NCBI GenBank assembly: GCA_043228905.1
Contig: JBHGNT010000003.1
Location: 22,692,001 to 22,756,000, forward strand
DNA length: 64,000 nt
Direction of reading: 5' to 3'
DNA from: Azolla caroliniana
Taxonomy: Eukaryota > Plantae > Polypodiophyta
In this document: positions 1 through 64,000 of the stretch, piece by piece
How the letters are laid out: every line of letters starts with the position of its first letter
How positions within the stretch are numbered: the stretch's first letter is position 1
Translations under genes and position numbers: made by a program
The notes under the pieces: model-generated
Told to the model about the DNA's origin: nothing
The model's input: only the letters and a program-made list of their open reading frames with translations
Database searches by the model: none

Positions 1-1593
1 GTGTACATCAAGGAGCCGATTGCCGGTGCATACGGTACTAACTTCATAATGTCCCCCTCCGAACCGGATGTCGAGCAATCTCGTTGAGACAGCCGAAGCC
101 TAATGGTTAGCGGGGTCGAAGCGGGTTTAGCCGATTGCATGTTGAAGTGTTCAAGGACATGAATAATATACTCGTATTGGGACAAAAACAATTGTCTTTG
201 ATTTTGATTCCGACTGATCTTCATGTCGAGAATGTGTCTTGTTGGACCGAGGTCCTTCATGGCAAACTTCAACTGTAGTTGCCGAACGAGTTCGGAAAGC
301 TCTCCGGCTTGCCGACCGGCGATTAGCATGTCGTCCACATAGATGATGAGGAAGATGGGTGACCCATCTCGAGTTGTTTTCATGAAGAGACAATGGTCCT
401 TATTGTTCTTCAAGAAGCCGGCTGACTAAATGAAGTCATTGAACGGTGCCTGTTTTAGGCCGTAAAAACTCTTTCTGAGTCGATAGACTAGATGTTCTTA
501 GCTGGGTGCAACGAAGCCTTTAAGATGCTATATATAAATTTCCTCCTCTAGATCACCATGGAGGAATGTCGTTTTGACATATGTCTGAATCAGGTCTAAA
601 TTCTTGGTTGCCATGATGCTGAGATTAAAGCGGAGGGTTGTCATTTTCACCACTGGTGAAAAAACTTTGTCAAAATCGACGACATATTCTTGTCGAAACC
701 CTTTCGCAACTAATCTGGCCTTGATTTTTGGGGTGACTGAATCAAACATCTCTTGAATTCTATAGACCCATTTGCACGGAAGGGTACGTCGATTTTTCGG
801 TAGTTCGATCAAGTCCCAAGTTTGGTTTGCTCGAATGGAGTTCATTTCAGACTCCATGGCCAGATGCCAGGTGGTCGAATCGGCAGATGCCGATGCTTCT
901 TCGTATGATGTCGGTTCTCCGGTGTCTGTAAAGAAGATTCCAGGAGAGTATCTCTCCGAGGGCTGCGAAAGTCTCTCAAATCTTCGAGGTATAACTGGAC
1001 TAGTCGCATCGGGTGTCGAAGTCGGATGGTCAGAAGCCGAAACATTTGGTTATGCCGAGTCGGATGTTGTCGAGTCAGTACTAGAGGTTTCGGCTACCCG
1101 TGAACCCAATCTTGTGTTGTGGGTTGGGCCTTTGTGAAGGGTTGGCACATCCGAAAAATTTAACCTTCGGACTTCGATCAGTTTTTCGGTCGATTGATGC
1201 ATGGTTGACTCATTGAACACTATGTTCGAACTTTGGACGATCTGTATGTGCTCGGGATCCCACAGTTAGTAGCCAATTTCGCCATCTGGTCCATGACCGA
1301 GGAAAAATGCATTTCTTGGACCTTGGTGCAAGTTTGCGGCGATCTTCTTTCGGTATGAGGGCGTATGCCTCACAACCGAAAATCCTCAGCTTGTTGTAAT
1401 TCGGTTTGTTGTCGTTCCATAGTTCTTGAGGTATCCGAAGCTAGAGTTCTACTCGGCGACATATTGTTTATGTGTACTGCCATTCGATAGTCTGGAGTGT
1501 TGAAGCATGGAAACTATCCTTTCTTGAATTGTCTGATTCATCAGCTCGACAATGTCGTTCTGCTCCGGACTATGGGGTGTCGTATATTCACAT

Positions 1594-2818
1594 TGTCGTG
1601 AAGATTTTCGACAATGGTGTGAAAATTGCGAGGAATGTCCAAAATCGAGTGTGGTTCTTCACACAAGATATAAAACAATAAGAGTAAAAATACTATTTCA
1701 AATAAATTTAATATCTTTGTACAAAAAGATGGAGGTCTTGAAGAGCTTTTGAATGCATTTTACTACATAACAAACGGTCAACTAAGTGTGAAGTTATGTG
1801 GGTATAAAGTTGCGAAAAAAAAGAAAAGAAAAGAAAAGAAAAACAAACATGTGAGATGTCCCACATAGATAGGACAAACAAGGATCCTACAATATATAAA
1901 GCAAAGCCAAAAGCTATTATTTTGTATCTATGTGTGGAGCATAGAGAGTTTAAGGTGACTTGAACTAAGTTAATCAAATGAATAGGTGTGGCCTAGCTAC
2001 TTTCAAAGGTTTTGGCCAACCAAAACCGAACCAACGGCGGCAACCGGTGATCGGATCGGGATGCGGCGACCGGCCGGTGACGGAACCGGCTAGGGTTGCG
2101 TACCAATCCGAATCGGGATGCGACGACTGGCCGGTGACGGAACCAACTAGGGATGCGAACAAAACGGGTGCAAATTGGATGGATCGGTTGATCATGGTGC
2201 ATGGTGTCTTAAAAATATTTGGTGTAATTACAAGATCAAAAGCCTAATAGTATTTTGTGCTTTAAAAAGGGATGTATGCAAGACTTGAACATTGCACCTC
2301 CAAGTTGAGAGTTTATATACTTACCATTAAACCAAATAATTTCTTCAGGGACTTATTTTTATCACTATACTTTTACATGTAATTCTCATACATGAGAGCT
2401 TAGATGATAACATGGCAAGAATGCATTGCATGCATTTCATGCATTCTGTGCTAGTCTTGCACCCTCACATGCACCATATGCATGGGGGCATTTATAAAAG
2501 AGTGGAGGAATCAAGCAAGGAGGAGGTATAATCAAGAAATTAAAACTAAGATATTCATTATCCAATTGATGTATCAATCATGTTCTTCAATTCTAAAGTC
2601 AAGAGTTCAATCTTAATCTCTCTCAATCTAAAGTCAAGAGTTCAATCTTAATCTCTCTCAATCTAAAGTCAAGAGTTCTATCTTATCTCAATCTCTCTCT
2701 CTTTCAATCTATCTTAATTCCTTTCTCGCTTAAGCTAGTGCAATCTTTGTGTCCTTCCGGTCCAGAACCCCGGTGGTTCCGTCTCACGATCTGTACCTAG
2801 TGACAGATCTTCACGACA
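1594..2818 (+). mobile_element. Element X1: solo-LTR-like insertion (TG...CA, 12-bp TIR, 4-bp TSD) in the integrase of copia A
   Basis: Ends are TGTCGTGAAGAT and ATCTTCACGACA. Flanks are ACAT and ACGT; the uninterrupted site in element B (~9807-9815) reads TTCACGTC. TATAAAA at ~2494. No coding capacity seen. Confidence 0.85.
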
Positions 2819-5260
2819 ACGTCGTATGCTGCATTGTTGGCAAAATCTGACGAATTCTTCAGATATGAACTCTCCTCCATTATTGGTCCGAAAGCTTTTC
2901 AGTTTTCGGCCGGACTGATTCTCGACCATAGCGAGCCAATCGGAGAAAATCGAGAACACTCAATCTGTGGTCTTTTCGGATACGCCCACACCTTTCGAGT
3001 CGAGTCGTCAAAGAAGCTAACGAAATACAAGGCATAGAGAAGAGACTGATGTGGCATGGGGCCACTGACGTCCGAGTGGACCAAATCGAGTGGACTCAAT
3101 TCTCTCAATGTTGATGTCGGGTGTGAGGTTATGATTTGTTTTTCGTACTAGTAGTGCTCGCAGAATTGATGATCCAAGAAGGAGAGTTTAGGGATGTATT
3201 CAACTCTAGATAAATGCATGATGTCGGCCTTTCTGAGGTATCTGAGTCGTCTGAGTCGTCCATGCCAAAGTGATGACACAGGAATGTCGACCAAGAACAA
3301 GTCAACCTCTCTAAGTGTGATATATAACGGGTACAACGAGTGTACTTTTGGTCCTCGAGCAAGTAGGAGGTTCCCCCTATGGACTGTCCACCCTTTTTTA
3401 TGAGAATCCAACACGAATGTCGTCTTCGTCCAGTTGTCCGACTGAGATCAAAGGACTTGAGAGCTCAGGTACATGTCGGACATTGTGTAGTACCAATGTA
3501 GAGCCACCCAGAAGGTTGAGCTCTATTGTGCCGATTCCGATAATTGCACAGTGCTGCGAATTTCCAACTCGGACTAGGTCGGAATGTCAGGTCGAGTATT
3601 GCCAAAATTGTCATTGATGAGGAATTATGTGATATGAAGCGCCTGAGTCCAAGAGTCAAGTGCTTAACTCTTCAGTCGTAAGCAGAACTTCTCATTCAAC
3701 TAGGTTTTCAATGGATAGTATGTTCGGGTCGTTTGACAATGCCTCCAATGAGGAGCCGACGTAGTTGAACGCCTCATGCCAGTCACTCTTCTGATCCGCT
3801 CGTTGAGCCTTCTCGTTTTTGGCCTTGAGTGCACGGAAATCAACTTTTATGTGTCCGGGTTTCTTGCAATAAATCTCGCGACTTCCTCCAACTTTGTTGG
3901 TTGTTCGGCTACTGTGAAGAACCTCTTCCTCGGTTGTTCGATCAGTCGGTCGAACCTTGTACTACATATGCGTTATTGGCCAAATAGTTTGCAAATGATT
4001 TCCTCCGAGCTGCTTCAGTCAGAATCGCGCTCATGACTGAGGAGTATTTAAGGGTCGTAGTCAATACGTTACACACGGTTGTGAAGAAAGTTTCCCACGA
4101 AAGGGGGAGACTACTCATAAGCAACATTGCTCTTATTTCATCCTTGATAGTCGTCCTCTGAGCCGAAATTTGGGAGCTCAAACTTTCGTACTCGTTGAGG
4201 TGTGCCTGGACCAAATCGGATTCTTTCATCCGAAGGTTATAAAGGTGTTGTATCAAACATATCTTCATAGCGGCTATCGTCTTTTCGTAGGTTTCTGAGA
4301 GTGTCTTCCATAGTTGGAAGGCAGTTGAACACTATTGCATTGTGAAGTACACAGACCCTGATAGGTGCATCCGAATGGTGGCTCTGACAATTCTATTGAG
4401 CTTCTCCCATTCGAGTGGCTTATATCGTTCTGGAGCATTTTCATTTTCGATGGGGTCGATTTGCCCCTTGACTATTAGATAGTCTTGGATCTACTCCTTC
4501 CAAAAGTTGATGTTCAATCCGTCGAATTTCCTTAGACTCATCTCTGACGAGCTGGATGTTGATGCCATCTATGTCGAATTTGGGAGGCTTTGTTTGGGGT
4601 TGGCTACGAACAGTGGTTGGGTACAACATATTGGCTCACCCGAATTCGTTCTAGTCAATTTTGAACACAAGTCGAATCTGATTCAAAATTCGGGAGACTC
4701 GATCCGAAGTGACTACGGTTGAATAACTTAGTCGAGTTGGACCCGAGTATGTTGATTCGATTTCGAATGACGATTTTTGAGATTTTTGAACATAGAGTAT
4801 GTGCTGATTTTCCAGGCCGATCCTACTTTAGGTGACTATGACAATGAGAGGAACAGATTCAGCTAATCGTTGCGAATGTTGTCTAGCCGAATGCAACACG
4901 GAATAGGGTTTTTCTTGGAGCCCAACCAACTATGAGTGATTACGACAAGCGAGTGACTAGCGTTAGGTGACCTATTCGATTGTTGTCTAATCCAATGTAG
5001 TACGGTTGAGGCAAAGATGTTGTGAAGCGAAATCTCACTCCGAGTGGCTACAATCACAAGAGTGAAATGTAGTCGATTGGCTCACTTCAATGGTGATTTA
5101 GAATAGTTGAGTGGAGATTTTGCCAGTGTCTCTCTCGCGAAAACGGTGTACAAAAGAGTATGCAACCAAGATCTTCACGGTGTACAGAAAAAGAGTTGTT
5201 GATGGAAACTAGATAGATGGCAACAACAGAATCGAAAGAACCTCAAGCTCTGATACTAGA

Positions 5261-5598
5261 TGTTGTATATGCAATTGTCTAGTGTGGATGTATTTGCACA
5301 AGGTCTTTCTAATGAAAATTTCTTAAGTTTTTCTTTTTTCTCACTCACTCTTCTCTTCTTCTTTCATCTCATTCTCTCATTCTCTTTTACTCTTGTTCAC
5401 CTCTAATCCTACTCACCTTAGTTTCACTTGCATCATTGCTTTATTTCTTTTCTTACTCTTCCCATATCATCTCAATAGTTGTTTGCTCATTCGCTCGCAC
5501 TCCTTGTCATGTGCTACGGTCACAACATAAATAGCCTAGACAGAATGTGTACAAAAGGAGACAATGTGAATACGTCCATTAGAGAGCCGCATTCAATA
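5261..5598 (-). repeat. Probable 5' LTR of copia A
   Basis: Starts TGTTG 2 bp from the PBS. Its right end (GACAATGTGAATACGTCCATTA...ATTCAATA) matches the right end of the element B LTRs (GACAATGTGAATACGGCCATTA...ATTCGACA). The partner LTR is outside the window. Confidence 0.6.
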
Positions 5599-6585
5599 GA
5601 GTGTTGAGGAATACTAGGTAGTAAGGATTTGATAGGTACTTTATGGTCACTTGAATAGAGGAATAAAGTTGATTGATTGGAGGAGATCGCGGAGAGGATC
5701 TGAATGAAAAGCGATTGTCTTTACAACCGATGTAACAGTCTCTCCCTCCTTGAGCTATAAAAGGAGGGAGAGAAGGTTGAAGGAGGGATCCACATTTGAG
5801 GAGAACGAAGTGTTGTCGGTTTGAGATCTGAGCCCTATCATTCCCTCTGTTTTTTGTTCTATGCTGATTTCCGGGAGAAGGCAAAGTCCTCTGCTCACGT
5901 AGGAACCCCATGAGCTCCCCATCGGAGTAATTTCCTATTTCACTTTGTTAATCATTAACCTTGTTGTGTCTCTCCATGTTCTTACATCTGTTCTGTTCCT
6001 GTTTGAATGCATGTTTCCGTGTATGTGAGCCTGTGAGCCCCTTGCTGCTATCTGTCAGTTGGTCCGAAGTGGTATACATCTCTGAGCTCGTGAGCTCCTT
6101 GATGCTATCCGTCAGCTGGTCTGAAGCGGTGTCGTGAAGATTTTCGGCAATGGTGTGAAAATCACATAAAACGTATGAAATCGAGTGTGATTCATATAAA
6201 ACAATAATAGTGAAGATACTAATTTAAAGTAAGTTTAATATCTTAGTACAAAAAGATGGAGGTCTTGAAGAGCTTTCAGATGCATTTTACTACATAAGAA
6301 ACAGACATCTAAGTGTCAACTTATGTGGGTAGGAAGTTTGCAAAGACCAAGAGAAAAATAAAATTGTGAGATATCCCACATAGACAAGATAAATAAGAAT
6401 CTCACCATATATATGGAAGAGCAAAATTCATTATCTTTGTGTCTATGTGTGGAGCATAGAGAGTTCAATCAAGTTGACTTGAACTAAGCTATTGGATGAA
6501 TGGGTGTGGCCTGGCTACTTGCAAAGGTTTTGGCCAACCAAAATCGGACCGACGACGGAGCCAACAACATCCGGCATATACATAA

Positions 6586-6663
6586 GGAGGGAAAGTAAGG
6601 ATTTGAACCTTGCACCTCCAAGTTCAGAGTTAATAAGCCTACCACTAAGCCAACACATTTTCT
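6586..6663 (-). promoter_or_regulatory. tRNA-like Pol III promoter cassette (A and B boxes) inside X2; homolog in X1 at ~2268-2345
   Basis: Minus strand reads TGGCTTAGTGG (A box, 6642-6652), a 32-nt spacer with a CTCTGAA loop and GGAGGT, then GGTTCAAATCC (B box, 6599-6609). X1 has TGGTTTAATGG and TGTTCAAGTCT with the same spacing. Confidence 0.65.
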
Positions 6664-7091
6664 TAGAATTATATTTTATCATTGTAACTTTACATGTAAA
6701 TTCTCATACATGAGAACTAAAATGAGTGACATGGTTAACATGCACCACATGTTATACATGAGCGCCAAATGGCAAACATGCATTTTATGCATATCTTGTA
6801 CCCTCAAATGCATGAGGGCATCTATAAAAGAGGGGAGGAAAAAGATGAGAGACTAATGTAAATTTTTTGAATGATTAAATAAGAGACTTGTAACCCTATT
6901 GTTGATGTATCTTCTCTCTCAAATCTAAAATCAAGAGTTAAATCTTTATTTCAGTATCTCTCTCTTGCCATATCAAACTCTCTCAATCTATCCTAAATAC
7001 TTCTCGCTAAACCTAGTGTAAACTTCGAATCCTTCCGGTCTAGAACCCCGACGGTTCCGCCTCACGATCTGCGCCTAGTGACGAATCTTCA

Positions 7092-7172
7092 TGTTGGGGA
7101 CAAGGTCGTCAGTGCGGAAGAACAAACAACATTTGTGATGGTGAAGAACCTGCGTATGCGAATGAACACAAG

Positions 7173-7225
<53 letters not shown>

Positions 7226-7415
7226 CACAAAGAAACAGTTTATTTCTTAATAGCAACAGTTACAAAAACAACAACAACCATTAAAGGTTACAAAGTCACT
7301 TTATATAGTGATTATCCTAAGGCAATCGCCCTTTATGCTATTTACAGAAATAGCCCAAACTTGGGTTGTCCAAAGGGACAATGTGAATACGGCCATTATA
7401 CACTCGTATTTGACA
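7092..7415 (-). repeat. 3' LTR of copia B, containing an (AG)n tract
   Basis: Direct repeat of 12254-12573 and adjacent to the PPT. Confidence 0.95.
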
Positions 7416-7610
7416 CTCCCCCGTAATGGGCATATACATGGGTTATCTTAAATTACAAGTATATACAAGGTTTATCATACAGATCGGTTTTGTTCGAGTC
7501 TGCAAGATCTGAAGACAAAAGACCGAATTGGTCGGGTCGGAAAAGTTGAAGACGATCCTCAAAGGACCGATGTTGGTTGTATGAAACCATCCTGTGTTGT
7601 GTGTCCGACT

Positions 7611-10600
7611 TTAACCAAACTGATTTTTCGTTACGCCCATCTGGTGCCGAAGGGACCGTAAGCGATCCGCCGAAAGACACTTGGTCATTCCATTTGCGAC
7701 ATTATCGGTTGTGGATATCTTCTCGAGACCGATTTTCCCTGAAATGACGCAGTCCCGAACAAAGTGATATCGAACATCGATATGCTTGGAGGCGTTGTGG
7801 TGAACCAGATTTTTTTGACAAAGCAACAACACCCTAACTGTCGTTGTAGACAACTGGAGCCGAGTCGAGGTCAACTTGTCGAAACGTGTGCACCAGCCGA
7901 TTGAGCAATAAAGCTTCTTTTGCCGTGTCAGACGCAGCCATTGAGGTGGCTGTGCTCTCCTGAAGTTTCGACTTCCACGAGATTGCTCCATTGCCGAATT
8001 TGAAACAATATCTGGTTGTTGATTTCCGAGTGTCCATGCAGCTGGCGAAGTCCAAGTCGGTGTAACCGACTATGCCTGAGGTTGAGTTCGAGCCAAAAAG
8101 AATGCCATGGTCTTTTGTGCGAGCTAGATATCTGAACACATGCTTGACTGCGTTCCAATGCGATCGGCCTGGGTTGTGCATGAATCTGCTGACGACTCCT
8201 ACGGCGTGAGAGATATCAGGCTGTGTCGCGACCATCGCGTACATAAGGGAGCCGACTGTCGGTGCATACGGTACCGACTTCATATCTTCCCCCTCCGGAC
8301 CGGATGTCGGGCAATCTCGCTGAGACAGCCGAAGGTTAATGGGGAGCGGGGTCGAAGCATACTTGGCCGAGTGCATGTTGAAGCGTTCCAAGACACGTTC
8401 GATGTAGTCGATTTGAGCCAAGAAAAGTTGTCGTGTATCGCGATGTTGACTAATCTTCATACCAAGTATGTGTCTTGCCGAACCAAGGTCCTTCATGGCA
8501 AACTTCAACCATAGTTTCCGAACGAGTTCAGTGAGCTCTCCAGCATGCCGGTCGGAGAGTAGCATGTCGTCCACGTAAATGATGAGGAAGATGGGAGACC
8601 CGTCTTGAGTTGTTTTGGTGAAGAGACAGTGGTCCTCATCGCTCTTGGAGAAGCCGACTGATTGGATGAAGTCGTCGAACTTCTTGTACCACTGTCGGGG
8701 TGCCTGTTTCAGGTCGTATAGACTCTTCATGAGTCGGCAGACTAGATGTTCCTGGTTGGATGCCACAAAGCCTTTCGGCTGCTCCATATAGATTTCCTCC
8801 TGTAGGTCACCGTGGAGGAATGCCATTTTTACATCTAGCTGAATAAGCTCCAAGTTGTCAGCAGCCACGACGCCGAGCATGAAATGAAGGATGGTCATTT
8901 TCACCACTAGTGAAAAGATTTCGTCGAAGTTGATGCCATATTCTTGTCGAAATCCCTTCGCAACTAATCTGGCCTTGAACTTTGGGTTGGTCAAGTCGGA
9001 CGTCTCTCTTAGTCGATAGACCGACTTACACGGAAGAGCATGTCGATTCAACCAAGTCCCAAGTCTTGTTTGCGTAAATGGAGTGCATTTCCGACTCCAT
9101 CGCCAGATGCCAGGTGGCTGAGTCGGCAGATGTCGATTCGCCGGCGTTGGTAAAGAAAATTCCAGGAGAGTACCTTTCCGGAGGTTGCGACAGTCTCTCG
9201 GATCTTCGAGGTATGACTAGACTGGTCACACCGGGTATAGGTGTCGGATGGTCGGAAACCGAGCCACTCGGTTGTGCTGAATCGGTGGATTCAAGACGAG
9301 AGATGTTGGTTACCCGTGAAACCGATCTCGTGTTGTGGGTTGGGCCTTCATGAAGGGTTGGCACTTCGGAGAATATTACCCTTCGGACTCCAATAGGCCT
9401 TTCGGCCATTTTATGCGTCCGAACATCAGACGATTTGCTTGTGCTCGAGGTCCCAGAGTCGGTATCTGATCTCGCCGTCGGGTCCATATCCAAGGAAAAT
9501 GCATTTCCTTGATCTTGGTTCGAGTTTCCAGCGGTCATCTTTCGGTATGAGGGCATACGCCTCGCAGCCGAAGATCCTCAGCTTGTCATAATTCGGCTTA
9601 CTGCCGGTCCATGTTTCCTGAGGTATTTGAAGTCCTAGAGGTCTACTTGGCGACATATTTATTATGTGTACTGCCGTAAGTAGAGCCTCCGCCCAGAAGC
9701 CATTCGACAATCTCGAGTGTTGGAGCATGGATACTATGCGTTCTTGAATCGTCTGATTCATGTGTTTAGCAATTCCGTTCTGCTCCGGACTATAGGGTGT
9801 CGTATATTCACGTCAAATGTCGCGTTCCTGGCAAAATTTGACAAATGCTTCAGACTTGAATTCCCCTCCGTTGTCGGTTCGAAGACATTTCAGTTTCCGA
9901 CCGCTCTGATTTTCGACCATTGCAAGCCATTCGGAGAAGATCGAGAACACCCGATCTTTGGTTCTAATGGGGTAAACCCACACCTTCCGAGTCAAGTCGT
10001 CAATGAAACAGACAAAGTAGGAAGCACCGCCGAGAGACTAATGTGGCATCGGGCCACAGACGTCTGAGTGGACCAAATCGAGGGGACTCGATTCTCTTGG
10101 TGCTGATGTCGGGTGTGATGCGGCTACATGTTTGCCATATTGGCAATGCTCGCAGAATTGGTGATCCGAGAAGGAGAGCTTGGGGATGTAACCGGCTCTG
10201 GATAGGTGTGTTATGCCGGCCTTGTTGAGGTGTCCAAGTCGTCTGTGCCATAACGATGACATGGGGATATCAACCAGAAATAAGTCACCCTCTTTGAGCG
10301 TGACATATAAAGGGTACAAAGAGTGTACCTTTGGTCCTCGAGCAAGCAGGAGGTTCCCTTTGTGGAGTGTCCACCCTCTTGATGAGAACCCAACACGGAT
10401 GCCGACTTCATCAAGTTGTCCGACTGAGATCAAGGGTCTTGAAAGCTCATGAACGTGTCGGACATTGTGCAGTATGAGTGTAGAGCCACCCGGAAGGTTG
10501 AGCTCTACGGTGCAGATTCCGATTATAGCACAGTGCTGCCAGTTTCTGACTCGAATTGAGTCGGAGTGCCGGACCGAGTATTGCCAAAACTGAGATCAGT

Positions 10601-11571
10601 GAGGTGTCACATGATACGATGTGCTCGAGTCCAGGAGCCATGTGCTCGATTCCTCAGTCGTAAGCAGAACTTCTTATTCGACTAGGTTCTCTATGGACAA
10701 TATGTTCGGGTCGGTCGTCCAAATTTCGGCTAAAGAGCCGACGTATTGACCTCCTCATGCCGGCTACTCTTCTGATCCGCTCTCTGAGCTTTGTCGGTTT
10801 TTGCTTTGAGTGCCCGATAGTCGGCTTTGATGTGTCCCAGTTTCTTGCAGTAGTTGCAAATTCGGTTGTCTCGGGACTTGCTCCGGCTTCGTTGATTGTT
10901 CAGCGGTCGGGAAGAACTTCTTCCCCGGTTGTTCGATCGGTCGGTCGAACCTTGTACTACCTAAGCTTTATCTGTCGGGTCTTTGGTGAAAGACTTTCTC
11001 CGAGCTGCTTCAGTCAAGATTGCGCTCGTGACTTTGGAGTACTTAACGATAGTCGTTGAAGCATTGCACACGATTGTAACGAATGTTTCCCATGAAGAGG
11101 GAGGCTACTCATGAGTATCATTGCTCTGAGTTCATCCTTGATTGTCATCCCCTGAGACGAGATTTGGGAGCTTATGCTTTTGTACTCGTTGAGGTGTGCC
11201 TGAACCGAATCAAATTCTTTCATCCGCAAGTTGTAGAGGCGTTGAATCAGATACATCTTCGTTGCGGCGACCTTCTTTTCATAAGTTTCCGATAGTGTTT
11301 TCCAACGTTCAAACGTTGTCGTGCATGATTGCATTGTGAAGTACACTGACTCCGACAAGTGCATCCGAATCGTGGAGATTCGGGCGCGGATGATTCTGTC
11401 CAGCTTTAGCCACTCATTTGCCTTGTATGCTTCTGGAGGATTTTCATTCTCAATCGGGTCTATCTGACTTTTGACTATGAGATAGTCCTACATTTGTTCC
11501 TTCCAGAAGTTGAAGTTTGAACCGTCGAACCTCCTTAGATTCATCTCCGATGAGCCAGATGTTGATGCCAT
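7611..11571 (-). pseudogene. Frameshifted gag-pol of copia B
   Basis: gag ATG at 11571; protease WLLDSSTSYH (~10611-10640); integrase HCQYGKH, HSDVCGP and LRTDNGGEF; RT YVDD in ORF 7834-9051; RNase H KHIDVRYHFVR. The ORF is broken into many pieces. Confidence 0.92.
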
Positions 11572-12253
11572 CTGCTTCAGTTTCGGTTGGTAAGACTCGG
11601 TTTGGAGTTGACTATGAACCTTAGTGGGGTGCATCCGATTGGCTCACTCGATATCGTTCTAGTCGGTTTTGAACCCGAGTTGGTTTGGTTTCGTATACTT
11701 GTTGCTAAACTTGCTCGGAGTGACTCCGGTAACTTGAGGGACAGAACCGGTTGGTCTTCCCGAATGTTGCCAAGTCAGAGTGAGCCCGATTAGCTTCTGA
11801 TTGTATGCCGAATACCGATTACAAGAAATCGATTGTTTGGGCCGATTCTGCTTCGAATGACTGTAGCGATGAGAGGGACGGATCCAACTGATCCTCCCGA
11901 ATGTCAATCAGTCGAATGAAGCATGAATTTGGTTGTTGCCAAGAGACCAATCTGCAGCGGGTGGTTACAACAAGCAAGTGAATAGCGTCCGGTGACCTAT
12001 TCGGATGTCGTTTAACCGAATGAAGCACGATTGGGTCGAGTGTTGCACAAGGAGCTCATCTCAAGTGGTTACAATAACAGGAACATAGTACATCCGACTA
12101 GCTTACTCTAATTAGTGATTTAACATAGTGAGATGCAGACTTCTTGTTTGTCTTCTCTCTTCTCTATTCTTCAAGAAAAACAGAAACAGAATGTTGTTGT
12201 GTACGATGACGGCCGACAGTGGGTTGAAGAACCTCCAATGCTCTGATACCAAA

Positions 12254-12332
12254 TGTTGGGGACAAGGTCGTCAATGTGGAAGAACAGACAACATTTGTGA
12301 TGGTGAAGAACCTACATATGCGAATGAACACA

Positions 12333-12382
<50 letters not shown>

Positions 12383-12573
12383 GCACAAAGAAACGGTTTA
12401 TTTCTTAATAGCAACAGTTACAAAAACAACAACAACCACTAAAGGTTACAAAGTCACTTTATATAGTGACTATCCTAGGGCAATTGCCCTTCATGCTATT
12501 TATAGAAATAACCCAAACTTGGGCTGTCCAAAGGGACAATGTGAATACAGCCATTATACACTTGTATTCGACA
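12254..12573 (-). repeat. 5' LTR of copia B
   Basis: Direct repeat of 7092-7415 and adjacent to the PBS. Confidence 0.95.
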
Positions 12574-12732
12574 CTTCATGACAATGGTATACATCTCTGA
12601 GCCCGTGCACTAGCCGTCCGACATTCGGGGGATCGAACCGGTTCAAACACGCGTCTGGAATCCGGTCTGGACAACCATCTTTTCTCACCGGTCCTTGGTT
12701 CGAGATCCTGGTGGTCTTACCCCGTTTCAACA

Positions 12733-13336
12733 CATGCTCATGGAAATCCGCGACAACATTTATCGATCTGAGGGCATCGCACAACTCCTTTATCTTCAAG
12801 GTATAGTTGGTGATCGACATATCTCTCTATTGCATGTTGTTTAACTCTTGTCAGAGTTGGAGCTTTCGTGGCGGAAATCTTCTTGTGATTGCCCCAAGCT
12901 TCTTTTAATGTGTTTGCCACTCAAATGTAGCTAAGCATGTGATTGTGAATGCACAATGCAATGCAATACAACACACGACTTGCGACCTGCTCCCAGGCCG
13001 GGTAGTCGACATGTGTTGGGTTGGGTTGCATTTCATGAGCTTCCTCAATGTAGTTCCAATAACCTTGTCTGACAAGGTATTGATACATCTTGTATTCCCA
13101 CGATGCGAAGTTCATTCTATCGAGCTTCTCCGTAAGAATAGTGATTCCCATTTGAGTATTCATGATGTCGATCTCTTTCTTTGTTGCTTGAATCGGTTAT
13201 GTTGATTGTCGGTGCGTAGCACAACACAGTTGAATAATCTCGATCAGACAACCACACGCTCTAATACCATGTACAAAATCGTGGGTGATGTAGGTAATGT
13301 TGTGCAGCGGAAGTAAACCACGTGTTCGTAGACAAG

Positions 13337-13374
<38 letters not shown>

Positions 13375-13553
13375 TCAACAAGAAGCTATCTTAGAGAAAA
13401 TATGATTACATCCAACAGTAACTAGGTTACAAAGAGTTGGTTTAAATACCAACTAGTCTAGGGCAAATGCCCTTTCTACTAATTACAAAACTAGCCTAGT
13501 ATGGTGTCCACTTGAACAATATCTCTATGGGAAGTTGAGTTTGGTTCTCAACA
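12733..13553 (-). mobile_element. Truncated copia element C: 5' LTR (13270-13553), PBS and gag N-terminus
   Basis: Gag-like ORF pieces at 12921-13163 (EKLDRMNFASWEYKM), 12738-12920 and ITNYTLKIKELCDALRSI. PBS TGGTATTAGAGC at ~13258-13269. TG...CA LTR with (AG)n resembling the B LTRs. Confidence 0.8.
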
Positions 13554-15426
13554 ATAACTTACGCATTGACATATGATTCATTTTTTTCCCCAAAACCTCA
13601 ATCCCACAATGAAGTGAAATCCAATGAAATGTGAATTAAACTAAAAGAGAACTAATTAATATTGGATTACATGAGCCAACATAGAAACAAAGCTATATTT
13701 GTCACTACATATGTTATTCTATTAGTGTTTGCCATTTCACCCTCCTCGAGCTTGAATATTGGGTACAATATCGAGCTTGAATATTCAACCGACAATGATG
13801 TGTGGGTTGGTTGTGGTAGTGGTTAAGAATGTTGATGAGTTTTACATGGGACATGTTTTTCTATACGGTGATTGAAGAGATTGTCAACCATAAATTCATC
13901 ACATGCCGAATTTATAAGGCTAATTGGGTTGTTATGTTGCAGCTTTGGGCATTAGTAACTAAGAATGTATTGTCCCCCTTTTAGTGGGCCCTACCCTACC
14001 ATTGTATAAGGGTGTGTTTGACAACGTTATGCGGTGGGATATGTGGTATAATTGGAGCACAAAAGATTAATTTCTTGCTTGATTGTCTTCACGAAGCTTC
14101 ATAACAAGTACATGCGTGGAAAGGAAAATGTGATTTGATAGTTTCAGAATTAATTTTCTATGCAAGTTGCCACAAAGACAGAAAAGAAGATGTAGAAGAA
14201 GAGGAAGAGGAAGATGTTAACAAATAAGTTGTTCCTAACACTCATCGTTCTCAAGTCTGTGTGAATAATGGAAGAGAGGCAACTCAATTCTGGTGATTGA
14301 CATCCACGTATGTGAACTTTAAAACAAATTGTTTGATAAGTTTGACATCACACGTATAAGCTATAGAACCAAACATTGGATTGCATCAACCCAATCCACA
14401 AACCAAGCATGAGAGGATTTGATTGCATGATCATGATACACTCATTGTACATGTGTGTGTGTGTGTGTGTGTGTGTGAACTTCTCCATTACCATGTAGGG
14501 AAACCCCGTGTATGACAGTTGCAATCTACAAATATACGGGCATGGGGGATTTTAATTTTGGATGGCCGGGGAGAGAGCCAAATACAAGGATGGTAATGGC
14601 ACCTATATTGGATAAGTATTATGAATATTTTAGTAATCTATAGACCAAATTAATTAAGATAAGGGGAATATATTGGATAGAGGAACTTGATCCTCATGAC
14701 CACCCAAGAATTATAATCAAGGCATAACCAACCAACCATTGACATCCCTTACGAATAGATATTAGGATGACAAGTACCTTGGAAGAGGTAACATGATTGT
14801 TGCAAGGAAGACTATCCCGCAGTACTGGTGTCTACAAACTTCAACCTTATGTTGTAACATGTTTTGCGAGGATAGCTAGGCCTCATATTTATATATCTTC
14901 CCAAGCGTCTCGAATAGATGCGCTTTTATTAAAAGGAGCATGACAATGCATGCATATACCATTCTCTCTATCCCATCACATTAGTCCATTTCTAACATCA
15001 ACGAACATACCCTTCACATATGTGTGATAATTATGAGTGACCTACCCTCGCTTACGTGATGCGTACATAACAATGCGGACTGAGCTCGGAGAAAATCAAG
15101 GATGGTAGGACAAACAGACAAAAACATGGAGTGAACCTCCTACGTAGCATCCATGGGGAGGCTCGTCACTGAGAAGCTTGTTGAGAATGACAGACAGTTG
15201 AGGACGGGATAGTCTCGACACTGCAACAGTACCCTGGTTGGAGCTTGGTTTGCTCATGATCTTAAGAATACAATACATAGATGGATGCAAAATGGTTTGC
15301 AGATTGGCCGGGACTATGTAAGAATTGTCTCTAATTCTGTAGCTTGTCGGGCACTGACTCTCGAGCTCGGGCGTCTCTCTCTCTCGGTCGGGGATGGGGT
15401 GAGACTTTGAGGAGGGCCTGAAGGGT

Positions 15427-15436
15427 GACACGTGGC
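15427..15436 (+). promoter_or_regulatory. G-box/ABRE (GACACGTGGC) in the putative promoter of the IDM1-like gene
   Basis: Exact ACACGTGGC motif just upstream of a GA-rich 5'UTR-like region and a pyrimidine-rich leader intron. Function untested. Confidence 0.4.
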
Positions 15437-16039
15437 GAGTGGCGATTGGCATGAAGCATTTACGAGAGACAGAGAGAGGAAAAAGCAGCTTCGTAGTTTT
15501 TATTTTTATTTGCGTCGAAAGAAAAAGGAAAAAAAAAGCAAAGCAAAAAGAAAACTTTAAGAGAAGAAAATAAAACTGTAAAGAGAAGGTGAAGAAGAAG
15601 AAGAAGAAGAAGAGAGAAAACAAGTGGAGAAATTAAGGGTTCTTCTTCTCTGCGCCATCGCCATCGCCATCGCCATCCCTCTTTCCGTTTATTTATTCAC
15701 TTATTCATTTCTTCCTTCCTTTCTCCTTTTCTTTTTCTTTATATTTTCTATCCATCGCTCGGATCTTCCCCGTCTGCGAAGCTCTATTTGTTTCCGGCGT
15801 TCGCCTCCTGGAAACCCTACATTCCCATCCATTCGACGCATACATATACTTTTCTTCCACACATATCAATATATTTGCAGGTACCTGGTCGGAAATACTC
15901 TCTAAATCAAGCATTTACGTTGTTGCTTCTGCAGGTATTTCTTCGTTGTTTCTTCTCTCCCTATCTGTCTTGATACTGCATACTGGATCGATGGTTCTGT
16001 TTGTTTGCAACAGGAAAAGTAATTGAATATTTTTTGTGC

Positions 16040-17120
16040 ATTTCTTGTTTATACCAAGGAATTTGAGGAGAATGTAGGCAGAGAAAAATAATCGTTCTTT
16101 CTTCTTCTGATCAGCATTGCATGAACTGTTCTTTTTTGCTTTCTTAATGGATTGATTATTCAAAGAATTTTGAAGTGATATGCGAAGTGAAAAAAACAGC
16201 GTTTATTTGTTAAAGTTATCCATTTGATATAAGCTGCTGCTCAATGTATTCTTTGATGGACTAATCCAAAGGATTTTAAGTAGAGTTCGGAGAGGAAAAT
16301 TAACGTTGTGATTAACTGTTACTTTGATGCTTTCTTGATAGATCCATTAAACGATTTTGAAGCGAATATGAAGAGAGAGAAAAAGGTGTACTGTTGTTAT
16401 TATTGCTGTTAATATGATATTAATGGTGTCGTAACTGCTTCCACCTAATAACTAATTCAAAGGATTTTGAATAGAAAGAAATTTGTTTCTTTTATCAGTT
16501 TGGATTTCTCAATGGAATGATCAAAAGGAATTTGAGGACAATATAGGAGGAGGGAAAGGCAGTGTTCTTAGTAGTTTGCCATTACGTAGTGGACTGATCC
16601 AAAGGTTTTTGAAGAGAATACGAGGGAAAAACATGGAGCTCTTTATCAGTTTTCCATAAATATTGCTTGATGCTTTCTTATGTATTGGTCCAAAGATTTT
16701 TGAGGAGAATATATGAAGAGGAAAAACAATTTTTTTATCAGTTAAGGTATTGAATGCTGCTTGGTGCTTTCTTAATGAATCAACACAAAGAGTTTTGAGC
16801 AGGATGGAATAAGAGAGAAAGCATTGCCTGGTGGAAAGGAAAGACACCGTTTTTTTTATCATTTAAGACATGAGATGGTACTTGGCGATTTCTAAATAGA
16901 TTGATACAAAGGCTTTTGAGGGAAATATCAGAAGAGAAAAAACAGCGTTCTTATAAATTTTCCATTAACCATTGGTTGACAGTTCTTAGTGGACCTATCC
17001 AAACACATTTGTTTGAGAATATGAAGTGAAAAAGCAGTTTTCTTACCAGTTTTCTGTTCATGCTTGCTTGATGATTCACAAAATGGATTAATCCGAAGAC
17101 TTTCTTTAGAATATTAAGAC
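16040..17120. repeat. Degenerate ~80-90 bp tandem repeats in the leader intron
   Basis: The motif TCTTAATGGA..ATCCAAAGGATTTTGAAGAGAATAT..GAGAAAAA..CGTT recurs about a dozen times. Confidence 0.7.
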
Positions 17121-17352
17121 GAAAAATCTCATTTCTTATAAGTGTGGCATCACCTGTTGCAATTATGATTTCCCAGTAAAACAACTCCAGGAGATGAGAG
17201 AACAATGCTTACTCGCAGAGGAATTAGTTTTTCTCATAATGCTACCAAAATCTCCATATCCAAGATTCCATGGTGAGAGTGCAGAAATTTGACTTCCTGT
17301 TTCTATGTAGAAAGTCAAGCATTACTTTTCAGATCTCAGATTCCAAGCAGTT

Positions 17353-20300
17353 ATGAAAGTCTTGAACAACATTGTGTCTTCTAACAAACCTCGAAGGCTT
17401 CTTGTGGGGGAGAGAGCAGAGGTATTGTTCTGATTTTACCTTATATATCTATTCTTTGAGGGAAAAACTCTGAAATACCTCCAAGTTTTTCTTTATTTTG
17501 TCTTCTAACACAAACATAGAAAGATTGATAAATGAATAAATCAGTCTATGTTTTCTGTTAAAGCCTGTAATTCCTGATACACTTTTTGATTTGTTATGAC
17601 TATCAAGCTCTACATCCATGAAGCACATGCCCACAAATCAACAAATGCTGTACACATTAACCATTGAATGTTAAGTACTAGGTGCATCACATGAATCACA
17701 TATCTGCAAAGCTACAAAGTCCTCCCATATGCAAGATTAATTGTGAAAATATAACTTTATATTTAAATGGGTGGTTTGGCTGTTATCCAAGATGAAACAG
17801 CACTTCGGTTGCAGTTGTAACATCTTGTTCTGTCTCAAAGGCCATTTTGTTCTATATTAATGCATCTTTCTATCTTCTTCACAGGTTCGCCAGAGAGAAC
17901 GGGGCCTTAGAGGATCATGGCATTCAGGGACAATAGTGAAAGTCAAGAGTGGTCGCAGGGTGGTTGAATATGATGAACTCTTCAGTAAAGATGGCTCAAC
18001 AAAGTTAAAGGAGTGTATTTCTCTTTATGAGGAAATAAGATCGCAAACTTCAGGAAGACGGGGCACACCTCTTTTAGAATGGGATAAAAGTGGGCCTATT
18101 GATTCTAATAAACGAGGATTTATTCGGCCCATTCCACCTTCTTGCCTCATACCATCTCAACATAACTGGAAAAGAGGTCTTTTGGTTGATGCCTTTTACA
18201 ATGATGCCTGGTGGGAAGGTATTCTTTTGCATGATGTGGGATCATCTGATTGTGAACTTAAAACTAGGATCTTCTTTCCAGATGAAGGTGATGAGCTTGA
18301 AGTGTTATTAAGAGATATAAGGGTCTCTCAGGAGTGGGATGAGGCAAGGGGAACATGGGCAGTTCGGGGATATTGGTTTTTTGAGGGCAGAGGTGACCTT
18401 GGCCCTCTCAAGAAAATATGTATGAAAGCACCATGTCCTCTAAAAGCCTTATGGAGACAGAAAAGGTTTTATAGTTCAGAAGATTTATCAATACAGGAGG
18501 AAAGAATCAATAACCAACATGAAGCTGAGAACACTCTTCAGGTAGAAACGCAAAAAATCCCAGTGGAACCAATGTCTATGGAGGCCGTTATATGTGAAAA
18601 AACAAATTATGAAGAGGGGGCATGTGTAAAAGAAGAAAAATATAGGATAATGAAAGATAAAATTAGTCTTTCAGTTGAAGCTGGAGAAAACATTATTGTT
18701 GTTGATGGAAGCAACCATACAGGTTATACAACAGACATTATTCAAAAAGAATCAGACTTGGTCCTCACACACATTCCTATTTTAGATGGAAGTATGGTTG
18801 ATGCATCAAGGCACACATTGTCAATAGAGGGTTCAGTTCAAAAGACCAAGAAAAGAAAGATTTCTTTGTGCGATGATGAAGGAAAAGTGAGACCAAGGAT
18901 CACAAGAAGCACATTTGAGCTGGGAAAAAGAACAAGTGATGATGACCAAACAAGTTGTGATAAGCAGCAAGAATACAGAGAAGATGATCTTTATTCTAAA
19001 GCAATGGTTGATACACTGTCATCTGTATGTGAATATAGTTGTCGAGGAGTGGATACAAATGACTCCAGAAAAGTTGGAGTCATTTCTCCTGAAAATTATA
19101 CGCCGTCAAAAGTAGGGGTGCATGAAGCACGGAATGCAGCTAGAGAATTTCTACTCAGTAATGGATGGAAAATTGAGTCACGAATACGTCCCCGTGGTTC
19201 TGGAATGAGAAATGAATCTGTGTATATATCACCTGATGGGTGTCGATTTGTTTCCTTGACATCAGCTTGCAGAGGATTGAGGACTGGCAGAGAAACCAGT
19301 AGCTCTTTGGTCAGCAACAAACACAAGATCATAGATTCATACATGATTGCAGGAGGTTTAAAACTACCATTTGCTGAGCAGATTACTCGAAGTGATGGGT
19401 CAACAAAAGATTTATATAACAAAGATTATACTCATGTACCTGAGCTCATGGATTCTAGATGTGGTTCTGCCACTCTTGAGAAAAAAAATGCTAAACTAGA
19501 TGTTCCAGCACAATGCCATGAAGATATGAAAGTCAAGAAAAGGAAATTAACCCTAATAATGGAAAGCTCATGTAAAAGGAAAAATGAAGGAAATAATGAA
19601 ACAAAACATAAAAGAGGCAGTCTGCCTCTTAAGGGAAACAGACATACGCGAGAAAACAAGGGATCTGGTGTTGAAGGAAGTTGCCGGATGCAAGTGTTAA
19701 TGTCTTTCCCTGAAAGGGGAACAGAACAAAATGCTTCTCAGGACATTGGAGAGCAACCTCAATTTAAGAAGTCAACAGTTCTTTCTTGGCTTATAGACAA
19801 GGCCATTCTGAAAGAGAATGAACCTGTCTTCTATGTTAACAGAAAAGATGGACGCATTATGAAGACCGGTAAGGTAACTCGAGAAGGGGTTATGTGTGAC
19901 TGTTGCAAAGACATCTTCACTCTATCCAATTTCGAAGCACATGCCGGGAGTAAACTCCACAGACCGAGTGCCAACATTTTTCTGAATGATGGAAGATCAG
20001 TCTCAGACTGCCAACTTGAAGCTTGCGCTCTCCAAGATGTGAAAGAGAAGGAAGGAATTATTGATGTTAGCGATGACACTTGTGGTATTTGTAAGGATGG
20101 TGGAGAGTTGATCTTGTGTGATAATTGCCCATCAACTTTTCATGTTGATTGCATTGGCTTAAAGGTAAGTCCGATTTCCTTAAAGCCATTTTATTGCAGT
20201 GTATTCTTGATTGATTTTGTTGCTTAAAAGATGATCATGTTGTTTCATTTATCTTCACAATATCTTATCTGTAGGTCATTCCGGAGGGTGAATGGTACTG

Positions 20301-23300
20301 TCCAAAGTGTTCTTGTGGTGTGTGTGGAGCTAACCAGTTGACTGCTGATCTGGACAGCAGAATGTTTCGATGCATTCAGTGTGAACTTGAATGTATGTGC
20401 TTAGTTTTATGAGATGACCATCGGCTAATCAGGCAGTTTTATTGAACCTGCTTTTTTATGCAGATCATCTTAGTTGTGTTCCGGCATGTCCTATTGATCC
20501 ACTGAATCAAGCTACTCCATGTGTCTGGTTTTGTGATAAAAAATGTCAACAGGTATCACATACACTCATTAATTACTAAATTGAGTAACATTTTCAATAA
20601 GGCATTACCATTGATAACAAATGTGTTTACACATCTATTTTCAGATATTTGTGGGTTTGCGAAGACAGGTTGGAATAGTGCATCCTATGGAGAATGGTTT
20701 CTCGTGGATGCTATTGAGGTCTATGAAGAAAGAACAAGTGCTTTCTCAATCAGGTCTTGAACTTATGGCTGAGCACCACAGCAAACTTTCGGTGGCACAT
20801 TGTGTGATGCAAGAATGCTTTATGCCAATGATTGATCCACGAACAAAAATAAACCTTATTTCTCAGGCTTTATATAACCGAAGGTGACTCTCTCTAAGCT
20901 GCCAAGAAGTTGGCAAGGTCATATCAATCATGCTTTAGTAGACTTCGGTTTTACCTTTGTAATTCATCTTTGTCTAGAAATCTGTTTATCAGACAAGAAT
21001 CCTATGATTGACTAGCTTCTCAAATCGTCAGATACTTTTTACTAAAGCCCTTTGGCCTTATAATTATTACAATTAGAATAGTGGACTCAGGCACATGAAT
21101 CCTGTGATTGACTAACTTTTCAGGCCATCAGATACTTTTTAGGAAGCCCATTGGCTCCATCATCATTACAGATACGATAATGGACATAGGCATATGAATT
21201 CCTGTGATTGACTAGCTTCTCAGATTGTCAAATACTTTATGGAAGCCCACTGGCTTCATCATCAAATGTATGAAAATGCTATGATAGTGGTCTCAGGCAC
21301 ATGCAAATGTTAATGGAAATAATGTTATTTTGAACAACTATAATTGTGTGAAAATTTGATGTAGAGATTAATAAAAAGCACTAGTGTTTTCTTTAAGATT
21401 GAGGTATGTATTTGCCTTTCTTTAATGGAATATGGGTCTCCTAGATCAATGAAAAATTATTAAAGAGAAGTTGTCAAATCTCATCATTGAAATATTAATG
21501 CTTGTGATAATAATTACCTTTCTCTGCTGTGATGATCTCTTGCATATCCCAATCTCCAGGGAGTCTACCTATTCAGGAATATGTAGCTCTCTTAATACTG
21601 AAGGTGCTGCTTTATTTCTTCCTTTGCATCAATGAGTCGTTAATAATCTTTGTCTTGACTGCAAGGATCTACTTTAATTCTTTTGTAAACTTCCCGGAAA
21701 AAAACTTTCCGTGAGGTATATAGCTTTGATTTGATAGTGTAAAGGATGCTCATTTTTCATTTGTACATGGTTTAAATTTGAGAGCAATTCAGTCATCTGA
21801 GGCAGAATGAATGCAATGAGATATAATAGAGTAATATAGTATTGTTTGGTTTCAGATCTAAGGTTAATCGGCTCAATTATGGTGGATTTTACACCATTCT
21901 TTTGGAACGGGGAGATGAGTTAATATCTGTGGCCACAATAAGGTTCATGCCTAGGTCTCTTGTAGAACAGTTTTTATCCCCTCATTTTCATTTCATAAAA
22001 TCTTTTTCTTGTTCAATCATATAGAGTACATGGAGCAAGGTTTGCCGAGATGCCTCTTATTGGAACTCGCTATCAATATCGTCGTCAAGGCATGTGCCGC
22101 CGTTTGGTGAACGCTCTTGAGGAGGTAAAAAGCTTTGTTATAAAATGTGCAATCTTCTCTAAAACAGTTACGTTCACTCAAACTAATCTTAAATCATAGT
22201 TTTCTTTGGATTTCTAGATGCTAACAAGTATAGGAGTGGAGAAGTTGATCCTACCTGCAGTCCCTGAACTGCAAGATACCTGGATAGATGCATTTGGTTT
22301 CCAGCAAATGAGCCTTCCTGACCTCCAAGAATTGAGTAAATTGAACTTGATGACTTTTCCTGGGACATCACTTCTTCAAAAGCATTTGTTGAAACCTCTT
22401 ATTGATTCTGTTGATCACTCACATAGCTATGTTCGGATTGGTAGCTTGGAGACCCCATCATACAAATCTGTGGAAAATTTTGTCACCATGGATCATTCAT
22501 CTTTATATAATGGTTTTCGAGAAGGAAATATCTATGAAGATATTTCTTCAATGAATTCTCAGATGTTTGATTACACACAAGAAATAATGTCAGATAATCA
22601 AGGTATTACCATGCCGTCAAACATTGGAAGGCCGAAAAATCGAATGCGGTATAAAGCTACAGCTCAAAGGTATCCATCTCTAATATGTTCTCACTAGTTA
22701 TTAATCTATCTCCAATTTTCCAATTATTTATGTGAACTTGAATTGATCAGGTTCAACCTTTTTGGGTTGTACAAGTAGAACATTTGTGCAATTTTTTGTG
22801 GTTTTTGGGATTTACTACATACAGCATTGGTTGCCAACTTTAGTGTAATGCTGGGCAGTTAGGCACAAACTTCAAAAATTGGAAAGCCCCTGCATGGACC
22901 AGAAATTTAAAAATGAATGTCTAACTCGAGAAGAATTGTTGAAACTCTGAAATTGTACACATCAGCTAAACTTTAAAGGTGGTGTGAAAACAGTTTTATA
23001 GAGAATTCACCATGTTGCAAATGTTCTAAGTCAAAGAAACTAATTCAATAAAATTGATTCCTGGAAAAATATGAGGCAAATGTTATGTGGAGAAGCACAA
23101 GTTTGTTTTTTTATGTACATGTTTGACACATTTATTGTGTGAGAGACTCTCTCTAGGATTGTTCATGTCATGAGATCTTGTAGAGGATCCTGGTGAATTA
23201 GGGGAAAGTATATGACATGGGTTTCTTGGGACTTCCCAGAAGCTTGATTTTGATATAGGCCAACCCAATGCAGAAATGTATAGTTAGATTTTATGAATGA

Positions 23301-26300
23301 GCCTTAGATTTCTTATTGATTTGTTCGCAATTATCATTTGTAAGTCCTCTTGTTTACAGAAAGTGTATATATTCTCGGGATTCTTTGAAATCCATTTGTT
23401 TTAAGAGACATTCACGATTGATCCGATTCTTTTCAACCTTTGACAGCCTTGTGTTGAATTTGGTGGTTAGCATCTGAGATACTTATCTGGGGGGTTTAGA
23501 ATTTTACTTTTAGAGAGACACCTTATCAAGATTTAGGGCATAAGATGCAAAGGGTCAGGAAGATATCCAACACTGATTATATGTTTTTGGTTTTCGATTT
23601 TTGAGGTAAAACCAATTGTAGTTGTGTTTTATGAAAAAGCTCAGGAAGGCTTTTTGACTTTTGGAGGGAAACCAATTTTAGTTTTTCTTCATACAGTAAT
23701 TTTTATTTTTGAAGTGTTGAAATTTGAAAGAGACGATATTATCGAGGCATCAAAGCTACATCACCAAACATCTTTGGGTGAAGTGAAGTAGATAGTGCGA
23801 AGAGAGAGTGATGGGCAGCAGATTGTGTAGGCCAGAAACATCCTAGCCAATATTTATATCATAACTTATCTAGCTTGGATTTGAAAGTGTCACACCATGC
23901 ATTCTATAGTAAAGACCAGTGCAAACTCAGCCAAACATTGTGAGCATACTCCACACACCCATATTTCCTTCAGACCTTATAGCTACAAGGTTAAACTTGT
24001 TTATGATACTCTGTAAATGTCTTTGACAGTATTTTGAATTTAAAACCACACTTTTTTCACTGTTTTAGCAATAACTTGCATATATTATTCATGCCGATGA
24101 TTAATGATGTGTTATTTGTTGACTGGGCTATTCATTGCAGCCATGATGATGCTTCAGGTGTTGGAAAATGTCTGGATGATGATATATATACAAGAGTGGT
24201 TGTTGGAACAACCAGATCGAAACGGCTGGTAAACATAAAAAGCAAAACTCATATTCTGATGATAGGGATGTGCATTGTTTTTTCAAGTGAGAAGGAAATT
24301 CTTTTTCTGTGCTCCTTTACTCCTGCTTCCCTGCTGATTGCATGTGGATGCTATGAAGAAAGTGAAACTAGATAGTCTCATTTTAAGCCCATGCATTGAA
24401 CTACAGTGTAATTAGGTGTTTTTTGTCATTTATCTTTTTGCATTACAAATGATAATCATGATATTCATCTCATTACTGGCCTTTTTTAAGTTCTAGTAGT
24501 AGGCTCTTGCATGATCTCAAAATCATTGCTGCTACGTACAGATTGAATTTGGCTGATTTTGGGGAAAACATTAATTGGAGTTCATTGTTATGGTCAAAAG
24601 AACTCGCTGTATATATTCGAGAAATGTAACGATTATGTAACTGAATATCACAGCATTTTATTTTACCTGCAGTTGATAGTCCTGTTCTTAGTATACCATC
24701 TTTGATTCTTATAATGAGATTTCCACTATGCTGGAAAGAAAGAGAAGATTCAATTAATACTGGGAAACAGTGAAATGAAATTGGTTGTTTTTTAGGTGTT
24801 TTTGAGTGAAGTAATATGACTACAGTGTTTCTGAGGTAAGTTTAAAAATATCAAATACTGGAGTATTATCTACTCTTATACTGCAAAAAGTTTGTGCCTC
24901 CTTGCGCTTTCATATCAATCATCTGGTTTTGCTTACTCATTTCTGGGAATATTCCTTACCAATGCATTTGGTAGAAACGATTGACTAACTTAAAACATGC
25001 TGTCTGGACTCTTCTGTGTCATGCAGCCTATCTGATTCTTGAATGGATTCCTGGGAATATACCTTACCAATGCATTAAATAGAAACCATTGACTAACTTA
25101 AACATGCCTTCTGGACTCTTGTGTGTAATGCAGCCTATTTGATTCTTGAATGGATTTATTGGCATATACCTTACCAATGCGCTAGGTAGAAACCATTAAC
25201 TAACTCAAACATGTCTCCTGGACTCTTCTGTGTAATGCAGCCTATCTGGTTTTTTAATGGATTCCTGGGAATATACCTTACCGATGCATATTAAGTAGAA
25301 ACCATTGACTAACTTAAAACATGTCTTCTGAACTCTGCTTGTAATGCAGTCTATCTGATGGGTACCTTTCCTGGACTAAACACCAGTGTTGTATGCTAGT
25401 TTCAAACTGCTTGTGCTCTTTCACTCATCATCTGCTCCTGTCCCTTCCCAAGTTGTAGCAGCTAGGTTTTCCTTGCTTTGAAGGAACTCATTCTTATCAA
25501 ATCTCAAGGCCACTTGGATTCTGGGGCTAATACTTATGTAATTAATCTGTCTCCACTCATAATTAGGCTGTGAACACTCAAGCTATTCCATAGATATGTG
25601 AACATTTAGGCTATTCCAAACAAATGTGTGCTCTTGATGCTGCCTTTATATGAATATGATCATTGTGATAAGTGAGCACCTAGGCTAGGGTCTAGCTGAG
25701 ATATGCTTGAAGTGTTTTACCAAAACAAATGGTCTATGCCTTGCATGACATTTGCGTCTATGATTGTTAGTGACTAGGGTCTATCTGAGATGTGCGTGAA
25801 GTGTTTCACCAAAACAATTGGTCTATACCTTGCATGACAGTTGCATCTATGATTGTTAGTGCTTCACGTTGTATTCAAGTATGTGTATACTTGTCTGTGC
25901 ATTGCTATGTTCTGAAGTCCATTGGAGATTGTATGTCCTATTAACTTATTTCTAGACCTAGGGCTGTTGTATGTCCCAAGAGGTGGGCTATTTGCCCATT
26001 AAATTGGTATGTGAGCTGAGTTTAGAATGTGACCAGACCTTATTGCCCATATCTGGAAACTCTTCTTTTTCTGATGTAGTGATTGTCTACTTTTGTGCAG
26101 GTAAAATCAACAAGATGGGTAGCAGATGGGTTGAGAGAATTGAAAGATTCAAAGCAGTTCAAACGAAATTCTCTAATCGAAGGAAACTCAACAAAAAGAC
26201 CTGCAAAACAATCAGTTAAAGATGGTAAGTATGAACCAGAAAATGAAGCTGAAAACTATGATGTTCTTGATTATAATTGATTCGTAGAGAATATAAGAAT

Positions 26301-29300
26301 AAGAAGGGAACCATTGTATGTATATCTAAATACTATGGAGAATAATGCTGCACCAGAAACTTCAGTTTTTTCAACGAGTGAATCTGTGAATGTTTATTTT
26401 TTGACTTGTACTTCACTGGTTCTACTACCTGAAACTTCCAGGTGCAAATGCTGAAGAGACTGCAATCAGGCATACAAATACATTAAAAGGATCTATGCAT
26501 CTTCTGTGTAGCAGCAATGTCTTGATGGATGAAATACAGTTTTGCCCCAAAACCTACGTAAGGAGGAAGAAAAGAAAGAATACACAGGATGATTCAAAGG
26601 CGAATAATGTGTCTGTAGATCAAACATCAACCACGCCAGTCAATGGCAGTAATAGCAAATTTGTATCTAGTTCAATACCATCCTTTTGTCCCAGTTTGAT
26701 CGGAAGTCTTCGACATGGGCAAGGTATGCCATATGATTCTTTTGAGGCTTTATCATGATATTTTTTAGTCGCTATGCTTGTTGGTCTAATGGCATCCAAA
26801 ACCATCGTTAAGCATGCTATTAAAGTAATCATTCTTGGACTTATTCTTGCCACTCAGTAATATAAAAGGATTTATTTATGCAAATTTGGAAACATGTTTC
26901 GATTTTGTATAATTGAGGGTATTCTCTGAATAGAGTGTATGCACAATCAAGATTGAAAGTTCAATCTTCCCAAAGGAGAGATTTTGTGACTGCATAACAT
27001 GTTGAACACAAAAGCCACTAATATGCATCCTAGATGGTAGACATTTGAAGAAAATCCATTGGACATGTGATTAACCTTGCTAAAGACTCCAGTGGGCCTA
27101 GGAGATGGTAAAAATATTATTAAAAGTAATCTGGATCTAAAATAAGATATAAAAGAACTCATGCTATTGTATAGTTCAAAACATTTGAATGTACGAAACA
27201 ATTCTTTTAGTTGCTTCCTGTGATCTCTTGAAATTGGGCAAGCCGCAGCTGAGGGCCAATGGTCCCTAGATCAGATGAGCCATACATGCAGCTCCTGGAT
27301 TGAGATTAGCATTGGGAGCTGATGTATGTGGAGGTACCTAAAGTTGGGCTTATAAAGTCATTTTAGGGTAGACCCTATATAAAATCAGTTAAAATCTATA
27401 GGTGAGTGGTATCCAATAGTTTTTTTGAAGAGGTGACTCGTAACAGGTAATGATAGATTCATTTAAAGTTCTGAAATTCAGCTTTGTCGCTGATGATCCG
27501 TAGAGGTCATTGTGGAAGCCCTCCATGGAGGTTTTTAGTGTCGAAATATTTCTAAACTGCTTGCTTTGTTTTTAATGTTTGGGCTCTTTGTTATTTATTC
27601 TCTTTGATTTAACATTAATAAACAAATGGCAAAAGTAGTGGATGTCTTTGGGCCAACAGAAGAAACCTAGCTTAATGGAAGTGAAAATAAGTGGTAGTGA
27701 GTAAAAAATCTCAAGGAACTGTTTTTTTGTTCATGTAAGATTTCTCATGGTGGTTTGGTGGGGTTCTCTGCCCCCTTTAAGTTCCTCAGGCAGGTTTCAT
27801 CTTGATAGTGTAGTTTATTCTTTCATTGCTGTTGATAAACGTGACAATATTTTTAAAATTTTTAATTAGAATGTCCCTTGAAAGTTGCATCTTTTTCTCA
27901 CACTAGTAGCCCATCACACATTTATTAACCAAATTTGGGCTTGATAGTATTACTGTTTTACAGTCTTGTAATCACTACTTATTGTCATGGGTGGCAATTC
28001 AGATATGTTGGCCAATGATCTGAACATTGTGGGTGGCATGAGAATGTCAGTTCATGATCCCAATTTGATCCATGGCAATGTTGAGATTGCTGATGATTTC
28101 AATCTTATGGGTGGCAAAGTAGAGATGCTGGCCGATGGTTCAAATGTAACAAGTGAAGAAGTAGAGATACTGGCTAATGATTCAACTGTTATCGGTTACA
28201 AAGCAGAAGTAGCAGCCAAAGATTCAAATGTGTTGTGTCGTGATATAGAAATAAAAGCCAATGGTTTCAATGTTAACAGTGGCAACATCGAGAAAATGGT
28301 TGATTCTAATGCTCTTGGGGCCAATGTAGAGATGCCGGATGGTTTCAATGTTAAATGTGAGAATGCAGAGATTGTGGCTGTTGATTTCCGAGGTTGCATT
28401 GCAGATATGCGCTCTGATGATTTCAGTGCTACACTTTGCAATGCAAAGTTTCGAGCTAATGATTTCAATCCCACATGTAACAATATAGAGATGGCAATGG
28501 ATGATTTCAATATCTCGGTTAGCAATGCAGGGATGCTGGCTGATAATTTCAATACCAGAGGTGGCAATCTAGGTATTCTAGCTAATGGATTCAAATCCAC
28601 AGATGGCAATGCAGAGATACTGAATAATGATTTAAATGCTACATGTGGTAATACAGCTATTAAAGATAATGACTCTAAAGCTACACATAGCAATGCAGAG
28701 ATATTTGTTTCTGATTCCAATGCTAAACGTGTCATTGCAATTCCAGATAAAGTTCTCAATGCTACACATAGCAATGCAAACATTCTGGATAATGACCCTA
28801 GTGCTACGTATAACAATGGAGAGATAGTGGCTGGTGATATCAACAACACATGTAGCAGTACAGAGATGCCAGCTCATATTTTCAATGTCAAACAATTCGG
28901 TAATGGAGAGATTTCAACTGATGGTTTTAGTGTCAGAGATGGCCCTGTAGACATATTGTCTGCCGATTTTGATGCCACAAGTGGAAATAAGGAGTTTTCA
29001 GCTGATGACTTTAATCCTACCTGTGACAATGCAGAGGTCTTGGCCAATGGTTTCAATGCTATGTGTGGCAAGGATGAGAAGTTGAATGATGATTTTCGTA
29101 CATGTGGTGATGCTGTGATGCGAACTGGTGATTTCAGTGTTGCTCATGGAAATACTTTTATACTGAGTGATGATTCCAATGGGAAAGTTGGAAATGTTGA
29201 GATTCAAACTGATGGGCCCAATGGTATGGGTCATCTTGCCAAGTTACCAACTGATGATTTCAGTGACGGCAACATAAAAGTTCTTACCAGTGACTGCAGT

Positions 29301-29432
29301 ACAAATAACAACAAAAATTGCAATTCACTAATGTTGACTGATAATTTTGATGTTTTATGTGGCAACACAAAAAACAGCATTGAGAGATTAAGCAGTGGTG
29401 CAGTCAACAGTCTTCAGAGGTTAGCCGTCTGA
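17353..29432 (+). CDS. IDM1/ROS4-like chromatin protein: tandem Agenet/Tudor, Tify-binding Zn domain, PHD fingers and GNAT acetyltransferase, with a possible C-terminal repeat exon
   Basis: Exons with consistent phase: 17353-17421, 17885-20164, 20275-20392, 20464-20552, 20645-20883, 21856-21942, 22025-22124, 22218-22669. Less certain exons: 24141-24228, 26101-26224, 26442-26723, 28003-29432 (1785 aa if all are used). Motifs: [12 protein letters not shown] (Agenet), TVLSWLID...[42 protein letters not shown] (PHD), [21 protein letters not shown] and [19 protein letters not shown] (GNAT). Confidence 0.88.
20995..21300. repeat. Intronic ~100-bp tandem repeat x3
   Basis: GAATCCTRTGATTGACTARCTTYTCAG... 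at ~20997, 21097 and 21195. Confidence 0.85.
24940..25360. repeat. Intronic ~108-bp tandem repeat x4
   Basis: TGGGAATATACCTTACCAATGC...AGAAACCATTGACTAACTTAAAACATG at ~24942, 25051, 25159 and 25265. Confidence 0.85.
27987..29432 (+). CDS. 481-codon ORF made of ~33 imperfect 14-aa repeats (consensus close to EILANDFNATCGNA); last exon of the IDM1-like gene or a separate ORF
   Basis: Stop-free for 1.4 kb in AT-rich DNA. The repeat period is clear at the protein level while the DNA has diverged, which suggests coding constraint. Confidence 0.75.
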   Translation: MGGNSDMLANDLNIVGGMRMSVHDPNLIHGNVEIADDFNLMGGKVEMLADGSNVTSEEVEILANDSTVIGYKAEVAAKDSNVLCRDIEIKANGFNVNSGNIEKMVDSNALGANVEMPDGFNVKCENAEIVAVDFRGCIADMRSDDFSATLCNAKFRANDFNPTCNNIEMAMDDFNISVSNAGMLADNFNTRGGNLGILANGFKSTDGNAEILNNDLNATCGNTAIKDNDSKATHSNAEIFVSDSNAKRVIAIPDKVLNATHSNANILDNDPSATYNNGEIVAGDINNTCSSTEMPAHIFNVKQFGNGEISTDGFSVRDGPVDILSADFDATSGNKEFSADDFNPTCDNAEVLANGFNAMCGKDEKLNDDFRTCGDAVMRTGDFSVAHGNTFILSDDSNGKVGNVEIQTDGPNGMGHLAKLPTDDFSDGNIKVLTSDCSTNNNKNCNSLMLTDNFDVLCGNTKNSIERLSSGAVNSLQRLAV

Positions 29433-32400
29433 TTTCAAATGGAAAGGAAGAAAGACTTTCTCTACGAGAAGATTAGACATGAAATGCATCTAATATAATT
29501 GGGAAACGGTGTTAGAAGTTTGAAGACTATTTAAATAATTCTACTGGAAGATATCAGTGAGATCTGCTGAAAGTAAGAGATTATATATGAAAATGATCTA
29601 ATACGATTGGGAAATAGAGTTGCACTTCCAAAACCATTTAGTGTGATGATATATCTACCAGAAAGACATCACTCAGAGATCTACTGATAGTGAAGAGGAC
29701 TTGATAATTTTATGTCCAAAATATGTCTTAGTTGGAAGGTTTGGTGATTGATTGACATTTTTACCAATGCGTGTACAGCACTAAAATCTAAGGGTCAGCA
29801 TTTCTTCAGTTGATCTTCTCATGAGTTTTTGTTCCCTTTCTTTTGTGAATAGCTGAAAGCTATTATGAAGCCACATAGTTTCGTAATTTTGCAGAGATTT
29901 TCAGCTATAAAGGCTGCCTTTGGGCAGTTCTGTAACGTATATACAGATACATATACCTTGTAAATATCGATATTGGATCATGAAAATGAGAAGATTGACC
30001 CAGTTTTCTTTCTAGAAGATGAGGGAAGATATCACGTTTTTATTGTAGAAAGAACTTTGAGGATCTATTACTTGCTCCAGAGAAATTACATGATGATAAT
30101 ATCTATTTGACCTCTTTCTTTTGTCTCTGTTTTGCTCAATGATTAAATCAAGTCTCTCTTGTGCGGGACACTATCTTGCTTTTGAATGGGTAAATATATC
30201 CCAACAAATATGCTGAGTAATGTTATTGTTTATGAGTATCAATGTGTACAGGTCTGTACATGCATAAAGATTTATTCAAAGTCTTTGGTGGAACAAAATG
30301 AAACATCTTGTTCATTAAAATGAACTGAACAAACAGTTTTCTTCTGTGTCACATATATTAGAGAGAAAGATGTATTTGTGGCCATGGAGATCTTGGAAGG
30401 TAACATTGAGTGAAAACTAATCTTGTTAGTCTTTTATTATTGTTGTTTCCTCACAGTAGAAATACCCATCTTATTATTTCTACAGCATTCTAATGTGGGG
30501 TCATGTGAGTTCTTGTATTATTGTTACCCGAATGCCCATTTTCTATAATTATGGTATGTAAGTCTCATTAAATTGGAAAAAGAAGAGAATTCACGTGTCA
30601 TTACTTTGCAGAAACTCAACTTTTTGGGTGCTATGCTTATTTTACTTGATAACAGAATATGGGTCTCCCACATAATTGAGAGGAAGCCATTCACTACACT
30701 CCATACTTTTATTCTTTGGTTGAAGGGACTTGGATCCATCGTGATTAGTACGAAACAAATGACAACATATTGTAGTTAGTTATTTTCGTGCTAGACACTT
30801 AAAGCCATTTTATGGATCACTTCGCGACATATGATACCTATGATTCTCTCCTTTAGAATATGACGGAATACTTTAGTGAAAGTAACCGAGTAGCTTTCTT
30901 ATTAAATTGCAGCACATATGGTATTTACTCTATTGAGGCATTGACAAGATGACCTCCATGCTCAAGCCTTAGGGAATTGTTTCAACAATGCTCTGTGAAA
31001 ATTATTCTCGAAGATGGAGTTGGTGGTTATGAGAGAATCATTCTTCAGGAGACAAGGTCCTTCAACCAAGCATTGATGTGACAAAGCGTCGTACCACAAA
31101 TAAGTTCTACAATTATTATATGACAATCAATTAACATGTGGTAATTTTAAGTGATGTTTGGCTTCCCAAAGCTCTTTGAACGGTAGGTTCACTTCTAGAT
31201 ATTTGAAGACAATGTTTGAATAAAACTTGCTTGCCTCTAGTAAATCCTCGTCCTCAACTAATCCAATGCTTTGATTTCAATCTCTTTACTAGTTCAAGAT
31301 CATGACAAGTATTGCCATTCTCATCACGTGATACACTAGTCAAGATGTGGAAGAGAAGACAACATTTTCTTTTTGGTATTTAGGTTTTAGCTAAGGCATC
31401 GCATTGTATTGAAACAATGTAATATAACTATATAATGGTGTGTTTGCTGACACATTCTTGAATTTTTTGGTAACCAATTCAATCCCTTATTGATGTTAAA
31501 GAGATGTCACTTTCTCGAGGTTCATGGAAGAATTTGTTGAGGAAAGTTGTTCAAATTGGAAGGGGGCACAAGAAGAATTCAAATAGGTGATAGAGAAAGA
31601 GATAGCTTGAGTTGATGTCATAGGTTCAACTTATCATGTTTTAACTTAGTTCATTGGGATAGGGAAGTTATAGGATGAAAGAGAAAATTTTCTACATGCA
31701 ATATAAAGTTATGAGGCCCAATATGGAGGTATATGATAATGATCATAATGAAACATGCCAATCAATGTATGACATTTTGGATGCATTTATGCATATGAGG
31801 GCCGGCACCAAATACATAACTCATGAGGCCTAATCGTCCACTAACAACCTTGATTATATAAATACTCCAAAAGGCTTCAATCAACATCAAGTAATCGTAA
31901 CATTGAGAGTCAACTCTGGAGAAAATATAGGCTTGAGCTCATTCAAGACACATACATCACATGGTAGCTAGGTTTGTTTCTTGTGTGTCGAGAATGTGTT
32001 CAATTCAAGACGATAGCTCATATGTTGCCCAATTCCAATACCAGAGATCAATAATGTTGGGCAATCAATTCATACTTAGGATGGACCTTATTGTCATATG
32101 ATAGTATCAAATGATTTCATATGATAGATACATTGGAAGTGTCCCACTCTGTGGTCCTCAATAGGTGTTCATATTTTGATCTCTATGGAGTACACAAAAA
32201 GAAAAAAAATCTCTGTTTTCTTCCCCTGTTTTCTTTTGTTCTGTTTGTTTGCCCAATCTTCTCTTCCTGAATCAAGGGGGGCTGGTTCTCTTTCTTGTGA
32301 CAGAATAGTGCTGCAATTGCAGTCACAAAATCAGACTTCCAGAAACTGTCTCAGCATCTCTTTCACCCACATCTGGAATTCTCTCCACACATTGGTATTC

Positions 32401-32849
32401 AAACTAATCAATCGCCTGCTAGTAATGTCATACGAATCATGTAACATATTTTTGTTTTATGATTTTCAATTGTAGATCAAATTGTGCATATTTCTCCTTT
32501 TGTGGCAAGTTGCAATATACAAATTAAGTTCAGAAGCAGGTGACGTGAGGTTCCTTTACTTCAATGATTCAGAAACTCTATCTAATGTTACTAGTGGAAG
32601 CTCCATGCAGTACTTCGACATATAAGCATGCCACTGAATGTATACGTAAAGAATACAAAGGAACTCAAAATACAGGTGAATTGTCTGGAGCAAGCTGTAT
32701 GCGCATATCTAATGACAGCCTGTGAACTTTCGTGATAATACTGATAAACAGAAAATCTGCATTTTCTCGGAAACTGCATTGACAGAGAGAACTCATAGTT
32801 GTACTGATTATTTGTACCATAAAAACCTAGGAATGATGCCATTGTCTTT

Positions 32850-33215
32850 TAGGTGCTGTCTATGATGAGACACCATGTCAAACATTTCTTCAATAGAGCA
32901 ATGTGTGAAGGTTCCCGACTACTATCTTGACGATCTTCAAGCGCAGAGATCCCATGATACCTAGTGAGTATAGAACTCCCATGATTGGTCATTACTTGGC
33001 CAAACTATATGAGTCGATCCTAGTGTCAGAATTGAGGTTATGGGCAGAGAGACATGGCTGGCGTTCAACTGGACAGGCAGGCTTCCAGATGGAGTTCACC
33101 ACTTTGGATCACATATTGACCCTTTGAGCCTTTCTTGGGTAAGTAAGAGCACATAATAGGAGAAATTATTGTTGGTTTGTGGATTTCCAGAAAGTCTTCG
33201 ACACTATACTATGCA
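32850..33215 (+). mobile_element. Non-LTR (LINE) reverse transcriptase fragment
   Basis: Translates to IFKRRDPMIPSEYRTPMIGHYLAKLYESIL...QAGFQMEFTTLDHILTL*...CWFVDFQKVFDTI, the start of a LINE RT domain. Contains in-frame stops. Confidence 0.85.
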
Positions 33216-33696
33216 CGCGGGTTACTACTTTTTTATGTCTGGAATTTTGTTTTCTGCAGATTGCTTCTCAATTTTGATATATTAATACAGATATCATTGG
33301 ATGGACTTTACAACGTGGATTCCAAAGTCAGTGAGTTCCCAATGTAAGTTAACCATATCCGACAACCTCATCCAAGAAAGCTAATTGTTGCCTAACTATG
33401 TAGAATGCAATGCAACGTAGAAATTTATGTACATTTTGGGGAAGAAAAAGACACTTGTGCAGATTGATGTGAAGCGAGAGCTTGTGCTTATTTCCATCTT
33501 CAAAAGTGATGGGTATTTTTCCAGTTTAGTTTTAAAAAACTAGGTTTTTTGTTTGCTTCACTTACATAAATAGAATATAAACTCTGATGTACTTTTTTCT
33601 CACTATCTGTTCGGATAAAGAGAAACATAAGAATATCTAAGGGCACGCTAACATAGGGGCATTTTAGAGTATTATCCTAAATTCAATCTATTTCAG

Positions 33697-35441
33697 ATGA
33701 TCACCCCTGAAGATCAGAGCGTATTATTTTTTGATAAGATCCTATCAGCTGCTCTTAATGCAAAGTGCATATCAATTGCAACCAAAGATAGGTCTCAGCC
33801 TTTAAACGCTTGGATTGTCTTAATGATTGTGATCTCAAATGTTTTGCTTTTTCAGGGCCAACGTCAAGGTTTTATTGCAGGTGTTCTTCTATATTTGAAG
33901 GATGGCATACTTAGGAAGATCAAAAACTGGGAATGACATGCCACCAACTAGCCTTTCAGAAATATTTTCTCGTGTAGAAGAACAGAAAACATGGTCCTCT
34001 GAAAGTGGAGAGAGCATGGGTATGGAATTAAACATTGTTACGTTTGCTAACTTTGACATGGCCTAAAATGAATCTGGGCAAGATGCCAAATTATCTTCTT
34101 TATGCAGATGATATGAATATTGATGATGGTGAAGGTGCTGAAAGCAGTGAACAGCAAGTACAAAATTGAAAGGTAGGGATAACATTTTCAAAACCCCCAG
34201 TTTTGTGAAATACAAAATTATCAAGGATGAGCTTCTGGGTGTGCTAGAGTATCAAAATTCATACTTAATTGGCCATTGTTAATAATCATATTTTTTGTGA
34301 AGTACAAAATGGTATTTGGTGTAGAGTACTGCCATACCTTTGTCTATTCTAGAGTACCAAAGTGCATGCTTATGTTGCCATTGATAATGCTCCTACTTTT
34401 GAGAAGTACAAAATTGTACACGATGAAGAGTACTGTCATGCTTTTTTTCTAACCTGGAGTATGAAATTCATGCATATTCTGCCATTGTTGATGCTCATAC
34501 TTTTGTGAGGAACCGCTGTACTTTTGCCCATACTAGGGCATCAAAATTTAATCCTGAGTTGTCATTGTTACTTACTGAAGGGGTGGAGAATACTATTTCA
34601 TACTTTTGTGTACACTAAAAATAAGTATATGCTAGAGTGTCAAAGTTCATACCGTTTGCTTTGGGCATTTTTTTTTTTTTCATGTTTTCATGGACGTTGA
34701 CAAGATAGTCCTCTTTTTCACCAAGTAAGGGAAAGCTTTCTGAGCTTTCAGATGATAGAATAAAACTTTTATCTGGAGAAGATGGTGACAATAAGCCTGT
34801 AAGACGTAGTACAGATGAAATCAAGGCAAAGTATGGACATAAAACACCAGGGGTAAGGTTTCTTGGACACGCTTAAAAGAGACTCGAGGCATGTTAGGTG
34901 GCAGATACACTAAGATACCATGGATTATTAAAACATTTGCAAGAAATACCACTCTATCTTTTAAAGTCACTCAAATGTCCCTCAGCTACTTATGAAGTAT
35001 CCTTGTAAAAGCCTAGGATTATCACGGTAAAATATATAAAACTCTAGGTGTGTGTATCTACATAAAGTCAGTCTAGTGTTTCTTTTCTGATTTCCAGGAT
35101 GTAGGGAGTAAAGCTGGAATGGCAGGAGATAAGCTGCTAGAAAGACAGGAAAAGCTTGAGGTAGCTGATGGAAACCTTTTGTTGTGAAGGATTTCTTTAT
35201 ATTGAAATGGACAATTCATGATTCTTCGGTTTTGACAACCACAGATTGTTGGTTTGAAATAGATAGTTTATGATTATTTGGTTTTGAGATAACAGTCTTA
35301 GTGGGCCAAATAATGATATTTTTTAAACATCAGGTCCTCGACAGTCGGACAGAGGAAATGCAAAATGGAGCAGAAAATTTTGCTGCAATAGCAGAAGAGC
35401 TGGCCAAGGCAATGGAAGGAAAGAAATGGTGGCAATTGTGA
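33697..35441 (+). pseudogene. 5'-truncated tomosyn/LGL (syntaxin-binding protein 5-like) gene relic with intact C-terminal R-SNARE exons
   Basis: Exons ~33697-33791, 33856-34019, 34109-34171, ~34720-34852, 35098-35160, 35334-35441. They encode MNIDD, KPVRRSTDEIKAKYG, DKLLERQEKLE and RTEEMQNGAENFAAIAEELAKAMEGKKWWQL*. In-frame TGA codons occur at ~33934 and ~34167. No WD40 exons were recognised upstream. Confidence 0.75.
34195..34660. repeat. Degenerate ~90-110 bp intronic tandem repeats
   Basis: TTTTGTGAAGTACAAAAT...CTAGAGTATCAAAATTCAT..GCCATTG recurs 4-5 times. Confidence 0.65.
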
Positions 35442-38100
35442 TATGTCATTGCCATCAGTTAACATAATCATATGGTGAAATTTTCCAATCTTAATCGTTT
35501 GTATTCTCCATGCCATTGCAGTTTTGTTGTTACTCTTTACTGCCGTAATAATTTTACATTACAAACTGACAGAGATTGCATTGTATTAAAAAGTGGAAGC
35601 TAGTTTGATTCAGAATACGATGTTTCGTCAGTCACTTTGTGAAGGGAATGTAGCTTTTGAAAGCTAATAATACAATACGAACTTAGAAGTTAAAATAAAA
35701 TTAGAAGGGTGTATAGCTTATTTTGTATACACAGCAATGTCTCATTCATTTGCGACAACAGTTCAATAGATCACCACACAAATACCATCCTACTAAATTT
35801 GAGTTGCATATCCTTCATAAAAATGAGTGAGGCAGTGTTTGGAAATTGTGATAAGGACTTTAAGCTTGGTTTATGTCTAATCCAATATGCACTCCTTGAC
35901 AATGAACTTATTATAAATAACACTCCCATAATCTTCTTTATGCTAATTTATACTGTATTCCACATTGCTGAAGGTAGGGCATAATTTCCGACAAATCATC
36001 ACATAATATTATTCTTCTAGGATTGAGTTACACATATGGATGGCCTGTTAATAGGAATGCTACTACAATAATTAAAATATTGATGCTTGATTTGTATTTA
36101 CATGATATCTTCGGAATATTGTCGATTTTCATGTGTCAGGTTGTGGAAAAACATTGTATTTTGGCATTCGTGGGATGGGGGTAAAATCAGAGTGCTTTAT
36201 TCACACCTACTTTTCCCACCAGTTTACTGAAACAAAAAAGAATCAACTTTTTGGTGAATTAATTGACATCCTTGGTGGTTTTTGTGATTGTGTATATGGT
36301 GAGGTCTCTTGAGAACCCATTTTATGAGCATAAAAAATCAGATGCTTTGCATGATCTCCCTTTGCGCTGCACAAATAACGACACCACATCAGAAAGTGGA
36401 GTTGGATAGAAAATTTGATCCATTTTAGCGTTAATCAGGCCTAACTTAACTGGCCAACTATGATCAAACATGGCATGATGTCAATGATGCTGCCTTGACA
36501 ATTGGCCAAATTCTACACATACATGTTCATGCAGATGATTAATTCTTGCAGATCTTGATTTGTTGCCATAGATATTTGCATGAGATGACGAGGATTTTTC
36601 CGACAAAAAGAGCAACCTCTCAAAATTTAAGCATATTGGTTTTCTTCATTAGATTTTTGTTTGATGGCTAAGGTTGCACTTTCAATATTTGAACATGTTA
36701 CATCTTGAAATAAAATATAAACTGCTTTGAAATTTCTATAATCTTTAGGGTAAAAACCTTGAAGTAATTAAGACACATGTTAATAGATGATTCCCATGAA
36801 TTTACATTCAAAATATTTAATGCTAGAAATCTCATGAGAAATTTGTCTCTATTTGTCATGGGCTCTTGACATTGACAAGGAAATATATCATATTCTTTCA
36901 ATGAATCATGTATGCCAAATTCTCACCCATGAGATTGTACAATGACAAGCCTAAGTGGGGAATTATTAAGGTCACATCGAAGGCATGATTTTGAGAGGTC
37001 TCTCAAATAGATTGAGACATTATTATATCATATATGTATTGGAATAATTTTTTTCACCTTGCACATCAATATAATTTTGATAAATACCCGCTATACTACA
37101 AAAATATTTCAAGAGGTTGAAGCATATTTTTAAATAAATTTGTTGGACACATATGATAAAGCCAAGACATACTTTAGAATAATTAAGAAAACTAAGCATT
37201 TCTCTTTCTTAGATTCTTAATACTTAATGATATTTTCTCATAACTTCTTTCAATTATCAAAATGATATAAGATTCGAGAAGAAATTTCTCTCACTGAAAC
37301 ATAGAAAATAATCTCTTATTAGCCCGTATAAACATTATGTGGTATTTTCTCAAAATTAAAGAAAATTATTCCTCATATGTAGAAATTTTCTCATGAAAAA
37401 TTTGTGTAAATTTAACACTTTGTCAAAACAATAAATATATTTCTACCATGAAAAAATTAGTTAAGGAACCAATTCCTCATATGAGAAGAAACAAGATATC
37501 TCCATTTGCACTTGCTTGTGTAGGATTTGAAATTAATGCATGAAATCTAACTACGATATTTTACCACCATAGTTTAAATGCACTCGGTCCGAAAGTTACA
37601 CTATCATAAAATAAAAACTACAAAAATATGCTTCATTATTTTCCAAACTACCCAATATACACTCGAACAACATTAGAGGATCCTAAACCACATGAAAAGT
37701 AACTATGTGTGAACAAATAATAAACTTTTCAAAGGCGTAAATGTTGACATGAATCTCCAATAATAATCATCATTAAGCGTAACACGCGTGCTTAATAATA
37801 TCGGTTAATATCAATATTCTAGTCTGAACCTCTTCTATACTTAATATATATATATGTGTGTCTATATATATAAATTTGAAGTCTTTTTCTAGTGTTTCCT
37901 AATGAGTGCAAACCCACTTTCTAATAAGAAGATTGAGAAATCAATTAAGCATCCAATACTCACAATTCCGTTTTCTAATACAAGAAGCTTAGCTTGATAT
38001 TTGAACCAATTAAGACATTACTAGCTCTACATTTCTCTAATTTCCAAAGGCCAAATCATAATTAGATCGCGTAATTAACAAGACTCAGAGTTGACAAGTA

Positions 38101-39975
38101 TGGTGTAAACTTTAAAGTATTAATTCTGAGTTTAGATTCTTTATCAACTAGAGCACATTTCTAGTTCAGTTTTGAAAATCAGGAGAATATATATATACAT
38201 ATATATACAATTTGTCAAGTTTCTAACCACATGCATGTACAGAGTGTAATAAGGTCTTTCATGCATGATGCGATCCATCATCTTCTCTGCACTCATCAAG
38301 GTAAGCTCTTTCTGTTCCTCTTATCTCATTTGGTTCTCTTCAGGAAGTAATCTATCCAATTTGTCAAGTTTCTAACCACACGCATGTACAGAGTGTGGTG
38401 TAAACTTTAAAGTATTAATTCTGAGTTTAGATTCTTTATCAACTAGAGCACATTTCTAGTTCAGTTTTGAAAATCAGGAGAATATATATATACATATATA
38501 TACAATTTGTCAAGTTTCTAACCACATGCATGTACAGAGTGTAATAAGGTCTTTCATGCATGATGCGATCCATCATCTTCTCTGCACTCATCAAGGTAAG
38601 CTCTTTCTGTTCCTCTTATCTCATTTGGTTCTCTTCAGGAAGTAATCTATCCAATTTGTCAAGTTTCTAACCACACGCATGTACAGAGTGTGGTGTAAAC
38701 TTTAAAGTATTAATTCTGAGTTTAGATTCTTTATCAACTAGAGCACATTTCTAGTTCAGTTTTGAAAATCAGGAGAATATATATATACATATATATACAA
38801 TTTGTCAAGTTTCTAACCACATGCATGTACAGAGTGTAATAAGGTCTTTCATGCATGATGCGATCCATCATCTTCTCTGCACTCATCAAGGTAAGCTCTT
38901 TCTGTTCCTCTTATCTCATTTGGTTCTCTTCAGGAAGTAATCTATCCAATTTGTCAAGTTTCTAACCACACGCATGTACAGAGTGTGGTGTAAACTTTAA
39001 AGTATTAATTCTGAGTTTAGATTCTTTATCAACTAGAGCACATTTCTAGTTCAGTTTTGAAAATCAGGAGAATATATATATACATATATATACAATTTGT
39101 CAAGTTTCTAACCACATGCATGTACAGAGTGTAATAAGGTCTTTCATGCATGATGCGATCCATCATCTTCTCTGCACTCATCAAGGTAAGCTCTTTCTGT
39201 TCCTCTTATCTCATTTGGTTCTCTTCAGGAAGTAATCTATCCAATTTGTCAAGTTTCTAACCACACGCATGTACAGAGTGTGGTGTAAACTTTAAAGTAT
39301 TAATTCTGAGTTTAGATTCTTTATCAACTAGAGCACATTTCTAGTTCAGTTTTGAAAATCAGGAGAATATATATATACATATATATACAATTTGTCAAGT
39401 TTCTAACCACATGCATGTACAGAGTGTAATAAGGTCTTTCATGCATGATGCGATCCATCATCTTCTCTGCACTCATCAAGGTAAGCTCTTTCTGTTCCTC
39501 TTATCTCATTTGGTTCTCTTCAGGAAGTAATCTATCCAATTTGTCAAGTTTCTAACCACACGCATGTACAGAGTGTGGTGTAAACTTTAAAGTATTAATT
39601 CTGAGTTTAGATTCTTTATCAACTAGAGCACATTTCTAGTTCAGTTTTGAAAATCAGGAGAATATATATATACATATATATACAATTTGTCAAGTTTCTA
39701 ACCACATGCATGTACAGAGTGTAATAAGGTCTTTCATGCATGATGCGATCCATCATCTTCTCTGCACTCATCAAGGTAAGCTCTTTCTGTTCCTCTTATC
39801 TCATTTGGTTCTCTTCAGGAAGTAATCTATCCAATTTGTCAAGTTTCTAACCACACGCATGTACAGAGTGTAATAAGGTCTTTCATGCATGATGCGATCC
39901 ATAATCTTCTCTGCACTCATCAAGGTAAGCTCTTTCTGTTCCTCGATCTCATGTGTTTCTCTTCAGGAAGTAATC
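38101..39975. repeat. Tandem array: 6 apparently identical 295-bp units plus a diverged partial unit
   Basis: TGGTGTAAACTTTAAAG starts at 38101, 38396, 38691, 38986, 39281 and 39576. Each unit carries a 40-bp subrepeat twice. Confidence 0.97.
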
Positions 39976-40643
39976 GTTTTTTGCTCATACCCCGCCCCCT
40001 TAAAATAGTCCCCCCCCCCCCCCCCCCCTCTTTATTTGCTGCTAGATTTTTCCTCATTTCAGTATTTCTGTGATTTTCTGGAAGTAGAGCAAGTTAAAGT
40101 AAAATCCTCTGTTTTTTCCTTCTATTTATAAATCGTGCGATTACGAACTTTTCTTTGATTTTTTTGAGACATTAGTTTTTTTTTTCGATTTTACGTGATT
40201 TCGCTTCTACAAACCTGTCTCTGATTTTCTCTTTGCTCTCTAAGTTCTCAAGGAATTATGAATTTTTCTGTATAATTAATAATTTCTTGGACATTTGTGG
40301 CTCTGTAACACTTAACGAATTTCGGGTATTCTGTGTTTTAAGTATAAACTAATGATTTTATGGGATTTGTTTTTGGTTTTCAGCAAAGAATTTGAGTGAT
40401 TTGGTCATTTTCTCTGGATCTTAAATGCAAAAGAGAAGGAAAAAGAAGAAGAAGAAGGATTGATTATAGTACAGTTGATATAAGCCCTGTTTTGTTTAAA
40501 AGGAAAGCAAAAAGATAAGAAGGAAAAGGATTCATCCAAAATTTCCAGTGAATAGAAAAATAAATCGAATGGAAGATTTCGGAAGAGAAATATTTCAACT
40601 TGTATTTGTTTCCAAATTGATCAAAGCATAGTGGGGTTTGAAA

Positions 40644-42975
40644 ATGGAGAGATATTCTGATTTGAACACAAATGATGAACTTCTTGAGTTTTTACAACTC
40701 GAACAAGAGTTTGAATCCGAAGAGGCATTGAAAGAGACATCCCATGGCAATTCACTGTGTAACAACACTCGATGTCTAGAAGGAATTAAAATTCAAGACA
40801 CTGTGGGATCATGTGTAAAGGTTAGTACCAAATCCTTTCTTTTCATGTTTTATGTAGCATGAACTCTTAGATATTTGTTGTATCTATGCTTGATATAGTT
40901 TCTTTTTCAATGTTGTTACCTAGTTATTTATGACATATGGAGGCATCATTTTAAAAAAAAAATGTTTCTTTGTTATCAGACATTTTATCAGTCCTTATTT
41001 GGATGAAAATAAAAAATTTGCTTGTGTCATTGGTCAAATTTGGTCTCTTGAACACGTGAATATAACGTTTTCATTTTGTTTTTGATTTCTCACATGCGCG
41101 ACTTTCTACATTATTCTGTTTACTTGAAAAGAAAAATCATTTTATTATAAGAAACATACCTAAAGAATCCATATGTTGTGTAATTTTTTGTGGCATGATG
41201 GTGTGTGGAAAACCATGTGTAATGTAACAAAACTTCAGAGAGTTTAATTAGCATAATCTGCTTCTCTCCATCCCTCTCTCTTATGATAGATCGTTCGAAA
41301 AGGAAAACAAAAGTTGAAGGACAGAGAAGAGCAAAGAAACTTACTTGCAATGAAGCTGAGGGAACCCAATGCAATGCATTGACGGTACTAGGTAGATTAT
41401 TTTATGACATGTTCAAGTTCCATTTACTCAGGGAACAGCTCTCCTGGGAAAAATCAATAGTAATATGAATAGAGAGAATGGTGGGGATTTGAACTAGAAG
41501 GCTCTTGATATTCATAAACAATCTTGAATGTTTTTTTGGCGAATTTTACCTAGTGGTGTCATATTAAATCAACAGAGAAAAGAAATGCAACTTGTCTTTC
41601 ACACACACGAGAAGTTTTTTTGCGAATTTTACCTAGTGGTAACCAAGATAGGCATATACGAGAAGAATAAGTGCATAGACCACACGTAAGAAAATCACAC
41701 ACAAACTTTCTTGAAGGGAATCTTGTTTTCCAGTGAAGTATTTTACTCAAAACTAGATGAAAAGATTACTCAAAACTTGGAAGAACCTGGGGATGGGAGA
41801 ATGAAATCATATCAGATCAATATAGAGTTTTAGAAGGACAAATGTGGATTGATTGGCTATAACACTCGTGCCTTAGATTTTCTAATATATGTGGGTGCCA
41901 GTTTTGTTCAGAAAATGCTCACAGACCTGAATTTGGAAATTATGTTGTGAATCATTCACTACCAACATCCATCTGATGTTGCTATGCTTGTTGGTGTGAG
42001 TCCCTCAATGCAATGATATTATGTTCTCACAAACATGAACTATATGCTATTACTCACAAGAAGTAATTCGTCACGTATAATTTGAATGAATTCTTGCAAA
42101 ATGAGCTTAATCCATGAAGAAGATGGGTGAAAACAATGGTAGGTTATGAGTCCCTGAGTGATAAATTTTTTGGTCATCAAAGCATTATAAAGAAGTGGTA
42201 CGATGTTTTAAATTAGATATGATTACTCTTCTATGAATCTTAATTCATATTAATTATGTATTCTCTCCTTTATGATTAGGTAATGGAGGACCACAGGAAT
42301 GACTATAAAAAGATAGCGAGTGGCATTCATGATTCTGCTTCTAGAAGTAGAGTTTTGCGATCTTCATATCTCTGTAAGGAACAAGGATATCCTACTCTTG
42401 TTTCGCATCAGAAATCGATTTCCAAACTCAGACATGGATTGAGAGGTGATATATCGGATGGTGTACGTACAAATTTAGTTGCAAACAATAAAGCCATGAA
42501 GCAGGGACCATCAACGCCATTGACTGTGAGGCAATCAAGATCAAACTTCTCTGTCCCGCAACCGTTTAATCTCTACACAGAAAAGCGGACCTTGGCCGGA
42601 TATGCACGTGCGGATGGTAGATATGGCCAACAAATACAAGAGTCTCAATTAAATGTGTGTGGTGATCAATCTTCAGAAACTTATGTAAATCTTCTGACAA
42701 TAGAATTAATGAAAAGTATAACTTGAATCAGATTTGGAAAGTTTTCTAAATGTTATGATTGCTCAATTGTTGGCTTTGTAACAGGTTTCTAGGAATTTCA
42801 ACACAAATTTATCTATGGCAAAGTCAGAGGCTAGCACGTAAGTGCCCATGAGTGAGTAAATACTTGGCTTGCATCTCATTATTTGGTAAGCTTTTACATA
42901 GATGGGTATCTATTTTAATATAGGAATTTCTAGGACATTTTGTCTTTATGTTTTTTATTTGAAATTCTCGAGACC

Positions 42976-43012
<37 letters not shown>

Positions 43013-44761
43013 CTGATGTTCTACTAGACTTCTAAAATGAAATAATACGGGACACTGCAGTTGAAGCTTCTCCCATTTGCTTGTGATATTGTCAATTCTA
43101 TTAAATATTATAGTTTATATTTATCATTTTCTTTCTTATTATTTCACACCACACAAACAAACATTAGTTTTTTGTTCTTATCCTATGTAGACATTTCATC
43201 CTATTGCAGATATCAGATACTGAAGCAATTTTCATTTTGTGGAAACACCGAACATGAAGATGATGATATTGTCTCAGTTTCATCGATGTATCCTTCAAAT
43301 ATATTTTGGTATCTTTTCTTAGCTGCTAATCATATAGAAGTTGGATTCTTATATAAAATATTTACCTTGTGTAGGCAATCCAGACAGAGCTCCATTACAC
43401 CCAAAGCAAAAGCTTCAAAGTTTACAAGTACAAATGGATTCAAGTTCCAATCTGATGCGCGAGCTGAGAAAAGAAAAGAGGTGCACATATATTAAGTACT
43501 CACTTGTTCAACAGTTATTCATACTGTAAAAGGTCTCAACTTGAACTAAACGGGATTGTGGTCGTTACACAGTTCTACTCAAAACTACAAGAAAAGGTCA
43601 GCTTAAAGGAAAAGGAGAAAACACAAATGCAAGCTAAGATAAAGGTTTTTCTCTGTCTTTTTTATGTATCAAATATTAAATATTTTTATATCTATATTGT
43701 GTTCCAAATTTTATCTATCTTGAGGTCTTCAGATATTTTTTGAGTGTCATAATTTATCAATCAATCTATCATTTGGCATTTATCTTTATATGTCTATTTA
43801 TCTGATCTTTTGTATATCAAATTGATCTCTATCTATCAACAACTTCAAGAAAAAAAAGATTGCTAATAATTAGTTTTCCTGTTATGAGTTTTGGGTACAG
43901 AAGGAGGATGAAGAAGAACTAAAACAGTTGCGAAGGAGTCTTACATTTAAGGCATCTCCAATGCCGAGCTTTTATCATGAGGGAACAAAAACTCCGAAAC
44001 TCCATCGTCCAAAGGTAACCACATTTATCTCTCTGTTACTTTCTCACTCATATGAATGATTCTCATTGGTGACATTCATCCAAACCTTGGAGACTCACGT
44101 GCCAGACTGATTTTATAGACTACAAATGAAAGAACTTGAGTTCTAAGTTATATTAGTCTTAAATAAACCATAATATCAGGATAAAAGAAGAGAGAAATCT
44201 AGTGGAATAGATTTAAATCTTATAATATGTTTCAATGGTAATTGGACTCAAATTAATCTTTTGATAGAAATTAGAAAATTTCAAACATGAAGCTATTAAA
44301 AATGTTCTGGGGATGCGGGTTCTACTGCTTGTGTACAGATTCCAACAACACAAGCTAGATCACCAAAAATTTCTACACGACACAGCTATTCTGGAGTCCA
44401 AAGTGGGCTGTACAATGCTATTGGGCTTTGTGAAATAGAAGAGAGTGCAAGTAAGAATGTAACATATAACCCAAACAAAGTGTGGAATCATCAATCTTTG
44501 TTAACACGTAAATCTCCATCAATTACTAACACCTCAAAGATGCTAAGTTCACAAACTGGTCGGCTGTCTAGTTTAGTATTGGATGATATAAGAGTTAAAG
44601 AGAGAGACCCATTAACTACTACTATTAGTCCATTGATTGTTTCATCTGATCTTTTCATTCGCAATGAAGAAGAACATATTGCTCATGTGCATATGGGGGT
44701 GACAAACTTTTCTCAACATGATGAAGCCAAGCATCCAAAAGTGAACAGTTTGGAAAGATAA
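40644..44761 (+). CDS. WVD2-like (WDL) TPX2-domain microtubule-associated protein
   Basis: Exons ~40644-40820, 42280-42684, 42785-42837, 43210-43287, 43375 or 43384-43480, 43573-43644, 43901-44014, 44339-44761. Motifs SVPQPFNLYTEKR, FKFQSDARAEKRKEFYSKLQEK (KLEEK-like), LKQLRRSLTFKASPMPSFY and IPTTQARSPK. The N-terminal exons are less certain. Confidence 0.88.
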
Positions 44762-47700
44762 TGGCAGTGCTTCCTCGACAAGGCACAGTAGTCAAAATCA
44801 ACATAGAAATGAAGTGAAGATTCATGGTGATGCCGATGAAAGGATAATGTTTGCCAAATGCAAACAAGATGAAAAAATGAGATGGTAAAATTCAATGCTT
44901 GGGTCGTGGATCGGTAACATGAAGAGAGGTGAGGCATATGAAAATGGAGCAAATAGAAGACATTTGGCTCCATGCTTTAGTAGATCCTAGAGCATGAGTT
45001 ACACACCCATGTAATTAGAATGCTACAGTAGAACTTGAAAATAGAAAACTACAATAGAAATTCAAGTTGCAAATTCATAAAGGGTGGAGGATGGCCAATT
45101 TTCAGCTTATTTCCCTAACCCATAATTCCTGATTTAACCCACTTGATCCCTAAACACCATATTTTTGTTCATATGTCAAATAATTATTGGCTTGTAAATG
45201 TAAACACTAATTTGTTCATTTAACCCCAAATCCTAATTTGGTTTTTTAATCCACATTTAACCTTTAATTTTGTCACCAAACATAGGAATTGGCAACAGTT
45301 TGGTTTGACCCAAACTAAACTTCAAAACTGTGGCCAAACAACTTAATTAGCTTGGTTTGGTTTAGGTTTAGAAATTTGTAAATGGTTCAGTTTGGCTTGG
45401 GGTTTCAAGAGTTTGATTTGGTTTGGCTTGGTTTGAAACATTATTGGCCTAGCAATTTGCAGTTCATTCGGCTTCAAATTGTGGCTTAAATGGCTTAGTG
45501 ATTATGGCGACATTTTTGAAATGTTTATTATATATATAAATTATGTAATATATGCCATGAAACTTTATCTTTTAACCCAAATAATTCTTCTAAGTTTTAG
45601 TTTCCAAATAATAACTCTTTTAACAATTTGGTTCAAGCTGAAATTGAACTGCAAAACGTGGCTTAATGACTTAACAGTGTTTGGATCGCTTGAACTGTTT
45701 GGTTTGAGATTTAAAATCCCTTCAGGTTTTGTTTTAATGTTTCACAGTTTGGTTTTAAGTGAAAAGCCATGAAATTTAATGGTTGTAGATTTTAAGCCTA
45801 AACATCGATAGATTTAAAACTTGAAACTAAAAGATTGTAAACTCAACATCACCTTAATTCAATTCCCTTTGTTGATCCCTAAAGTTTGTTCCAAATGATT
45901 ACTCACTTAAAAGTAATTCACATCTTGGTTCTTTTTGAATTACAGAATTGAAGAAAAAAATGCAAATGAACTATTATAACAATCCTGGTCTTTTATTGAT
46001 GCTGAGTATTTATACTCAGGAGCAAATGTAAAGAGATCTAAACACGCTGTTTTAGGAATCCTCATCCGCCTATCAAGAAATGTAAAATAAAAAGGTATTA
46101 TTACAATCTCGCTCTTATTTTGGTGATTTGTATCAGAGTTATTAGTAATTACATTATTATTAATAATAAGATATTATCACTTATTACATTGCAAATGGTA
46201 CAAACCCGTGACGAATTTCAGAAAAGCATGTGCTGTAATTTGTGAGTGCATTTAACAATGATTTTTTTGTCATGGGAGATGAAGCAAATAACAATTGTTT
46301 TCTCTTTTAACGTTTTTCTGTTTTCATTGTGGAAATATTGACCCCTTCATGATGCTTGGAATCTTTTAAATTGGAAGTCCAAATTGTACACATTGATTTT
46401 TCTTCCTCCTAGACATGATTCTCGTTTGTCTTTTTAATGGTTATATGATATATCATATTTGTGGAAACGTTCATGTCAAGCAAACAAAATACATGGATGT
46501 GGAGACCATGGCCATTTCGAAAACGTCTTTCTTCATTTTATAGTCGAGACAATGTTTCTAGCCTAGGTCTTGCAAGGGAGCTATGATGCCTATTTTTGTT
46601 TGATACTTTTGTGGGTACATTTCATATATGTAGCTACTACAAATGTCTGCATGCAAAAATCCAACCAACCAGTTATTTGTTTTGTTTTTTAAGGTTGTAT
46701 GTATTATATAAATCTAGATGACATTATCAGTACTTATATTCAAGTTTGCATTTTTGGATCTCTAATACTTCCACCAAGTCGATATCATGCAAGGAAAAGA
46801 TTGCTCCATATTGTGTGCCAATGATGTGCTTGACAACCAAACTATACATACCATCTCAAAAATTCGAGAATGGCATTGATTGCGAGATAGATGCATGTGT
46901 GGGTGGGGTGTGATGATCATGATAGAAAAGCATTATCAAGGGCCTACCTATCACATATTTACAAATCCCCATCAAGTAATATTCCATAAATAATAGCCTA
47001 AATTAAAACATCCTATAAACATTATTATCAAGAGAATTAAGTTGAATGGAAGGAGTTTGGTTTTTGGGGTAAAAAAAGGATAATTAAGTTGGAACGTATT
47101 TTTAATTGTGTTTTATGGTCAGTGCGCACATAAGACATGATATAAAAGACAAAACCAAAGGTTTTGTAAACCCAGTAGATCAATAACTAATCATTTGAGG
47201 CTGATTCATGTGTTGATCTGAACCAAGAAAATCAATCATAATTCTACTTAATATCAATTGTAACTCTATATACTATAAATTATCTAAATCACAATGGATT
47301 GAAATCTATATAAATTACATATATATGGCCCAAGGATATTTGTAAAGCCATTGTACAACGCTTCGCAAGAGCAAGGCCAAATTTATGGATAATTTTAGCC
47401 CAACACAATTGGATAACCATTTTATATTATACATGCAAAATAATGTATTTGTGAGATGAATCCACCAACAACATTATTGTCTTAAAAGTATTGAAGTAAC
47501 TGAAGAATCGAAAAGAGTGGAAAGTAATCTTATTTATGTACAAAGAAAGAGCAGAAATATGCAAAAGAAAGGTAAGAAACAGGGTCCAGTAAAGAATCCA
47601 TAATGATATGATATGATGAAATCGATTGATATCTCTCTCTCTATATATGTGTATGTATGTATGTATGTATGTATAGAATTAGGAGAAGAAGAAAACCATG

Positions 47701-50389
47701 TAGTGGGCTACTTTGAAGCATGTACAAGAGAAGGAAAGGAAGAAGAGAGAATAGAGAAGAGACTTCACGTCCATTTTGGAGAGAGAGAGAGACAGAGAAA
47801 GTGTTAATTTCTTCTCTTTCTTTTGAGCTATGGCTATGGAGACAACCCCCTGCTCTTCTTCTTCTTCTTCTTCTTCTTCTCCTTTCCTTCTTCTCCTTCT
47901 TCATCCACAAGTATTTATAATAATAAGAATAACAATGGGTTTTCATAGTATTTCTTCTTCTTCAATTATTGGGGGATGCTTAATAATAATACATAGTCAT
48001 TGATTTGGGGGTGGGGTCTTTGTGAAAACCTGGACAAATCTTGTGTGTGGATGGATACCTGGCCTTTGAGAACACGAACTTTTCTCTTTCTCGTCCGACC
48101 ATATCTTAACTTATCCGCCTCCGGCCCCAAAATGCCGAAAACGTATAAAGATACACGCGTGCATTGGTCGGCTAATGCCAAAGATATATTGTGGCACAAA
48201 CGTGCATTGGTCGGCTAAAACCTACTTAATGCACAAGCTTGCCTTTCCGAGCCGACTTTTGCCCTTCTATGAACTCGGACAATAGTTTTATGGCAATTCC
48301 TTATTCATTCATAAACTCTTACCTTTTACTGAAATTTTATATACGCTTGTAAAAGAATGGGTTCACAAAGCATATCTGGAAGAGGAAAAACAAGTGTTTG
48401 TTTGTTGTGCATGGCCTTTCCCCATCTTTGAGGAGACTTGACCAACCTTGTCTTCACATTTTTGGCATAGTAGACTTCGAGATGGACAAACGACTCCCCA
48501 AACACGTAAGAATCATCCCACTTGGGCTCCAGGAGGGTGGATTTGCCTGATCCTTTAAAACAAAAGAATGATTCCACATCCCTATCCATGAATGGTTCCA
48601 CATTCCAATCCTTCCCTAGTTGTTCTCATCTCCTTATCCAATAATTGCTATTATTATGGCACAATACACATCAACCTTCCAAATTTGGGAGGTTTTTGGG
48701 TCAAAGGCGGACCTTAATAATTGGTTGAGTTTGCTTTTTCCATGGATGAGATTGTAGGAAACTATGGTATAACACCACATTTTGTTATAGGAGTTTCGTA
48801 TAAAATAGCAACACATGATCTCAAGTTTTGATTGGTGGAAATTGTGGATCACCAAACAATGGGTAGATCACTCAACATGGTAACCACTTGCACCCCCTAG
48901 AAGGGCTTGTGTCCTTGGTCTATGATGATGCTTAACATTTTACTTATCTTTGTATACGACCAACCTCTTGGTCATGTAAATATAAAACCCATTTGCAAAT
49001 TCTAATATGAGAATTGCACTTCCCGTCCAAAAAACTACGACAATCCGTTTGGGTTGCAACATCAATGTTGTGGGGATTTTACATTATTGTAAGAATTAAT
49101 TTATTATCCAAGAAAACAATTGTGTTTATTGATGTAACATTTGATTAAATCTATCTTTTCCGAAACAAAATGATTTGTAGTAAAAGTATTATGGTGCAAA
49201 CACAATATCTTTGTCTTAATTGGTGAATGAATTTAAAAGTTCTTAAACTCATTAACGTTCCCAAAATTCCTACTTGCTATGGAGGTACTAAAATATATGG
49301 TGTCTATTAAGTAACATGACCTTGCAAGGATATGGCAACTATGCCAATGTGGAAATTAATGGTAGATTATATGTGACCGCTTACATTCCTAGCAAAACAA
49401 CATTTGTTGTAAATTCTATCATCAATAATGTAGGACCAAGTAGGAATTGGATAAAAGCAATCCTAATCCACAATTAGGATTGGTGGGGTACCTAAAGCCA
49501 CAAAGAAATACCATCGACATCACATGGAAAGTGATCATACTAATCTGAAGACGAATAGCAACAATGTTGGATTTTGATACCTTGAAGAAGAATAGGCTTG
49601 TCAACTCTCTCATGAAGAGGGCTACAAAGCTGAAAAACAAGTCTTGCATCATATATTCAAGGTTATGACAAGCTTGCAATGCATTTTGCAAAAAGATAAG
49701 GGGAATATAAAAAGGAAAACATGGGCATTGAGTAGTATATGTAAAAAATGTGTATTGGTTCATCAATTGTCTCTAACCAATAAGCCTTGCAACATTAATC
49801 AACATGAAAAAAAAAAATGGAACTTTGAGAAGGACTTTTGATGGCATCATAGAAGAAGCAAAACTCAAGAGAACGTCACAGTCAAGAATGACCCCTTGAA
49901 ACAGTCGAGAACCATGACTAGTCAAAACCTCCTCAAAGGTAGAGATTGTCGTTTCCATTTGTCTCTACATCATCCCCTTCCATGATCCTAGTCATGGGCA
50001 TAAACAATTGAATAGGAACATTTGTTGATGGAAATAATGTCATAATCTGTAGTTATAATAACCTATGAGGCTTAGTGTTTCCAATCTAAAATAGTGTTGA
50101 TGGCCAAATGTATGTAACAGACATTAGCATGTTCTAATTTTGGGATGCTACTATTTATTAAGTAAGAATGGTTAATGGCATATAGGTTTGTTACATAAAA
50201 GGAACCCTTTAGGGTTTCCAAATTGTATAAGAGGCAACACTCTCGTGTAAAAAAGGTCTCTTGGTGCCATCTACGTTTTGGTTCTCATTCTCTCCCTTTT
50301 GCCTCCACTAAGAGCCACTTTTCTCCATACACTTGCCTCCATATAGCTTTTTCAAACTAATTAATTCATGAAATACATGCATCTTACTT

Positions 50390-50541
50390 AGTAATTATCT
50401 ACTTAACTGAGACACCTCCTATTTTTTTATGTAGTAATTATCTACTTAATTAAGACACATCCTATTTTTTTATGTAGTATATATCTACTTAATTGAGACA
50501 CCTCCTATTTTAATTGTGTAGTAATTATCTATTTAATTAAG
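50390..50541. repeat. 43-bp tandem repeat x3.5
   Basis: AGTAATTATCTACTTAATTRAGACACCTCCTATTTTTTTATGT repeated. Confidence 0.85.
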
Positions 50542-53250
50542 GTTAACATATTTTTTAATTAGTGTCATATGCATCAAACAATGCTTAAGTTACTATGTAG
50601 GAATCAAACAATGCTTAAAATCAATGCATCAAACCAAAGAACTCCATCCTTTCGAAGTTGTGAAAAAACATGAAAACAATTACTATTCATTAGTACAAGT
50701 ATTTATCATAAATGTACAAAAGATGCTTGGCGTCGATATACGATAAACACAAAGCATTAGTTGTTATAGGCATAACAAACCACACCAATTATATAGTTAA
50801 TTTTAATCAGTTAAGGGTAAGATGGTTGGGAAACTAATTGTCCTATGAACTAGGACAAACTCATAAGGACCTATGCTACATGGTAAGTTTGGGAGCCTTA
50901 AGTGCTAGGCTCTATATTATGACATATTGACACATTGTCAAGAGTTTATTGGTGAGGAACCAAAGTTCTCTTCTTTAGATATGTTATTGAATACAAGGTA
51001 TATTGACACATTATCAAGAATTTATTGGTGAGGAACCAAAGTTCTTTTCTTTGGATATGTTATTTTGTGGTATGGGAAACCGATGGTATTTTATGTTTGT
51101 CTCATGCCCTTCGGTCGAGGTGGTCAATGTGGTTTAGCACCCATGATCCATTTTTTCCCTTAATCTTGTATTATTTATCCCATCATTAGTTTGATTCGTA
51201 TATTAATTTGTCACATCCAAAATACCAATTGTTGATCATGGCATTTATCCTAATATGTATATAGTTGGTTCTAGTTCAAAGTGGAAGCTTCCATATCCTC
51301 CAAAGTTGGTTGCAGAAGCTCTAACATTGCATTTCATTGTGACCCTTATGCGAGGGGAAATTCATTTGAGTTGTTCACTTTGTACCCATCTCAAGTTCTT
51401 GGTCTAGGGAGATTGGGAATCTTGATTGGTTCTTACTTTCTTTTCGTATGAGGTATCATCAATAAGGCAAAATCATTTTTTCACAGAAAACTTTCATTGG
51501 TATACTTAGTTAAAGGGGGAAACATTTTCACTTTAGAAGTACGTCAATGCAGCAAAAGTAATCAACATCTTGCAGTGTTAGAGGTCCTTTTTTTTTGCCA
51601 ACAATGGTTTATATTATGTCTAAAGTTATTAAATTACATGATACTTCAACACAGATTTTTACCTTTTCAACTACTTTAAGTCTGCCACACCCACAACAGA
51701 TATCTCCCAAACCATTACCAAGACCAATTGTACATGGCCACCAGCCTCATGTCGGTGGAGGAAATACCTAGAGAGGTGGTTGATACCTCCAACGTATACA
51801 ACCATTAACCATGTAGGAGACAAATTTCATCCTTTCCCATCTCTTCTTAAAACGTTAGAGATCATTTTGCATTGACTTTCTTTTTATTATAACATAAATT
51901 AGATTCTTTTCAAATTTCATTGTTAGGTGTGAAAATATTTGGATGTGAACACAAAGTCCAATTCAATTTAAATATAAAATTTGTTCTTTGGATAAAATAT
52001 TGATGATATATATAAGATCCAATACAAACATAGAAAACAAAGGAGGAATCCACATATAGAATGTTTTGAGGAAAAACATGTTTTCTTTACTAATAGTGAT
52101 GTTTAAAATTTGAATGATTAAAAGCTTTATCCCATCACCATGTACACATACGTGACTGAGGTTATTATGATTTCTTTTCTTAAGTTGTGTGTCCCCTATT
52201 ATCTCAAACACAACTTACAAAAGCAGGTAATAAGATGGTGACCCTCCATTTAAGCCCTTGTCGATATACACCATTTTATTTGTAGATATACGTCATCTGA
52301 TTTTTCACATTGTACATTTTCGATATTTTAATATTTTGCAATGGCAACAACATTTCATATACACGAGTAGGAAAACATGCACTTTCCCAAGCCTATCATC
52401 TCCTATTAGTGTTTAAAATTTATCTACCCTCTTGAGATTCGACACATGAATGATTGGGACATCAAAATAAGGCATTCCCAAAATGATGGTATTGGAGATA
52501 TACAAATATATATATATACACACACACACATATACATGTAACCTGTTAGTTTGACCCCAATGTGGTGATGTGTTTGTGGGGGAAGCCAAATAGATGTGAA
52601 AACTCGTAATAGATTTTTTTAGCATCCATAGAGAGGCCAATATTGGCCCATAGGACCTAAGTACAAAAGTTATCTTGATGTATGTCTCCTTCCTAAGAAG
52701 AGATACAGAGAGACGTGAAAGAACCTAACACTTAAAAGGTGTTATCAGGACCTCATGACATGCACGCATGAGATGTTTGCACGGAATTGGCGCGCTAGAT
52801 ATGATATGTGGACACTTACGTGTCGAAGCTTGAACTTTGGCACACGATGTAAGTATAAAAGAATTAAAGAAGAACAAACAAAAGCATATCTCTGAATTAG
52901 GAGAGTGTTATCAATTCATGATGTGAAAGGAGAGGATAATTATTGTGAAGGAGACAAGCATGAAAGAGTAGAATCTTTATCCTAGTAACCCTTTGGAAGC
53001 ATTGAGTTCTAAAGAAGGAATAGAAGGAATTTTAGTGTCACGAGGATCATGTGAAGATGTGGTCACGTGACAAAACCCTCCTCTAGCTTTAATTTGTGTT
53101 TGTTTGTGTGTGTATATATATAGGCATGTAAGCCCAAGTAAATTATACCTTCAAATTTGGAGGCCCCCTCTCAAAGGCAACGAAAAGGCCATACACACAT
53201 AGCCACTACTAATTCATTAGTTTAGTAGCTTAATTAAGAGGCAGAATCAC

Positions 53251-53410
53251 AAGAAAGTTTCATCATCATGTATAATGATACAAATCCCTAGCTAATAATC
53301 AAAAGAAGTTTCATCATTATCATGTATATTGATACAAATCCCTAGCTAATAATCAAAAGAAGTTTCATCATGATCATGATGTATATTGATACAAATCACT
53401 AGCTAATAAT
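53251..53410. repeat. ~55-bp tandem repeat x3 immediately upstream of the LPR start codon
   Basis: AAGAAGTTTCATCAT..ATGTATATTGATACAAATCCCTAGCTAATAATC repeated. Confidence 0.85.
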
Positions 53411-53459
53411 TTCACTCAACATAAACATTTGGATGGTGTTGATGCCGATTAGCGTGAGC

Positions 53460-54764
53460 ATGGATCGAATGCGGTTATTATTGCACGGATTAGTGTTGAT
53501 GATTCTCATTAGTGCTGATAATGTGATTAGCAATTCAAATGACGGTAACGATCTTACCGTGTGCGAGGCTCCATCACCTGCCTTGGACCCATTTGTTGAT
53601 GAGATCACATTTCCTAGCTACATTTCTCTCTCCTCTCAACAACCTAACATCACTCTGGGTGCTTTCAGAATCTCTCAGGTACATCCGAAGTTTTAACTCC
53701 TCCTTAGCATCTAATCTTTTCCTCGAATTCGTCTCGAGTGATATCGATCGAGCTTGTCTAATCGCCACTTGCTTAGGATTAATCGATGCCAAACATTCAT
53801 TTAATTGTTCATTCGATTTGATTGATGACCATTGATTATTTTACTTATCAATGTATTAAATGCTTGTTTCATGGTTAAATGTATGTTTATTGCAGAAGGT
53901 GCATCGTGATCTTCCCAACACTACTCTATATGCATTTGGAACCACTCTACAAACTGCTTCCTTCCCTGGCCCTACACTACTTGTAATTAACAACTTGCTC
54001 TCTCTAATCACACACACACACACACACACACACTTTGTTCTTTTTATCGTAATTTGCTCTCTCCCTCTGTCTGTCTGATCTTAGCATGCATGGTAAGTTT
54101 ATTGTCAATAGCCCCAAGTTAACAAAGGTTTTTGTGTGCTTTTGAAAAAGCTGTCTCTCTAAATAAGGGATAAAAAAAAGGAGTATTAAACCTTTGAAAC
54201 AATAGGCCTTAAGGTAGCTTCAAACATTCCAATCATAGATACAATGAATTTGGGTTCCTCGCCCACTTGGAATCGAGAAAGAGCTGTTTCGAAATTACAG
54301 CTCAATCATATAGATAGGAGTTGTGAATTTTGTTACTCGTTATCTCGCGCATTCATTCGAAAGCATGTCATTCGAGGAGGACACATATATGTATCCAATC
54401 AAAGAACACTTCGTGATGCATCACAGAGCGAAAGCTACCTCTTCAACGATTTGTGACACATTGATCCGTGCACATTCTCTTCGATGTAAGATTGGGTGTC
54501 AAGTGAGCCCATGTGAGATCAACACGCATTAGACCATATACATGTTTTCTCCCCTAACATGTGTGCAAGGCCAAATAATCATCACACTACTAATATGCTC
54601 CACCTTTGACCACATTCAAGTTTGCTTTCCCCACATTTGTAACCTTGACCTATTGTTAATATGTACATAGTCTCTCTCCCCAAGCTGAGAATATGCAAGT
54701 TCTTAGTCGCAACATTCACATATGTATGTATGTATGTATGTATGCATGTATGGGTGTATCTATG

Positions 54765-54815
<51 letters not shown>

Positions 54816-57800
54816 GTGTGTGTATTTGTCAATCCATACGTGCATGAGAAATGTTGTCTATCTATGCATATATGTATGTCTAATTGAATGTTTACATGTA
54901 TGTGTGCATGTATAATGTATGTATATTCAATCTATCCATATGTGCATGAGAATGGTGTCTATATGTATGTGTGTATTTGCATATTTATACGTATGTATGT
55001 ATAATTGTGTATTTTATCTCAGGTTGTACTCTAAATTCGTTTTTCAAGATGGAAAATGTAAGCCACAAAATATATGATTGTTTGACAAGGGTGGTCTGCT
55101 AAGAAGTACCCCCTTCCTTTTTCAGGGAAAAAGAAAAAGGAATTACCCCGTTCCCCAATGCCCAATAATGTTGTTTTGTGCCTAGTGCAATCTATAATAA
55201 TTGTGAATCATTGTGAATTACATTGTCATGTGATTTTACTAGCATACGGTTGAGAAAGTGGCATATGGCCTTGAGGCCTAGTTAAAAACTCACATGTATT
55301 ATTCAAACATATCTAGTATGCAATATTATTCCCTTGAATGGTTAAGATTTGCTCGACTCTTGTTTGGCTAGACAAAATTCACACTTTCCAAGCTCAAAGG
55401 TAATGCGGTTACTTTTCTCTTATCGAAGTACAACAATATTATTTTTTGTCACAATCTGACTATTGGAACAATTTTTCAGATTTGTGTTCCATTCTCAGGC
55501 ATGGATAACTTATTCTCATATAATTTATTTGTATACAAGCAGTAGTGGAAAGGCAAAACTTTGGTTACTATGGGAATAGGATCAATTTCAATGTTGATTT
55601 TATTGATTTGAACTTTTTAAGGGGTAGTTTGTAAAATGAACGTTGTTAGACAACACACACACACACACACAAAGTTTGTAGGCAATGTTGGACATTATAT
55701 GCATATAAATACATACATAAATAATATAAGGACAAGAGAATATACATTACATGCATGCATATATTTATGAATGCTAAGCATTCGGGGCATTTATAAGCAG
55801 TTAATTCATTTGTTGGAATATATTACGTTGTGTGCACGTATTTATGAATGCTAGGCATTCAAGGCATTCATAAGTTGTTAATTCATTGGAATATATTAAT
55901 AATTACATTGTGTGCCCTCGTTGTCATGTTATGAATTTTACCTTCTCTATAATACTTACTTTAAGCCAGCCTAATGATCTTAAATGCCTCAAGCAAATTC
56001 TAATATCCATTTTAATACATAGGGCACATATGTAGATATGTTTACTTTTCCATAAATTTAACTAGTGAAGAAAGTGCAGTGTTCTTGTCTCAAGACATTC
56101 GCATCGAAATGTGTGCATTTAATCAAGCTCAAATAGAAGCTATAGTCTTGAGTAAACCGTACCAATCTTTTCACAAGAAAACTTTGCCATTATTTGTCGC
56201 ACTAGCTTGTGGATCATTAGTGTCGGTTCAATATCCAAGACATAGTTTGATATGAACATATATAAAGTGAGTTGAATTGAATAGCTTTACTATACATAAA
56301 CTAGGGAGAATTGGGAAAGTGGTTTGTCCAAACCATGAACATATATAAAGTGAGTTGAATTGAACACCTTTATTATAAATAAACTATGGAGAATTGGCAA
56401 GTTCCAATATCATTACAAGATGCCAATGTTAATACATAACATAGATACTTGTGTATACTACATGTTTGTGTTTACATGTATGTCGCGGGATTTGCAAACG
56501 CACACCTTTCAACATCTCCACCTAGCTAAAGTCCATATCTACAAAGCATATTACCACATTAGATGTCGCCACACATGTGGTCTCATTTTTACATCTTTAA
56601 CAAGCTCAAAGTGTATTTTAGATATACAATACAAATTTACAAGTACACAATGGCCTAAATGCTTTATTTATTTGAGTGTAAATTTGGATAATGTTAGTCA
56701 AGATATTTGCTTCTTTTTATGCACATGAATCTTACAAAACTCTAGTTTCTATGTAGAGAAATAAGAAGAATTTCACTCTTTTCATTACTATCGGAATGTT
56801 CATTTGCTCATCTTTTTTATATGTATGCGCGTATTTATATATAACATATACACACATGATGATGACAAGATTTCGAATGTAGGCACAAGTGGGTATTCCC
56901 GCATATGTGAGGTGGGAGAACCACATTGAAGATTCATCCCACTTACTTGGGACTGACAATGCAATTCCATGGGCCAATCCGAGCCAAGGGGGTGTGCCAA
57001 TAGTCGCCCATTTGCATGGTGCACAAGTCGAGAGTCCATCAGATGGGCACCCTAACGCATGGTTTACTCACCTCAACGAAACAGGGGAAACTTATGTGAA
57101 ACAGGACTATACTTATCATAATCAGCAAAGCGCGGCTATGTTATGGTACCACGATCACACACATGGTATTACTCGGTTGAATCTCTTCGCGGGCTTGATG
57201 GGCATGTATATCTTGGTGGATGGGGCTCCCTCTTCGTCGTTTACTTCGTCTTATTACAATGACGAGGAAGAGCAGCAACTACCCATTGGTTTACCGCTAT
57301 TGATCCGAGACTGGAAATTCTCTGAGAACGGGTCTTTAAACTTTCCTCTGTATGGGACGTCGGGGACGATCCTGAGGTGGTGCGCTGAATACGGAGACGT
57401 GATGGTTGTGAACGGAGTGGCAGTTCCATACCTGAGGGTTCTACCGGGGACATACCGCTTCCGGCTCCTCAACGGGTGCAACGCGAGGTTCCTGGAGCTC
57501 TCCCTGAGCCATCCGTCATTATATTTCTTGCAGATCGGGGGAGACGGCGGGACCTTCCTTCCTCACACCCGGAACCTGACCACTCTTCTGTTCGCGCCAG
57601 GCGAACGAGTGGACGCTCTGATCGACTTCTCAGATCTCGAAGACGGCACGGAGATCATTGTCATCAACACGGGCCCCGCGCCTTTCCCGATCGGGAAACT
57701 CGCTTATTCCACGAACGGGACCTTCTATGTCATGAAATTCGTGGTCGACAGCTCCTACGGGATCCTCGAAGGTCTTGTCAACAACACTTCGATTGGTAAG

Positions 57801-58805
57801 ACTCAAGAAGCTGCTCGATCCATGGTGGATATGGCTCCTCGATTAGGGTTCCGTCCCACGGATCGCCATTCTACACAGAGAAGTTCCATGCCAGGTTTAG
57901 GGTTCGAATCCAACTCGCATGAGAGCGATTCTTCCTCGCGAAGAAGAAGACATGTTAGGCACAAAAATGCTGATTTAGTTCGTCAATCCAGCTCACCCCA
58001 ACGAAGAAAGCACAGATCGATGCGTGCTCATTTAGGGTTTCCATCCAACATAGACGCCTTATTGTCGTCGTCTTCTTCCTCCTCGGCAACTGATCGAACT
58101 AGCCAAATTACCGAATTACAGAGAGAATCCATGTTCCTATCTTCTCAACTAAGCAAATCCGTGCCCAAAACACCATTTTTAAGCGAAATCAGTTCTGTTT
58201 CCAAACCTCTAGCTGATCTCGGACCCATCATAGCTTCTGAGGCACAGACAGCTATGTTCATTGATAGGAGTACTAGCAAGAATGATATGAGGATGAACGA
58301 GAATATAACGGTTCGAGGATTTACAATGCGTTCTTTTCAAGGTCTCCATGGCGAGCCGAACCATCTCCTTCTCAACAACAAATCATGGAGTGATCCCATT
58401 ATTGATTTCCCAACAGTTGGAAGCACAGAGATATGGGAGCTTATCAATCTTGGCGCAGATGCACACAACATGCACATCCACCTTGTTCATTTCAAAGTGA
58501 TAAACCAACAATCTTTCTCGAGTATCGATTACGAAGCAGAGAGGTGCGCCTTCGATCTTCCGTATCCACATCCCAACAGTTGCTTCACTGAGGAACCACA
58601 AGTACCCGAATATTCGAGCTATGCTTGGAAAGACACTGTGATCGCATGGCCTGGCAATGTGACTAGACTTCTGCTCAGATTTACTTCCATGGATGGATCT
58701 TCGTTTCCTTTCAATCCCACACTTGAACCTGGCTACCTTTGGCATTGCCACACAGGTGACCATGAAGACTATGAGATGATGAGACCGTTCCAGTTACGTT
58801 TCTAA
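53460..58805 (+). CDS. LPR1/LPR2-type (CotA/bilirubin-oxidase-like) multicopper oxidase
   Basis: Exons 53460 (or 53433)-53678, 53896-53982 and 56883-58805, all phase 0. Signal-peptide-like N-terminus, LDPFVDE, HRDLPNT, FPGPTL. Copper motifs HLHG, WYHDH, HNMHIHL and HCHTGDHEDYEMMRP are all intact. Confidence 0.93.
54715..55010. repeat. (TATG)n/(TG)n microsatellite-rich intron segment
   Basis: Seen directly in the sequence. Confidence 0.9.
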
Positions 58806-59447
58806 AAATCAGTTGTCCCATCACCATCATTTGAGCATAAAAATGTAATGATGCTTTTTTGCTTACAATCACGGCTATGTTTTCTAGGCCCTATGATCCC
58901 TTATGTCAAGCCATTACCACAGTAGTAAGCTTTAATAATACTACGTGATGATGAGGCCATTTCAATTACATTTCTAAAGGCAATTATTCATCAATCAAAC
59001 ATAGAAACATGATGATTTGCTGCTTTGGATATTTTTTCTAAGCCCTATCATCCGAAGCTTTTTCTTTTACTCCATGTAGCATAGACAAGTCTGCTCCACA
59101 AATTTGTCGCATATAACTATCATAGCTTCTTTTTTGGCCCTATGATCCTTCAGGCAAAGGTTTTGCCTGCCAAATGTTTATGTTAAAATCCCTCCTCTCC
59201 ATTGTAGTAGCTTTGCTCTGTGAATACACATCATCTCTCTTCAATACATCATGCATACAATAAAAAATAGATTGTTTTTGTTTTTCAAAACATTAAGAAA
59301 TCTTTAACACTTCGGTCTGCATAGTATTAGTGTTTTGTAATGTAATGCCAGGCTAATGGCAAACTTTGCCTGTGAATTGATTGAATTAGATGCTTTCAGA
59401 TTTTAATACAGCAACGATACAATTATGCTGTCTATAAATCAAAGAGA

Positions 59448-61292
59448 CTATTCATCTTTATGATCAGTCTTCTCATTTGCTTTTCTTGATTGTGCTATGC
59501 GTATGCATTCACCTTGAAGATCACCCAATATCTCTTTAACGAGCTTAGCAGTTACACCTCTTACATATGCATTCAATGGCCAAGGAGGCACAATAGATGG
59601 TTCAACAACTTGATTAAATGTTATCAATGACCATATTTCCTCTGTTTCTAGGCTTTCATTATTACTGTCATTGCTACAACTGGCAGTGAACGCATCAATC
59701 TTCCATGAACCTGAGAATTTCTTCATCATTCCTTGCCTCAACAGATCAAATAGCATCTACAAAGAAACAAGTGAGGGCATTTTTGTTTAACCGAAGGCAA
59801 ATTAGTTATGAACAAACTTTAGGATAAAGCAAATTGTGATTGAAAACTCACGGTATGTTGATCTCGGTTTTGTTCCACAATAACTCGGGATGAGAATGAT
59901 CCCGAAAATACTAGGAAACGCCATCCAGCCACCTGTTCCACTTCAACAATTTGTTTGTTTCCATCATCTTGGAGGACTTTCCTATAAGTAACTTCCTGAT
60001 GAGACAGTAATGAAGATTAATTTTGAAGGACAAAATAAATCCAATGAATACTCCATTAAATTTTTACGGCTTAGGAACGATTAAATTATTAAATCACTCA
60101 TAATTTATGCCCTTTCCCAATCCAGTCAATTGGATTATGTCAATTGAATATAATTATTGAATCATCTGCTTAATGCAAAATGGAAAGAATCAAATCGCCA
60201 CCATATAGTTACATGAATGAACAAAATGCAAATACATTAAGTAATAGAATGATTAAGTTTAGAGATATTGGATGCATTTCGTGGTAAAAAAGGTCATTAC
60301 CTGTCCTGATGAGAGAGAGTGAGAAAGAGAGAGCTCAAAAAACAAGGCAATATGATAGGGAGTGGCAATGTTGTCTTATATCTGATTAATAAACATTTCA
60401 GGGCATTTCTAAAATTTCATCAATTAGCAGTACAGAATCATGATCTGAAAGTTCAACATGTATTTTTACAAGAATTTTTTCCTGAATCTTCATTACGTGT
60501 TGCTTTGAATGGAAAATCTATAACCCATCTCTACTCATGTCATCAATGCCTAACGGTATCTAGGAAATAAAAGAACCGACTGATTTTTGCTTTTTTACAC
60601 AAACCAATACATTTCAGCTTCATTTTAACTTTTCCTTTATTGTCACAACAATCCGAAACATAAGAATGAGATTTTTTGTTTCTGAATAGCAATTCCTTAC
60701 CTTTCATACTCTTGTAAAGATAACAAAAAAATAATACCATAAATGGGTTTTTTTCCTCAAGGGAAGTTTCACATGGTCACAAAATGTTATTCCAAAAGTT
60801 AATCCAGGAACAACTCCAAAAAGCACCCGACTTTCTCTTTAATTTCTGAGTTTACATTAATTCCCAAAATGCCCTGCATCAACACCTGCCTCTCGAGCAG
60901 TTGTATGACCAATTTGAAGAAAAAAATCCAATTTTCTCAATTATATATGGTATTGGATCAATATATTGCAGAAGCCTCTGAAACGACATATCTAACTGAA
61001 CAGATACAACCCTAAATCTAAAAACACAGACACGATGATAAAAATAGAGAAGAAGAAGAAGAAGAAAATATTTCTATAAATCCTGACTTACCTTGATATT
61101 CTTGAAGACGCGTTTGTTTTCAGGATCGGTAATGAGATCATACACATCATCAGGCGGGACAGGAACAGAGAAACAGGAATGGATCTCACAGAAGGACCCA
61201 TTCCTCTGAGTGACTGAGACTTCTGGAAGCTTCCATGGATCCTCCGATCCTTCTGTTGCACGGATGCGAGAGGAGTCGGTCGTTGTTGACAT
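59448..61292 (-). CDS. DUF220 / polyketide cyclase-like (START/SRPBCC superfamily) protein, ~217 aa
   Basis: Exons 61292-61092, 59995-59852 and 59756-59448, phase 0, GT-AG. Motifs [52 protein letters not shown] and VEPSIVPPWPLNAYVRG. An in-frame stop precedes the ATG. Confidence 0.9.
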
Positions 61293-64000
61293 GACCGGAT
61301 CTCAGTGGTGTGTCTCGAGCTTTTTCCATGGCCACAAAGGTTCGCTATTTCATTCACGTTATGGAAATTACAGAAAATACCCCTCCTCACTTGGCGCCTA
61401 GACTCTAGTCCAGGGCATGTCTATTTTTCGAAATTCCCAAGATACCCCTGGATCTTTCTTTAGGGTCCAACCACACCTCCTCTAGGGGCTTTTCCTGAGT
61501 ACCTTGTCACGAGAGCATACATATTGCGACAATTTTAAAGATTCGAGCTCGCGACCTCCTTGGCTAAGATATGGTCTAGCCTTTAATATGAATTCCTTCA
61601 AAATGACTTATTATGGGATTGTCTTCAATGTGAGTCTAGCCATTGGAGAGTCATTGCCTATACATATTCTATTTTATTGAAGTTTTGGAGTTTGAGTATC
61701 GAACTTTATTACAATGTGATGTCCTCAACCACGTTCGAGTTTGCTTTCCATGCGTTGTCAATCTTGCCCATTCATGGCATACATTCCTCTCACGACTCAC
61801 AATCACTAAGTGCGCTCTCAATTATAACATTCATTAGTAAAATATTTATCCATCAAGAATCACCATTAAATTCCTCAATGTTATGTAGAAGTGTTTCATT
61901 TTTGCTCCCATCAATCATATTTGTGCTTGCGAGGATCACGTAGTATAACTCTTGTGGTGTCATAGGTCATACTTGGCCTTTGAGGATGAGGATGGTAATG
62001 AAATCTACCAATATGCATCTTTCTTTCATGCTTCTTGAGTAACACACACTACTTCAACACCATCTTCAATCACACTTGAGTTTGGTTTACCATATCTTCA
62101 ACCCAAACTATCATTACACATTTATATCTCAATTGCAATGTGCAACCTAATCACAAGCTTCATTAAATTCTTCAGTGTCGAGAGTCATTAATAAACTCTG
62201 CATAGGTCCTAGAAGTCATGTTTGACATCTCAATAAAATGTGGGCATTTCATGTTATTATTATAAATCACTTCACCCCAAGATGTGAAGCATCCAATGCC
62301 ATTACATTGTGTCCTTGATGACATCAATCACCAAATGCACCAATCTCCCACCCTTAAAGTTTGTCGATGTAATTAGGTCTTAGGTACATATGAATGCCTT
62401 TCATAGTAGAAACACAAACTTATGGAAGTTGCATAAATCATAGACATAGGCACTCCAGTCTCTTACTAGCGTCTATTATGAAAATCATTTACCATGTCAC
62501 ACGTTATATTGTTTTATTGGCCACCAAAAAGGAAAATTTCTTCCATTATTTCGTTTATTCAATTATCATACCCTTTTTATTAAATCTTAAGCAAATAAGA
62601 AAAACTTGAAATGAACTTTAAGGACTCTGGACTTAATATATGTATGTATGAATGTACGTACGTACGTATGTATGTATGTAATATATGCTCATTCAAATGT
62701 ACATCAATTTCTTGACAATCATGAATGAGTTGAGTTGCATATAAGACAAGAAAAATGGTTCAAGTTTAGGTAAGTGGGGCATCAAACATGTCTCAATCTT
62801 TGTGAAATCGTCACTCTTGTCTTTGACTTTTTTGTCTTTGTCTCTATCATTATCACTATTTACTAAAAACATTCTTGGTTGCATCTCTTGTAATGAATAT
62901 TTCCTATGCATTTGTTGCATATCAATTAACATAGAATATGCTACTAAACAAACATATTGCAAATTAGTGGACAATTGCTCCAGCACATATTCTATCCGCA
63001 AGTTGATGCCACATTCTTAATAATATAATTGACATTGATTGTTAAGAGCACAACATGGCACGACTAAAATATCTAAATGGGCTTTTGGGAACTATATCGA
63101 CAACTAAAATGAGTTACTTTCATTTACAGATTTTGTCTTGGCTTGCAAAATGGGACAATATGTGACCTCGTAACTCCCTTTTGCTAATGGTTTATATCAA
63201 TCATTAACAAAGAAATTAGCATTTTATTCTAAAAACTTCCTAAACTATCATATATCTATTTTTGTTTCTCTAAGTAAGACATAATTATTTTTTATTTTGG
63301 AAATGTGCATGATTTCGATTATTTTATGTGTGCATTGTAGATGCATATCAAAGGATTAAAATATTGTATCCCTCCTATTGGTCATGAAAAATGGACAAAT
63401 CTTGCACTCTTTGAATATAAACTTTAGATAGAATAGATCTTGTTATAGAGAAGCATTGATTAATTAACCTACACCATTCTTCCTTATTAAGAGGAATTGA
63501 TTTTTGCAAACCTTTAGAAGTTGTTGCATTTTATTGGAGATCATTACAAGGTGGACACATGTTGATTCTTCTTTATCTATCACAACCAATGTACATCCAT
63601 TATAAATATGTATGGGAAATAGAATTTGTGAAGTATCACGTAAGTTGTTGCATTATAAAGTGGTGTAGTTTTTCAACCTATCCTCCTTTGATAGAAGCTA
63701 ATGTATCACATTTGATTGCATAAAATCTACTGTAAATTATCTTGCAGCTAAATGACAACAATATGCCATTAATTGGCGACAAAAATTTATTGGAGCATTT
63801 CATAAATAAAATCATAAAATATTAGTGATTACAAATTGTCAATTTTCAAATCCCATATGCACAAGGTAAAAAACACTTAAGGCAGAATACATTTTACATA
63901 AAATGAACCAAACATTCAAGTGCAAGTGGTCTCAAGCATAAGCTCATACTAATCACATAACGTATCAGAAGCTATAATTACCAAAAACATAGAACACAAC

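What the first reader, a model, noticed from the sequence alone, without database searches (positions are those of the whole stretch)
27964..29432. IDM1-like histone acetyltransferase gene ends in a ~33 x 14-aa beta-solenoid-like repeat ORF that an alternative 3' splice site could switch on or off
Seen: a 481-codon ORF of 14-aa units (E-[ILM]-x-A-[ND]-D-F-N-[AV]-T-C-G-N-[AV]). Each unit splits into two 7-residue halves with alternating hydrophobics and an N/D/G turn. Known: heptad xxNxVxG repeats build the two-sided 14-residue beta-roll of grass ice-binding proteins such as LpIBP. I know of no such domain on IDM1/ROS4-family proteins. Seen: the upstream exon ends in phase 1 at 26723. The strong acceptor TTTTACAG (27963) gives G+TC TTG TAA, so the protein stops 15 nt before this ORF's ATG (27987). 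The weaker acceptor TTCAG (28002) fuses the whole repeat in frame. Inference: either a splice-controlled solenoid tail on a chromatin regulator (scaffold or polymerisation module), or a bicistronic/reinitiation arrangement.
Basis: partly seen in the sequence, partly recalled or inferred. Interest (0 to 1): 0.8.

Follow-up and report, generated by a model that had tools for sequence, protein, structure and literature searches.

The report
Repeat tail on fern chromatin acetyltransferase
In this fern a 42-base DNA repeat has become the last coding exon of an IDM1-like chromatin gene and is spliced on in frame as a 476-residue acidic tail that other ferns' proteins lack; the tail likely acts as a loosely constrained charged appendage, and no on/off splice switch was seen.

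Summary
The ORF is real: 481 codons of 14-residue units (autocorrelation z about 10 at lag 14). It is the terminal coding exon of a 12-exon Agenet-DUF7028-TDBD-PHD-IDM1_C gene (1785 aa). In 4 of 4 transcript-like contig sets the only joint from donor 26723 goes to the 'weak' in-frame acceptor 28003; none goes to 27964. So the fused form is the main product and the switch is unseen (contigs drop rare isoforms). A sister paralog in the same genome ends in a related 336-residue tail, predicted to splice in frame, and has no ATG at the position of 27987, which argues against reinitiation. Four fern homologs that share the last conserved motif stop where the tail begins. Selection keeps the frame (no stops where 4-5 are expected; the paralog's array shifts frame past its stop) but hardly the residues (dN/dS about 0.7-1.0). 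One relative's contig carries a frameshift that removes the last ~120 residues. A beta-solenoid is neither shown nor excluded: AlphaFold2 gave pLDDT 34-37, and the ryegrass ice-binding motif is absent. Verdict: a lineage-specific repeat tail on a known chromatin enzyme family; moderate interest.

The parts
17353..17421 (+). Exon 1 (coding part), predicted start ATG 17353
   Evidence: Only one of 5 candidate ATGs gives an open 1785-aa frame; not covered by the laid reads
17885..20164 (+). Exon 2: Agenet, DUF7028 (MBD-like position), TDBD and first half of PHD finger
   Evidence: Pfam E 8.9e-13, 2.1e-10, 2.3e-21, 2.2e-7; MBD only E 0.027
20275..22124 (+). Exons 3-7 (20275-20392, 20464-20552, 20645-20883, 21856-21942, 22025-22124): rest of PHD region and acetyltransferase region with the GTRxxxRRQGMC motif at aa 974
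   Evidence: All GT-AG and in frame; motif located; matched exon by exon in the paralog
22218..22669 (+). Exon 8: IDM1_C (end of the acetyltransferase region) and linker
   Evidence: Pfam IDM1_C E 8.7e-16
24141..24228 (+). Exon 9, conserved motif shared with fern and lycophyte homologs
   Evidence: Loose ends before 26100 match its 3' end in 4 of 4 runs
26101..26224 (+). Exon 10
   Evidence: Covered in 4 of 4 runs; joint to exon 11 in 3 of 4
26442..26723 (+). Exon 11: basic RRKK motif, ends at the ancestral C-terminus position; phase-1 donor
   Evidence: Four fern homologs end 58-71 residues after this motif; covered in 4 of 4 runs
27962..27971 (+). Upstream AG (27963) followed by a stop two codons on; not seen used
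   Evidence: No joint to 27964 in 4 runs; one of 5 similar YAG sites in the intron
27987..27989 (+). ATG that opens the ORF on the DNA; intronic in the observed transcripts, part of a partial first repeat unit
   Evidence: Lies 14-16 nt upstream of the used acceptor; the paralog has TTA plus its own acceptor at the aligned place
28003..29432 (+). Exon 12 coding part: 476-residue tail of about 33 degenerate 14-residue (42-nt) units, 72 D/E versus 33 K/R
   Evidence: Joint 26723 to 28003 in 4 of 4 runs; periodicity; units; composition
29433..29998 (+). 3' untranslated region (at least to 29998; to 30533 in a relative)
   Evidence: Contig cover in X14 to 29998 and X3 to 30533; first frameshifting indel at 29433

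Best explanation
The repeat ORF is the last coding exon of a fern Agenet-PHD-acetyltransferase (IDM1-like) gene, joined in frame through acceptor 28003, and it likely works as a long acidic appendage whose length and polar, negatively charged make-up matter more than its exact sequence. Shown: transcription, the in-frame joint, a related open tail in the sister paralog, absence from other ferns' homologs, selection on the frame and near-neutral amino-acid change. Inferred: a 42-nt unit was amplified at the 3' end of the gene before the duplication that made the two paralogs; each unit tends to carry an in-phase AAT[GT]CAG, so the array supplies its own frame-keeping acceptors; the branch point probably lies between 27964 and 28001, so AG 27963 is skipped. 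Inferred and untested: the polyanionic tail would contact basic surfaces (histone tails, or the protein's own RRKK motif about 55 residues upstream) and tune chromatin binding or acetylation.
For: Joint 26723 to 28003 is the only joint from this donor in 4 of 4 runs laid (4 studies; 4 of 15 listed runs); it is bridged with long flanks in X14 (128 nt) and X3 (one 2793-nt contig from upstream exons to 29344), and with 25 nt on the short side in X1 and X2; most intron bins have zero depth. 12-exon GT-AG model open for 1785 aa. Paralog on G000:C1: same phase-1 donor, strong in-frame acceptor, 1709-aa open model with a 336-residue tail of the same unit type; the two are sisters (100/100) inside the fern clade. 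P0002-P0005 end 58-71 residues after the RRKK motif versus 532 and 399 here; 0 of 19 homologs show a strong 14-16 period in the last 350 residues (best z at lags 14-16 is 2.8, versus 10.3 and 6.3). Frame selection: 32 of 32 and 19 of 19 unit hits inside the ORFs are in frame, but only 4 of 10 in the paralog's array past its stop; neutral simulation expects 4.7 and 3.8 stops, 0 seen (P 0.012, 0.022); L010 has 1 frameshifting indel in 1189 ORF bases versus 13 in 1148 flank bases (P 0.0007). Weak residue selection: 10 synonymous, 27 non-synonymous, 0 stop among the 37 listed ORF differences (dN/dS 0.74-1.02); 21 versus 54 in L010 (0.70-0.97); ORF and 3' flank diverge alike (75/1265 versus 52/884 in X3; 89/1189 versus 93/1148 in L010). 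Polar unit positions stay polar and W/Y are scarce against the simulation. AAT[GT]CAG is in the frame-keeping phase in 6 of 6 and 7 of 7 places.
Against: No experiment or proteomic data on the tail; the charge-based role is inference. Charge-hydropathy places both tails slightly on the ordered side (0.464 versus boundary 0.443; 0.482 versus 0.454), and the units alternate hydrophobic and polar residues, so a fold is possible. L010 (one low-coverage contig) loses the last ~120 residues, and the paralog stops about two thirds through its array, so full length is not essential. The runs are only guessed to be RNA, and contigs drop rare isoforms. The paralog's splice is predicted, not observed. 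The 37 differences are those of the 40 shown out of 172 listed. The simulation treats units as independent, which overstates significance, and the unit HMM was built from the ORF units themselves.
Confidence: 0.55

Rival explanations
1. The tail is constitutive but folds as a parallel beta-solenoid, one 14-16 residue coil per unit with Asn ladders, and serves as a rigid rod or stacking surface on the acetyltransferase.
For: Two short strands per unit with GN and DD/ND turns; turn positions resist hydrophobic change (z about -2 in both paralogs) and position 14 stays hydrophobic in the window copy (94% versus 79% simulated); charge-hydropathy on the ordered side; indels remove or add whole codons; the single-sequence model coils into a beta-helix over residues 1-354 (best Z 12.3, rmsd 4.0 over 294 residues, 9% identity).
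Against: pLDDT 34 for that model and 37 with almost no strands when a 98-residue piece was folded with a 9-row repeat alignment; AlphaFold2 is reported to favour beta-solenoids for repeat sequences (PMC11795689, abstract read); dN/dS near 1; the F at position 5 is often S or P (66% hydrophobic versus 84% simulated); unit length drifts from 12 to 19 and differs between paralogs (14 versus 16).
Confidence: 0.25
2. The tail is a tolerated passenger: an exonised minisatellite with no function of its own, kept open only because frameshifted tails are mildly harmful.
For: Near-neutral substitution; truncation in L010; the paralog's array decays past a stop inside it; other ferns do without it.
Against: Simple stops would shorten the tail harmlessly under this view, yet 0 are seen where 4.7 and 3.8 are expected in two paralogs that are 53% identical in exon 2.
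Confidence: 0.12
3. Acceptor choice switches the tail: 27964 gives a tail-less protein ending where other ferns' proteins end (or a decay-prone message with a long 3' UTR), and 28003 gives the fused protein.
For: AG 27963 has the stronger pyrimidine tract; its product would match the ancestral length; the paralog also has a pyrimidine-rich AG 99 nt upstream of its acceptor that leads to a stop two codons on; contigs drop minor forms, and a decay-prone form would be rare.
Against: 0 of 4 runs show the joint; 5 similar YAG sites occur in this intron; the two upstream AGs are at different distances and blastn found no similarity between this intron and the paralog locus.
Confidence: 0.07
4. The ORF is translated on its own from ATG 27987 by reinitiation after the short isoform's stop (bicistronic message).
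For: ATG lies 15 nt after the stop of the 27964 form; the ATG is also present in a relative (P0025).
Against: The ATG is spliced out in all 4 observed joints; the paralog has no ATG there; ATG-GGT-GGC is simply part of the repeat unit.
Confidence: 0.01

Closest known systems
IDM1/ROS4-like plant PHD-acetyltransferases, Agenet-bearing members (Pfam Agenet, DUF7028, TDBD, PHD, IDM1_C)
   Same: Same domain order in exons 2-8 as 19 homologs from ferns, lycophytes, liverworts and seed plants; acetyltransferase-region motif intact. Arabidopsis IDM1 is described as a histone acetyltransferase of H3K18/K23 in a complex with MBD7, IDM2 and IDM3 (PMC11930289, passages).
   Different: A 476-residue repeat tail that none of the 19 homologs has. 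Orthology to Arabidopsis IDM1 itself was not tested; that IDM1 lacks an Agenet domain is recalled, not checked.
Grass ice-binding protein LpAFP/LpIBP beta-roll
   Same: 14-15 residues per turn, Asn/Gly-rich repeat added at the C-terminus of an older gene (PMC5744647, passages).
   Different: Its NXVXG/NXVXXG motif occurs 1 and 0 times in 476 residues (shuffle means 0.38); the tail is acidic and sits on a nuclear-type protein, whereas most plant ice-binding proteins are secreted; no sequence match in the PDB.
Notothenioid antifreeze glycoprotein origin (partial de novo gene evolution by repeat amplification)
   Same: A coding repeat built by duplication of a short unit at an intron-exon junction of an older gene (PMC6410882, passages); here the first unit straddles the acceptor.
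   Different: Here the host protein is kept whole, the unit is 42 nt, and the source of the unit is unknown; no selected new function is shown.

Membership tests
IDM1/ROS4-like acetyltransferase family | PHD finger plus IDM1_C acetyltransferase region | tested here: met
   PHD E 2.2e-7, IDM1_C E 8.7e-16, both above cut-off
IDM1/ROS4-like acetyltransferase family | MBD-like N-terminal region (feature recalled from the IDM1 literature) | tested here: inconclusive
   DUF7028 E 2.1e-10 passes; Pfam MBD only E 0.027, below cut-off
IDM1/ROS4-like acetyltransferase family | Orthology to Arabidopsis IDM1 | not tested
   No Arabidopsis protein among the 19 hits, so not in the tree
IDM1/ROS4-like acetyltransferase family | Acetylates H3K18/K23 and binds IDM2/IDM3 | not testable with these tools
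   Feature from PMC11930289 passages
Grass ice-binding beta-roll (LpAFP) | Repeated NXVXG/NXVXXG motif | tested here: not met
   1 and 0 matches in the window tail, 1 and 0 in the paralog tail, at shuffle level
Grass ice-binding beta-roll (LpAFP) | 14-15 residues per repeat | tested here: met
   Period 14 in the window tail; 16 dominates in the paralog
Grass ice-binding beta-roll (LpAFP) | Ice-binding activity | not testable with these tools
   No assay possible
Beta-solenoid repeat domain | Confidently predicted or solved parallel beta coil | tested here: inconclusive
   pLDDT 34 and 37; beta-helix matches at Z up to 12.3 rest on the low-confidence model; Foldseek best E 1.9
Regulated alternative 3' splice site | Both acceptors used in transcripts | tested here: inconclusive
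   Only 28003 in 4 of 4 contig sets; contigs cannot show absence of a minor form

The most novel reading that the evidence does not exclude
A new beta-solenoid domain arose from a 42-nt minisatellite, was grafted onto a chromatin acetyltransferase in one fern lineage, was kept open in both duplicates, and gives the enzyme a rod-like acidic surface for histone binding or self-stacking, with in-phase acceptors inside the array able to set its length.
Probability: 0.2. Interest if true: 0.7.

Novelty: new variant of a known kind. Interest (0 to 1): 0.36.

Why it matters
It is a clean, datable case of a large protein domain added from a DNA repeat to a conserved chromatin enzyme, with built-in controls: a sister paralog, a decayed part of the same array past a stop, and tail-less homologs in other ferns. 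It lets one ask whether selection on frame and charge alone can hold 300-500 new residues, and whether such a tail folds. It does not, on present evidence, show a new splicing mechanism or a bicistronic message.

Tried and rejected
No relative of the tail at E <= 0.001 among about 8000 scored candidates each at 264-842 aa and 843-2405 aa; weak evidence by the tool's own note. Full HMMER scan of 1.84 billion representatives gave 5 hits: two fragments from close relatives (P0020, P0021) and three unrelated low-identity repeat proteins (18-26%; P0022-P0024), rejected as compositional. No Pfam family for either tail. ESM Atlas: no usable hit for either tail. PDB sequence search with the repeat profile: best E 0.49; a YadA-type head entry (labelled Invasin) at E 0.7 is not significant. 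Foldseek on the low-confidence model: none at E <= 0.001. No run listed is on record as RNA. P0020/P0025 end in six unrelated residues at about residue 160; L010 carries the same variants and reads through there, so this end was taken as a likely assembly join, not a truncation. No other copy of the array was found in the genome beyond the two paralogs and the paralog's downstream part (lower bounds). tblastx of the window against 30 kb at the paralog showed no shared neighbour gene, so a whole-genome-duplication origin is untested. Earlier scan notes: none. Paper searches for a report of such a tail found none: IDM1+fern+histone acetyltransferase, At5g58610, ROS4/IDM1/Agenet/PHD/GNAT, IDM1 domain terms, minisatellite/exonization/C-terminal extension, Agenet/PHD/N-acyltransferase/fern; only listings were seen for these, and the library lacks most subscription papers. 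The original IDM1 paper was not held. Which of the two paralogs' acceptors is ancestral could not be decided.

Full report
Observation. The ORF at 27987-29432 is 481 codons. Its residues repeat at lag 14 (z 10.8) and 28 (z 7.6), weakly at 7 (z 3.2). Segmentation gives about 33 units with consensus LADDFNATGGNAEI.

The gene. Eleven upstream exons from ATG 17353, all GT-AG, join to 28003-29432 in one open frame of 1785 aa. Pfam finds Agenet, DUF7028, TDBD, PHD and IDM1_C upstream and nothing in the tail. A search with exon 2 among proteins of 1051-3000 aa gave 19 homologs, led by ferns; a tree of these 19 plus the two copies from this genome puts the window gene inside the fern clade. The genome is 523 Mb; that this is small for a fern and suggests a water fern is recalled and not tested.

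Which acceptor is used. Of 15 listed runs, 4 from 4 studies were laid on 25900-30900. None is on record as RNA, but cover falls on exons and the joints are GT..AG. The only joint from donor 26723 goes to 28003, in 4 of 4 runs. It has 128 nt on the short side in X14; in X3 a single 2793-nt contig runs from 1089 nt of upstream sequence through exons 10 and 11 to 29344; X1 and X2 have 25 nt on the short side. No contig joins to 27964. Contigs drop rare forms, so a minor isoform is not excluded. There is no AG between 27963 and 28002, so a branch point in that gap would explain why the weaker-looking site is used; this is inference. Five pyrimidine-rich YAG sites occur in this intron, so 27963 is not special.

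The paralog. A second copy lies on G000:C1, minus strand, 53% identical in exon 2 and sister to the window gene (100/100). It has the same phase-1 donor and a last exon of the same unit type, period 16 (z 6.3), reached by a strong acceptor (11 of 13 pyrimidines) that is in frame; the model is open for 1709 aa. That acceptor aligns with the window's ATG 27987: the paralog reads TTAG where the window reads ATGG, and the window uses the next in-phase AG 12 nt on. So the ATG is not conserved between paralogs and is intronic in the observed transcripts. The motif AAT[GT]CAG recurs in the frame-keeping phase 6 of 6 and 7 of 7 times. The paralog's splice is predicted, not observed.

Age and spread. 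Four fern homologs with the last conserved RRKK motif end 58-71 residues after it; the two copies here run 532 and 399. None of the 19 homologs has a strong 14-16 period in its last 350 residues. Searches with the tail found only fragments from close relatives. The tail therefore arose in this lineage before the duplication.

What selection keeps. The frame is kept: 32 of 32 and 19 of 19 unit hits within the ORFs are in frame, while the paralog's array runs on about 700 nt past its stop with only 4 of 10 hits in frame (the HMM was built from the ORF units). A neutral simulation from the unit consensus expects 4.7 and 3.8 stops, and 0 are seen (P 0.012 and 0.022; units treated as independent). 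In the laid contigs 4 of 4 ORF indels are multiples of three (+3, +6, -54, -81) versus 1 of 6 downstream, the first at 29433 (P 0.024); one intronic indel was left out. In L010, 3 of 4 ORF indels keep the frame versus 1 of 14 downstream; two of the three are shared with X3. The residues are hardly kept: 10 synonymous and 27 non-synonymous among the 37 ORF differences shown (40 of 172 were printed), dN/dS 0.74-1.02; 21 and 54 in L010, 0.70-0.97; between units 0.89 and 1.3. ORF and 3' flank diverge equally (5.9% versus 5.9% in X3; 7.5% versus 8.1% in L010). Against full-length need: L010, a low-coverage contig, has an 8-nt deletion at 29068-29075 that stops the frame near residue 362 of 481.

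Structure. AlphaFold2 on the single sequence gave pLDDT 34 with short strands over the first 240 residues. That model aligns to beta-helices (best Z 12.3, rmsd 4.0, 294 residues) but has no Foldseek match. A 98-residue piece with a 9-row repeat alignment gave pLDDT 37 and almost no strands. AlphaFold2 is reported to favour beta-solenoids for repeats (PMC11795689, abstract), so the coil is not evidence. For a fold: alternating hydrophobics, polar turn positions kept polar, charge-hydropathy just on the ordered side. Against: near-neutral change, F often replaced by S or P, drifting unit length. The ryegrass motif NXVXG/NXVXXG (PMC5744647, passages) is at shuffle level.

Mechanism. Shown: a repeat array is the in-frame last exon in the transcripts seen and is held open. 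Inferred: it grew by duplication of a 42-nt unit at the last acceptor, much as the notothenioid antifreeze repeat grew at an intron-exon junction (PMC6410882, passages). Most likely function, untested: an acidic appendage (72 D/E, 33 K/R; paralog 53 and 15) that would bind basic partners and tune the enzyme; that acidic tracts of chromatin proteins do this is recalled knowledge. I give this 0.55, a true solenoid 0.25, a passenger 0.12, a splice switch 0.07, reinitiation 0.01.

Verdict. A real, expressed, lineage-specific repeat tail on a known family of plant chromatin acetyltransferases. No description of it turned up in the paper searches listed under Tried and rejected. New variant of a known kind; interest 0.36.

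Noticed in passing
L005:7800-8490 (G000:C1 about 2191800-2192490, minus strand): The paralog's repeat array continues about 700 nt past its stop codon and shifts frame several times there: a decayed part of the same array.
   Followed up: yes
window:28105-29540: Run X1 holds two distinct haplotypes of the tail exon, one almost identical to the window and one like run X3's organism; X14 shows the same near 29160-29263. A hybrid, polyploid or mixed sample.
   Followed up: no
window:28673-28753: One X1 contig of the window type lacks 81 nt (27 codons, about two units) with non-canonical ends: a likely copy-number allele, not a splice.
   Followed up: no
L005:9600 (G000:C1:2193600, minus strand): The paralog has a pyrimidine-rich AG 99 nt upstream of its in-frame acceptor that would also give a stop two codons on, as AG 27963 does; no sequence similarity between the introns was found.
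   Followed up: partly
window:26225-26441: The intron between exons 10 and 11 has no spliced counterpart in the paralog model, where the region is one open exon (rc 7723-8290) and homologs P0002/P0004 are colinear with it; possibly a recently gained intron or skipped coding segment.
   Followed up: no
window:38097-39871: Six copies of a 295-bp unit at 99% identity: a very recent tandem array or an assembly expansion.
   Followed up: no
window:20993-21264, 24939-25359, 25685-25861: Introns of this gene hold several 89-107 bp tandem repeats, so local tandem duplication is common here.
   Followed up: no
window:56883-58802: Intron-less 640-codon frame with multicopper oxidase domains and higher GC.
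   Followed up: partly
window:1-11500: Broken copia-type retrotransposon remains on the minus strand; RVT_2 match at 7837-9216.
   Followed up: partly
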